Shown here one piece after another: positions 1 through 64,000 of a stretch of DNA of 64,000 nt (position 1 is the first letter of the stretch; every line of letters starts with the position of its first letter). The stretch is from Macrostomum lignano (lineage: Eukaryota). A program made the position numbers and the translations under genes. Where the stretch lies: positions 1 through 64,000 of the forward strand of contig NIVC01003721.1 of the NCBI GenBank assembly GCA_002269645.1. Direction: 5' to 3'. The notes under the pieces were generated by a model. That model did not search any database and was not told where the DNA came from. It worked only from the letters and a program-made list of their open reading frames with translations.

Positions 1-1590
1 AATAATTATGTTTGTTCATAGTTTGCAGTGTCTAAAAATGAAATCAGCAAAATGTTGGCCTATTAATCTCAGCATTGCCTTTTCCCCTCTCTGTATATTG
101 AAAAATCATTTCTGTAATTTAAAATTGTACGGCCGGACCGCTGCATGCTCGCAAGTGCCGGAATCGCCAGAACATGCTATACCTCTGTGACTCACCTGTG
201 CTCTACCAAGCAGGCTAATTTTGGCGCCTCAAGAGCTGTCTCCACAGGCCCACTATGGACTGCTTGGCAACCGGTGGAGCCTTGTAAATTCTGCACCCCA
301 ACAATTATGAAATTTGCTTTCTGTTTATCGGGTACAACTCGATAGCTCCAATACGGTATTGTCGTTTTGTAGCACTTATTAAAGCAGTTTGCTCCTTACT
401 CTGCTTTCATTTTGCAGCAAAAGTCCTAACTTTTGTTTGTTTGTTTGTTATTTTGTTTATCTGACTAGCTTTCACGCTGCTGTTCTGTCTTTTGTCTTGG
501 CCCAACGTAGATTATCTATTTTGAGCATGCCGGCCTGCACTGCCGTCAGTTGGCCACTTGGTTTGTCACTTAGAAATACAGAATATGAACGGGCTTGTGG
601 AGTCTGTCCACTGTTCACTTTGCAGTTTATAGTAACTCAACACTTTTATTGCTTTAATCTGCCTCTCGCAACCCGAATCTACCTCTTACTCAAATCTACA
701 TTTTACCCAATTCTACCGCTTACCTAGTTCTACCGCTTACCCGAATCTACCGCTTATCCGAATCTACCTTTTACTCGTATCTACCTTTTCAGATACGAGT
801 TAAAATTTCACAAAACTTGTGATTAATAATGGTTCGTAAAGTACCAGCAGGTCTACCATATCAAATTTAATTAGTTTACAAGCGAGTTTAAAACATAAGC
901 CTTAATTTACAATTCAAAACAAAAATACAAGTTTGAATCTAACTATTCTACTGATTTCAGTAGGGTACTAAGAAAAATACGCTGAAAATGACTAAAGATA
1001 TATGATCGTGATCTATAATAAAACTAATAACCCTACCACAATGATTCATGAAGATTGGGGGAATTAACGCATTGGTATTCCTTCCTGAGCAGCTGGGCTT
1101 ACCAGAATTGAGCAAAATAGGGGATTAATTTTTTCAGCATTTCATCCCTTTCCAAGCAGCCAGATTCCAACGTTCGTAATCCCTCAGCTGCTTGGGCCTC
1201 CTGGACTGCTCCCGCCTGCCATTCAATTCTGCTCTGCATTGTTCTCAAGCCGGAAATTCGCCACATCTGCCACAGGAATAAACCTTACTGGCCTCGGGCA
1301 GACAGCCTTGAAAAGCCAGCAAATTGCGGGATAGGCGCTTTGCAATAAATGACCGCACGCTGAGTTGTACGCTTGCCCAACTATCTAGAGATGAAAACTA
1401 CATGTATCTAGAGATGAAAATGTGTTTCAGTGAACACAGAAAACTGAACGAGTGGGTGGGCCAAGAGATTGCGATGCAATTACATGTACATGTATCATTT
1501 ACATGTACATGCAGTCTTAGTGAGCGCTGCATGATGAATGGGGAAGAAATTTCTAGCAAGATAAGGACGGAGAGGTACAAGTACATGTAC

Positions 1591-2735
1591 GGAGAGTGGA
1601 AATAGAGAAGAGTGGAGAGGGAGAAGGGTGGAGAGGGAGAAGGGTGGAGAGGGAAAAGGGTGGAGAGGGAGAAGGGTGGAGAGGGAGAAGGGTGGAGAGG
1701 GAGATGGGTGGGAGGGAGATGGGTGGGAGGGAGATAGGTGGAGAGGGAGATGGGTGGGAGGGAGATGGGTGGAGAGGGAGATGGGTTGAGAGGAGATGGG
1801 TTGAGAGGGAGAAGGGTGGAGAGGGAGAAGGGTGGGAGGGAGATGGGTGGAGAGGGAGATGGGTGGAGAGGAAGATGGGTTGAGAGGGAGATGGGTGGAG
1901 AGGAAGATGGGTTGAGAGGGAGAAGGGTGGAGAGGGAGAAGGGTGGGAGGGAGATGGGTTGAGAGGGAGAAGGGTGGAGAGGGAGAAGGGTGGGAGGGAG
2001 ATGGGTGGAGAGGGAGATGGGTGGGAGGGAGATGGGTGGAGAGGGAGAAGGGTGGAGAGGAAGATGGGTGGAGAGGAAGATGGGTGGAGAGGGAGATGGG
2101 TGGGAGGGAGATGGGTGGGAGGGAGATGGGTGGGAGGGAGATGGGTGGGAGGGAGATGGGTGGGAGGGAGATGGGTGGAGAGGGAGAAGGGTGGAGAGGA
2201 AGATGGGTGGAGAGGGAGATGGATTGAGAGGGAGAAGGGTGGAGAGGGAGATGGGTGGGAGGGAGATGGTGGAGAGGAAGATGGGTGGGAGGGAGATGGG
2301 TGGAGAGGGAGAAGGGTGGAGAGGGAGATGGGTGGGAGGGAGATGGGTGGGAGGGAGATGGGTGGGAGGGAGAAGGGTGGAGAGGGAGATGGGTGGGAGG
2401 GAGATGGGTGGAGAGGGAGATGGGTGGGAGGGAGATGGGTGGAGAGGGAGATGGGTGGGAGGGAGATGGGTGGGAGGGAGATGGGTGGAGAGGGAGATGG
2501 GTGGAGGGAGATGGGTGGGAGGGAGATGGGTGGGAGGGAGATGGGTGGAGAGGAGATGGGTTGAGAGGGAGAAGGGTGGAGAGGAAGATGGGTGGAGAGG
2601 AAGATGGGTTGAGAGGGAGAAGGGTGGAGAGGAAGATGGGTGGAGAGGGAGATGGGTTGAGAGGGAGAAGGGTGGAGAGGAAGATGGGTGGGAGGAAGAT
2701 GGGACGGTGGGAAAAGGGTGGGAAAGAGGTGGATG
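1591..2735. repeat. Purine-rich minisatellite (GGAGAGGGAGATGGGT-like, 15-16 bp variant units)
   Basis: Direct tandem repetition; explains the low-complexity ORFs called here on both strands. Confidence 0.95.
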
Positions 2736-3295
2736 GTAGTACATGTAAACATACTCGTACTGTTTAGTGGAAGCAATCAATATATTGTTTAGAAATGCCA
2801 GCAATTGAATCGAAATCCAATCCGGCTAATCCGCGGGGCTATTGAGGTAATCGTTGGGTATGTTCTGAACTTGTTTCTTGTGTTTCCTTGACAACAGTAA
2901 GTCAGTTTTGAGTTTCAATCAATCACTTGGCCAATGCAAAGAAATCTTGTTGTAATTGTGTCGCAGGCTGCATGTCTGGCATCTGAGTTGAGTGCACACA
3001 TTTGCCTGGCAACGAGTGCCTTAAGGTGCTCAAAGATTTTCTTTTAGCTCGTACCCAAAATGCAGTCTGCTTGGAAAGGCGCTCGCCTTAACAACTAATT
3101 GGCAGGCTAGAAAGGCAGACGGTCCCTAATTGCTTCTTTTGTTCGTAAAAAAATTACCGCGATTGGGAAGCTGTCAATTCTTCAAGTGGAGATCAGACAG
3201 CGGCACTGGGGAGTGAAAGGGGTCGACGTGTGAGGCAGTGAGACAGTGAAATTGCTAGGTAGAGAATGCATGCAGGAGAGAACAGTTATGGACTG

Positions 3296-3695
3296 AGTAG
3301 GGACTCGGGAGAGACTGAGCAGAGACTCAGGACAGACTGAGTAGAGACTCAGGAGAGATTGAGTAGACTCAGGAGAGATTGATTAGACTCAGGAGAGACT
3401 GAGCAGAGACTCAGGAGAGATTGAGTAGACTCAGGAGAGATTGAGTAGACTCAGGAGAGATTGATTAGACTCAGGAGAGATTGAGTAGACTCAGGAGAGA
3501 TTGAGTAGACTCAGGAGAGATTGAGTAGACTCAGGAGAGATTGAGTAGACTCAGGAGAGACTGAGCAGAGACTCAGGAGACACTGAGCAGACTCAGGAGA
3601 GATTGATTAGACTCAGGAGAGACTGAGCAGATACTCAGGAGAGATTGAGTAGACTCAGGAGAGACTGAGCAGAGACCCAGGAGAGACTGAGACGA
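3296..3695. repeat. ~20-bp minisatellite GAGTAGACTCAGGAGAGATT
   Basis: Tandem copies with minor variants. Confidence 0.95.
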
Positions 3696-5721
3696 AATCC
3701 AAGAGAAACTTAGGAGAAGCTCAAAGAGACTCAGCAGATTTGAATGAATGATAAAATTGAAGCTCGTTAAAGAGAAGCTTAACTAATCCCTGTGGATTGG
3801 CGCCAAAGCCAGTTGAGCTGCAAGTGACAAACTCCCGTTTAACGGAAGCAGAATCCAGCTAATGCCGAGGGGATGCAGTGAAATGGTGTGGTAAAAATCG
3901 GATTAAAGGATTACTCTGAAGTATTTTTTGACGAGCCGGATTCGAGCTCAATAAAAATTCACTTTTATAATCTCGGAAGAAAAGGAAAATCAATTGGAGA
4001 TATCAATTGGCAAGCAATATGTAATGAGGTGGCCCATGAACTGATGCTCACTCTCACCTTGCCATCTGCCGGTGGTTAACAATGTCATTTATTTGCATCT
4101 TCAGAGCAGGCTTATCTGAAATTTCTTTGGCAGAAAGGAACTGCCCGCATGGTGTGCTGTTGTGATGCATTATGATTAAGCGGCAGTGGGACATGCATAA
4201 TTCATGCCAAATAATGCACGCATTAGAGCAAACTGGGGAGGTCTATGGGAGCTCCCATCTCCATCGGCTCTCCTGGGGGAGGCAGAGGATGGCTATGAAG
4301 TCTAAAAGCCTTCATGAATTAGTGCATGCGTACAGACACTCAACCAGACACTCAAGCGACGGGGAGACCCCAATAGAACTGAGTCAAAGTCACCGGGTTG
4401 CGATTGAAATTTTCAGCATTTTCAAATACATCGGATGACCAGACAGTGGCTGGTTCCATGTAATCCGCCTTGCTGAACTTCAATTCCAGGGAGCAACATA
4501 GCTAGCTGCTGGTGACACAAGCACCAGAAGACCTTCCTAGAGGCTCTCCTAGAGCCTGTCGTCCAGGGCCTAGCGTAATGATTTCATTGGAGCAAACTCT
4601 GAGATTTTGTTCGTAAATTATACCATACTTATTATTACATGTACATGCAGTTTTTCAGATTCCTTTGAAAGACAAAGGCGACAAGGGCACATCTCGACAG
4701 TGCAGCTGTATTATTTTCTCAAGGCACACAGATGCTTACAGTGTTGATCTGTCCCTTCACCTTGAGCGATACAAGAGTTGACAAAGAAGCTACAACATAC
4801 CGTGTAGTCTTTTTGGCTGAGCAGAAAGGAAAGAATAAACATGAAATTAGACACTGCGCATCTCAGCTAGGAATAGCACAGAATTCAGTCAATTCCTTGG
4901 CCAACTGATATGCTGTTTATGTTTCCATCTCCAGTATCTGGCTTCTACGTGCATCAGGCATGGGTATCAAGGTCCCAACTGCTGAGAAAGTATTGCAGAT
5001 AATGAGGCATGCTCAATACAGGTAGCACATCATACATACCCTGTGGCGACAAAACTTTTATTGACTTTCTGAAAACAGTCGATCCGCTGAGCTCAGACAG
5101 GCTGGAAACGTTTTTTGACTCGTTTTTGAATGCTCGAACTGACTGACACCTGGGGATAAAAGGCCACAAAGGGCTGACTCAAAGGGGTGAGTCAAAGCAG
5201 GTGTTTTCATGTATAGGGGGATAAGAAAGACTTTGCAGCCACACCAATCTGCAACATCGAATGCACAGAGAAGAGGACAAAGGATGCTGGAGAAGCTGGA
5301 GGTGAGTCGGGGGAAATTCTCCCCTTGGCTAGCGGTAAACACACGGGAATTCGATGAGTGCACGCAGGCCGCCTTTCCTCGGCTTTGAGAGCGGCAGGCT
5401 CTGCCCCTCCCCCGAGCATAGGCTCCAGTCGCAATCGATCTGAAAATGTCCCTAAAGACTGACAGGGAGAAGAAGGGACGCTTCTTCTAGTGGAAATCCC
5501 ATCTACGCCTCTCTGTTTCTCTGACGAGGACAAAAGACGGTTTGGCACAATCAAGCCTTGCAGCGTTAGGGAGCTTACGTGCGCTTTGACTCCGCCACAG
5601 CCTTCGCCATGATTAGAAAGACTGAATAATCTCGCCATTATCAAAATTAGTTCCCTTTGCTTCTCCTTCGTTTGATAAGGACGTTTTGTTAGGCTTGTTT
5701 AGCTAATTTTTCGTCTAAATT

Positions 5722-6420
<699 letters not shown>

Positions 6421-7589
6421 GAGTAGTAAGTGGAAGTCTAGAGTCTGTTAACCCCGAAATCCCACAGTCAGAAAGTGAGAGAGCGTAGAGTTTCTTCTCT
6501 CCGCTTCTCACTGTCGAAGCGGTGGCTTTTGATCTGTGCCTCAGAAAAAGTGTCCCATTCAGCGCCAAATTTAGCAGCTCTGCAATCCACCCGGGCGGTC
6601 ATCAGGGTGATGAATAGCGGAAATGAGTTCACACTGCTTCTGCGATTCCTGCCAGAATTGCTGGCGGCAGCATTGATAAAGAGAAGCTCACAGAGACCAT
6701 CTCTTTCTTTCCGTTCTGTTCCAGCCACGTGCTATTGTATTCCCGATCAAGCACTTGCTGGAAATTAGGCGAGTAAACTTGGAATATTTAGGAGTCGCTG
6801 TTCACGGGACAATCCCAATCTATTCTCCGACAGGCTCAGAACAATTTTGAAAACTCATTCAAGAGACCCAACGGGATCTCTTAGTAAACAAACGCATACC
6901 GGCCTCACCTCAATGTCTACTCGCACAAGCTCTGCTTTGAAGCATTGAAATGTCAGTCTTAAGTCAGCTGTAGATCCATCAAAGGGAACAGGGGCCTTTG
7001 TGTTTGTTCCTTTCTATTCTTCGTTGGCTCGTATTACTTGCGTAATAATTACCAAACCTGATTTATGTCTAAACTCGTTTATACTTCTCTGAGTTAGACT
7101 CAGCGACAGGTATTGTTTGCTGTGATTCCTCTATACATGTAGGCTTTTCTGCTATTGAGCGCAAACATTTTTGTAGGCTTCACATTCCTATGAGTGCGTG
7201 AGGTTCAAGGCACAAAAAGAATTCCTCTATTCAGTTCAGCTACGCTTCTGCAAGTTTGAAACGGAAATGCAATTACCAGCGCATCTCCTGGACAAATCAA
7301 TCTTGTGTACTCAGCTCCCTGCAGTCATTGTCGCTAACCCCACGGATTGATTGGCCAGCCCCATTTCACCCTATTGAACTCGGCCTTTAGCCAGTGCACC
7401 AAGCTCAAGCATAGTAAGAGAGAGCGAGACAGAGAGTAGACAAGCGGAGATCGCCAGGACCCTCCCTTCTCCCAGCTGGCTCTCAGTGAGTCGCCAGGTC
7501 GCAGCCATTCTGAGCGTACCTTTGCTAAGGGGCCACGACGAGAGCGGTCCCCAGGCGCCGGGCCTGCAAACCGGCTCAGCTATTTTCAG

Positions 7590-10500
7590 AGACCGCACCC
7601 GCGGCTCCTCCGTCTCCGGATTGCCATCTGCGTCCTCGCCGGGGTCTGCAGCGCTCGGCGGACGGCCCGGTCGGTCGTGGTCGGCCGCAGTCGGCGGAAG
7701 CAGCGGAATCGGTGGCGGTGGAGTCGGCGAAGAGGACTGGGAGGTGCGGATCGGCCGACCAAAGGATCAGTCGGTGGGATTCTTTGCCGCCAACGAGAGC
7801 AGCCTCGGGGCGCCGGTGGTGGAGGCGGTGGCTTTGATGACAGCGACGAAGAAGAACGCTTGGTGAAGGCAAGTGCTTGTACATGTACTGCTTTACTATT
7901 CCTTGGAGTCAATTTAGTGCATGCGAGTTAAACGACTATTCCAAAATGCTCATATGTAAGTGTGGATTTTCCAAACCAATTCCTGGGATATCATTATTAT
8001 GCTGTACATAGATGTTTATACTTCCTATAGCTTACATTACATTCTTGAGTATTGTAACAGTTTATGTAAATTGACGTCATTTGTTGCACACTCGGCACTC
8101 CGATGCAAAAAATACGCTACGTATGTGCTTTTTAAAGAAGTTTTCTTTATTAGTCTTGGAATACACACACAAGGAGCACTGTAGTACATAACAGGATGTA
8201 AAACTCAATGATCGAGTAATTTTTTGAAGGCCACTTTCTTGGAAAAATACACTGTGGAGATAGGAAAAAATTATCTTCACATAATCACTTATTGAGTTAT
8301 ACCACAGTGGTCTTTGTCAGTTGTCGCAAGACCAGGTTTCTTCGGCTAGGTACAGTAGTATAGCTTGTCATGTTCCTCGCAACTGGCTCACTACTTCATC
8401 CGCCCTTACGTTCTTCAGCGCCAGGTGTACATCTGCGTAGTTTTCATGAAGATCGGCGAGATAGACACCATCAAGGAGCAGTTCGCAGCGGATGTTCTAA
8501 TCAAGGCCAAGTGGCGGGAGCCCGACCTGGACCACAAAAACATCCAACAGGGCAGGCTGGTGAGAAGCGAGCCTTTCTTCGAAAATCTTAGTACAGAACA
8601 CAGTAAAGTTGAAGCGCAAGAGGTGAACAGTTGAACTTTCCTAGAAATACTATTGATTTCCCTCTTGCAGCGCTAAACATATATAAGGAATGGCATGTCA
8701 TAAGCGCTAGCGACAAAAATACATAGCATTTTTTCAGTCTTGCCAATTCTTAAGTCTCTATCTATAGTCTCTGCTCTGCAAGTAGTGACAGATTGTAATA
8801 ACAATACAAGTGTATCTACGAAATGCGATACAATATTTTATTTGAGTCAAAACTATTTTTACTCAGTTCAACCTGCGGATGCCTTCTAGCCTAGCTAGAC
8901 GCTCTATTTTTCCCAATCCCAATCCTAATCTCGAAATCCGAAAAATCTACAGAGCTACACATCAAATTAGGCCATGATTAGTCAGGGTGGAATATGCTAT
9001 TAAATGGCATAAATCGATCAGATTTCCATTTCTGACACACAAGTCGCTGGATCGCCTAAAATCGCAAATCACGCAATCTAATTTGGCTTTGCATGCGGCA
9101 AAGCTAATTTTCAGAGCTGCCGTGGGTGAGGCGAAATAATAACAAAAAAGTCGCGTAAACGTTTCTAATCGATAAACTCTCGCTGGTTGCATAGCTTATA
9201 AGCTTTAAATGAATTTATTCAATCAGACAGTGGTAAACAATTTTTTACTTTGAATTTCAACATCATATACTGTTCTCAACATTCTAGGACTACGACTGGT
9301 CAAAAAGTTGGACCCCGAAGCTGTACATTGAGAACACTATCGGAGAAGGCAAGGAGCAGGTCTACCAGATGATTTCATTCAATGAAGTTGGTCACGCCTT
9401 CCTATTTGAAAAGCGGCGCGTCTCGGGCGTTTTCCTGGAAAATCTGGAGCTCAACCACTTCCCGTTTGATGTTCAGGTAAATGCATGAAGCCAGCACGAT
9501 GGCTTGTTGGCCGAATAAGAGCTTTTGCATGAAATCGACGGGATCTCTCTGAGAGGCTGTGCGCCTTTTTAAATCTGCTCACACGCCTACTCGGGGAGTA
9601 TCCTAATATTTGCGTGGCAAACGCACGAGTCCGTGTGTTCTTAAGACGTTCTGTGCCCTGTTTCTGTGAAGGTGGATATAAAAGATGCGATGAATCCGTG
9701 TACCCATTACCCTCCCATTGGCATGATATCCGGGCTGGATGCTGCCTAGATGGAATGCTAGCTGAGTGAGCAGCAGAGTACTCCAACCCTCAAGTAAAAG
9801 AGCAGATGAGAAGTGGCATTAGCAACCTTACATGTATTTCTGGCGAGAACAACTAGAGATGGATAGTGGACAGTGGAAATGCGCATTTTTTAGGTTCATT
9901 GTATGCATTAAAATTAAATGTGACACAAAATTTGCGCAAATAGAATAGAAAATGAGCTTTCACTACATTTATAGACAAAAATCATGCTGACCTACTTAAA
10001 GTAATCAGTAGTTTTTTATATCTTCAAGGACCTGACAATAACGGTGGCATCAAATCTGTCCTCAGCCGAGATTCGCCTGGTCAACGATCCCGACGAGCCC
10101 CACCGGATTAACAAACAGTCGTTTGTTGGTGAGGAATTAAAACTCAGTGAATTAATTCTTCGTTGACTTCCGCTATAAAAAGCCGCTGAAATTGAATAGT
10201 TAGCATTACAATTTTTGTTTGAAATCTACAACTAAGGATATAAACCAGATAAACCCGGAAGTTTTTTGACTACGAACGGAATATTCATCAGTCTTTTAAA
10301 AATTCCACTAAGGTCTAACAAAGATAAAAAACACTGAACTTCTCCAATCAACGCCTTAGACGAACAGGAGTGGTTTCTGTACAAGCACATCGACACGGAG
10401 CAGCGAGAGCTGGCCTGCGAGTACGCGGACCAGAGCTCCACCCGGCCTGCGCTGTCCGTGAAGTGTCGCGCCGCTCGAAGACCAGCTTATTTTATCTGGA

Positions 10501-12532
10501 ATATTTTCCTCGTCACGGTGAGTAGAAGTGCTCCTTCTACTTTTGCTTCAAGTGCTTACCCTCTGACACTACATACAAATTCCATATTTGTATGAAGTTC
10601 AACCACTATTGAGTTCAGACTGAAGAAAAGTTTGAGTTATTTACAGGTCCATTTTGTTGCGCAAAAAGCGTAAGCCACAACTGTTCGATATGTTTTTATT
10701 TAATTATATTGCTTGATACTTTTCAATCCATTAACTTCGTTAAAATTCAGTGATGAAAATGAAAAGTTTCGTGTCGCTTATGCATTTTGCAACTGAAACG
10801 CACCTGTCATCGTTAAAGTTTGCTTGATTCGCAGTAGGACTCACATGTTAATTGGCAAGCTCGTATACCATAATACAACAGTACCACAATTGTTGCCAAA
10901 CTCACCTTACCAATGCTTTCTATCAACGCCAACAGTTCCTCATCTGCTCCTTGTCGTTGGTAACCTTCGCAGTGAAGAGGGACCTGCCGCAGAACCGATT
11001 GCAGCTGACGTTCACATTGGTGCTCACGCTGGTAGCATTCAAATTTGTGGTGAACCAATGCTTGCCAAAGATTTCTTATCTCACGTATCTGGTAAGTTTT
11101 TTCGTGCACAGATAGCTCATAGCATCTAACAAGCTTTAGATACGTGTTACATCATTGTGTTAAGCTTGGTGCAATTGTATTGTTGTATAATATAATAATA
11201 ATTGTTTATACCTGCCCTAATGGGCACATGTGCAACCTACAACAGCCGCAGCTATTGCGCGGCGCATCTAAGGCTACATACGGCTGTTCAGTGCAAGTAC
11301 TGGGGGGTCGCCACACACCCTTAATTACATCAGCTAATGCTGGCACCCATTTTACAGCTGGGTGAGCTGAAGCAATGCATGCAAAGTTACAGGTAAGTGT
11401 CTTGCTCGAGGGCACAAATTGTTTCGAGTGGATCGAGAATCAAACCCCCGACAGTTTAGTCATGAGCCTGATGCTCTAACCACTAGGCAAACCACTCATT
11501 TTGCATTGTTGCATGAAATTGGAATGTTGTGCTACGATTATTGCAAGTACAAGCCTTATAGGAAATGTCAATAGCAACAGAAAGCAATTTAAAACTGCAG
11601 GACAAGTACGTGATCAGCAGCCTGTTCATTCTGACGCTAATCTGTCTGTGGCACGGTCTAATTGTGGTCATTGACAAGATCATCCTCGAACAGTTTGGCA
11701 TGGTGTGGGACAGTCTGGAAACTTACGTAATCATTGGCATGGCATTCAGCTATGTTGCCTATAACGTTGGCTTTGTCATCATGATTTTTTGCGTGGTAAG
11801 CTCGCACGGTGGAGCGGTCTTGTCACTGGAATGTACTAAGTAAAATAGAATAATGTGCTCAAAGCTGGAAGCCTAAAAATACTACCTAAATAAAGTCGTT
11901 CGTTTAAATTCGATGAAAAACAATATAACACTTTACAGGCCTGCAAGAGGCGACGAATAATGAAGCAGAAGGACAAGGAATACACGGTGAGCAAGCCTCA
12001 ATACGATATTGCACCTACCAGCGCCTAAAGTGCTAAGTTGGGCAGCTTTTACGAGCGTAACTTTTTAAAAGACAAACTCTGTCAATTTTACAATTTTACA
12101 GTCGTCCTCTTTTACAATCTAAATTTGCCCAACAATACAATAGTTTTGCATAAAAATGTTTAATGATTTAACTTTGTACTCGTAATTAATGTCTACTTCC
12201 TCCATATCCGGTTTGATCGCAAGAGGCTCCAATGCAGAAGTTCCGATTAAACGGTCCCCAGCTTGCTAGCTCGTAGCTTGCTGGTTATAATGCAGAGAAG
12301 ATATTCTCCCTTTTTATATCGCTTTTATCCTTTTTATAGCACCGGGTGAAGAGTTTTCAGCGCTATCAAAAAGTAATGTAGACTCGCAATAGCTAACCTC
12401 GTATATTTTCAGGAGCGAGTGAAAATGCAGGTGCGGTCCAAGGGAATGCGAACTAAACGGATGCTACAACAGACTCAGCTGCTACACGAGGTCAAGGAGA
12501 ATGGGCAGTCCACGGCGGTTGCGTTCATTTGA
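7590..12532 (+). CDS. Cys-less (Pro-loop) pentameric ligand-gated ion channel subunit. Exons: ~7590-7868, 8425-8559, 9288-9476, 10029-10128, 10360-10517, 10936-11091, 11601-11795, 11939-11986, 12413-12532. True start not resolved; probable missing G at 7807-7810
   Basis: Spliced translation gives VYICVVFMKIGEIDTIKEQFAADVLIKAKWREPDLD, WTPKLYIEN, ENLELNHFPFDVQDL (Cys-loop position without Cys), RRPAYFIWNIFL (M1), RLQLTFTLVLTLVAFKFVV (M2), LPKISYLTYLDKY (M2-M3), then M3 and M4. Exon phases from 8425 onward are consistent. Confidence 0.9.
11192..11488 (-). mobile_element. tRNA-derived SINE, family A, copy 1 (in pLGIC intron)
   Basis: Minus strand: A-box-like TAGTGGTTAGAGC, B-box-like GGTTTGATTCTC, central TTTGTGCCCTCGAGCAAGACACTTA motif and (ATT)n tail; aligns by eye with 33014-33246. 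Confidence 0.8.
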
Positions 12533-14189
12533 GTTCGACGAAATGACTGCTGTGGTATTCATGTCTGACTTGAGAAATTGTGACAAGAGCTGCGCGATCA
12601 TGCAATGTACGAGGAACAATTACCCATAGTTCAATCAGTTTCGGCAAATGGGTGTCTTAACAGCGGGAAGGATTTCTCTATAGCTACAAACCGCAAAAAA
12701 TCGCAGATATTGTACCCTCAGGGAGCTTGAAATCTTGGCGCGACTGGGATCATAATCAGCCCCTGAACTCAACCAGCAGTCTGTTGCTCAAGATGTTGCT
12801 CAAGAACATCAGAAGGACTACATCAGCACGCTTTCTGATGCTAGCAAAAATGCAGAAGGTTTAACTTCCTGCTTGAACAGATCAGTCTCGCAGTGAAGGA
12901 GAAGCATATTAGTCGAATTTATTCATCAGAAGCGACTGTTTTCTCGGTTTTACTTCAGCTCTGCGACCCACAGAGTGTCGTTGAAAGAGAATATTCTCTG
13001 TTTTCCGTCGGTTAAAACCCTGCAAAACGTTACACGGCGGGTTCAGTGAGAAACTGGGCTTGACAACACCGCCTTTCTGAGTCTCCGTATATCGAAGCTG
13101 AATGCCTTGAAGAAAGCAACCTCTGGTGATCATCGACTTATTACTATTGCAGAAGGTCCAAGATTCAACTTATTATCCAAGATTCTATAAATAATATACG
13201 AGTACAATGAGACTATAAAATTGAATATTTAGTCAGAATTAGACAGGAAAACTGGAATTGTTCCACGGGAAAGATTACAGGGCCATTACGCTCGTACGTG
13301 TAGGTAGGCTAGGCCCCTATGTGAAGCTCACATATGTAGGTACGCCCCACAGAGGTTTCTCATCCAGGCTCTACGAGCTAGTTACAAGGACCACTGTAGG
13401 TCCTTGGCTAGTTATAGAGAAATCTTTGCCAGGAGGTGAGTCAATGTGTATTTAACTTTAAAATAACTTCAAAATTGCTCATTTAAACATTTTTTGCTTT
13501 TTCCTCATAACAAATAAAGTTAATTTTCGGCCTGGTTGTCTCGCTCTAAGCTAGCTATTGACTCAATACACAAGCTGCTATAAAGCTTATTGGGTTATCG
13601 TAGTTTTAGCTAACTTTAATTGTAACTGTACTCTCACGAATAGATCCTGTCGCTTCGGAAACAAGCTTATACAATTGACTTACATGCAGGATGCAGCTCA
13701 AATGCGAGCTTTTGTCGAAATGTTGACAATCTCCAATGCCAACCGGTTTGTCTGCGTCAGTTATTTTCTTTTTTGTCCGGTCCTACAGCTAGCAGAACCG
13801 TTCTTATATGTTTAGCCGTACCTACAGCTGAGACTCCGCTTGCAACTTTAGTCACTGCGAATTGCCCTCATTTGACTTTTTCCGAGGCACCTGCTATACA
13901 CCAATTGGCTTTGAACCCGAATCTCTACTGATTAAACTTCAAACAACAACGCAGCTCTTTACTGGATCCATAAACAGTAAGCTCACATATGCCGCGCGCC
14001 TGTCAGTGCGAACTAAATTTCAGGCACCAGCAACTGCATCACACGGCACACGCAATATTCATTTTACAAATAAAAGATAATTAAATCGATTAAATTTTCA
14101 AATGTTTTTTTGAAGTTCAGTGTATTTCCGATAACTTCATTGCAGACTTCAAGCGACACTCAGTCAATTGCAGAGCGTACTTGCAGATC

Positions 14190-17100
14190 TTACTGTGAAC
14201 CAGAGTTTCCCTTAGTAGCCAGGTAAGGCCTCTGTTCCGTTGGACAGTTCACCCGGTCGTTCAAGACCCAGTCGGTTCGCTTCTTACCAACGGGTTCCAG
14301 CTGAAAGCGTGTAGATGAAGTTGAATGACGCTTGATGCTTCGACTGACATACTTAGTAGGAAGCTAATAGTTGATTTTGGAGACTCATTAATGAATGAAA
14401 TTCAAACAATTGATGAATATAAATATCTCGATGCGACGACTCGACTCATGGAGATAACTTGAATCTCACCATGGTATTCCAAAGAGCCAGTCCGCCAAGC
14501 GCATGTCCTTTGTCGCTCAGGTGGAAGCAGTCGGGCGCAAAGTAGGCCATGTCCGGCTCTCCCTGCCGTGGATTTTTAGGGTAGAAAGAAGTTTCATTCA
14601 TGAACGAATGGTTTACAACAATACCTATTGGACTTATTGGAGCAAATACGCTCATATTGGATTTGTTATTCTTTGTATCTGACGATGATGCATCTGCTTG
14701 TGCTTGATTGAGAAATTATTTTACGCTTTTACGAGTACTCCTGCTGTAACAAACCTTTCATGTATTAAGAAAAATATCGTTGCTTCACTCGAAGTAATCA
14801 TCTCAAATCTTTAAAAAACATCAAACTTATGTTTGGTTAAATCCTTTAAATCTGTACCAAGGATGTCTGCCTTAGCCAATTGTTTGTACCACACATTCAA
14901 ACTAAAAAACATGCCCTGACGCACATTCGGTAGAGTAGGTGGGGTAATTTCGCGAAGGAAGGGCTGCAGAACAACAGTGAAGTCGGACTTTCGAGTCCAT
15001 TTGGGATCTTCAGCAATCCTCCTGGCACGCCGCTGAAGCTCCATCGAGTACTCATAGACCTCCTCTTTGGACAATGTGGAACCGCATTTGCACCAGAAAG
15101 TCCTGCGCGTTTGTTTGCGAGTGTAATGTACATAGATTAGTTGCCATTATACATCAATTAAAGCTTAGTGCTTTAGTGCTAAGCTACAGATATTAAAAAA
15201 ACTGCATGAGTTGTGCATTACTGGAAATTCATTCCCAATGCCCTGCCCAATACAAACTGAAAACAGTGCAATTTACTCACTGAAGCAAAGCTTTGCAGAC
15301 AAGACTCTGATCCTTCAGATTATTAACTGCTGCCACATCCATCATCTCAATGAGATTGACAAACGCTCGAGGCACATTGTCGTACAGGTAATCCAAAGCA
15401 GTTCTAATGTGCTTCTCATAGTTTTCTACAGAGAATCTGCTGGGATCCTTGCAGTGGTCGCAGACGTCGTTGCCTCCGATGAAGAGGTTAATTAGCTTCC
15501 AATCGGTTCGAACGCCACCTTTTTGTCCTTTTTCATCTTTTCCACCAGTTGTCTGGCTTGGCGAGGCATATCTCTGGAGCAAAGAAATTAAAACAAAGTT
15601 GAAACAGTTAAAACAATTGGACTGCTGATCCTAATAACAATACGAGGTCGATTTAATTAAGTCGATTCCGATCCTTGCCAATGAAGTCATGCACATTCAC
15701 AGTTTATCTAACACGATCTAAAAATTTCTATAAGGCCCATCAAAATCGACTCAGTCGGGATTTTAAACACAGAGTCGATAGCAACAGGCTTACTCAGCTC
15801 TGTTGCCCACCACAGCCTCGTTGAAGCCGGCGAAGATGCCGTCCGGGCCACTAATTCCAGTCGAGAAACCGGTGAGTTTTGGGTTGAACTTCTTCAGCAC
15901 GGCTGAAATGGTGCGGAACGATTTCTTAATTGGTAACAGCAAAGCATAGACATGTGTATTTTTTGCTTGTTAGATGCCAGAAATTGCATGTAAACTTTAC
16001 TTCGACTGATGTCCTCTTAATAGGGGATCACTAGAAATTATGAGTACTCATACTAGCATCAGGATCGATTTTTATCTCTAATTTTCGAGTTTGCGTTCAT
16101 TTTCATAATTTTACATTAATTTTCCGACTTAACTTGGCATAGTAGTGTGCTGAGACAAGTCTTCTTTGCCGCCCATGGTAAAACTGTGGCCCCGGTATTG
16201 CGTAAAGATGGTGAGCAGATTCTTGGAGTAAATGCCCATGCCAGCGGTGAGAGAGTCGCCGATGGCTCCAACAACATCGATATCAGCTGGCCGCAGTTTG
16301 TCAACGCTAGTCGGCGGACTGTGGCTGCGAACGACATCGCAGTTAAAAGCGGATCCAGTCTGAATTTTTTACCTTTCATAGTTTTAGCTTTTCTTCGACA
16401 TTAAAATCAACCTGAGCTAGATACATGAGTACGAGTATTTTATCCACTATTATTCATTCAAATTATACGTATCATTTAAAGTACATATAGTTGTCAGCAT
16501 GCAACCGATTCTTTTTAAAAATTAATAAACAGTTAACTGGCAAATATGCAACTTTAGTAAAAAGCCAACTTTCAGTTACTTAGAGCTAAATGAACACTCA
16601 ATGTTTTACCGTTGGAACAGCGGCAGTTGCGTGCTTCTCACGGGCGGCGTTCCACTTGCGCTCGTGCTCAATTCTGTGCCGCTTCAGCTTGTCAGAGGCA
16701 TACAGTGCGGTCACAGCGCTCTGCAGCACACGCAGATAAGTTTCACCTGTAGTAATGTTGGATTAGCATGTTGAAAATATATGGCTGCTTTTTATGCCAT
16801 GTTTTTCGGTTCTAAGACATTTTAGGTGAGAATAGTCATTCAAAAAACTACAATGAATTGTCTTCAGACAGTTATAGCAACTGCGTGACAGTGACTGAAT
16901 ACAACTAAGACCGTAATTTTTTAAATTGAATGTGCAGGTAGAAGAACGTAATTTAATCGTTTAATTAAATTTGCTTTGATGCATAATGTCAAAAACGACC
17001 CGGCAGAATGCTTGAAGGTCAAAAATCCAGCGCTAGCATCAAGACACCATGGTTTTAGTTCCGGATTTAGGTCCGGATTTTGTACATGGTCACCTGGTGG

Positions 17101-17492
17101 CATCAACTGTTGGGAGCAACAAAGAGCCATACAAGACGCGGTTCACGTACCATCCATTATACGACCGAAATAGTATGAAAATCGGTGCCCAGATTCACTT
17201 ACCTGCAGGGATGACTTCGTCGTCAAACGGTACCGCTTGCCTCAGAGTATCCACAATTTCCGCAAGATCTTCCTCGGACCGATCCCGTGATTTTGCGGAT
17301 TCTGAAGATATGCAATTGAATTACGAAATATAGCATTATTCTAAATCTACAAACTACTATTTGATAAATAAGGTTCTTAAAAGTACATGCAGTCCTAGCT
17401 GTTTCCTTTAGCTTACCCTGAGATTGAGTCAGTGTCGGCAGCCAACAAGCCAATAAAAAGCAAGTAGTCGCAACTAAAATATTCAGCTGCAT
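14190..17492 (-). CDS. PLB1: Secreted phospholipase B1-like GDSL/SGNH lipase, ~440 aa. Exons: 17492-17417, 17301-17203, 16746-16610, 16359-16134, 15902-15794, 15573-15281, 15102-14925, 14562-14470, 14300-14190. One-base frameshift in exon 6
   Basis: Signal peptide [24 protein letters not shown]; [19 protein letters not shown]; [15 protein letters not shown]; [15 protein letters not shown]; DFTVVLQPF; [10 protein letters not shown]. All introns GT-AG (intron 4 donor GTTAAG is weak). Confidence 0.9.
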
Positions 17493-18079
17493 CACGACGA
17501 CTTAATGGTACCTGCTTTTTTGTGGAAAAAACCTTCAAACTTGAAATAAAAGCTGGACTACGCTTATAGGAACCGTCCTTTACTTTTTATACCCTCATAG
17601 CGATGACCTTTGTACTATCAGGAATTGCATATATGATAAGTTTTATCGGTTTACAAACTGCCGCAACAGTTGCACCACCAATAGCTACTACAGTGGCGCC
17701 ACCACACTCAGAAAGAACAACGCAAATGGGAAAACAAATTTGTGACATTTCCTCGTACTGATTATTAATGTGCATGTCTTGAGCCGTTTTTCTAACTTTT
17801 TTTCCGAAAAGCAACTGGTTGTTTCACATTTATCCTGTCTCACTTAAAACTGCAGGAGCATTCTAGATTATATAGCTATATGTAGATTAGCTAAAACAAG
17901 TAATACGCTCGTAGTTGAAAGGCCTGTATCATACTATTATCATAGATGTACAGTGTACATCCAGGCGTTTTCATAAAAACAAAGACATGTAGCATAAGAT
18001 ATGCAAGACCATGCAAATAGACTTCAGATACTAATGCTTGCAACTACGAGCCGGTTCTCATTAAGTTCTCGGAAAGATG

Positions 18080-19090
18080 TACTTCGCATTAATTGGGTTC
18101 AGTTGAAATTTGATTCCAAGTATTTTTGCATTCGCTGGAACGACGAGTTAAAGCCCCTCCTTAAATCAGCTTTTTGGAACGAGTCCAACTCAGCTCGCAG
18201 GGCATCCACAAGCTCCTCCCTTGAGTAAAATCGCCTTCCCTTCAAGTTCTTCTTCATTTTGTGCAAGAGGAACAGTTCGCAAGGCGAGTAAGCCGTGCTG
18301 AAACTGTGTTGTCTGCAAGAATTGCTGGGCCAACCCTCCGGTGCGCTGTTGTGGTTAAGGAAGATGCCCTTTTACTCGGTTTTGGCCGCTCTTGAGTAGA
18401 CGGTGCTGTATCATTAAATATTCATTGTAGCTCTGCGCTCGAGCAACACCAACCGCAAGATGCCACAGCGACGGAAAAAGATGACGGAAGTACTTCCCAA
18501 CGCTTCGCTCGCGGCGAACTTTCAGCGGTGCATCCTCGTCACTGGTGACCCACTGACGGCTGTCTAGTCTCCGGGTCGCAGAATTAGACCCAGGTTTCTT
18601 AACCTGTGCGAATATTGTTCAGTAATTTTGAGGCAAAGCCATCAAATTTGTCGAGCATGAGACGCGCGATCTCCATGCGGGCCTGCTTCTGAGCGACACT
18701 GAGGGGCACCCAGAGCGCGGACGCAGCATCCCGACGAGGTGATCGTTTAGGCAGGATCTTAAACAATGGTTGAATCCGACACCCCGACAAGATTCTCTAA
18801 CCGTCGAATCGTCACTCACCGATCTTCGTATAGGTGTCACTACACGATAGCAACGACTTTATCTGTAACGACGAAACTTCGACGGACTTCGCGGGGTTCT
18901 CCATACAGACTGGCCGAGTCGCAGCGGAAGCGGCTGAACTAAGCCGTAGACTATCGCCATAGACGGCCGCTTTGTCACCGAAGGCTGAACAGAGCGTATG
19001 ATGGCAAGCAGCCGCCGTACTGTGCCCAGTCGAAACGGGACGAGGATAGCGTTGCGCCTGTCTCGATCAGCCAGGGTGGGCACAGTGCAG
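18080..19090 (-). mobile_element. Degenerate Tc1/mariner (mariner-type) transposase remnant
   Basis: Broken frames give FSRFRCDSASLYGEPR, WVPLSVAQKQARMEIARLMLDKFDGFASKLLNNIRTG and AYSPCELFLLHKMKKNLKGRRFYSREELVDALRAEL, matching mariner WVP(HEL) and YSPDLAP...KGRRF motifs; stops and frameshifts present; TIRs not found. Confidence 0.75.
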
Positions 19091-19524
19091 GGAAAACTAG
19101 AACCTTTTCTATAGTTGTCCCTGGGTGGGCAGTGGTGGCAGCAATTCAGCAGAACTTTGGCCACTTCGGCACATCATGATGACCGATGAAGCGGAAATTT
19201 TGCATTGCCTTGCCCCATTTGCATTGCCCCTCGTATCAATGGTCATAGCTTGTGCAGAGTGCATAGGGAGAATTTCGTGGTGCTGTACGTCTTTAAATCT
19301 CTTATTTCTGAAATTCATGAAGGTTTATTCAACTAATAAATCGATTCATTCATATTTAAAAATAGGGAAAATTTGTCTTCTGTGTCTCATTTAGTAGTAT
19401 GTGTAGAGTACGGAGGGAAAAATAAAGTTTGCAGATATCTTTTGGAACTCTCATCGGACACACTACTAAAATGAATGGCACGGATGCGACTAACGGAGTA
19501 ATAAACAGCTATAGTATATCAAGA

Positions 19525-20319
19525 TGTTTCACAACCGTGCATTAATAGACTGAGACTAACAGAAGAGTTAGGAGTTATAAACTCACAGAGACATTAATAG
19601 ATCTCATCTCTATGATTCCATCTGCTCCCTTGGTCCATCTGCTGGCTCCTGTGGTTGTCTCCCTGCTTTGTATCTTGGCTCTCATATCTGACAGTGGATT
19701 GGTGTCCTGGGGAATGAGTTCGTCCCGAATCGGGAAATACCGGCTGAGTCCGGGTTCCTCTTGCTCCTTGTGCCCCTCACCAACCCCTTGGCTTGGGAGC
19801 TTTTAGAGCTGGATAGCGAAAAAGCGTTGAGGCTTGCAGCCCTATAGGAGGATTATGCAGTTGCCTACCTGATAGGAGACTCGCCCATCGCAATAAGCTT
19901 CCAGACTCGCTCCAATCTAAAGCATTCTTTCCGTAGACTTCGGGCTTTCCCGCTCTCGGACCGCTTTCCAAAATTTTTCCAAAATTTTTCGCGCACTCGG
20001 GACTTGTCGCTAGGGCTTGCTTGGGTGGACTCGGTCCTAGCACCGTCCCTGATTCCATTATGGGTTGGCGGTGTCTTAGTCCATAGGCTTGGGTTAGTAG
20101 CGTCCAATAAGGCTCCACCAGGCCTTGAGTCCTGGTCCCAATCTAGGCTGCTCGGGCTTGCTCGGGCTTATCTACCAGGGGCAGATAAGCCCTAAACATC
20201 TACCAGGGGCTTATCTGCCCCTGGTAGATAAGCCCCCTACAAGATCCAGCGGCAGAGCCAGAGCCCTCCTCCGGGCTGATCCGCGGTAGCACTGCTTCCC
20301 ACCCCCCGTTTTAACAACA
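19525..20319 (-). mobile_element. Candidate solo LTR (~795 bp)
   Basis: TGTT...AACA termini and non-coding GC-balanced interior; flanks CAAGA/ATAGA are not a perfect TSD. Confidence 0.35.
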
Positions 20320-21047
20320 ATAGATTGGGACTAATTTCAATTTCGAGTACCAGCCAACCGAAAGGAATACGAGCTAGCTAAGACGAGTTATCTAATACAT
20401 ACCCTCCACTGATGTATCTTAATGCATCCTAAGGTATTCTGGCTGGGAATCCCATTCTGTTCAAAAACAGCTTTAATTGTCCGAGACCGAATACGCAGAA
20501 TTCTGTTACAGTTTCCGTGGTTGTAATGTTAAGTCTCTACAGCCTCTGTCGTTTAGGGGGAGGGGGCTTGCTCTAGCTGTAGGACCAGTTGGAGAGTGAA
20601 CCCCGTCATTCTGTAAGAGCTAATACTGTAACACTACTCAAATGAACTTATATTTTTTACATGTAGAAAACCAACCCTGTATAAGATCAATCAATAACTT
20701 GGCGACAAGCGGTGCCGATTAAGGGGATGATGAAGCAGTGGGGCAAAGAAATTTGATTCTGTACGTGTACTGAGAAGATCGAAGCAAGTCTCTCTCAAAG
20801 GTGCAAAACTTTTAATTTTCCACTTGGAGATAATGAGACTAGCTGTAACGGCTTAGCTTCATGGGGCAAGCAGCCTACTCGTAGACTCCTAGACGCAACT
20901 CTAGTGAACAAGAATGTTTTTCTGAAACACTTACTTGCGTACTACATGTATAGGTATGAATGAACCAGAATCCTATATAATTGAAAACAGACTATACATG
21001 TATGCGGCACTGCATGTATAAATCGTTAGTTGTGGCTTCCTCTTACT

Positions 21048-21974
21048 TAGGGATTCCAATCCCGGGATCCCGGGATCCCGGGATCCCGGGATTGGGGCCA
21101 AAAATCCGGGATTTGAATCCCGGGATTTTTTTGGGAATCGAATCCCGGGATTTTTAATCCCGGGATTGCAAAAGTCCGGGATCGGGATCCCGGGATTTCA
21201 AGGCCTTAATCCCGGGATTGGTCCGGGATTAGAACAACCTTTCAATGCCTAAATTAGATAATTTAAAGTCTAAACGTTTATTTGAATAATAAAACATTTA
21301 TTTGTTTTTGCTGTTTCTCAATGAAACGTTACACATTTGCAAAGCTCCTGTCCTAATTGAGCTAAAAATTGTTATTGTGAACTGTAAATTATAGATAATT
21401 TTAACTTTTTTTCGTTTTCCACCACGAGACGAGACTGAGGGCCTTTTCATATTGCTTGTTCTGGTTCCAGAACCAGAACCATTTTGTGAAGTATAACTTT
21501 TTGTCTCCATAACTAGAGGGAGATACGTGCTATAAAGTTTTTATTATTGAATGACAATCGCCAAAAGAAAGTGAAAAATCGTGCAAAGTGAGGCTGTTAA
21601 GGCAGTCAAATATTAACAGAGTTTAATAGTTATACTGCTGTTTTTCTTGGAATTCCGAACCGATTCTGGTTCTGGAATTGGTAATATGAAAAGGCCCTGA
21701 GACTCTGAGAGTCGCGAGACCATGACTACTGCACGCGGCACGCCGCACAGTCCGTCTAGCTTAGGGATTCCAATCCCGGGATCCCGGGATTGGAGCCAAA
21801 AATCCGGGATTTGAATCCCGGGATTTTTTTGGGAATCGAATCCCGGGATTTTTAATCCCGGGATTGCAAAAGCACCGGGATTCCGGGATTTTGAATCCCG
21901 GGATTTCAACAGCATCGGGATTTCGGGACTATTCAATCCCGGGATTGTAAAATGTCGGGATTTTGGAATCCCTA
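21048..21974. mobile_element. Non-autonomous hAT-superfamily element with a duplicated left end
   Basis: TIR TAGGGATTCCAA...TTGGAATCCCTA; perfect 8-bp TSD CTCTTACT at 21040-21047 and 21975-21982; many subterminal ATCCCGGGAT palindromes; second left end starts at 21762. Confidence 0.9.
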
Positions 21975-22801
21975 CTCTTACTCCATGATCAGTGTGACCA
22001 ATTTTTTAGCGACATTAACTACTGAATACTACGAGCGTAGCTGTTAACTGCATGCTATTGTAGTTATAGCTCGTATATGTTAACTGCATGCTATTGTAGT
22101 TATAGCTCGTAGATAACAACGCATTCTAAGAAATTTGGTGAGAGGGGATTCTGGGGTCAAGACCCAAAAGGTGGCAGGTGGGCGGGCCTGTATTTTAACG
22201 AAAATTCGCTTGGTTCCCTTTGTAGTTTTTGGAGTCTCCGCCGAAAGAGGGCCCTCCTTAACTTGTTGTACCCCTTGCTCAGAGTTTTTTCGTACCTACA
22301 TCTGTACTATGTAACATATACTGCTGTGTACTGGGCCCACATTAGCTATGCTTTCTGTTCATAAAAATAAACGCAGCATACTACTAGAAGTAGATGTAAC
22401 CACATGACGTCCAAAAAATAGTGTTTTCATTTTAGTCAACTCTAAGAGATATATAGCCGAGAGTTTTCCTCCCATGTAAGAATAACGACCTTGAATGGTA
22501 AAAAAGTTAAGCTTGTTTTTTGCGCTATTTTATCCTTGATTAGCAGTTTTTATAAATTTTTCAGCGAAAAGCTAAACCCATTTACACAAAAACTAAGCAA
22601 TTAACGTCAAATATTGAATGCACTATAGTGTAAGCTTTTTAGGATCTACTTTGCGCAACTTCAATGAATGCAAATCGTTCCAAGAAACATGCAATATTTA
22701 AGCTTACCCGCAATAATACTTTCGGTATCACACTCGAGTCTAATTACAAAACAGTTTCTATTTACTCACTAAATTTGACCGACTAACGATCAAAGATCAA
22801 A

Positions 22802-24912
22802 ATGTCTGACTGGCTTGCTTCATCTGGTGTGTCGAACCGTGATGATTTGGTCTACATGGCAAAACTTGCCGAGCAGGCAGAACGATATGATGACATGGCA
22901 GCTGCTATGAAGTCTGTAACAGAGAAGGGACAAGAGCTTGGAAACGAAGAAAGGAACTTGCTTTCTGTGGCCTACAAGAACGTCGTTGGTGCCAGGCGTT
23001 CTTCATGGAGGGTGATTTCCAGCATTGAGAGCAAGACCGAAGGCCATGAAAGGAAACAGTCCACTGCAAAAGAATATCGTCAGAAGATTGAAGCTGAACT
23101 TCAAAAAGTATGCAAGGAAGTATTGGTAAGTAGGCCCATAGAAACGGCATTATGACTATATTCTCTACTTTACTTTTTGCTCACATTTAGACCATAAAGT
23201 ATTAGTTAATGTAATTTTAATTTCTCTTAAAATTAACCATTGCATTGATAATGCTTATGGCATTTTATTAATTTAATAAGTTATAAATTATAAAGTAATA
23301 CATAGTAGATAATTATATTTAATTATGGCTATGGCTATTATATAAATACTATATATAGTATAGTAATTTTGTATTTATATATAACTAGCAACTTACTTAG
23401 AAAACTGTCAACTATTTTTAGCTTAGTTAGTTCAACCTAGACAGCATCTCATCTTGAAAAAACAAATATCTATTTGAAAGGTATGTTTTGTTGTATCATT
23501 ATGATTAATATATTTTTACAAAAGTTTGGCTATTTTGGCGTACCACTTTGGTGTACCACTTTGAGCTTGAGAAATTTTTTGGCATACCAATTTTGGAGGA
23601 ATAAATTCATGCTGTATATATAAAAATTGTAATGTAAATTAACCCTTTTTAGTTTTTATGTAAAATGAAGGAAAATTTGTATAGTCTAAAAAGTCAGTGA
23701 TAAACTTTTTGCTTTTTTTATATTAACATTGAATAAAACTTGTGTAAATTATTGCTAAGAATGTAAATATTTGCTTTCTTTTTTCTGTAGGGTTAAATTA
23801 AATTTGTTTAAAATGAAAATATTCGTTATATTTAAAAGAATTTTCATACAAAAGCCTTTAGAAAACTCTACTTGTGAAAACCAAATGACCTTTTTAGAAG
23901 GAATTTTTGGCATACATTTTAGGGATTTTTTTGTTTTTGGCGTACACTGGCATACATTTAGCTGAGATAGGATTTTTGTTCCGGCATACACTACTACACA
24001 ATCCGAACTGTGGTCAGAATCTTGATCATATGTCTGATAATTTCTATTCTATTTAATATTATATCATTATCAAGTAAAATATATATTATATATTAGCCAA
24101 AAATAAACCTTTCTCTAGCTAATAAATGTTGTTGTAACTTATATGCTTTATACAAAGAAAATAGACTATATCAAAATCATTTTCCTATCTTTAAAGACTG
24201 AAAAAATAGCCTTTTATAATAAAACAAGTATTATCATTACTATGCATTATATTTAACATTTGTATAACTTATCTATCATTTTCTTTCATTTTGTAGAATC
24301 TGCTTGATGACTTTCTGATCAAGCAAGCTTCTACCCCAGAGTCGAAGGTCTTTTACTACAAGATGAAAGGTGATTATTACCGTTATCTGGCTGAAGTTGC
24401 CACTGGTGATGAGCGCAAGGATGTCATTGACCAGTCTGAGGGTGCCTACAAGGCTGCCACTGAGCATGCCGAGTCTGAGCTGCCAACCACTCATCCAATT
24501 CGGCTTGGCCTGGCCCTCAACTACTCTGTTTTCTTCTATGAAATCAAGAGTGAATCTGACAAGGCCTGCCAGCTGGCAAAGAAGGTAAATGAGGCTAATA
24601 TATTAGCAATTTGATTGTCTCCTCAACTAGCTGGCAAGTAGCTAAGCTATTAATCAAACCACTCGTCTGATTTCCAGGCCTTCGACAATGCAATCGCCGA
24701 CTTGGATGAAATTGGCGAGGATTCCTACAAGGATTCGACACTCATTATGCAGCTCCTGCGAGACAACCTGACTGTAGGTTTACTCCATCTATTATATGGT
24801 GTTTTGCTGTACACTTCAGTGTTTTAAATAACCTTATTTGTATTTGAAAACTACTCCATTTTAGCTGTGGACATCTGAGCAAGGCGGAGAAGACGGAGAG
24901 CAGGATCAGTAA
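22802..24912 (+). CDS. 14-3-3: 14-3-3 protein, 251 aa. Exons: 22802-23125, 24297-24584, 24678-24773, 24865-24912
   Basis: [91 protein letters not shown]; all introns phase 0 and GT-AG. Confidence 0.98.
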
Positions 24913-27900
24913 AGTCTACACACCCAGCTCTGGCCACCAGCAGTACCGACTTATTTACTGTACTAATGACTTGATTAGATTGCATCAGTTGTCATTCTCA
25001 AATTTGTCCTACTCGGTATTAGTATTAATAAAAATTCCTTACTTATCTTACTACTATTATTATTATCGTTTATTCATTCTACCCTATGCTTTATACGATT
25101 CCTTAAATTCATCAACACAAACTAAAATTTAGGTGTTGATTTGCGTTGTGTTTTCGGACAGCACAGATACTATTAGCTATTCATTTTTTATTATCTAATC
25201 GTTTCTTCTCTGATGAAAAACGAAAGCTATAAAATTTAGGATTTATTCGTTATTAGTCAACTATTCGTGTCTGTTGGTAAGGCTTACAATTAGACTAACT
25301 TTGAATTAATGTAATGATCCGAGAGCGATTTATTGTACATGTCAGCTGGCCAGTCTTTGCACAAGTGCAGGATTCAAAAGCAGTAATTTTTTGTTAACTA
25401 TTGGCTAAAAGCTGCTATTAGGCTTCGAAGCTGTAGTTCATCTGATTGATTAGTTTCACAAAATTATGCTTAATTAATCAGTACTATAATACTGATCTAT
25501 TTGTCCGTCTCAGCAACTCTGCCATGAAACTTAGTCAAGCTAACAGCGTTGTAATCTGCTGTGATTTTATTAATTTTATTGTGTATTTATTAGTATGGCA
25601 CTATTCTGTCAGTATATACAAACGTATACTATATATTATAATGCTATTTCTCAGCAGCAGGGCGCAGGTAACAAAACTGACAAATTGCATAAGCTCTACA
25701 TTTTCCACAGTTTGCAAGTTTGCAACTTTAAAAATTAAACTACGAGCGTATGAATACGTGTAGAACTTTCGATAATTTTTGTCTCAATAAAACTGCTTTT
25801 GGTAATTATTTTTGATTCCTTAAGACTTTGTCCTTTTTATTGCTTTTCTACGAGCATAAAGTGATTTTAAGATCAACGGAAATGATTATAGGCTGCATGC
25901 AAGATAACCCTTTAAAATTAAAGTCTTGGTGAATGTTGTACTTTGAAACCGAGTATTCAGCTCCATTCTTGTTAAAGCGTTCAGTTGGATACTGTAATGT
26001 AGCAGAGGCTCATCACAGAATCTACAAGCAAAGGCGTCGCCATGGATTTCATGGTGGAGAGGGGGCAAAGCCAAGAATTCTACATGTACATTTATGACCA
26101 TTTAAATTTCTACATGTACATTATTTATGGAATCTGTGTCAGCGATCATTTTAGCGCCGCAGGTATACTCTTGGCGCCGCAGGTACATGTACCAGCTCAT
26201 TGTGGTGGCGCGCAGGCGCTATGTTTTGTATAGCTGAAGCAAAACTATTGATTTCCATAACGGGTCACAAAGTGGGGTGGGGACAACGCGGTAGCAGGCC
26301 ACATCATCTGTGCTTAGCCGTGGCTAACCGCAGACCGTTCTGCTAGAGGCTGTTCATTATGATGTTTCAATTGCACCCTCACCGGCATGCACGTGCACTG
26401 TGTTTCATGCCAAATGCGTACGTGCACAGACATGAAGTCCTATAATCAAGGAGGATAACTTTCTTATACGAGCGTATCATTGGGTCAGAAGAGATTGGTA
26501 AAAATAGCTCGGAAAATGACAGAAAATTGATACAACTCATGAGTGAATTGTTCCTTTATTACTCCATAAATTTAATCACTTATTGTCACAGGAGGAATGT
26601 AAGACCGGTTTTGTTGTTGAGCCTATTAATTTTGCAGCCTTCAACAAGAATGTTTCGCAGCTTCGATGTGCTACTTGCAGTAGAAACTATAGGACGTATA
26701 TTTTTTCGTACGAACACCACGCATCCGTTTTCGCATGAGGCTGCGGTGAAAATGTCACATTAACTCATTTATACGTCTAATTTGGCTCCACCCTAACACC
26801 AGACTCCAGGACCAGATAGATAGATAGAATCTCTGTTCCATCCTCGCTTTCGTTTTCCGCTAATAACTATTTGAAGAATGATTTCGATTTATACACTACG
26901 AGTATATGCTTCGTGTATTTTTGGCTTCTAAGAACAAAACATCTGAGTGTTACTCATATATCAGCTCCAGAGTCAGATGAATCTGACCTCCAACACCTCG
27001 TTTGAAGAGAGAAGACAAGAGGAGGGGTTAAATCGAAGAGGGGAGAGAGAAGGGAGAGGAGAGGAGTGAAGAGTAGAGGAGATGTCGAGAGGCCAGATAA
27101 GAGAAGGATATGAGAGAGGAGATTCGAGAGGAGGGAGCTGAGAAAAGACACAAACCTTGAGCGGGCTGGATTGCTTTTGTGTTAAGTTTCAAAGGGCCGG
27201 ATAGAGACAGATTTCGCAGGCCGCATGTGGCTCTTTTCTTCTTTTGTCGGTATAGCTTTTGACAACCCCATTCCTTCTCACTTTTTACCTCTACAGTGTA
27301 TGTAATTGGAGCTTTGCTCACATCACACCTCACTCTTTAATAGCAGTTGTGTATTTTGAATAGCAATTTTTATTATCCTACGGCATAGGTTCTGTTCTGA
27401 TGCAGTGCTGATCGCCACGGCCTATAGAAATTTCTAGATACGGTCGAGCCCGTAGCTCTATAAAACTTTCGTTATTGTTTGTTACACTTGTTTCAATGCG
27501 TCTAAATGGGATCGCTGAGTTATATTTATATCATACAGCTTAAAGTACATCCGAAATGCATCTGAGTGGGTAGATATTAATATGCTTTCTAAAATGCATA
27601 CTAAATGGTCATGGTGCTAATAATTTCATTTCTGCATTTGCGCCTCAAAGCCAATTATTTAAATGCGCTTCCTTTATTCATGCAGCGGGCCCTAAATCTC
27701 GCAGCCCTTTTTTGTGTGACTGTTGAAAATTTATGAATTAATATTTGAATTATTGAAATTAGGGGGGGGGGGCAATTTCACTGCATGACTTGCTTTTGCA
27801 GCACTGCAGTTTCGAGTCAGGTCAGGAGTTGAAGGGTTTCAGAGAAGAGCGATTTTTCATTGAATATTTAGGCGACGAGCCTGGAGTATATCCAGGTGCT

Positions 27901-28234
27901 CGAGTCCCTTTGTATTTGAAACAATACCATATATGCAGTTTGATACAGGTAAGTTGAATGCAATCATATTTCATACGTAAGAACCCTTTCGAATTTTAGA
28001 AGATGCAATCGTATCAAGCTTAAGGAAAACGTTGTTACGAAGACAAAGACGTCATGTTAGTTTTTTTCACGAGTATCATTAGTATAGCGGACCAATAGAT
28101 GTCGACAACTATAGTACATGAACTTCGATCTACTTTGGTCAACCTACCAAGGACGACTAATATATAAGTATGTCTTTTAAAATTTAGTTTTGATAGCCAG
28201 GGTGTGGGTTATGTGGGTTAACACGAATGTAAAC

Positions 28235-28805
28235 CAGGGGCCAATTTCATAAAGAAGCTACAAATGACACGTGACAAGCGTCAACGATTTTGGTCTCATA
28301 AATATGGGATCTTTATACGAGTATTAACGGCGCCCTCTGAATTTCCCATTCTTAAAGCAGGGTATTACTATTATTGTGCCATAGACATTTGTGTCCTTGA
28401 CAAAGTGGGACAAAATTAGCGGGCAGTTAATGATATTAACTACCCGCTAATTTGCATTAGAGTAAGTTTGAAATAGGATTAATAGAAGTTAAATGAAATA
28501 CCGACCTCAAACCCATAGAATATCTTATACATATTAGGAAGGCAATACAAGCTACAAGTGTCCCAGCAGCGACTTGTCAAAGCACATGACAAGAGGAAGT
28601 ATTTTAACACAAAGGCGTCCATTTTAGTGCATGTCTATGGAACAAACCCCTGAAAAGCGCTTATAATTGGTTAAATTTAGCTTGCCACCTGTCACTTGTC
28701 GAAATGTCAAGTTGGACCCGTTTTTTTATGAAACGCATTATTTTGCAGAATTGTCACTTTTCACTTTTAATTTGTCCGACAAGTGCTTTATGAAATGGGC
28801 CCCTG
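28235..28805. mobile_element. MITE-like element with ~20-bp TIRs
   Basis: CAGGGGCCAATTTCATAAAG versus reverse complement of right end CAGGGGCCCATTTCATAAAG (1 mismatch); interior rich in GACAAG/CTTGTC motifs; no TSD found. Confidence 0.75.
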
Positions 28806-29547
28806 AAGTCTAATAAATAAATTGCTATAGAACTCCAGCATTCGAGTGCAAATTCATATGGACTTTATGAGATCATGTGATTCGGCAGTTGTACCAATAT
28901 ATCATTGCATTAATGTATCATAACGGAGAACAGTGATTGACAGTTGAGCAAGCCTTAGAGAGGGGATTAATGCTTCTCAGTGATGCATACATCTTTCGCA
29001 ATATCTGCAAGTTGCTGGTACACTATGTGCGCTGAATGGCGAAAAAAATTCAAAGAGCCATCATTGTCTGTCAAAATTTTGCTGCGAGCATTTTCTAAAT
29101 GAATTTATCGTTCCAATAGGTTGAATAGCTAGACTGTTGAAAATGTATTCAGCGACAGTGAATCTCTTCAATAGCTTCTCGGGCACCGAGTGGCACGCTA
29201 TTATGCACTGCATGCTTCTCGGCTAGAAGGCCTGAAGCCAGTACGAACCACGGTCCAATCAGGCGTCTCCCAGCCAATTCAGGCGCCCAAAATTCACTGT
29301 TACAAGTGGCCCAGCATCTCTGCTCCCGCTCACGCCCCCTGCGCCTGACTCTGTCACTGCTTGTCACTGCTCTCCAGACAAACTGTTGCTGACGGAATCT
29401 TGCCCTTCAAGTTCGGTACTTTCTGACAGCACGACGGTAAGTTTTGGCTTGATTTCATTCGAGTGACCTGATCATATTTCTTTGCGTCGGATCCATTCTT
29501 TCCGAAGTTAGAACTTGTGCTCTTATTGCACTGCCAGAAATGATAAG

Positions 29548-29902
29548 ATAGAATTGGTCTGACAGAATTGGTTTGACAGAATTGGTCTGACAGAATTGGT
29601 CTGACAGAATCAGTTTGACAAAACCGGTCTGGCAGAATTGGTCTGACAGAATTGGTCTGACAGAATTGGTCTGACAGAATTGGTCCGACAGAATTGGTCT
29701 GACAGAATTGGTCTGACAGAATTGGTCCGACAGAATTGGTCTGACAGAATTGGTCTGACAGAATTGGTCTGACAGAATTGGTCTGACAGAATTGGTCCGA
29801 CAGAATTGGTCTGACAGAGTTAGTCTGACAGAATCGGTCTGACAGAATCAGTTTGACAAAACCGGTCTGACAGAATCGGTCAGACAGAACCGGTCTGACA
29901 GA
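29548..29902. repeat. 14-bp minisatellite CTGACAGAATTGGT
   Basis: Tandem copies. Confidence 0.95.
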
Positions 29903-30719
29903 TTCGAACAAGCAGATGGACCGAATAAGATTCTACAGGCCAGAAACCACTCGCAGAGAAAATGGCCCAGTTTATGTTAGAAATAAAAGCATTTGTCAAT
30001 ATTTGATCCAATAACTCATAAAGCGGCTGCGAACTTGCCTGCTGCATTTGCAGAATTGAAAATGGCATTATTTGCGCATGCATGTACGAGCGTTGCAAAG
30101 ATTTAGCAATAAAAGCAGGAGTCCGATAGACTAAAATCGAATGCCATTGTAGCTGGATGGTGTTCTCATCTCAAACGCTATTTTACTCGTTAGGTGATAT
30201 CAGCTCAAGAGCCTTGATGCAGTGGATAAGCAAACAGAGCTGTGCCTGCCCCTGACATTCGCTTGCAATGAGGAGACGAAATTTAAAATCCCCTATGACC
30301 GGATCTAGCTTATTGCCGTCAAGGGCCGATCAAGATTTGTGATATGGCAGCAGAAATGATGGAGACTCAAGCATCTGTCCTTAACCGGGCAGGCAACCCT
30401 GCAGCAAAGAGATTGTCACTGCTTTCAAATCTACCGATGAGGGGTAGAAGCTATTGAGGTTGATGGAGCATGCTCGAACTGCAGCTAAAGTGAGCGGCCA
30501 GATGCACTTTAAGAGGCTGATCGATTCAGAAAAATGCCCATTATCCTTCAATATTTGCCTTCACCGAAATTCAATCAGTAACCGGGCGATCAGACGAGCT
30601 GCCCGGCCCCGATGCTCGGAGACTGAATCCAGTTTTTGGCTTGCAGAGCCGCAAAATGCAATTTGCTGCATTCAAATTTCTTTGCAGCCGAATGTCATTC
30701 TTGGGGTATTGAGTTATGA

Positions 30720-30915
30720 CAGGGGTCGCCAAACACATGCGGCCCGCGAAGCCTCTCTATCCGGCCCTCGGGTCCTTTGAAACTTCATAATAGCAATCCG
30801 GCCCGCTCAAGGCTTGTGTCCTCTTCTCAGCTCTCTTCTCTCCTCTCGCTTCTCTCGCCTTTCCTCTCTCATCTACCATTCTCTCTCCTTTCCACTCTCA
30901 TCTGGCCCGCACTGT
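30720..30915 (+). mobile_element. Possible hAT-type left-end remnant (CAGGGGTCGCCAAAC plus GGCCCGC repeats)
   Basis: Resembles common hAT MITE termini; no matching right end seen. Confidence 0.3.
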
Positions 30916-32726
30916 GAGCTTAGAAATTAAGAAATTAAGACATCTCTAAGCCTGTGATGTTAAGCCACCAAAGACTTAAATTGAAACTTCAAACCACCGC
31001 AGTTGCATTAAGCTTCTACCTATCGCCTCAGTACAGATCCTGAAATACTGACACTGAGAGCATTCACGGACACCCAAAATTTCCTTTCTCTTAATTTCTA
31101 GTCCCGCGCGGCAGCCCGCAAATCCGTTCATTATCTGTGAATGTTGTACGGCTGAGCACTGTTTGAGCTGCATGCAACACGGGTTTGTTGGCTGAAGAGT
31201 GGAATATCGTTAATGGCTCTGTTAGGCCTCTGCTGGGCCTGCTCTGCTCTCAGACTCTCCTCGCATGCCTAATGGCATTTCAGCCCTACATTGTACGGAA
31301 ATAACAATGCCAGCTCGTAGATCAACCCAACGCCTCGTCCTGTAGCTCTCAGGCATTTTATCAATAGAGAACAGGGCACACTTGGTGTAGGCAGGAAATT
31401 TATGGCTATAAGAAAGCCACACCTGGCCTCTAACGTGCCCCTTCCAGAAACTTAAGCACCCATTAGCCATTGTTAATTTGGCAATAATGGGACACCTATT
31501 CTTTATAGATGAAGCCGATTAAGTCAATATCGCCACCAGTCAATGTCCGAAAGAATTCCTGTCACGTTGAAAGCATTTGCATGGCAAAATGACTTTTTTT
31601 CTGATCGAGCAAGGAAAACCCGCGCGAACAGATGAGCGGCGGCAACTCAGGCTCTTCGTCAGCTCTTGCTGCACACTTGAGTCTAAAAATTTCACTTCCA
31701 TAGCCAGGCCTGTGGCGGCATGCCAAGGCGCTGAGAGCATCGATTTTTTGTCTCTTTCACCTTTCCCCTCTCATTTCTGCCAACAATTTTGAGGGGACGA
31801 ACTCCCTGACTGAAACAATGAGGCTGCCATCTGTTTGTTAGGTGGCAGATGGGGCGGGAGAAGCTGCACTGTAGCCCTCCCCCAAATCTTCTCAAACAGT
31901 CCCGAGCGTTTCCTTTCTCCGCCTCGCATGCAAACAGGGACAGCCGCAGTGAAAGTTTCTCCCAGCCTCCTTGGGCTTCATCTCGGGGCCTAGTGAGGAT
32001 ACTCAGACTCCGCCTCGGCAGCAGCAGGAAGGAAACGCAAAGAGGCTGCAGAAGACAGAGCGAAGTAGGCGTGGAAACTAACTAAGAAAACATTTCTGCT
32101 TAACGTCTCGGCTTGGTTTTGCTCCTACTCGAGTCTTACATGGCCGAATTAAGATTCAAAACAGGCAGTGATCGCTTAGAGAGACCTCAGCAGAGCACTG
32201 CGAACTCTGCTTGCCAATGATCTGTATAGCCAAGTGACTGCTTGATTAGTGCCCTGGGTTCATCCGGGATCTCTTCTGCATTGCCACCTCCTTACCTCTT
32301 GCAGAAGGCAGCAACAGCTGGTAGGGGACCCGCGGCAGAAGGCATGCAGCATGAAAATCAACGGGTTAGCAGTTTGAGGGGCCACTCGTAGCGGCCTTAG
32401 ACGGAATGTGTTAAGTCCATGCCAGGCGCCTAAATTACTAGGTAGGCGGGGCGAGTCTGGGGCGCACTGAACTGGCAATAGTAGCAATGGTGATGAAGAC
32501 TGCCGCGGAGACTGCGAGCGCAAACGCATAAATCAGATCACTGCTTTTCGTCGCACGTTCTTCCCAATCATATTTTCTAGCCTTGGCACTTCTTCCTCTT
32601 CAGTTTGAGGACTCGTCGCCGGTTGCTCCATCAGGTTCCTCGCAGCCTCCGCAAGTTCATCTCAAGGGAGTTTGCTCTTCCACCCCAGCCTTCTGAAGTG
32701 CTCCCCGAACTGCGAAACCGGCGGCG

Positions 32727-42527
<9,801 letters not shown>

Positions 42528-42541
<14 letters not shown>

Positions 42542-42751
42542 GCGGCGAGTTCTGAGCAGGGAGTTCTGAGCAGGGAGTTCTGAGCGGGGAGTTCTGAGCG
42601 GGGAGTTCTGAGCGGCGAGTTCTGAGCGGGGAGTTCTGAGCGGCGAGTTCTGAGCGGCGAGTTCTGAGCGGCGAGTTCTGAGCGGCGAGTTCTGAGCGGC
42701 GAGTTCTGAGCGGCGAGTTCTGAGCGGCGAGTTCTGAGCGGCGAGTTCTGA
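42528..42751. repeat. 14-bp minisatellite GCGGCGAGTTCTGA overlapping the P2X stop codon
   Basis: The first unit encodes G-E-F-stop. Confidence 0.95.
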
Positions 42752-43919
42752 GCTGGGACAGCTCGAGTGCATGTAGAGAGAGGGCCGCGAAATCATGCAA
42801 AATTTCACTTGAAGGCTGGTTTTCGCTGCAGAAAAACAAAAGTTTTCAGCTTTATCAGCACAAATCATTATCCATACTTCACTTTCCGAACTGCCGCATT
42901 GCAAATGAAGCAATTTAAAGTTTTTTGTCAAGCCTTTCGAAATTTCAAGATTTGCAGCGAGTCCTGCATGTCCGAGACAGCCTACTGACCGAAGAGGCCA
43001 GTAGTAGGCTCGTAGGCGTGGAGTGTTAAAACCAGAATCACGTGATTTCGGCTTAGCTAGTAGAATTAAAGGACACGGATATACTAAATTTCGATTTCGT
43101 ATCATCTATAAAATCTTATTTTCGTCGCAGCTAAAGGCCCAAAGATTTGTGTTTGTCTGGCATGTCACGCCGAAGATGTGTTTTGTGTGCCCCCATATTA
43201 AATTGAATTGTAATTTCTATGAAGTAAGATTCTTTGACTTTGTCAGAAACTCTTTCTGATATAAACAGTTGAGTTGGATCATTTTTATCGTGTTCTTATC
43301 GTGTAGAAAACACTACTAATTGTCAGTAGTCTATGCCTATTGTAAAACTGTTATAATTATTCTGTCAACTGCACTGCCCAATCGGCTATTGTTGTTTCAA
43401 TGTATTACAAAAGCGTTTAGCCATTCATCCCAACTTCTGTTCCCACATTGTCACTACAAAAATTCTTGATTACTGTATATTATTTCTTTGATTTTGAGAT
43501 TAATAAGTCATTTTCATCGCACTATAAATTGCCGCATCCATTGCATTCATCTACACATTGAAATAAAGATTTTAGTTAAAAAGTTTTCCATTGTTTTCAT
43601 GTTTGAGTAACAGGTAGTGACATGCTGGATTGAGTGACATGTTGCATTGAGTGACAGGTTTTGTTGACTGATAGGTAGCACTGAATCACAGGTATCAATA
43701 AAGACTTCCACCAATGACCAACAACACTTCGAGTTAAAGTGCAATAAGCAGACTGAAGTTGCTAGAATTTTCACTGGTAAAAACGATGCTAGACTACTCA
43801 ACAACAGACATGTTTTCATGCGGGTGGCACTGCTATAAAAAGTTATTTTGAATGAAATATGTGACAAAAAAACAGAAAATTATAAAAATACAAAACACAA
43901 GTTAAGGGTGGACCCACCC

Positions 43920-44184
43920 TGATCCCACTGCTTACACCAGTGATCCCACTGCTCACATCTTTGATCCCACTGCTCACATCTTTGATCCCACTGCTCACAT
44001 CTGTGATCCCACTGCTCACATCTGTGATCCAACTGCTCACACCTGTGATCCCACTGCTCACATCTCTGATCCCACTGCTCACATCTCTGATCCCACTGCT
44101 CACATCTCTGATCCCACTGCTCACATCTCTGATCCCACTGCTCACATCTCTGATCCCACTGCTCACATCTCTGATCCCACTGCT
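43920..44184. repeat. 21-bp minisatellite GATCCCACTGCTCACATCTCT (3' of the GPCR)
   Basis: Same unit as 47050-47436. Confidence 0.95.
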
Positions 44185-44219
44185 CGGCTCTCCACGCTCC
44201 TAAGCTAGTTCAAAGGCAA

Positions 44220-47008
44220 TCAGCGACTGAGGCAGCCTCCATCCCCGCCTCCTTGGCGCAAGTCACCGGTGGCCCCGGCAGTTGCCACCAGTCCTGAGCC
44301 GACCAGCGGCAGCGAGACGCCGCCAGCGCAGTCCCCACCGCATTCGATTCGCCCAACTCCACCGCCTGCATCGCCTCCAGGAGGTCGGCAGCGGCAGATC
44401 AGCCGGCGCAGGTCGTCGCGAAATCTCGCCGACGACGCTGAGTAGACGAAGAAGTTCATCAGCGAATCGGTGACGGACAGCACGTTGGTGACGATGTCCG
44501 GGTGGAACGGCAGCCACTTCAGCAGCTCCGGCCAGAGCCCCAGCGCCGTTGTGGACACGAAGGTTGGAAACTCGAGCACGCAGAAGACGGCCGCCAGGCT
44601 GAGGACCATCCAGCTGGCTCGCTGGGAGGCCGCCTGACTTGACAGCCGCCTGTGCTGACACTTGGCGAGGCTGCGGCGGCTGCGGCGCAGCTGATGCCAC
44701 ATCACCGCGGTGGGCACCGGGATTAGCAGGGTCGGCACCAGAGACTGCGAGTTTCAGGGATTTATTGGGCTTTAGGCTTTGCCAGCAGCTCATCATTCTC
44801 ATCATTTTTGGCTTTGTGGCAACTGATGGGATCAGTGATGAGCAGAGATTGGCAGCGGCGGGATCGGATGCCCAGTGCGGTTGGATCAGAGATGGGATTT
44901 GAGAGTGGTGGGATCAGAGCTGGGATTTGAGAGTTGCGGTGGGATCAGAGATGGAATTTGAGAGTGGTGGGATCAGACATGGGATTTGAGAGTTGCGGTG
45001 GGATCAGAGATGGGATTTGAGAGTGGTGGGATCAGAGATGGGATTTGAGAGTGGTGGGATCAGACATGGGATTTGAGAGTGGTGGGATCAGACATGGGAT
45101 TTGAGAGTGGTTGGGATCAGAGATGGGATTTGAGAGTGGTGGGATCAGACATGGGATTTGAGAGTGGTGGGATCAGAGATAAGATTTGAGAGTGGTGGGA
45201 TCAGAGATGGGATTTGAGAGTTGCGGTGGGATCAGAGATGGGATTTGAGAGTGATCGGATCAGAGATGGGATTTGAGAGATGATGGATCAGAGATGGGAT
45301 TTGAGAGATGATGGATCAGAGATGGGATTTGAGAGTGATGGGATCAGAGATGGTGGGGTCAGAGATGGTGGGATCAGAGATGGTGAGATCAGAGATGGTG
45401 GGATCAGAGATGGTGGGATCAGAGATGGTGAGATCAGAGATGGTGGGATCAGAGATAGTGGGATCAGAGATGGTGGGATCAGAGATGGTGAGATCAGAGA
45501 TGGTGGGATCAGAGATGGTGGGATCAGAGATGGTGGGATCAAAGATGGTGGGATCAGAGATGGCGGGATCAGAGATTGTGGGATCAGTGATGGTGGGAGC
45601 AGAGATGGTGAGATCAGAGATGGTGGGATCAGAGATGGTGAGATCAGAGATGGTGGGATCAGAGATGGTGGGATCAGAGATGGTGGGATCAGAGATTGTG
45701 GGATCAGAGATGGTGGGAGCAGAGATGGTGGGATCAAAGATGGTGGAATCAGAGATGGTGGGATCAAAGATGGTGGGGTCAGAGATGGTGGGATCAAAGA
45801 TGGTGGAATCAGAGATAGTGGGATCAGAGATGGTGAGATCAGAGATGGTGGGGTCAGAGATGGTGGGATCAAAGATGGTGGAATCAGAGATAGTGGGATC
45901 AGAGATGGTGGGGTCAGAGATGGTGGGATCAGAGATGGTGAGATCAGAGATGGTGGGATCAGAGATGGTGAGATCAGAGATGGTGGGATCAGAGATAGTG
46001 GGATCAGAGATGGTGGGATCAGAGATGGTGAGATCAGAGATGGTGGGATCAGAGATGGTGGGATCAGAGATGGTGGGATCAAAGATGGTGGGATCAGAGA
46101 TGGCGGGATCAGAGATTGTGGGATCAGTGATGGTGGGAGCAGAGATGGTGAGATCAGAGATTGTGGGATCAGAGATGGTGGGATCAGAGATGGTGAGATC
46201 AGAGATGGTGGGATCAGAGATGGTGGGATCAGAGATGGTGGGATCAGAGATTGTGGGATCAGAGATGGTGGGAGCAGAGATGGTGGGATCAAAGATGGTG
46301 GGATTAGAGATGGTGGGATCAGAGATTGTGGGATCAAATATGGGATAGGGAAGATTTCACGAGAAGATTCAGAGGATTCGAACTGGGACTCGCCTGGAAG
46401 GCGTACACAGCCCAAGTCAGGGCCTGGTTTCGCAGCAGCGGCCGGGCCACTATGCTGCCTGGCTCCAGGTTGGTGCACAGGACGCCGGCCTCAGCGAGGT
46501 TGGCCACCGCAGCCAGGCCGATCGCTAGCGCCAGCGCCACGCCGAAGGCGGCGGCCAGGCGGCTCCGGTTGAACAGCAGGCAGCGTCTGACAGCCAGCGG
46601 CCGGGCAACCGCCTCGCAGCGGGCGGAGCAGATCAGCAGCACCGTCCAGTTGCGGGCCGACACCAGCGCGTTGATGGCAACGTGGACGCAGCTGGTGATG
46701 GCGAAGCTGGCGACGGTGTGCCAGTGCTCGAGGCCGGTGCGCACGATGGCGGCCTCGGCCAGCAGGGCGCACTGCAGGCACACCTCGGTGCAGGAGATGT
46801 ACAGCAGCGACAGGCGAACTGCGCGATTGTCGAAGCGCTGTCTGACGAAGATGTACAGCGCCAGGGAGTTGGCGACCAGTGCAGTCGCGGCGATGGGCGC
46901 TATGACCAGGCAGGTGGCCCGCTCAGTGTCCAGGTAGTCATGCTCGTGCTCGTCCAGCGTCCGGTTCAGCTCGGACTGGTTGCAGCGGTCGCGGAAATAA
47001 TACAGCAT
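44220..47008 (-). CDS. Orphan rhodopsin-family 7TM GPCR resembling the flatworm PROF1/Rho-L group, 379 aa. Exons: 47008-46394 and 44744-44220, GC-AG intron
   Basis: N-terminal NQS/NRT glycosylation sites; TM1 ALVANSLALYIF; TM3 SARNWTVLLICSARCEAVARP; TM5 YAFQ|SLVPTLLIP; TM6 VLSLAAVFCVLEFPTF; TM7 VTDSLMNFFVY; in-frame phase-0 junction CAG|GCGAGT...CGCAG|TCT. Confidence 0.85.
44860..46340. repeat. Intronic compound minisatellite: ~28-bp ATGGGATTTGAGAGTGGTGGGATCAGAG units, then 15-bp AGAGATGGTGGGATC units
   Basis: Fills most of the GPCR intron. Confidence 0.95.
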
Positions 47009-47049
47009 GCCGAGCTGCTGGGGACGGTGCGTTGAGGACTTCTGCAGTG

Positions 47050-47436
47050 ATCCGATCCCACTGCTCACATCTCTGATCCCACTGCTCACATCTCTGATCC
47101 CACTGCTCACATCTCTGATCCCACTGCTCACATCTCTGATTCCACTGCTCACATCTCTGATCCCACTGCTCACATCTCTGATCCCACTGCTCACATCTCT
47201 GATCCCACTGCTCACATCTCTGATCCCACTGCACACATCTCTGATCCCACTGCACACATCTCTGATCCCACTGCACACATCTCTGATCCCACTGCTTACA
47301 CCAGTGATCCAACTGCTCAAATCTCTGATCCCACTGCTTACACCTGTGATCCCACTGCTCACATCTCTGATCCCACTGCTCATATCTCTGATCCCACTGC
47401 TCATATCTCTGATCCCACTGCTTATATCTCTGATCC
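47050..47436. repeat. 21-bp minisatellite GATCCCACTGCTCACATCTCT (5' of the GPCR coding exon)
   Basis: Ends a few bases from the acceptor at 47042-47043. Confidence 0.95.
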
Positions 47437-48329
47437 TTATTAATGTTGAGATACGAGCGAAAAATATCATTTTCCATGCTTTCAATTTAACAACGCAACA
47501 AGCTGCAGTTCAGAAAATTTGTTTGTATTTCCAAATCTCCTTCGATCTCTTTCTACGAGATGGAATCAAAAGCTCCAGATGATGACCAGCGAAAACTGGA
47601 TTGATGAAGAAGCAGCAAGGACTTGTGAATCATTCAGAATTGTTTTGATCTTCTTTCAGAAAGCTTCACTCTTATCGAATTCATTGTATTCCTGCTTTCA
47701 GTGCGTTCAGTTCGAGCTCATATGAGCCGCAATCTCTCTCCTCTCTGTGTCAGCCGTATCTTTCAGGCACTTACAACTTACAACTACATGAATATGATTG
47801 ATTGAGCAGTTCTCCTTCCTAGTAATTCCTTGTCTATCTCTTATCCTTTGTCGGAAACACTTGAAGCCGACTGTGCCACCCGGGCATGCAAAACACGCGC
47901 ACTTATCACAGGTAGCAGCCGTACCTGTACCACTATTGCACTGGCAGCAGATCTGGAAGCGCGGGCTCTCGGTTCCTGTTGAATTTATGACCCGGTACGC
48001 TCCGCGGGGTGGATCGGGGGAAGCGATATAAAACTCCGGGAGAATGGGGAACCAAACAAGGCAAAGCGCACCGGTGCAGCGGATAGATGGGATGCAGCGG
48101 CCTAAGCGTGACGCTCCAGCTTAAAGTCCCGGTTTATCGGGCATCAACAGCGGGTCACGCCGGTGTCAAGTCATAGAAATGCGCCGCCATTCGGTAGAAT
48201 AATGAAAACAAAACATTGCCGAAAGCAGACAGCCGACAGATCATAAAAAGTACAACGCCTACAATAAGCTTGGAACTCTCGCTAGACCTTGCTGGAAACT
48301 TTGCTTTTATTTTTTCCTTTTGCTGGGGT

Positions 48330-49005
48330 CAGAGAGATTAGAGAGAAATCAGAGACAGATAGAGATCAGAGACCAGATAGATCAGAGACCAGACAAAGAT
48401 CAGGGAGAGATCAGAGACAGATAGAGATCAGAGACCAGACAAAGATCAGGGAGAGATCATGCAGAGACAGATAGAGATCAGAGACCAGATAGAGATCAGA
48501 GACCAGACAAAGATCAGAGAGATCAGAGAGATCCGAGACCAGATAGATCAGAGACCAGACAAAGATCAGGGAGAGATCAGAGACAGATAAAAATCAGAGA
48601 CCAGACAAAGATCAGAGAGAGACCAGACAAAGATCAGAGAGAGATCAGAGACAGATAGAGATCAGAGACCAGATAGAGATCAGACAAAGATCAGGGAGAG
48701 ATCAGAGACAGATAGAGATCAGAGACCAGATAGAGATCAGAGACCAGACAAAGATCAGCGAGAGATCAGAGACAGATAGAGATCAGAGACCAGATAGAGA
48801 TCAGAGACCAGACAAAGATCAGAGAGATCAGAGAGATCCGAGACCAGATAGATCAGAGACCAGACAAAGATCAGAAGAGATCCGAGACCAGATAGATCAG
48901 AGACCAGACAAAGATCAGAGAGAGATCCGAGACCAGATAGATCAGAGACCAGACAAAGATCAGAGAGAGATCCGAGAGATATAGATATCAGAGAAGTATC
49001 AGAGA
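48330..49005. repeat. Irregular AGAGATCAGAGACCAGAC-type minisatellite
   Basis: Degenerate tandem repetition. Confidence 0.9.
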
Positions 49006-49469
49006 AACCAAAGAAGAATCGAAGGAAATCAATGGCTGAGAAGGAAAAGCAGGGGCAGTGGAGCCTGCAATGCTTTAGATGGCCACCAGTTAGAAGGGAA
49101 ACAAGGCTCGAGGCCAAAAAAGTGAGCCAACAGCAACGATGCGTCAAGAATACGACTAAAAGAGAGAGAGGGAGCAAACCCTGCATGGATAGCGGATCTG
49201 TGAAGGTGAAACCGTAGGTGATGTAGCAGCGATCGGCGATGGCTAGAAAATGAGAGAAAGAGACAGATGGGGCCTCAGGAGTGCGCTCCAGTGGTTCCGC
49301 TTTAGTTGCCGGGTAACTTCCAGCCTATGTGGTTCTTCCAGTTGAAGATTTGAAAAAAGCGTTTGACAGAAATGCAGGGCCTGTCAGACAGCGGATTAAG
49401 GGTTGAGAGCAGCTGACGTATGATGGCGTTGCTGCTGCTGCGGTTTCAAGCCCAGGAAACTGCACCCAA

Positions 49470-49900
49470 CTGACTGACTGACTGACTGACTGACTGACTG
49501 ACTGACTGACTGACTGACTGACTGACTGACTGACTGACTGACTGACTGACTGACTGACTGACTGACTGACTGACTGACTGACTGACTGACTGACTGACTG
49601 ACTGACTGACTGACTGACTGACTGACTGACTGACTGACTGACTGACTGACTGACTGACTGACTGACTGACTGACTGACTGACTGACTGACTGACTGACTG
49701 ACTGACTGACTGACTGACTGACTGACTGACTGACTGACTGACTGACTGACTGACTGACTGACTGACTGACTGACTGACTGACTGACTGACTGACTGACTG
49801 ACTGACTGACTGACTGACTGACTGACTGACTGACTGACTGCCTGACTGACTGACTGACTGACTGACTGACTGACTGACTGACTGACTGACTGACTGACTG
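49470..49900. repeat. (TGAC)n microsatellite
   Basis: Direct observation. Confidence 0.98.
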
Positions 49901-50629
49901 GATAATATTGTCTCACCTGTTGATTTTAGCAAAAAGGCGATTGTCTCGTCCTTCGTTGAAAGTTGTGCGCGAGTACAAAGCTCTAGATATATTTGTATGA
50001 TAAAACAGAGAGTGCCCTTTTATAGACACTGTTTGTGCGCCAGGGGAGACCTTGTTATACGGCGGAAAACGACCAGTGCGGCACGTATCGTCCTCATTTC
50101 GCGGGTAGTCGCTGGGTGATAAAAATCCAGCCAATGGGATTCCGAGGCAAAGTTGCAGGGGCATCAAGGCAAGCAAGTCCTAAACTGATTCGGAACGGTT
50201 ATTTAGTTAGTTAGTTAGTTGCTAATTCATTCCGGCTTTTCTACTATAAGTAGAATAATGGGGTTAGTTAAGCATTTCTACTGTATTTATTATATCGAAT
50301 GTTCTGCCAATATATTTGAAAGATAATTTCGCTACATTCAAGCAACACCTGCGGGATTTTGCTTATTGAAAATTGGGAAAATTCTCAATTGAAAATGTTC
50401 TGGAAAAGTAGACAAGGAAGGTATGCAATGAAAAATGAAATTCGCTGCTTCGTTAATTATGCGAAGTGAAATTTTTTTACTGTCGTCAAACCTCTGTATT
50501 AGCAAGCGCTACAATTTGCTACATATGATTGAAAATTATTTTCTAGATGCAACATAGCCCTCGCTGTGAGCAAATTAATTGCTGATGCACCTACCGAACT
50601 ATGTAGTATTTGAGTCTGAAAGCCTGTAG

Positions 50630-51275
50630 CAGGGGAGACAGTTGCACATTCACTAGAGGCAGTTGCACATTCACTGGAGGTAGTTGCAAATTCACTAGAG
50701 GCAGTTGCAAATTCACTGGAGGCAGTTGCAAATTCACTGGAGGCAGTTGCACATCTACTAGAGGCAGTTGCAAATTCACGAGGCAGTTGCACATCTACTA
50801 GAGGCAGTTGCAAATTCACGAGGCAGTTGCACATCTACTAGAGGCAGTTGCAAATTCACGAGGCAGTTGCACATCTACTAGAGGCAGTTGCAAATTCACT
50901 GGAGGCAGTTGCACATCTACTAGAGGCAGTTGCAAATTCACTGGAGGCAGTTGCACATTCACTAGAGGCAGTTGCACATTCACTGGAGGCAGTTGCAAAT
51001 TCACTGGAGGCAGTTGCACATCTACTAGAGGCAGTTGCAAATTCACGAGGCAGTTGCACATCTACTAGAGGCAGTTGCAAATTCACGAGGCAGTTGCACA
51101 TCTACTAGAGACAGTTGCAAATTCACTGGAGGCAGTTGCACATCTACTAGAGGCAGTTGCAAATTCACTGGAGGCAGTTGCACATTCACTAGAGGCAGTT
51201 GCACATTCACTGGAGGCAGTTGCACATTCACTGGAGGCAGTTGCACATTCACTGGAGGCAGTTGCACATTCACTG
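50630..51275. repeat. ~21-bp minisatellite TGGAGGCAGTTGCAAATTCAC and variants
   Basis: Tandem copies. Confidence 0.95.
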
Positions 51276-52244
51276 AAGAAAGGAAGGTAACCGAGCATTA
51301 ACTAACTTACTCGAGTCTCAAGGACAATTACCAAGGTAATGTTAGAAATTGATTAATTTTATCTATACGTATACAAACTCTCGTATGCAAGGTCGATTCA
51401 AGATTAAAATTTTATGATCCTGGAATCTTTCACGCCGGTGCAGATCTCAGGAGGAGATAAAATGTCAACCCGGAAGCGATAAGTTCACTTATCAAAATGA
51501 ATAGACATTGCATAACTGATTGAAGACGGTCTGAGGAAGTAAGTTCGACCTTTGTTCAACCTCAGTTTGCTGTATATCCTTCACCTAATCTCCTAAAGTG
51601 TGCACCAACTAATCTAATTGACTGTCTTAATGTCCTGTTTTTCGCTTATATATCTGTTTTCATGAGCTGACCAAGCTCAACCTTCAATGTTGAACTCTTG
51701 GGGCGACAGCGAAAAAAAACATAAAAAAGCATCACGCAACCGGGCAATACAGTTCCAACAGAAACAGGTCTTTGATTCAGTACCGCTTGTAATCGATAGA
51801 GTAGACAGTACGGCTGTCTCCGAGCAGAAAATTCAATCAGCATCTATAAAAATGGCTGCTTCATCGGACAGATTAATTTTAGCAAACACTCGCTACCTTT
51901 CATTCCGTGTTCTATTCAATTTTGCCACTTCATCGATGCGTCTAGCAGAATCCTTGGGGATTTAGCAGATGATTTTTGCTTGTTCCAATCGCCTTGGAAA
52001 TCTGAATGCGCAGTTCGCAACAGGTGCGCGTGCAATTCGGGCAGGTGCACTGGTTCGACTGGTTGTGTCATGTGACCTGAACTATAGCGATTCGTACGGT
52101 TGGAATATTGAGTTACACTACCCTGTCATGTCGCTTTTTATGTTGAAAGTTTCAAGCAAATCTTTGATCTGGGCAGGGGTAAGGGTTGCTTCTCTGTGAA
52201 TAGTTGCGTAGACGTCCACAAGGATCTGCAGCCCAAGCAAGTGA

Positions 52245-52880
52245 GTGTGGACAATGTGGGCAGTTGGTTAGTTATCCGTCATGGACAGTGTGGGCAGTTG
52301 GTTAGTTATCTGTCATGGACAATGTGGGCAGTTGGTTAGTTATCCGTCATGGACAGTGTGGGCAGTTGGTTAGTTATCCGTCATGGACAGTGTGGGCAGT
52401 TGGTTAGTTATCCGTCATGGACAGTGTGGGCAGTTGGTTAGTTATCCGTCATGGACAGTGTGGGCAGTTGGTTAGTTATCCGTCATGGACAGTGTGGGCA
52501 GTTGGTTAGTTATCTGTCATGGACAGTGTGGGTAGTTGGTTAGTTATCCGTCATGGACAGTGTGGGCAGTTTGTTAGTTATCTGTCATGGACAGTGTGGG
52601 CAGTTGGTTAGTTATCTGTCATGGACAGTGTGGGCAGTTGGTTAGTTATCTGTCATGGACAGTGTGGGCAGTTGGTTAGTTATCTGTCATGGACAGTGTG
52701 GGCAGTTGGTTAGTTATCCGTCATGGACAGTGTGGGCAGTTGGTTAGTTATCTGTCATGGACAGTGTGGGCAGTTGGTTAGTTATCTGTCATGGACAGTG
52801 TGGGCAGTTGGTTAGTTATCTGTCATGGACAGTGTGGGCAGTTGGTTAGTTATCTGTCATGGACAGTGTGGGCAGTTGGT
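52245..52880. repeat. 34-bp minisatellite GGACAGTGTGGGCAGTTGGTTAGTTATCTGTCAT
   Basis: About 18 tandem copies. Confidence 0.96.
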
Positions 52881-53383
52881 TGCCCATCGAGAAGCACTGC
52901 TGGACTAAGACTTTTTTCGTTGTTGCGGTGTACGAGAGGCAAGTTTCCATTCTCTGTGATAAAAAGGGATTCTACACGTCAGTTTTTCGGACTGAAGAAA
53001 TCATTTTTCAACACTCAGGACCCGAAAAAGCCAGAAAAAATATGAGCAGGTGCGGCCAAATCCAGCCTTCAGTCAGTCATCCGCTTCCAAACTCGGTTTG
53101 TTCCGGTTCGGAGAGCCGGAAAAAATCAAAATTCGAAAAATCCAACCAGATGAAACTCGCAAGGTCTCCGATTTTGACTTCTAAAGATAAGGATTTGCTG
53201 CCCATCGCAGAATCGAATCACGCAGAAAACTCTCCAAACTGGGCTCCGTCGTCACTGGGCCATTTCCTCTTTCTCACGGGATTGTTTGTCACCATGAGCA
53301 AACTCGAGGGGGGAGATTAAACTGATTGGACGGTCAACTCCCACCTGGCCAGTTTTTCTCTCGGGTGCTCTCTCGATCGCGCT

Positions 53384-53390
53384 TATAAAT
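53384..53390 (+). promoter_or_regulatory. TATA box of peptide precursor gene 1
   Basis: TATAAAT just upstream of a putative non-coding exon that ends at donor GAG|GTAAGC (53456/53457); acceptor CGCAG at 53651. Confidence 0.6.
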
Positions 53391-53684
53391 AGAAGAGCAG
53401 CGGAGATGGGCTGATCGGATCATTTTTGGTTCGGACGAAATCAATCGACGCTGGAGGTAAGCGTTGCTCATTTTTAAGCTTTGGAGACAGATTCAAGGCA
53501 AGCTTGCTAGGCCAAGAATTTAGTTCTCTAAGTATTCCTTCTTGCCACGGTACTGGGAGTTGTCCGTGCCAAAACTCATTGCAGGATTTCTAAAACGTTT
53601 TAGACCTAAATGCACGGGGCGATTAATTTTCTTCCTTGATCCTTATCGCAGATTTCAAGCCACTTTTCAACGCGACGACAAAAA

Positions 53685-54088
53685 ATGCAGTCGCACATTT
53701 TCATCAGCCTGTGCCTTGGCCTGGCCGCGGCAACCGTCGCCGTGTCGGGTGCCTCCATCGGCAACTACGAGATGTCGAAGCGGCAGACGGACGCCTGGAG
53801 CGGCCACAAGCTCGAGGTGCCGATCAAGTGGCGCAAGCGTGGCCCAGAGCTCATCATTGACCGGCTAGACAAACGCGGCCCGAGATGCTGCTCCAGCGCC
53901 ACTTGTCTGGCAAGCGATTCCACAAGCGCGGCCCGGAGCTCATCATCGACCGGCTAGACAAGCGCGGCCCGGAGCTCATCATTGACCGGCTGGACAAACG
54001 TGGCCCCGAGATGCTGCTCCAGCGTCACTTGTCTGGCAAGCGATTCCACAAGCGCGGCCCAGAGCTCATCATCGACCGGCTGGACTGA
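53685..54088 (+). CDS. Secreted neuropeptide/prohormone-like precursor 1 (~134 aa if one C is restored at ~53879-53881)
   Basis: Signal peptide MQSHIFISLCLGLAAATVAVSG; KR/RKR-delimited peptides QTDAWSGHKLEVPIKW, GPELIIDRLD x4, GPEMLLQRHLS-G(KR) x2 and FH x2; repeats differ at synonymous sites; AATAAA at 54182. Confidence 0.88.
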
Positions 54089-57000
54089 GCCAAAGCTGAG
54101 GCGCAGTGCTCACTATGACTTCGATGCTGGACACTGGTTTTTCCCTGCTTGTTTCATCGTCTGGATCAGCTGGCAATTTAAAATAAATATACCCTTTAGC
54201 TTAAGGCATCGTGCTTGCACTTCTGATATACCATCTTGAGTGGCTGATAGCAAAAGCTAGACTGGTTCAGTAACAATTCACAAACATTAACGTGTGCCCA
54301 TGAGCTATGCAACTTTTACTTAAAGAAGTCAGCAAACAAGCCACATATTCAAACACTGCGAGTAGTGTATTTCTGGTGGTTACTCTGCGGTCAGTGTTAC
54401 TGATTTTGTAAGGGGAGGGTCTGTAAAACTACAAAAAATATCGGCGGCTAAGGCTTTTAGTCACGGATAGCTCTGTCGGCCATCCGTTAAAAATTTACTT
54501 TTAACTTCATACGATAGAAAAACCTTCCGTAAAAGTGATTTTGTCACTGGACGAGTGACATTCAATGCAAACCTCGATGGGCCACTCAATACATTTGCGT
54601 GCATGCTATTTTCAGTTCAGTAGTAAGTTAAACTGAACCATTTAAATGTATTTTTAAGACAAGACTCATGTATTATGTATTATGTATTGTGATAAATAGG
54701 CAATTAGATAATAGCATGCACGGTAAGCAATTATTTAGGCCCTAGACAAACCTACTTGGAGCGTTTGGAGATTTTAAAGCTATTAATCCTAATCGCCTAT
54801 CGCCGGTCGGCGAGTTCTACCAGTCTTTCTCCAATAGCCGCAGGTACAGTACAAGAAAATAAAGAACACGAGAGAACACAAACCGAAAGATTTAGAGAGT
54901 GATAATCCTATATGATACAACTGATAATTGGCTAGACGATTTAATTTGATTATTCAGGCTACAGGATTCAAGCAATTCGCGGCGCAGATAATTAGACTGA
55001 TGATAACGAATAATAACGATTAATAATAATGATTATATTACGCACTGACAAGCGGATCTCAGCTTGAAGAAGAAGAAGGAGGCACCGAACACAGGACCAC
55101 GGAGAAAGACTCCTAACCCCTGGCCTAAGCCAGAACCTACTCTCAAACGAGAGCCCTGCCGAATCGACCGTTCAACGGAGTACCGACTGAATTCTATCGG
55201 CACTGCCCTTCAGTGTAACACTGAGGCCCTCGGGTCGAGGCCGCGTACTTGATCAGATCCGACAGTCTCTATCTAACCGCGCTTGATAGCGACGACGTCA
55301 GACAAGGATGCCGAATCGTTACGCTATAAGACTGAAGCGGTTGGGCGGGGAACAAAAACACGGACCGGGGGTGATGAATTCAGGCGCCTCAAAGCGCGAA
55401 CCAACAAGAGAGGAGAAATCGGGCCACCGGCCGGGAAGCTGGACAAGACAAAACCGGGGAAAGAGAGGCGAGAAGTGAGATCCGATTGCCAAATACACTT
55501 TCATATATAGTCAGAGTCACAAGCCCTCAAAACCCCCCTCAAGCCGGGTGGTGGTCGTCTGGCCGGCCGCTTGCTTAAGCCGAATTGCACCGTGCCCGCG
55601 GCGCCGGGTAGAATTGAAACTTGCCGCGTGCCAGGGTCCAGGCCGGTTCTGATTGGCTGGCCGCGCAAAGCTGGGGTTCGCAGACAAACTCAATCCTCCG
55701 CTGAGTCACAAATTTGGCGTCTAACTCTAACCTGTTTACACAAAATTGATTCTAACTAACAAGGAAAAAGTACACCAAAAACGTATGACTAAACTAAAGC
55801 AAAATAACAATTCAATAACAATATAGAAACGAATGCAGTCAATTTACAACAAAATACACGCAAAGATGCTCACACTACAGTATTCTTCTTTGCTACTGAA
55901 CTGAAAGTAGAAAGCTGTTTTGCTAATTATATATGCCTGAGTGGCCCATCTAGTTTTTCTAGTATCCGTGCACAAACCCGAGAAGTTATAAATGCCTCGA
56001 GAAAGTTTTCTAAAAATCTGCGAGGTCAGTTGGCATCGGATTAACAACGTCCGCCTGGAAGTCGGACTGGGAGACATTCGAATATTGAGCTAAGCATAGG
56101 CTAAGATGTAACAGAAACAGCTGGAACGAGAAGGAATTGCATGTTATTTTAAAGAATAACTTAAGTCTTATTCAACTCCTAATCGCAAGATACTCAGGTC
56201 AGTTTTTACCGACTCACTGTGTGTCAAGATTGCCTGGCCAGGGTATGCTACTATACTCCCATTGACTGCAGCGGGTTGTTTTTGTTTCTGTACGCGTATC
56301 TTTCTTGCCACCAAACGCTTGGCTAGCTAAGTTGGGGCTCAGGAGCCCACAAATATATGGTAAAACTGGACGGCCGGCCTCCAGTCTTGGACACGTCTCA
56401 TTCGTCTGTGCCACCTCGGGAGCCACTTCCCATGGAAAATACTCGTAGCTACTCGAACACTTGCAATCTGACTTCGTCATCAGAAAGATCATCAGGGACC
56501 TCTTGCTTACTGCAACCGGTACCAGCTCTGCATTTCCTAAGGGAGTTTTTCAAGCGTAAAAAGCTTTGAGGTTACTTGCAGTAGTCACTTGCTAAAAGAT
56601 ACAAGCTATACTGTTGACTTTGCAGAGAAAATGTTTCCGCTTTTGCGCTTCTATTCGCTTAAAAATAATTTCATTTAAAGCAAGTCGTTTCGGAATTGAA
56701 GGGCTGGGAGATGTGCAAAAATAGTGAAGCAGAGGGTGCTTGTCCTCGTGCTCAATGGGGGCGGAGGCAGTTTTAGAGCAGTTTCCCTACTGCAACAGGC
56801 GATTGGCCCGGGAAGTGAAGGAGAGAAGGTCTACCATCCCCAGTGCGACTTCTCCGAGGAATAAATTTCTCCAAAACGGGGCGCTGCGTGGGAGTCGCTG
56901 CTGTTGCTGTTTCTATCGCTGACACTGCCGCGCGAGTTGCTCATCCGCCCTGCCTCTTTCTGCTAGCTGCAGCGAGTTCGAAGTATTGGGTAAGCTGCGA

Positions 57001-57299
57001 CGCTTGATGAAAGTGGGGGGGGGGGCGGGGAAGTCAGCGGCTGGTGCTTTCTAGATGAGCTGCAATTTCCAGAAAAGTTCTGACCCGGATGCAGCTCTGC
57101 ACTATTGAACTTTGGACAGTTAATCCGAAAAATTGCTTTACTGCTGTTTTAAGGCTAGAAAAGAGCTGGCTTGCAAAAATAACCTGCAAAAACATGGCAG
57201 TGTGAAACAAGCTGATTTATGCTTTGATTGACCTCGCATGACCTCACATAAATAAAAAGCGACGAAAAATTAGCCCCATATATCAAAACGTTTTTTGAG

Positions 57300-57680
57300 T
57301 ATGCGCATCCGTGATCCCAAGAAGCAGTTTAGAATGTGCATCCGTGATCCCAAGATGCAGTTTAGAATGTGCATCCGTGATCCCAAGATGCAGTTTAGAA
57401 TGTGCATCCGTGATCCCAAGATGCAGTTTAGAATGCGCATCCGTGATCCCAAGAAGCAGTTTCGAATATGCATCCGTGATCCCAAGATGCAGTTTAGAAT
57501 GTGCATCCGTGATCCCAAGAAGCAGTTTAGAATGCGCATCCGTGATCCCAAGATGCAGTTTAGAATGCGCATCCGTGACCCCAGATGCAGTTTAGAATGC
57601 GCATCCGTGATCCCAAGATGCAGTTTAGAATGCGCATCCGTGATCCCAAGAAGCAGTTTAGAATGTGCATCCGTGATCCT
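57300..57680. repeat. 33-bp minisatellite GTGATCCCAAGATGCAGTTTAGAATGTGCATCC
   Basis: Tandem copies in the putative 5'-UTR intron of precursor 2 (donor 56990, acceptor ~57720). Confidence 0.95.
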
Positions 57681-57734
57681 AAATGTATGATCTTAAATTT
57701 CCTCTTATCCATTGCCTCAGCAGGCAAAAGTAAA

Positions 57735-58025
57735 ATGTCAGCTTGGCTCCCAGTTCTCTTGGGCCTAGTGCTCCTTGTCACTGTGTCAGCTGCTCCGGCC
57801 GCCAACGCCGACAAGCTTCAGGCTGCCTCGGGCCATCGGATGAAGCGGCAGACGGACGCGTGGAACGGGCACATCATCGATCTTGGCCGCAAACGTCGCC
57901 GCTGGACCAGCAGCGAAGCCGTCGTCGAATCGCCGCGTTGGCGTCGCGTCCCCTCGCGCTTGGGACCGCGCCGCGGATGGCTGCACGACAACGACGGCGA
58001 CCTCTTGGTTATGGAAGACTATTGA
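57735..58025 (+). CDS. Secreted neuropeptide/prohormone-like precursor 2 (96 aa)
   Basis: Signal peptide MSAWLPVLLGLVLLVTVSA; MKR-QTDAWNGHIIDL-G-RKRRR (pGlu and amidation signals); further RR sites; nucleotide similarity to precursor 1 around AAGCGGCAGACGGACGC. Confidence 0.8.
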   Translation: MSAWLPVLLGLVLLVTVSAAPAANADKLQAASGHRMKRQTDAWNGHIIDLGRKRRRWTSSEAVVESPRWRRVPSRLGPRRGWLHDNDGDLLVMEDY

Positions 58026-58508
58026 AAGAGACTGTCCTGAGCACTAAGGGCTAAAATATATCAATTAAGCATTGCAGATGGCTTAGAAATAGAATCGGAT
58101 AAATGTGATCTCTTCTGACAGAACCGATCGGCTTTGTTGTTGTTCGAATTTGCTCGAGTCGAGTTCTGCAGATTCTCATCGCTGATGCCATTGTGTGCTC
58201 AAGGCTTTACCTGAGTAATTGCAGTCAGATAATTCACAATCTCCAGTGTCTGAAATCAACTCGAGCATGAATTGCAACTCGTTAGCGAGAGTACCATTGT
58301 CACTGCAAGTCGCTATTGTCAGTGTTAGACTGCTGTTATCAATAGAACTCTGATATTTTTGGCCCGCTGGATACATTTTTTATGAGTATTTTTCATCCCT
58401 GGAAAGTCAGGCGTGAAAATGGGGATGCCAGCTTTGCAAGCCAAGGGTTTCCTATGGTTCCAGCTATACGAGTGCTGACAGCCTTGAATGCAGCGCAATA
58501 GAGGGACA

Positions 58509-58680
58509 GAGCAGCTCAGCGGTAACGGCTGACTCTCGCGCCACCGACCCCTGGTTCGATTCCGTGCGCGGCCCGCATTCATTGGGGGCTTGTCGTGGAA
58601 AGTCAAAGGGCCGCTGTGCACCCTGTGTGAGCGTGTGCATGAGTGCGTACCTGCGTACAGTATTGGCGCCCAAAACAGCG
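58509..58680 (+). mobile_element. tRNA-derived SINE, family B, copy 1
   Basis: AGCTCAGCGGT A-box, GGTTCGATTCC B-box; body CCGCTGTGCACCCTGTGTGAGCGTGTG shared with 60808-61060. Confidence 0.7.
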
Positions 58681-59253
58681 AAGCAATGAACGCAAGTTCT
58701 CAATGAATACAAGAACAGATCCAATGTCAGGAGTGCAAGATGGCGATGTCCGAAAATAACATTGCTCCAGTATGCTCGTAGTCTCAGTCAACAATAGGAC
58801 ACTTGCATGTTTACACTGAGAAAGCTGGTGAAGAGGTCCGCAAGTGACTATCATTTTACCGACGCGGATGCCCCCGGACATAGCTACTAACTACTCGAAA
58901 GGAACTTCTGTATACCTCAGGCCTCTGCGATGATTCTTCAAATTTGCAGTAAACTACTCATACATGTAGTGAAGCGTCCGTCAAAGAGGTCGCTGCTCCA
59001 TCGGCAACTCCAGCTGACGCTGACGCTGCAGGCACCCTATTCACCGACTGCCTGCTGGCTGTGATTCTTACGATTCTTCGGTTTAAGACGCGTCTTGTGA
59101 TGTTGTTTGTAAAGATATTCTATATAGTTTTCTAATTACCGGTATATTTTCAACGGCCTATTTTGCTGTTGCATTTTGCACCTAGTGCAGTAAAGTGTTA
59201 AAAACACTGAGTAGCTGTCACGGTACTGCCACACTACCCCTTGATGCTCACTC

Positions 59254-59375
<122 letters not shown>

Positions 59376-59442
59376 TCGGTTCGATCTTATTCTTGTAGAA
59401 GCCCCTTCGGGTCATCAACCGATAACTAAAGTTAGTAACAAC

Positions 59443-59752
59443 CTAGCCTAGCCTAGCCTAACCTAACCTAACCTAACCTTACCTTACCTTACCTTACCTT
59501 ACCTTACCTTACCTTACCTTACCTTACCTTACCTTACCTTACCTTACCTTACCTTACCTTACCTTACCTTACCTTACCTTACCTTACCTTACCTTACCTT
59601 ACCTTACCTTACCTTACCTTACCTTACCTTACCTTACCTTACCTTACCTTACCTTACCTTACCTTACCTTACCTTACCTTACCTTACCTTACCTTACCTT
59701 ACCTTACCTTACCTTACCTTACCTTACCTTACCTTACCTTACCTAAACGAAC
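59443..59752. repeat. Pentamer array grading CCTAG > CCTAA > (CCTTA)n
   Basis: Direct observation. Confidence 0.97.
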
Positions 59753-60424
59753 CTAACTCGGATTGCAGGTCAGCTGGTCTCTATTCAATTCAAAGACATG
59801 ACATTGACTGCTACGGTAGGCCGGCAACGGTCTGCAGCTAATTAAAAAAAGCCAAACCTACGTGAGACTCTCAGCTGTGAGGGTCTCATGTGGCCGGGCG
59901 AAATTTTGAGTTGGCCAAAAAATTCTTGAAAGCAATTATTAAGAAATAGAAGACGAGGGGGACACTTGGAGAGAGATGAAGAGCATTGAGCCAACTGCTG
60001 ATGAGGCTCGCGGAGGCGGCTGAAGATGCTCGGAAAATTTGCTGCCCGAGGGAGGCTCTTGCGACTTGGCAACACGAAAGCCGCCTCATCAGTAAAGTTG
60101 GCCTACAGAAAACTAGAAGCTATTCGACAAATTAATGCGAAAGTTGTTTGCGCGTTAGAGAAATTTCTCCGTTTATCTATTTAGAAGACTTTTCAAGGGC
60201 GCGAATTTCAGCACAAAAAATATGCAGTCTTTATCAGCTGCCGCGGCTGGGTGAAAAGCATAGCAAAGCCGCACATAAAAACTGGTATACGCTGCACTGC
60301 ACCCTCCCCACGGTGTCCAGCTGGGCTTTGATTGAACTGCTTTTTAACTTGACCTTGACCAGCCTCCAGACTAAGGCAGATTCGGCTCTGCGCTCTCTCG
60401 CCTGGCTTTCTAAGCAAAGTAAAG

Positions 60425-63400
60425 ATGAACAGTCTGGAGTACCGCCTTGCCGCTCTGGCTGACAAGGAGCAGGTGTCCGTGTGCCACGGGGACGAGCCCG
60501 GCACCATCTACAATAGCCTGGACTATGTGCCGCAGAGGTACCGCATGGCCCTGTCCAGCAGTAACAAAATCTGCGGCCTCTGCTTTGACAGGCAAGCTGG
60601 TAGAGTGGTGAGTGGAACTCGCCGATCAAAAGAGTCAACCAACATATGCTGAATGTTTCACAACAAACTGACTACGAGCCGTATTGGTACCAGGGTTGCG
60701 GGCATCCTGGTCAAACGTCCACAGTGTCCATCGTCTCAAAATCAGAGCTGAGGCAGTTTTGGCCATTCCCCTGACTCCTGAGGGCATGTGCTTCGAGTGC
60801 GCAGATAGTGTACACAGACACAAACTCATTCACACGTTCGCACAAGGTGCACAGCGGCCTGACGACCTCTGGTTCGACTCCGTGTGTGGCCGAATTCATT
60901 TCGGGGCTTGTGCACGACAGTAGGCCGGAGGTTGTCGTTCGATCCGCACCCATGAGGGCCAGCCTCCAAGGCACAGACTGTACATGCCTGACGATTGTAA
61001 AGTTAGGTCCGCTGTGCACCCTGTGTGAGCGTGTGTGCGAGTGCGTGCCTGTGTACAGTACGCTCGTATTAACGCGCTTGTATGCGTGCTCAGGAGTCAC
61101 ACGGACGTGCAGAATTGCCTCAGCGCTTTCAGTTCAGAGTGCCCGCAGCTTGCCTGCGAGTGTTTATTTTTCTAATCAATCAGTCAGTCCATTCTTCACA
61201 AGTTCAGGTGGCCTACGGTCAAATCTTCGTATTCGACGGCGGGCGCCACATGCTGCTGACAGGCCTGCGGGTGCATCCGCTCTACCAGGGCCGCGGAATC
61301 GCCACCGAGCTTCGCAACTTTCTCTGCCGCGAGACGCGCAAGAAATTTCCGGAAGTGAGCCCGGAAGTTCGATTCGGCGTCTACAAGCCGCAGTTCAGCA
61401 GCGCGGAGTTCTTCGCTGAGAACTTGGACTACACATTGATCTCGAAGAGGGTGAGAAATTTTATTGAGGCGGCAAAATATCCCCTATTTCTAACTCTTAT
61501 AAGCATAACTGGGGCATTTTGTTATTTGTCTTTTCAGCACTATTACGTGGTAAGCCGCACGGAAGTTAAAGTTGTTTCAATATTTTGATTGGAGTCAAGG
61601 GAGACGCAGAGAGACATGGTGAGACACTGTGAGACACTGTGAGACACTGTGAGACACTGTGAGACACTGTGAGACACTGTGAGACAGGTTGAGACACTGT
61701 GAGACATTGTGAGACATGGTGAGACACTCTGAGACACTGTGATACATGGTGAGACACTGTGAGACACTGTGAGACACTGTGAGACACTGTGAGACACTGT
61801 GAAACACTGTGAGACATTGTGAGACACTGTGAGACACTGTGAAACACTGTGAGACACTGTGAAACACTGTGAGACACTGTGAGACACTGTGAGACACTGT
61901 GAAACACTGTGAGACACTGTGAAACACTGTGAGACACTGTGAAACACTGTGAGACACTGAGACACTGTGAGACACTGTGAGACACCGTGAAACACTGTGA
62001 GACATTGTGAGACAATGTGAGACACTGTGAAACACTGTGAGACATTGTGAGACACTATGAGACACTGTGAGACACTGTGAAACACTGTGAGACACTGTGA
62101 AACACTGTGAGACACTGAGACACTGTGAGACACTGTGATACATGGTGAGACACTGTGAGACACTGTGATACATGGTGAAACACGGTGAGACACGGTGAGA
62201 CACTGTGAGACATGGTGAGACACTCTGAGACACTGTGAAACACTATGAGACACTTACAATCTCACAATAGTCAACTTCACAATGCCTCCCTCGCTAGACG
62301 GAGTTTCCCCTGTCCCAGCTGTCGCAGCTCCGTGACGCAATCTCCAGAGCCCGCAGCGCATCCGAGCTGCGCCATGCTCAGGAGGTCGTGTGGACCACCC
62401 GCAGCCGCCTGTACACCGCGATGCTGAAGGACTCGGCATTTCAGCAACTGTATAGTGGCTCCGTTATCTCCATCAACTTTGAGCTACTTGAACTGGACGA
62501 GTCTAACCTTGCTGTGCTGCCGGGAGACAGCGGAAGCGGCCCCGAAGGCGATGACAACGCTCCGAACAGCGTCATGGTCGCCACGAACGACGGGCAGCTG
62601 GTGCTGGGGTACGGAAGCACTTTGTACTGCCGGAAGGGCCTGCGGGCGGACTTTGACTTGTACTGCAATGGACTGGATAGGGGTGAGACCGGCCTGGATT
62701 GGTTGAATTAGTGACCGGATTGAGATGTGATGATGGATGTACTTACTCACTGGCCTGGGACATTGAGGCGCCAACCGACAGGAGCGGCCCACAATGAGAT
62801 AGGGGCGCCTACCAAGAGACAGGGGGGCCAACCAAGTGACAGGGGCGCCCACCAAGTAATAGGGGAGCCTACCAACTGACAGGGGAGCCTACCAACTGAC
62901 AGTGGCGCCAACCAAGAGACAGGGGCGCCAACAAAGACACAGGGGCGCCAACAAAGACACAGGGGCGCCAATCAAGAGACAAAGAGCGCCCACGAAGAGA
63001 TAGGGGGCGCCCACCAAGATATAGGGGGCGCCCACCAAGATATAGGGGGCGCCCACCAAGAGATAGGGGGCGCCCACCAAGTGACGGGGCGCCCACCAAG
63101 AGGCCAAATATTTGCACCCATTGAGGTTGCAGCCCGTCCAAATAAAGTTCCCGCACTGTTTTTCAGTCCCTACATATAATTGCGAATTCTTTGCGAATTT
63201 TCAGCGGACTTCTCATCCGAGACCCTAGCTGGTCTGTGCTCAAGCCTGGTGATCGGCTTCCTGTCTCAGCTTCTAGCCACCGATGGTGAGCAACTGGCCG
63301 CAATTCCTGAGCAATCGTTGTCGTTGTTCGTTTCGCTCGACTGTTTCAGCGGCACCAGTTTGAGTCCGTGCTCAAACTGCGATTTGGAGTCGCAATTGTC

Positions 63401-63506
63401 TGCCAGTCTCCAAAGCCTCATCAGCGAGGAGCTGATGCTCAGGCATCCGTTCTATTCCGAGGGCTGCCCCTACGCTCTGCTGAAGAGGAGAGTGCGATTG
63501 GATTGA
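60425..63506 (+). CDS. NAT16: NAT16/histidine N-acetyltransferase-like GNAT, 367 aa. Exons: 60425-60607, 61208-61450, 61538-61549, 62319-62682, 63205-63506
   Basis: IYNSLDYVPQRY, FDGGRHMLLTGLRVHPLYQGRGIA (GNAT motif A), C-terminal SNLAVL and GLRADFDLYCNG; total 1104 nt with consistent phases; AATAAA at 63592. Family assignment is from recalled motifs. Confidence 0.78.
60808..61060. mobile_element. SINE family B-derived fold-back element in NAT16-like intron 1
   Basis: ~55-bp imperfect inverted arms (60808-60862 and 61003-61058) enclosing GGTTCGACTCC. Confidence 0.65.
61608..62252. repeat. 10-bp minisatellite ACTGTGAGAC
   Basis: Tandem copies. Confidence 0.97.
62760..63100. repeat. ~20-bp degenerate minisatellite AGGGGCGCCCACCAAGAGAC
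   Basis: Tandem variant copies in the last NAT16-like intron. Confidence 0.88.
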
Positions 63507-63624
63507 TGAGAGGAGGGTATCATGCACCTGATTGCACTGCTAATTGCACCGGATGCTTGCCTATGAGCTTACTGTGCTCAATGTACTGTCAAATAAAGTT
63601 AATAAATAACCTTTCAAATGCGAT

Positions 63625-63960
63625 GAGGCACAAAAAGACACGGTCAGGCACAGAAAGACACAGTGAGGCACAGGGAGACACGGTGAGGCACAGGGAGACA
63701 CGGTGAGGCACAGGGAGACACGGTGATGCACAGGGAGACACCGTGAGGCACAGAAAGACACAGTGAGGCACAGGGAGACACCGTGAGGCACAGGGAGACA
63801 CGGTGAGGCACAGGGAGACACCGTGAGGCACAGAAAGACACAGTGAGGCACAGGGAGACACGGTGAGGCACAGGGAGACACGGTGAGGCACAGGGAGACA
63901 CGGTGAGGCACAGAGAGACACAGTGAGGCACAGGGAGACACGGTGAGGCACAGGGAGACA
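63625..63960. repeat. 20-bp minisatellite CAGGGAGACACGGTGAGGCA
   Basis: Tandem copies. Confidence 0.95.
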
Positions 63961-64000
63961 GATTCTCTGGCATATTTGAAGTCTTAATGTGGCCCCTTAA

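Follow-up and report, generated by a model that had tools for sequence, protein, structure and literature searches.

Two neighboring genes on the same strand of contig NIVC01003721.1 of Macrostomum lignano encode the peptide motif KRQTDAW(S/N)GH. We think it fairly likely, from sequence features, that these adjacent transcribed genes encode small secreted prohormone-type precursors for signaling peptides (neuropeptides or peptide hormones). The window, i.e., the whole stretch of DNA analyzed here, comprises 64 kb of this contig. The genes are referred to below as gene A (Mlig017097) and gene B (Mlig028894); both are listed as hypothetical proteins in the Mlig_3_7 annotation, which was built with guidance from RNA-seq data (PMC5730564).

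The window contains exactly two occurrences of the 22-nt pattern AAGCGGCAGACGGACGCSTGGA, at positions 53778 and 57843 of the plus strand; the count expected from 100 shuffles is none, even with three mismatches allowed. Translation from the ATG at 53685 (gene A) yields MQSHIF...SKRQTDAWSGHKLEVPIKWRKR..., translation from the ATG at 57735 (gene B) yields MSAWLP...MKRQTDAWNGHIIDLGRKRRR..., and nine of the ten motif residues are identical between the two. A six-frame scan of the window and of the other two copies of the locus in the assembly (L002 and L003) revealed no third copy of the motif. Thus, the claim of the first-pass annotation that two same-strand genes of the secreted type share KR-QTDAW(S/N)GH is borne out by the pattern scan, translation, BLASTP, and blastn.

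Gene A has the following features, in window coordinates:

53384 to 53391, plus strand: TATA box TATAAATA, read in the sequence
53415 to 53456, plus strand: exon 1, 5' UTR of at least 42 nt, the source of the 14 N-terminal residues SDHFWFGRNQSTLE of the partial model PAA74283.1
53457 to 53651, plus strand: intron of 195 nt (GTAAGC...ATCGCAG), from the annotated protein
53685 to 54088, plus strand: coding region, an intact 134-aa ORF in L002 and L003
53685 to 53750, plus strand: predicted signal peptide MQSHIFISLCLGLAAATVAVSG, with a hydrophobic core and small residues at -3/-1 (VSG/A), a heuristic call
53778 to 53807, plus strand: shared motif KRQTDAWSGH, from pattern scan, translation, blastn, and BLASTP
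53834 to 54085, plus strand: peptide repeats, two 126-nt units, from Tandem Repeats Finder, repeat families, and translation
54182 to 54187, plus strand: AATAAA polyadenylation signal, read in the sequence and retained in all three assembly copies

The annotated model PAA74283.1 (117 aa) begins at the equivalent of window position 53415 and is obtained exactly when a 42-nt first exon is taken and the 195-nt GT..AG intron is excised; this intron carries a single difference among the three assembly copies (at 53526, in L003). The TATA box precedes the start of this transcript-derived ORF by about 25 nt, and the AATAAA signal lies 94 nt downstream of the stop codon. In the window copy of gene A, one nucleotide is missing from a C-run at about 53878 and the ORF is broken; this deletion is probably a PacBio error, and apart from it the coding sequences of the three assembly copies are identical. 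Annotation also contains 92-aa models of the gene (PAA50085.1/PAA88313.1). The 126-nt gap that distinguishes them was rejected as a true intron, since GT/GC-AG boundaries occur in none of its 128 possible placements.

The predicted peptide QTDAWSGHKLEVPIKW continues beyond the motif to 53831, where RKR follows. The 126-nt repeat (2.0 copies, 93% by Tandem Repeats Finder) then encodes four copies of GPELIIDRLD, two of GPEMLLQRHLSG, and two of FH, with KR on each boundary. Such a multi-copy repeat architecture is typical of neuropeptide precursors. The first-pass annotation had missed this part of the precursor because the 1-nt deletion breaks the window ORF; hence, pQTDAWSGHKLEVPIKW is retained as a predicted product, but it is not the full set for gene A. 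The intact gene encodes a multi-copy precursor, whose repeated peptides are rivals of the QTDAW peptide as the bioactive product.

For gene B, the corresponding features are as follows:

56990 to 57720, plus strand: putative intron (GTAAGC...CCTCAG), from consensus splice signals read in the sequence
57735 to 58025, plus strand: coding region of 96 aa, from annotation and translation
57735 to 57809, plus strand: predicted signal peptide MSAWLPVLLGLVLLVTVSAAPAANA, with a hydrophobic core and an ANA/D cleavage context, a heuristic call
57843 to 57872, plus strand: shared motif KRQTDAWNGH, from pattern scan, translation, blastn, and BLASTP

The putative splice sites of gene B are the donor TGG/GTAAGC at 56990 and the acceptor CCTCAG/ at 57720, so that a putative non-coding exon 1 would end, by splice consensus, at 56989. 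The putative intron holds a 33-nt tandem array (57301-57679), whose copy number differs in L003. The predicted peptide QTDAWNGHIIDL with its following Gly extends to 57887 and precedes RKRRR. Among the three assembly copies, gene B has two synonymous changes and one non-synonymous change; the L003 protein, PAA74284.1, has the substitution S59N relative to the window protein.

Both genes share a common architecture, that is, a short 5' exon (in gene B, from splice signals only), an intron, and a single coding exon, with 14-33 nt between the end of the intron and the ATG. The proposed non-coding first exon, intron, and single coding exon are therefore upheld for gene A by the annotated protein, and for gene B are indicated by splice signals only. 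The spacing of about 3.6 kb given in the first-pass annotation holds if measured from the stop codon of gene A to the ATG of gene B (about 3.65 kb), whereas the distance from ATG to ATG is 4,050 bp. The three assembly copies of the locus diverge by about 0.2-0.3% outside the tandem arrays and are too similar for any inference on selection.

The prohormone-type reading is based on four kinds of features: the signal-like N-terminus, dibasic sites, Gly amidation signals, and the lack of a Pfam domain. The signal peptides are heuristic calls, made from visual inspection and Kyte-Doolittle hydropathy (11-residue means). The hydropathy maxima at the N-termini are 2.2 in gene A and 3.2 in gene B, and the hydrophobic stretches are followed by small residues (VSG/A and ANA/D, respectively), in agreement with the signal peptides proposed earlier for both proteins. 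Each predicted peptide of the two precursors is bounded by KR, RKR, RKRRR, or RR; dibasic sites number seven to eleven and are regularly placed, and the motif starts exactly at a KR/Q junction in both genes. A Gly precedes a basic site in gene B, in QTDAWNGHIIDLG-RKRRR (IIDLG), and twice in gene A, in GPEMLLQRHLSG-KR (HLSG-KR); the 16-residue QTDAW peptide of gene A lacks an amidation signal, and GPELIIDRLD is likewise non-amidated. No Pfam family scored above the cutoff for either protein (96 and 134 residues). These features suggest that the two genes are probably paralogous prohormone-type precursors, at least in the shared segment.

It is very improbable that one or both genes are instead young lineage-specific transcribed ORFs of no conserved function, whose resemblance to prohormones is a coincidence. 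The genome is rich in repeats and in pervasive small ORFs, and protein and profile searches yielded no homologs, as such an origin would predict; but it is unlikely that chance alone brought together a signal peptide, seven to eleven dibasic sites, Gly contexts, and a motif positioned exactly at a cleavage site, and the coding sequences are intact in L002 and L003.

If the genes are prohormone-type precursors, the N-terminal signal peptide would direct each of them into the secretory pathway, where a convertase of the PC2 or furin type would cut at the dibasic sites and the basic residues would then be trimmed. Gene B would release QTDAWNGHIIDL-amide, its N-terminal Gln cyclized to pyroglutamate (pGlu), together with WTSSEAVVESPRW and a C-terminal acidic peptide. 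The intact 134-aa precursor of gene A would release pGlu-QTDAWSGHKLEVPIKW, four copies of GPELIIDRLD, and two of GPEMLLQRHLS-amide. The computed [M+H]+ values are 1364.659 for pQTDAWNGHIIDL-NH2, 1877.954 for pQTDAWSGHKLEVPIKW, 1140.626 for GPELIIDRLD, and 1279.694 for GPEMLLQRHLS-NH2. Processing, the formation of pGlu and amide, the cell type, and the bioactivity of the peptides are all predictions from sequence.

Secreted signaling peptides, either neuropeptides or peptide hormones, appear to be the most likely role. A less probable source is non-neuronal: the genes could encode processed secreted peptides of glands (pharyngeal, rhabdite, adhesive, or prostate/seminal fluid), antimicrobial peptides, or pheromone-like peptides. 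Signal peptides and dibasic processing are not specific to neurons, expression of certain planarian prohormone genes is seen in glands and in the pharynx (Collins et al., 2010, PMC2953531), and the lack of detected orthologs is also the pattern of rapidly evolving reproductive and defense peptides. Amidation signals and short peptides in multiple copies, on the other hand, are more characteristic of neuropeptides. Both gene identifiers are also absent from supplements on seminal fluid, the germline and neoblasts, and reproduction, but this evidence is weak, given that entries may be missing from the files.

Outside the motif the two genes are dissimilar, as the first-pass annotation had stated: the motif island is the sole significant similarity by BLASTP, blastn, and shuffle tests. 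BLASTP aligned the motif stretch alone (9/14 identical residues, E=6e-5), and blastn aligned 53777-53815 with 57842-57880 (39 nt, 85%, E=5e-7). Shuffle tests on global alignments gave z=10.6 for the 30-nt motif and z of about 0 for the promoters, 3'UTRs, and post-motif coding sequences; the stretch from the ATG to the motif showed marginal similarity (z=1.95, p=0.046). A weak second match relates IIDLG of gene B to IIDRLD of gene A through the common CATCATCGA (E=0.027). Identical codons are used at six of the eight motif positions that permit synonymous variation; under local codon usage, six or more such identities have p of about 0.14. The proposed conservation at the nucleotide level thus adds nothing beyond amino-acid identity and codon bias, and we dropped it as independent evidence.

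As to the proposed tandem duplication with a conserved core, the restricted island is confirmed, but duplication of the whole gene is one reading among others, since the alignable part is confined to 30-39 nt and a short copied or converted tract is therefore possible. Under this alternative, to which we assign a low probability, about 30-40 nt were transferred between two unrelated genes for small secreted proteins, and the island reflects recency rather than long-term selection. The abrupt end of the similarity, with promoter, intron, 3'UTR, and the remaining coding sequence indistinguishable from shuffled sequence, fits such an event, as does the identity of six of eight codons, except that the latter lies within the codon-bias expectation. 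The architecture common to both genes (the 5' exon of gene B being known from splice signals only), the weak CATCATCGA match, and the marginal similarity upstream of the motif argue against it.

As the sole part constant between the two genes, the N-terminus QTDAW(S/N)GH is the foremost candidate for a receptor-recognition core common to both. Alternatively, KRQTDAW(S/N)GH might be an element of the pro-region, such as a sorting or processing determinant, while the functional products are the repeated peptides of gene A and the other peptides of gene B. Main products are usually marked by copy number, and the motif peptide of gene A is single-copy, compared to four copies of GPELIIDRLD and two of GPEMLLQRHLS-amide. 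Gene B, however, has no repeated peptide, its motif peptide has a Gly-RKRRR amidation context, and the motif starts exactly at KR/Q in both genes; we regard a pro-region element as improbable.

Searches for relatives and earlier descriptions were largely negative. Word-indexed protein searches with gene B and the repaired gene A returned only self matches; a motif-centered alignment search of proteins returned no matches and missed the self proteins as well, and hence is uninformative. Among 1.84 billion representatives, an exhaustive HMMER profile search retrieved the two genes themselves and three translated tandem-repeat artifacts. In calibration with synthetic sequences, a perfect 10-mer, at about 24.6 bits and E of about 2, fell short of the listing threshold; this result is therefore compatible with the existence of relatives sharing the motif only. 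A degenerate 30-nt back-translation of KRQTDAW[SN]GH had no matches in JGI metagenome contigs. In the full-text literature, QTDAW had no genuine occurrence (the string matches were MathType encoding), and DAWSGH, DAWNGH, AWNGHI, LIIDRLD, PELIIDRL, and GPEMLLQRH had none at all; GPELIIDRLD resembles no known peptide. The identifiers Mlig028894 and Mlig017097 are absent from the main texts and supplements of the M. lignano papers searched, including those of the seminal-fluid in situ screen and of papers on germline/neoblast and reproduction-related genes, although these files may be incomplete. In agreement with the earlier impression that the motif is unrecognized, no described family was matched in the literature or Pfam, a scope that leaves aside the catalogs of McVeigh 2009, McVeigh 2012, and Koziol 2016. 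The two genes are probably undescribed precursors.

More tentatively, and with some doubt, QTDAW(S/N)GH could define an undescribed pGlu peptide family restricted to macrostomids or flatworms, its two paralogous members being a short amidated ligand and an extended one. A divergent Srw-like orphan GPCR is encoded about 6 kb upstream, transcribed away from the pair, with exons at 44220-44738 and about 46334-47000 on the minus strand. In a bolder version, this GPCR might be the receptor of the family, which would make this a linked ligand-receptor locus.

Lineage-restricted candidate prohormones number in the dozens per flatworm genome, and such precursors are a common kind of gene; the gene pair is a candidate annotation of modest interest, while the motif observation itself is real. 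Should the predicted peptides be real, they would add a lineage-specific pair of signaling peptides to a flatworm model, and would provide a clean example of two precursors retaining just a short N-terminal core. Since transgenesis and RNAi are available in M. lignano, function is directly testable.

Among known peptide systems, GnRH/AKH/corazonin peptides (e.g., Smed-grh-1, QSYHFSNDWLP-amide) are similar in being short, with an N-terminal pGlu and a Trp, C-terminal amidation being predicted in gene B only. Corazonin, moreover, begins with pQT. Membership in this family was rejected on two grounds. Firstly, the pGlu peptide of this family comes immediately after the signal peptide, whereas here the Gln is separated from the predicted cleavage site by 11 (gene A) or 13 (gene B) residues, KR included. 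Secondly, the family has an aromatic residue at positions 3-4 and Trp at 8-9, whereas QTDAW(S/N)GH has D and A at 3-4 and Trp at 5. In addition, GnRH/AKH/corazonin are amidated peptides of 8-12 residues, in contrast to the 16-residue peptide of gene A, which has no amidation signal. MIP/Wamide peptides are defined by W-x6-W-amide; this assignment was also rejected, as the Trp residues of QTDAWSGHKLEVPIKW are 10 apart with no amide signal, and those of WTSSEAVVESPRW are separated by an 11-residue gap with no Gly.

Gene A resembles precursors of the pedal peptide/orcokinin type (planarian ppl-1) in its several roughly 10-residue, acidic, non-amidated copies separated by KR. The IDR of GPELIIDRLD is loosely reminiscent of NFDEIDR in orcokinin. 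The peptides of gene A are shorter, lack the C-terminal aromatic/Gly-rich part, and are not linked to this type by alignment or profile.

The same general build is found in planarian prohormones validated by mass spectrometry (Collins et al., 2010, PMC2953531). Like Smed-1020HH-2 and Smed-eye53-1/-2, the M. lignano genes encode small precursors (about 75-100 aa in planarians) with a signal peptide and short KR/KK-bounded peptides; some of the planarian Smed-1020HH-2/eye53 peptides are multi-copy and non-amidated (PMC2953531). The eye53-2 peptides contain DAW (A[LV]VPDAWDDWEI), the sole tripeptide in common with the M. lignano proteins, and eye53-1 has TYW, TYF, or PYW in its place. Assignment to the eye53 family was rejected, as neither M. 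lignano protein contains VPxxWD[DE]WE, the core of the repeated 12-13 residue eye53 peptides. QTDAW, AWSG, AWNG, WSGH, WNGH, and IDRL do not occur in the supplementary files of PMC2953531, including prohormone Table S5. The first-pass annotation pointed out that, unlike in GnRH/AKH/corazonin precursors, the motif peptide does not directly follow the signal peptide. This is correct, but an internal pGlu peptide is no exception in flatworms: in Smed-1020HH-2 (...KR/QSYLTGGIRY), the predicted pQ form likewise lies well downstream of the signal peptide (PMC2953531).

The 22-nt string singled out in the first-pass annotation occurs exactly twice in the window, at 53778 and 57843 of the forward strand, and its chance expectation is none, even at three mismatches. 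The ATG codons at 53685 (gene A, Mlig017097) and 57735 (gene B, Mlig028894) open two small proteins with hydrophobic N-termini, the former carrying KRQTDAWSGH and the latter KRQTDAWNGH, so that the proposed sharing of a peptide motif by two neighbouring genes is confirmed. This motif is the sole significant similarity between them: BLASTP aligned 14 residues (9/14 identical, E=6e-5) and blastn 39 nt (85% identity, E=5e-7). When shuffle tests were applied to gene A versus gene B, the 30-nt motif scored z=10.6, the promoter, the 3'UTR and the post-motif coding sequence z about 0, and the stretch from ATG to motif showed marginal similarity (p=0.046). No third motif copy was found in the window or sister loci.

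An exact-protein look-up assigned the window to assembly Mlig_3_7 (GCA_002269645.1), contig NIVC01003721.1, with record coordinates equal to window coordinates. This assembly was built from PacBio reads with Canu, carries some 180 Mb in duplicated blocks at least 95% identical, and has gene models derived from a genome-guided RNA-seq transcriptome (StringTie/TACO/TBONE; PMC5730564). The two-gene locus is present in three nearly identical copies, i.e., the window, NIVC01000197.1 (L002) and NIVC01000959.1 (L003), which fits the documented redundancy of the neopolyploid M. lignano assembly. Between genes A and B, at 54667, the window lacks a 230-bp segment found in both other copies, reflecting either structural variation among copies or collapse in an AT-rich short-repeat stretch. 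The window is eukaryotic and rich in repeats (46 rows of tandem arrays in Tandem Repeats Finder); searches of it for tRNA and Rfam matches gave none. Its tandem-array content is exceptional (1605-2721, 33940-36831, 40331-40683, 44879-46336 and others), including a 31-nt unit repeated 93 times and a perfect (TAG)x118. Most long ORFs of the window are produced by such arrays, and all of these are artefacts.

Gene A is annotated as hypothetical in three models, BOX15_Mlig017097 g1, g2 and g3 (PAA50085.1, PAA88313.1 and PAA74283.1). The last of these (partial, 117 aa) was regenerated exactly by joining a 42-nt exon 1 to the coding sequence after removal of 195 nt and of a further 126 nt. Since this model is transcript-based, its reproduction supports the suggested layout of non-coding first exon, intron and coding exon for gene A.

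53384: TATAAATA box of gene A, about 25 nt upstream of the first base of the PAA74283.1 model
53457-53651, forward strand: gene A intron, 195 nt, GT..AG, matching PAA74283.1

The 126-nt removal falls inside the gene A repeats and equals one repeat unit in length. A canonical intron was rejected here, as 0 of 128 possible placements have GT/GC-AG ends; most simply, short-read transcript assembly collapsed a repeat, or the alleles differ in copy number. The 92-aa models likewise skip exactly one 126-nt unit (window 53834-54085; L002 10001-10405), and because the gap lacks canonical splice boundaries in every placement, the annotated protein is probably too short by one repeat unit (42 aa).

In the window, the gene A ORF is broken after RGP at about 53878, where CCC stands for the expected CCCC. 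This single-base deletion (window 53873-53882 versus L002 10189-10199, GGCCCCGAG to GGCCCGAG) frameshifts the window copy only; the extra C in L002 and L003 yields an uninterrupted ORF of 134 codons, and the deposited annotation masks the frameshift by a 125-nt "intron". Because six single-base indels, this deletion included, separate the window from L002 over 5.3 kb, the sequence comparison points most likely to a PacBio homopolymer error rather than a pseudogene. The earlier description of the gene A precursor missed the multi-copy repeats, and the product had to be corrected from the intact L002/L003 ORF.

The 96-aa product of gene B is listed in GenBank and UniProt as hypothetical protein BOX15_Mlig028894; S59N distinguishes its L003 copy (PAA74284.1) from the window protein. 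A putative upstream exon and 731-nt intron were called from consensus splice signals only. This putative intron contains a 33-nt tandem array (11.5 copies, 57301-57679) just upstream of the coding exon. The array gives rise to a spurious in-frame extension of the ORF in the upstream direction (57585-58025, 146 aa), and its copy number is not the same in L003, where indels of +99 and -32 nt are seen. The predicted precursor layouts are as follows.

Gene A (intact), first part: signal peptide, ASIGNYEMS, KR, QTDAWSGHKLEVPIKW, RKR (predicted cleavage)
Gene A, then: two copies of GPELIIDRLD, KR, GPEMLLQRHLSG, KR, FH, KR, GPELIIDRLD (KR)
Gene B, first part: signal peptide, DKLQAASGHRM, KR, QTDAWNGHIIDLG, RKRRR
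Gene B, rest: WTSSEAVVESPRW, RR, VPSRLGP, RR, GWLHDNDGDLLVMEDY

Both proteins have the anatomy of prohormones, i.e., a predicted signal peptide, regularly spaced di- or multibasic sites and small size, and no domain was detected in either. Gln immediately follows KR in the motif, and both QTDAWNGHIIDL and GPEMLLQRHLS have Gly ahead of the basic site. Flatworms possess PC2 and amidating enzymes. Mass spectrometry has validated planarian precursors of identical build, and Smed-1020HH-2 has an internal peptide at a KR-Q junction with a predicted pGlu form, which is hence ordinary in flatworms (PMC2953531). From this anatomy and the planarian parallels, we infer that convertase processing would release pGlu-QTDAW... 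peptides along with further precursor peptides, the conserved N-terminal octapeptide being the likely recognition core; the modification, cell type and activity of the products are put forward in the same sense. A neuropeptide role, as judged from anatomy, is plausible and somewhat favoured.

The motif had also been described as conserved at the nucleotide level, a claim that carries no independent weight. Identical codons were found at 6 of the 8 motif positions able to vary synonymously, and at least six are expected with p about 0.14 under codon usage estimated from nearby coding sequence, where GC3 bias is strong. Thus, the DNA identity adds nothing beyond that of the amino acids and proves neither nucleotide-level constraint nor recent gene conversion.

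As for the origin of the pair, we favour an old tandem duplication. The genes adjoin on the same strand and share an architecture in which the intron ends shortly before the ATG, by 33 nt in gene A and by 14 nt in gene B, whose intron was called from splice signals only. The marginal ATG-to-motif similarity also counts for whole-gene descent, as does a weak second match between HIIDLG of gene B and LIIDRLD of gene A (E=0.027), a pairing that would align QTDAWNGH-IIDLG-RKRRR with QTDAWSGH[15 residues]IIDRLD-KR. Beyond these points nothing is alignable between the genes, as would be expected if they had only a short tract in common; we consider this less likely than tandem duplication.

Two coding features flank the pair.

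44220-44738 and about 46334-47000, minus strand: divergent rhodopsin-type GPCR, two exons (Pfam 7TM_GPCR_Srw, 28.7 bits, above cutoff)
61082-61588, forward strand: ORF with GNAT acetyltransferase domain (Pfam PF00583, 27.7 bits, above cutoff)

The GPCR scored below cutoff for 7tm_1 and had no PDB sequence match; a 15-nt tandem array (44879-46336) fills its intron. The GPCR gene and gene A are divergently oriented, with about 6 kb between the 5' end of the former and the promoter of the latter. A 10-nt array (61611-62254) directly follows the GNAT ORF. Downstream of gene B, a dispersed repeat of about 56–61 nt (80–89% identity; 58607-58669, 60799-60859 inverted, 61005-61060) is probably a mobile-element fragment. 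The adjacent stretch 58510-58590 looks tRNA-like by eye and was called by neither ARAGORN nor Rfam.

Word-indexed protein searches returned the genes themselves or nothing, and an exhaustive profile search of 1.84e9 sequences returned the two genes and repeat artefacts, with motif-only relatives falling below the listing threshold. In calibration with synthetic sequences, a perfect KRQTDAWSGH alone reached about 24.6 bits, corresponding to E about 2 in a search of 1.84e9 sequences, so these nulls do not show restriction to the locus or species. A degenerate 30-mer scan of metagenome data gave 0 matches. The searched collections yielded no close orthologue in sister species of Macrostomum, even of the repeat-rich gene A, which suggests that the transcriptomes of those species are not included there.

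The motif finding is real and its sequence-level description essentially correct; genes A and B are best read as an undescribed, lineage-restricted pair of prohormone-type genes of a well-known kind. Their significance is modest, as candidates of this sort are common. Neither the motif nor the repeat peptides have a real occurrence in the full text of about 8.3 million papers, and a prior listing in flatworm neuropeptide catalogues is possible. A string search of the Schmidtea supplementary files, including the 51-prohormone Table S5, gave 0 hits for QTDAW, AWSG, AWNG, WSGH, WNGH and IDRL. MIP membership was rejected, the W-x6-W-amide pattern being absent from both genes. Of the eye53 precursors, eye53-2 has DAW alone in common, set within another core (VPxxWD[DE]WE); in eye53-1 DAW itself is missing. 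Precursors of the GnRH/AKH/corazonin type place the peptide directly after the signal peptide, whereas in both layouts here residues and KR intervene, as the first-pass annotation had noted; those peptides also carry an aromatic residue at position 3–4 and Trp at 8–9 (cf. Smed-grh-1), in contrast to the motif peptides.
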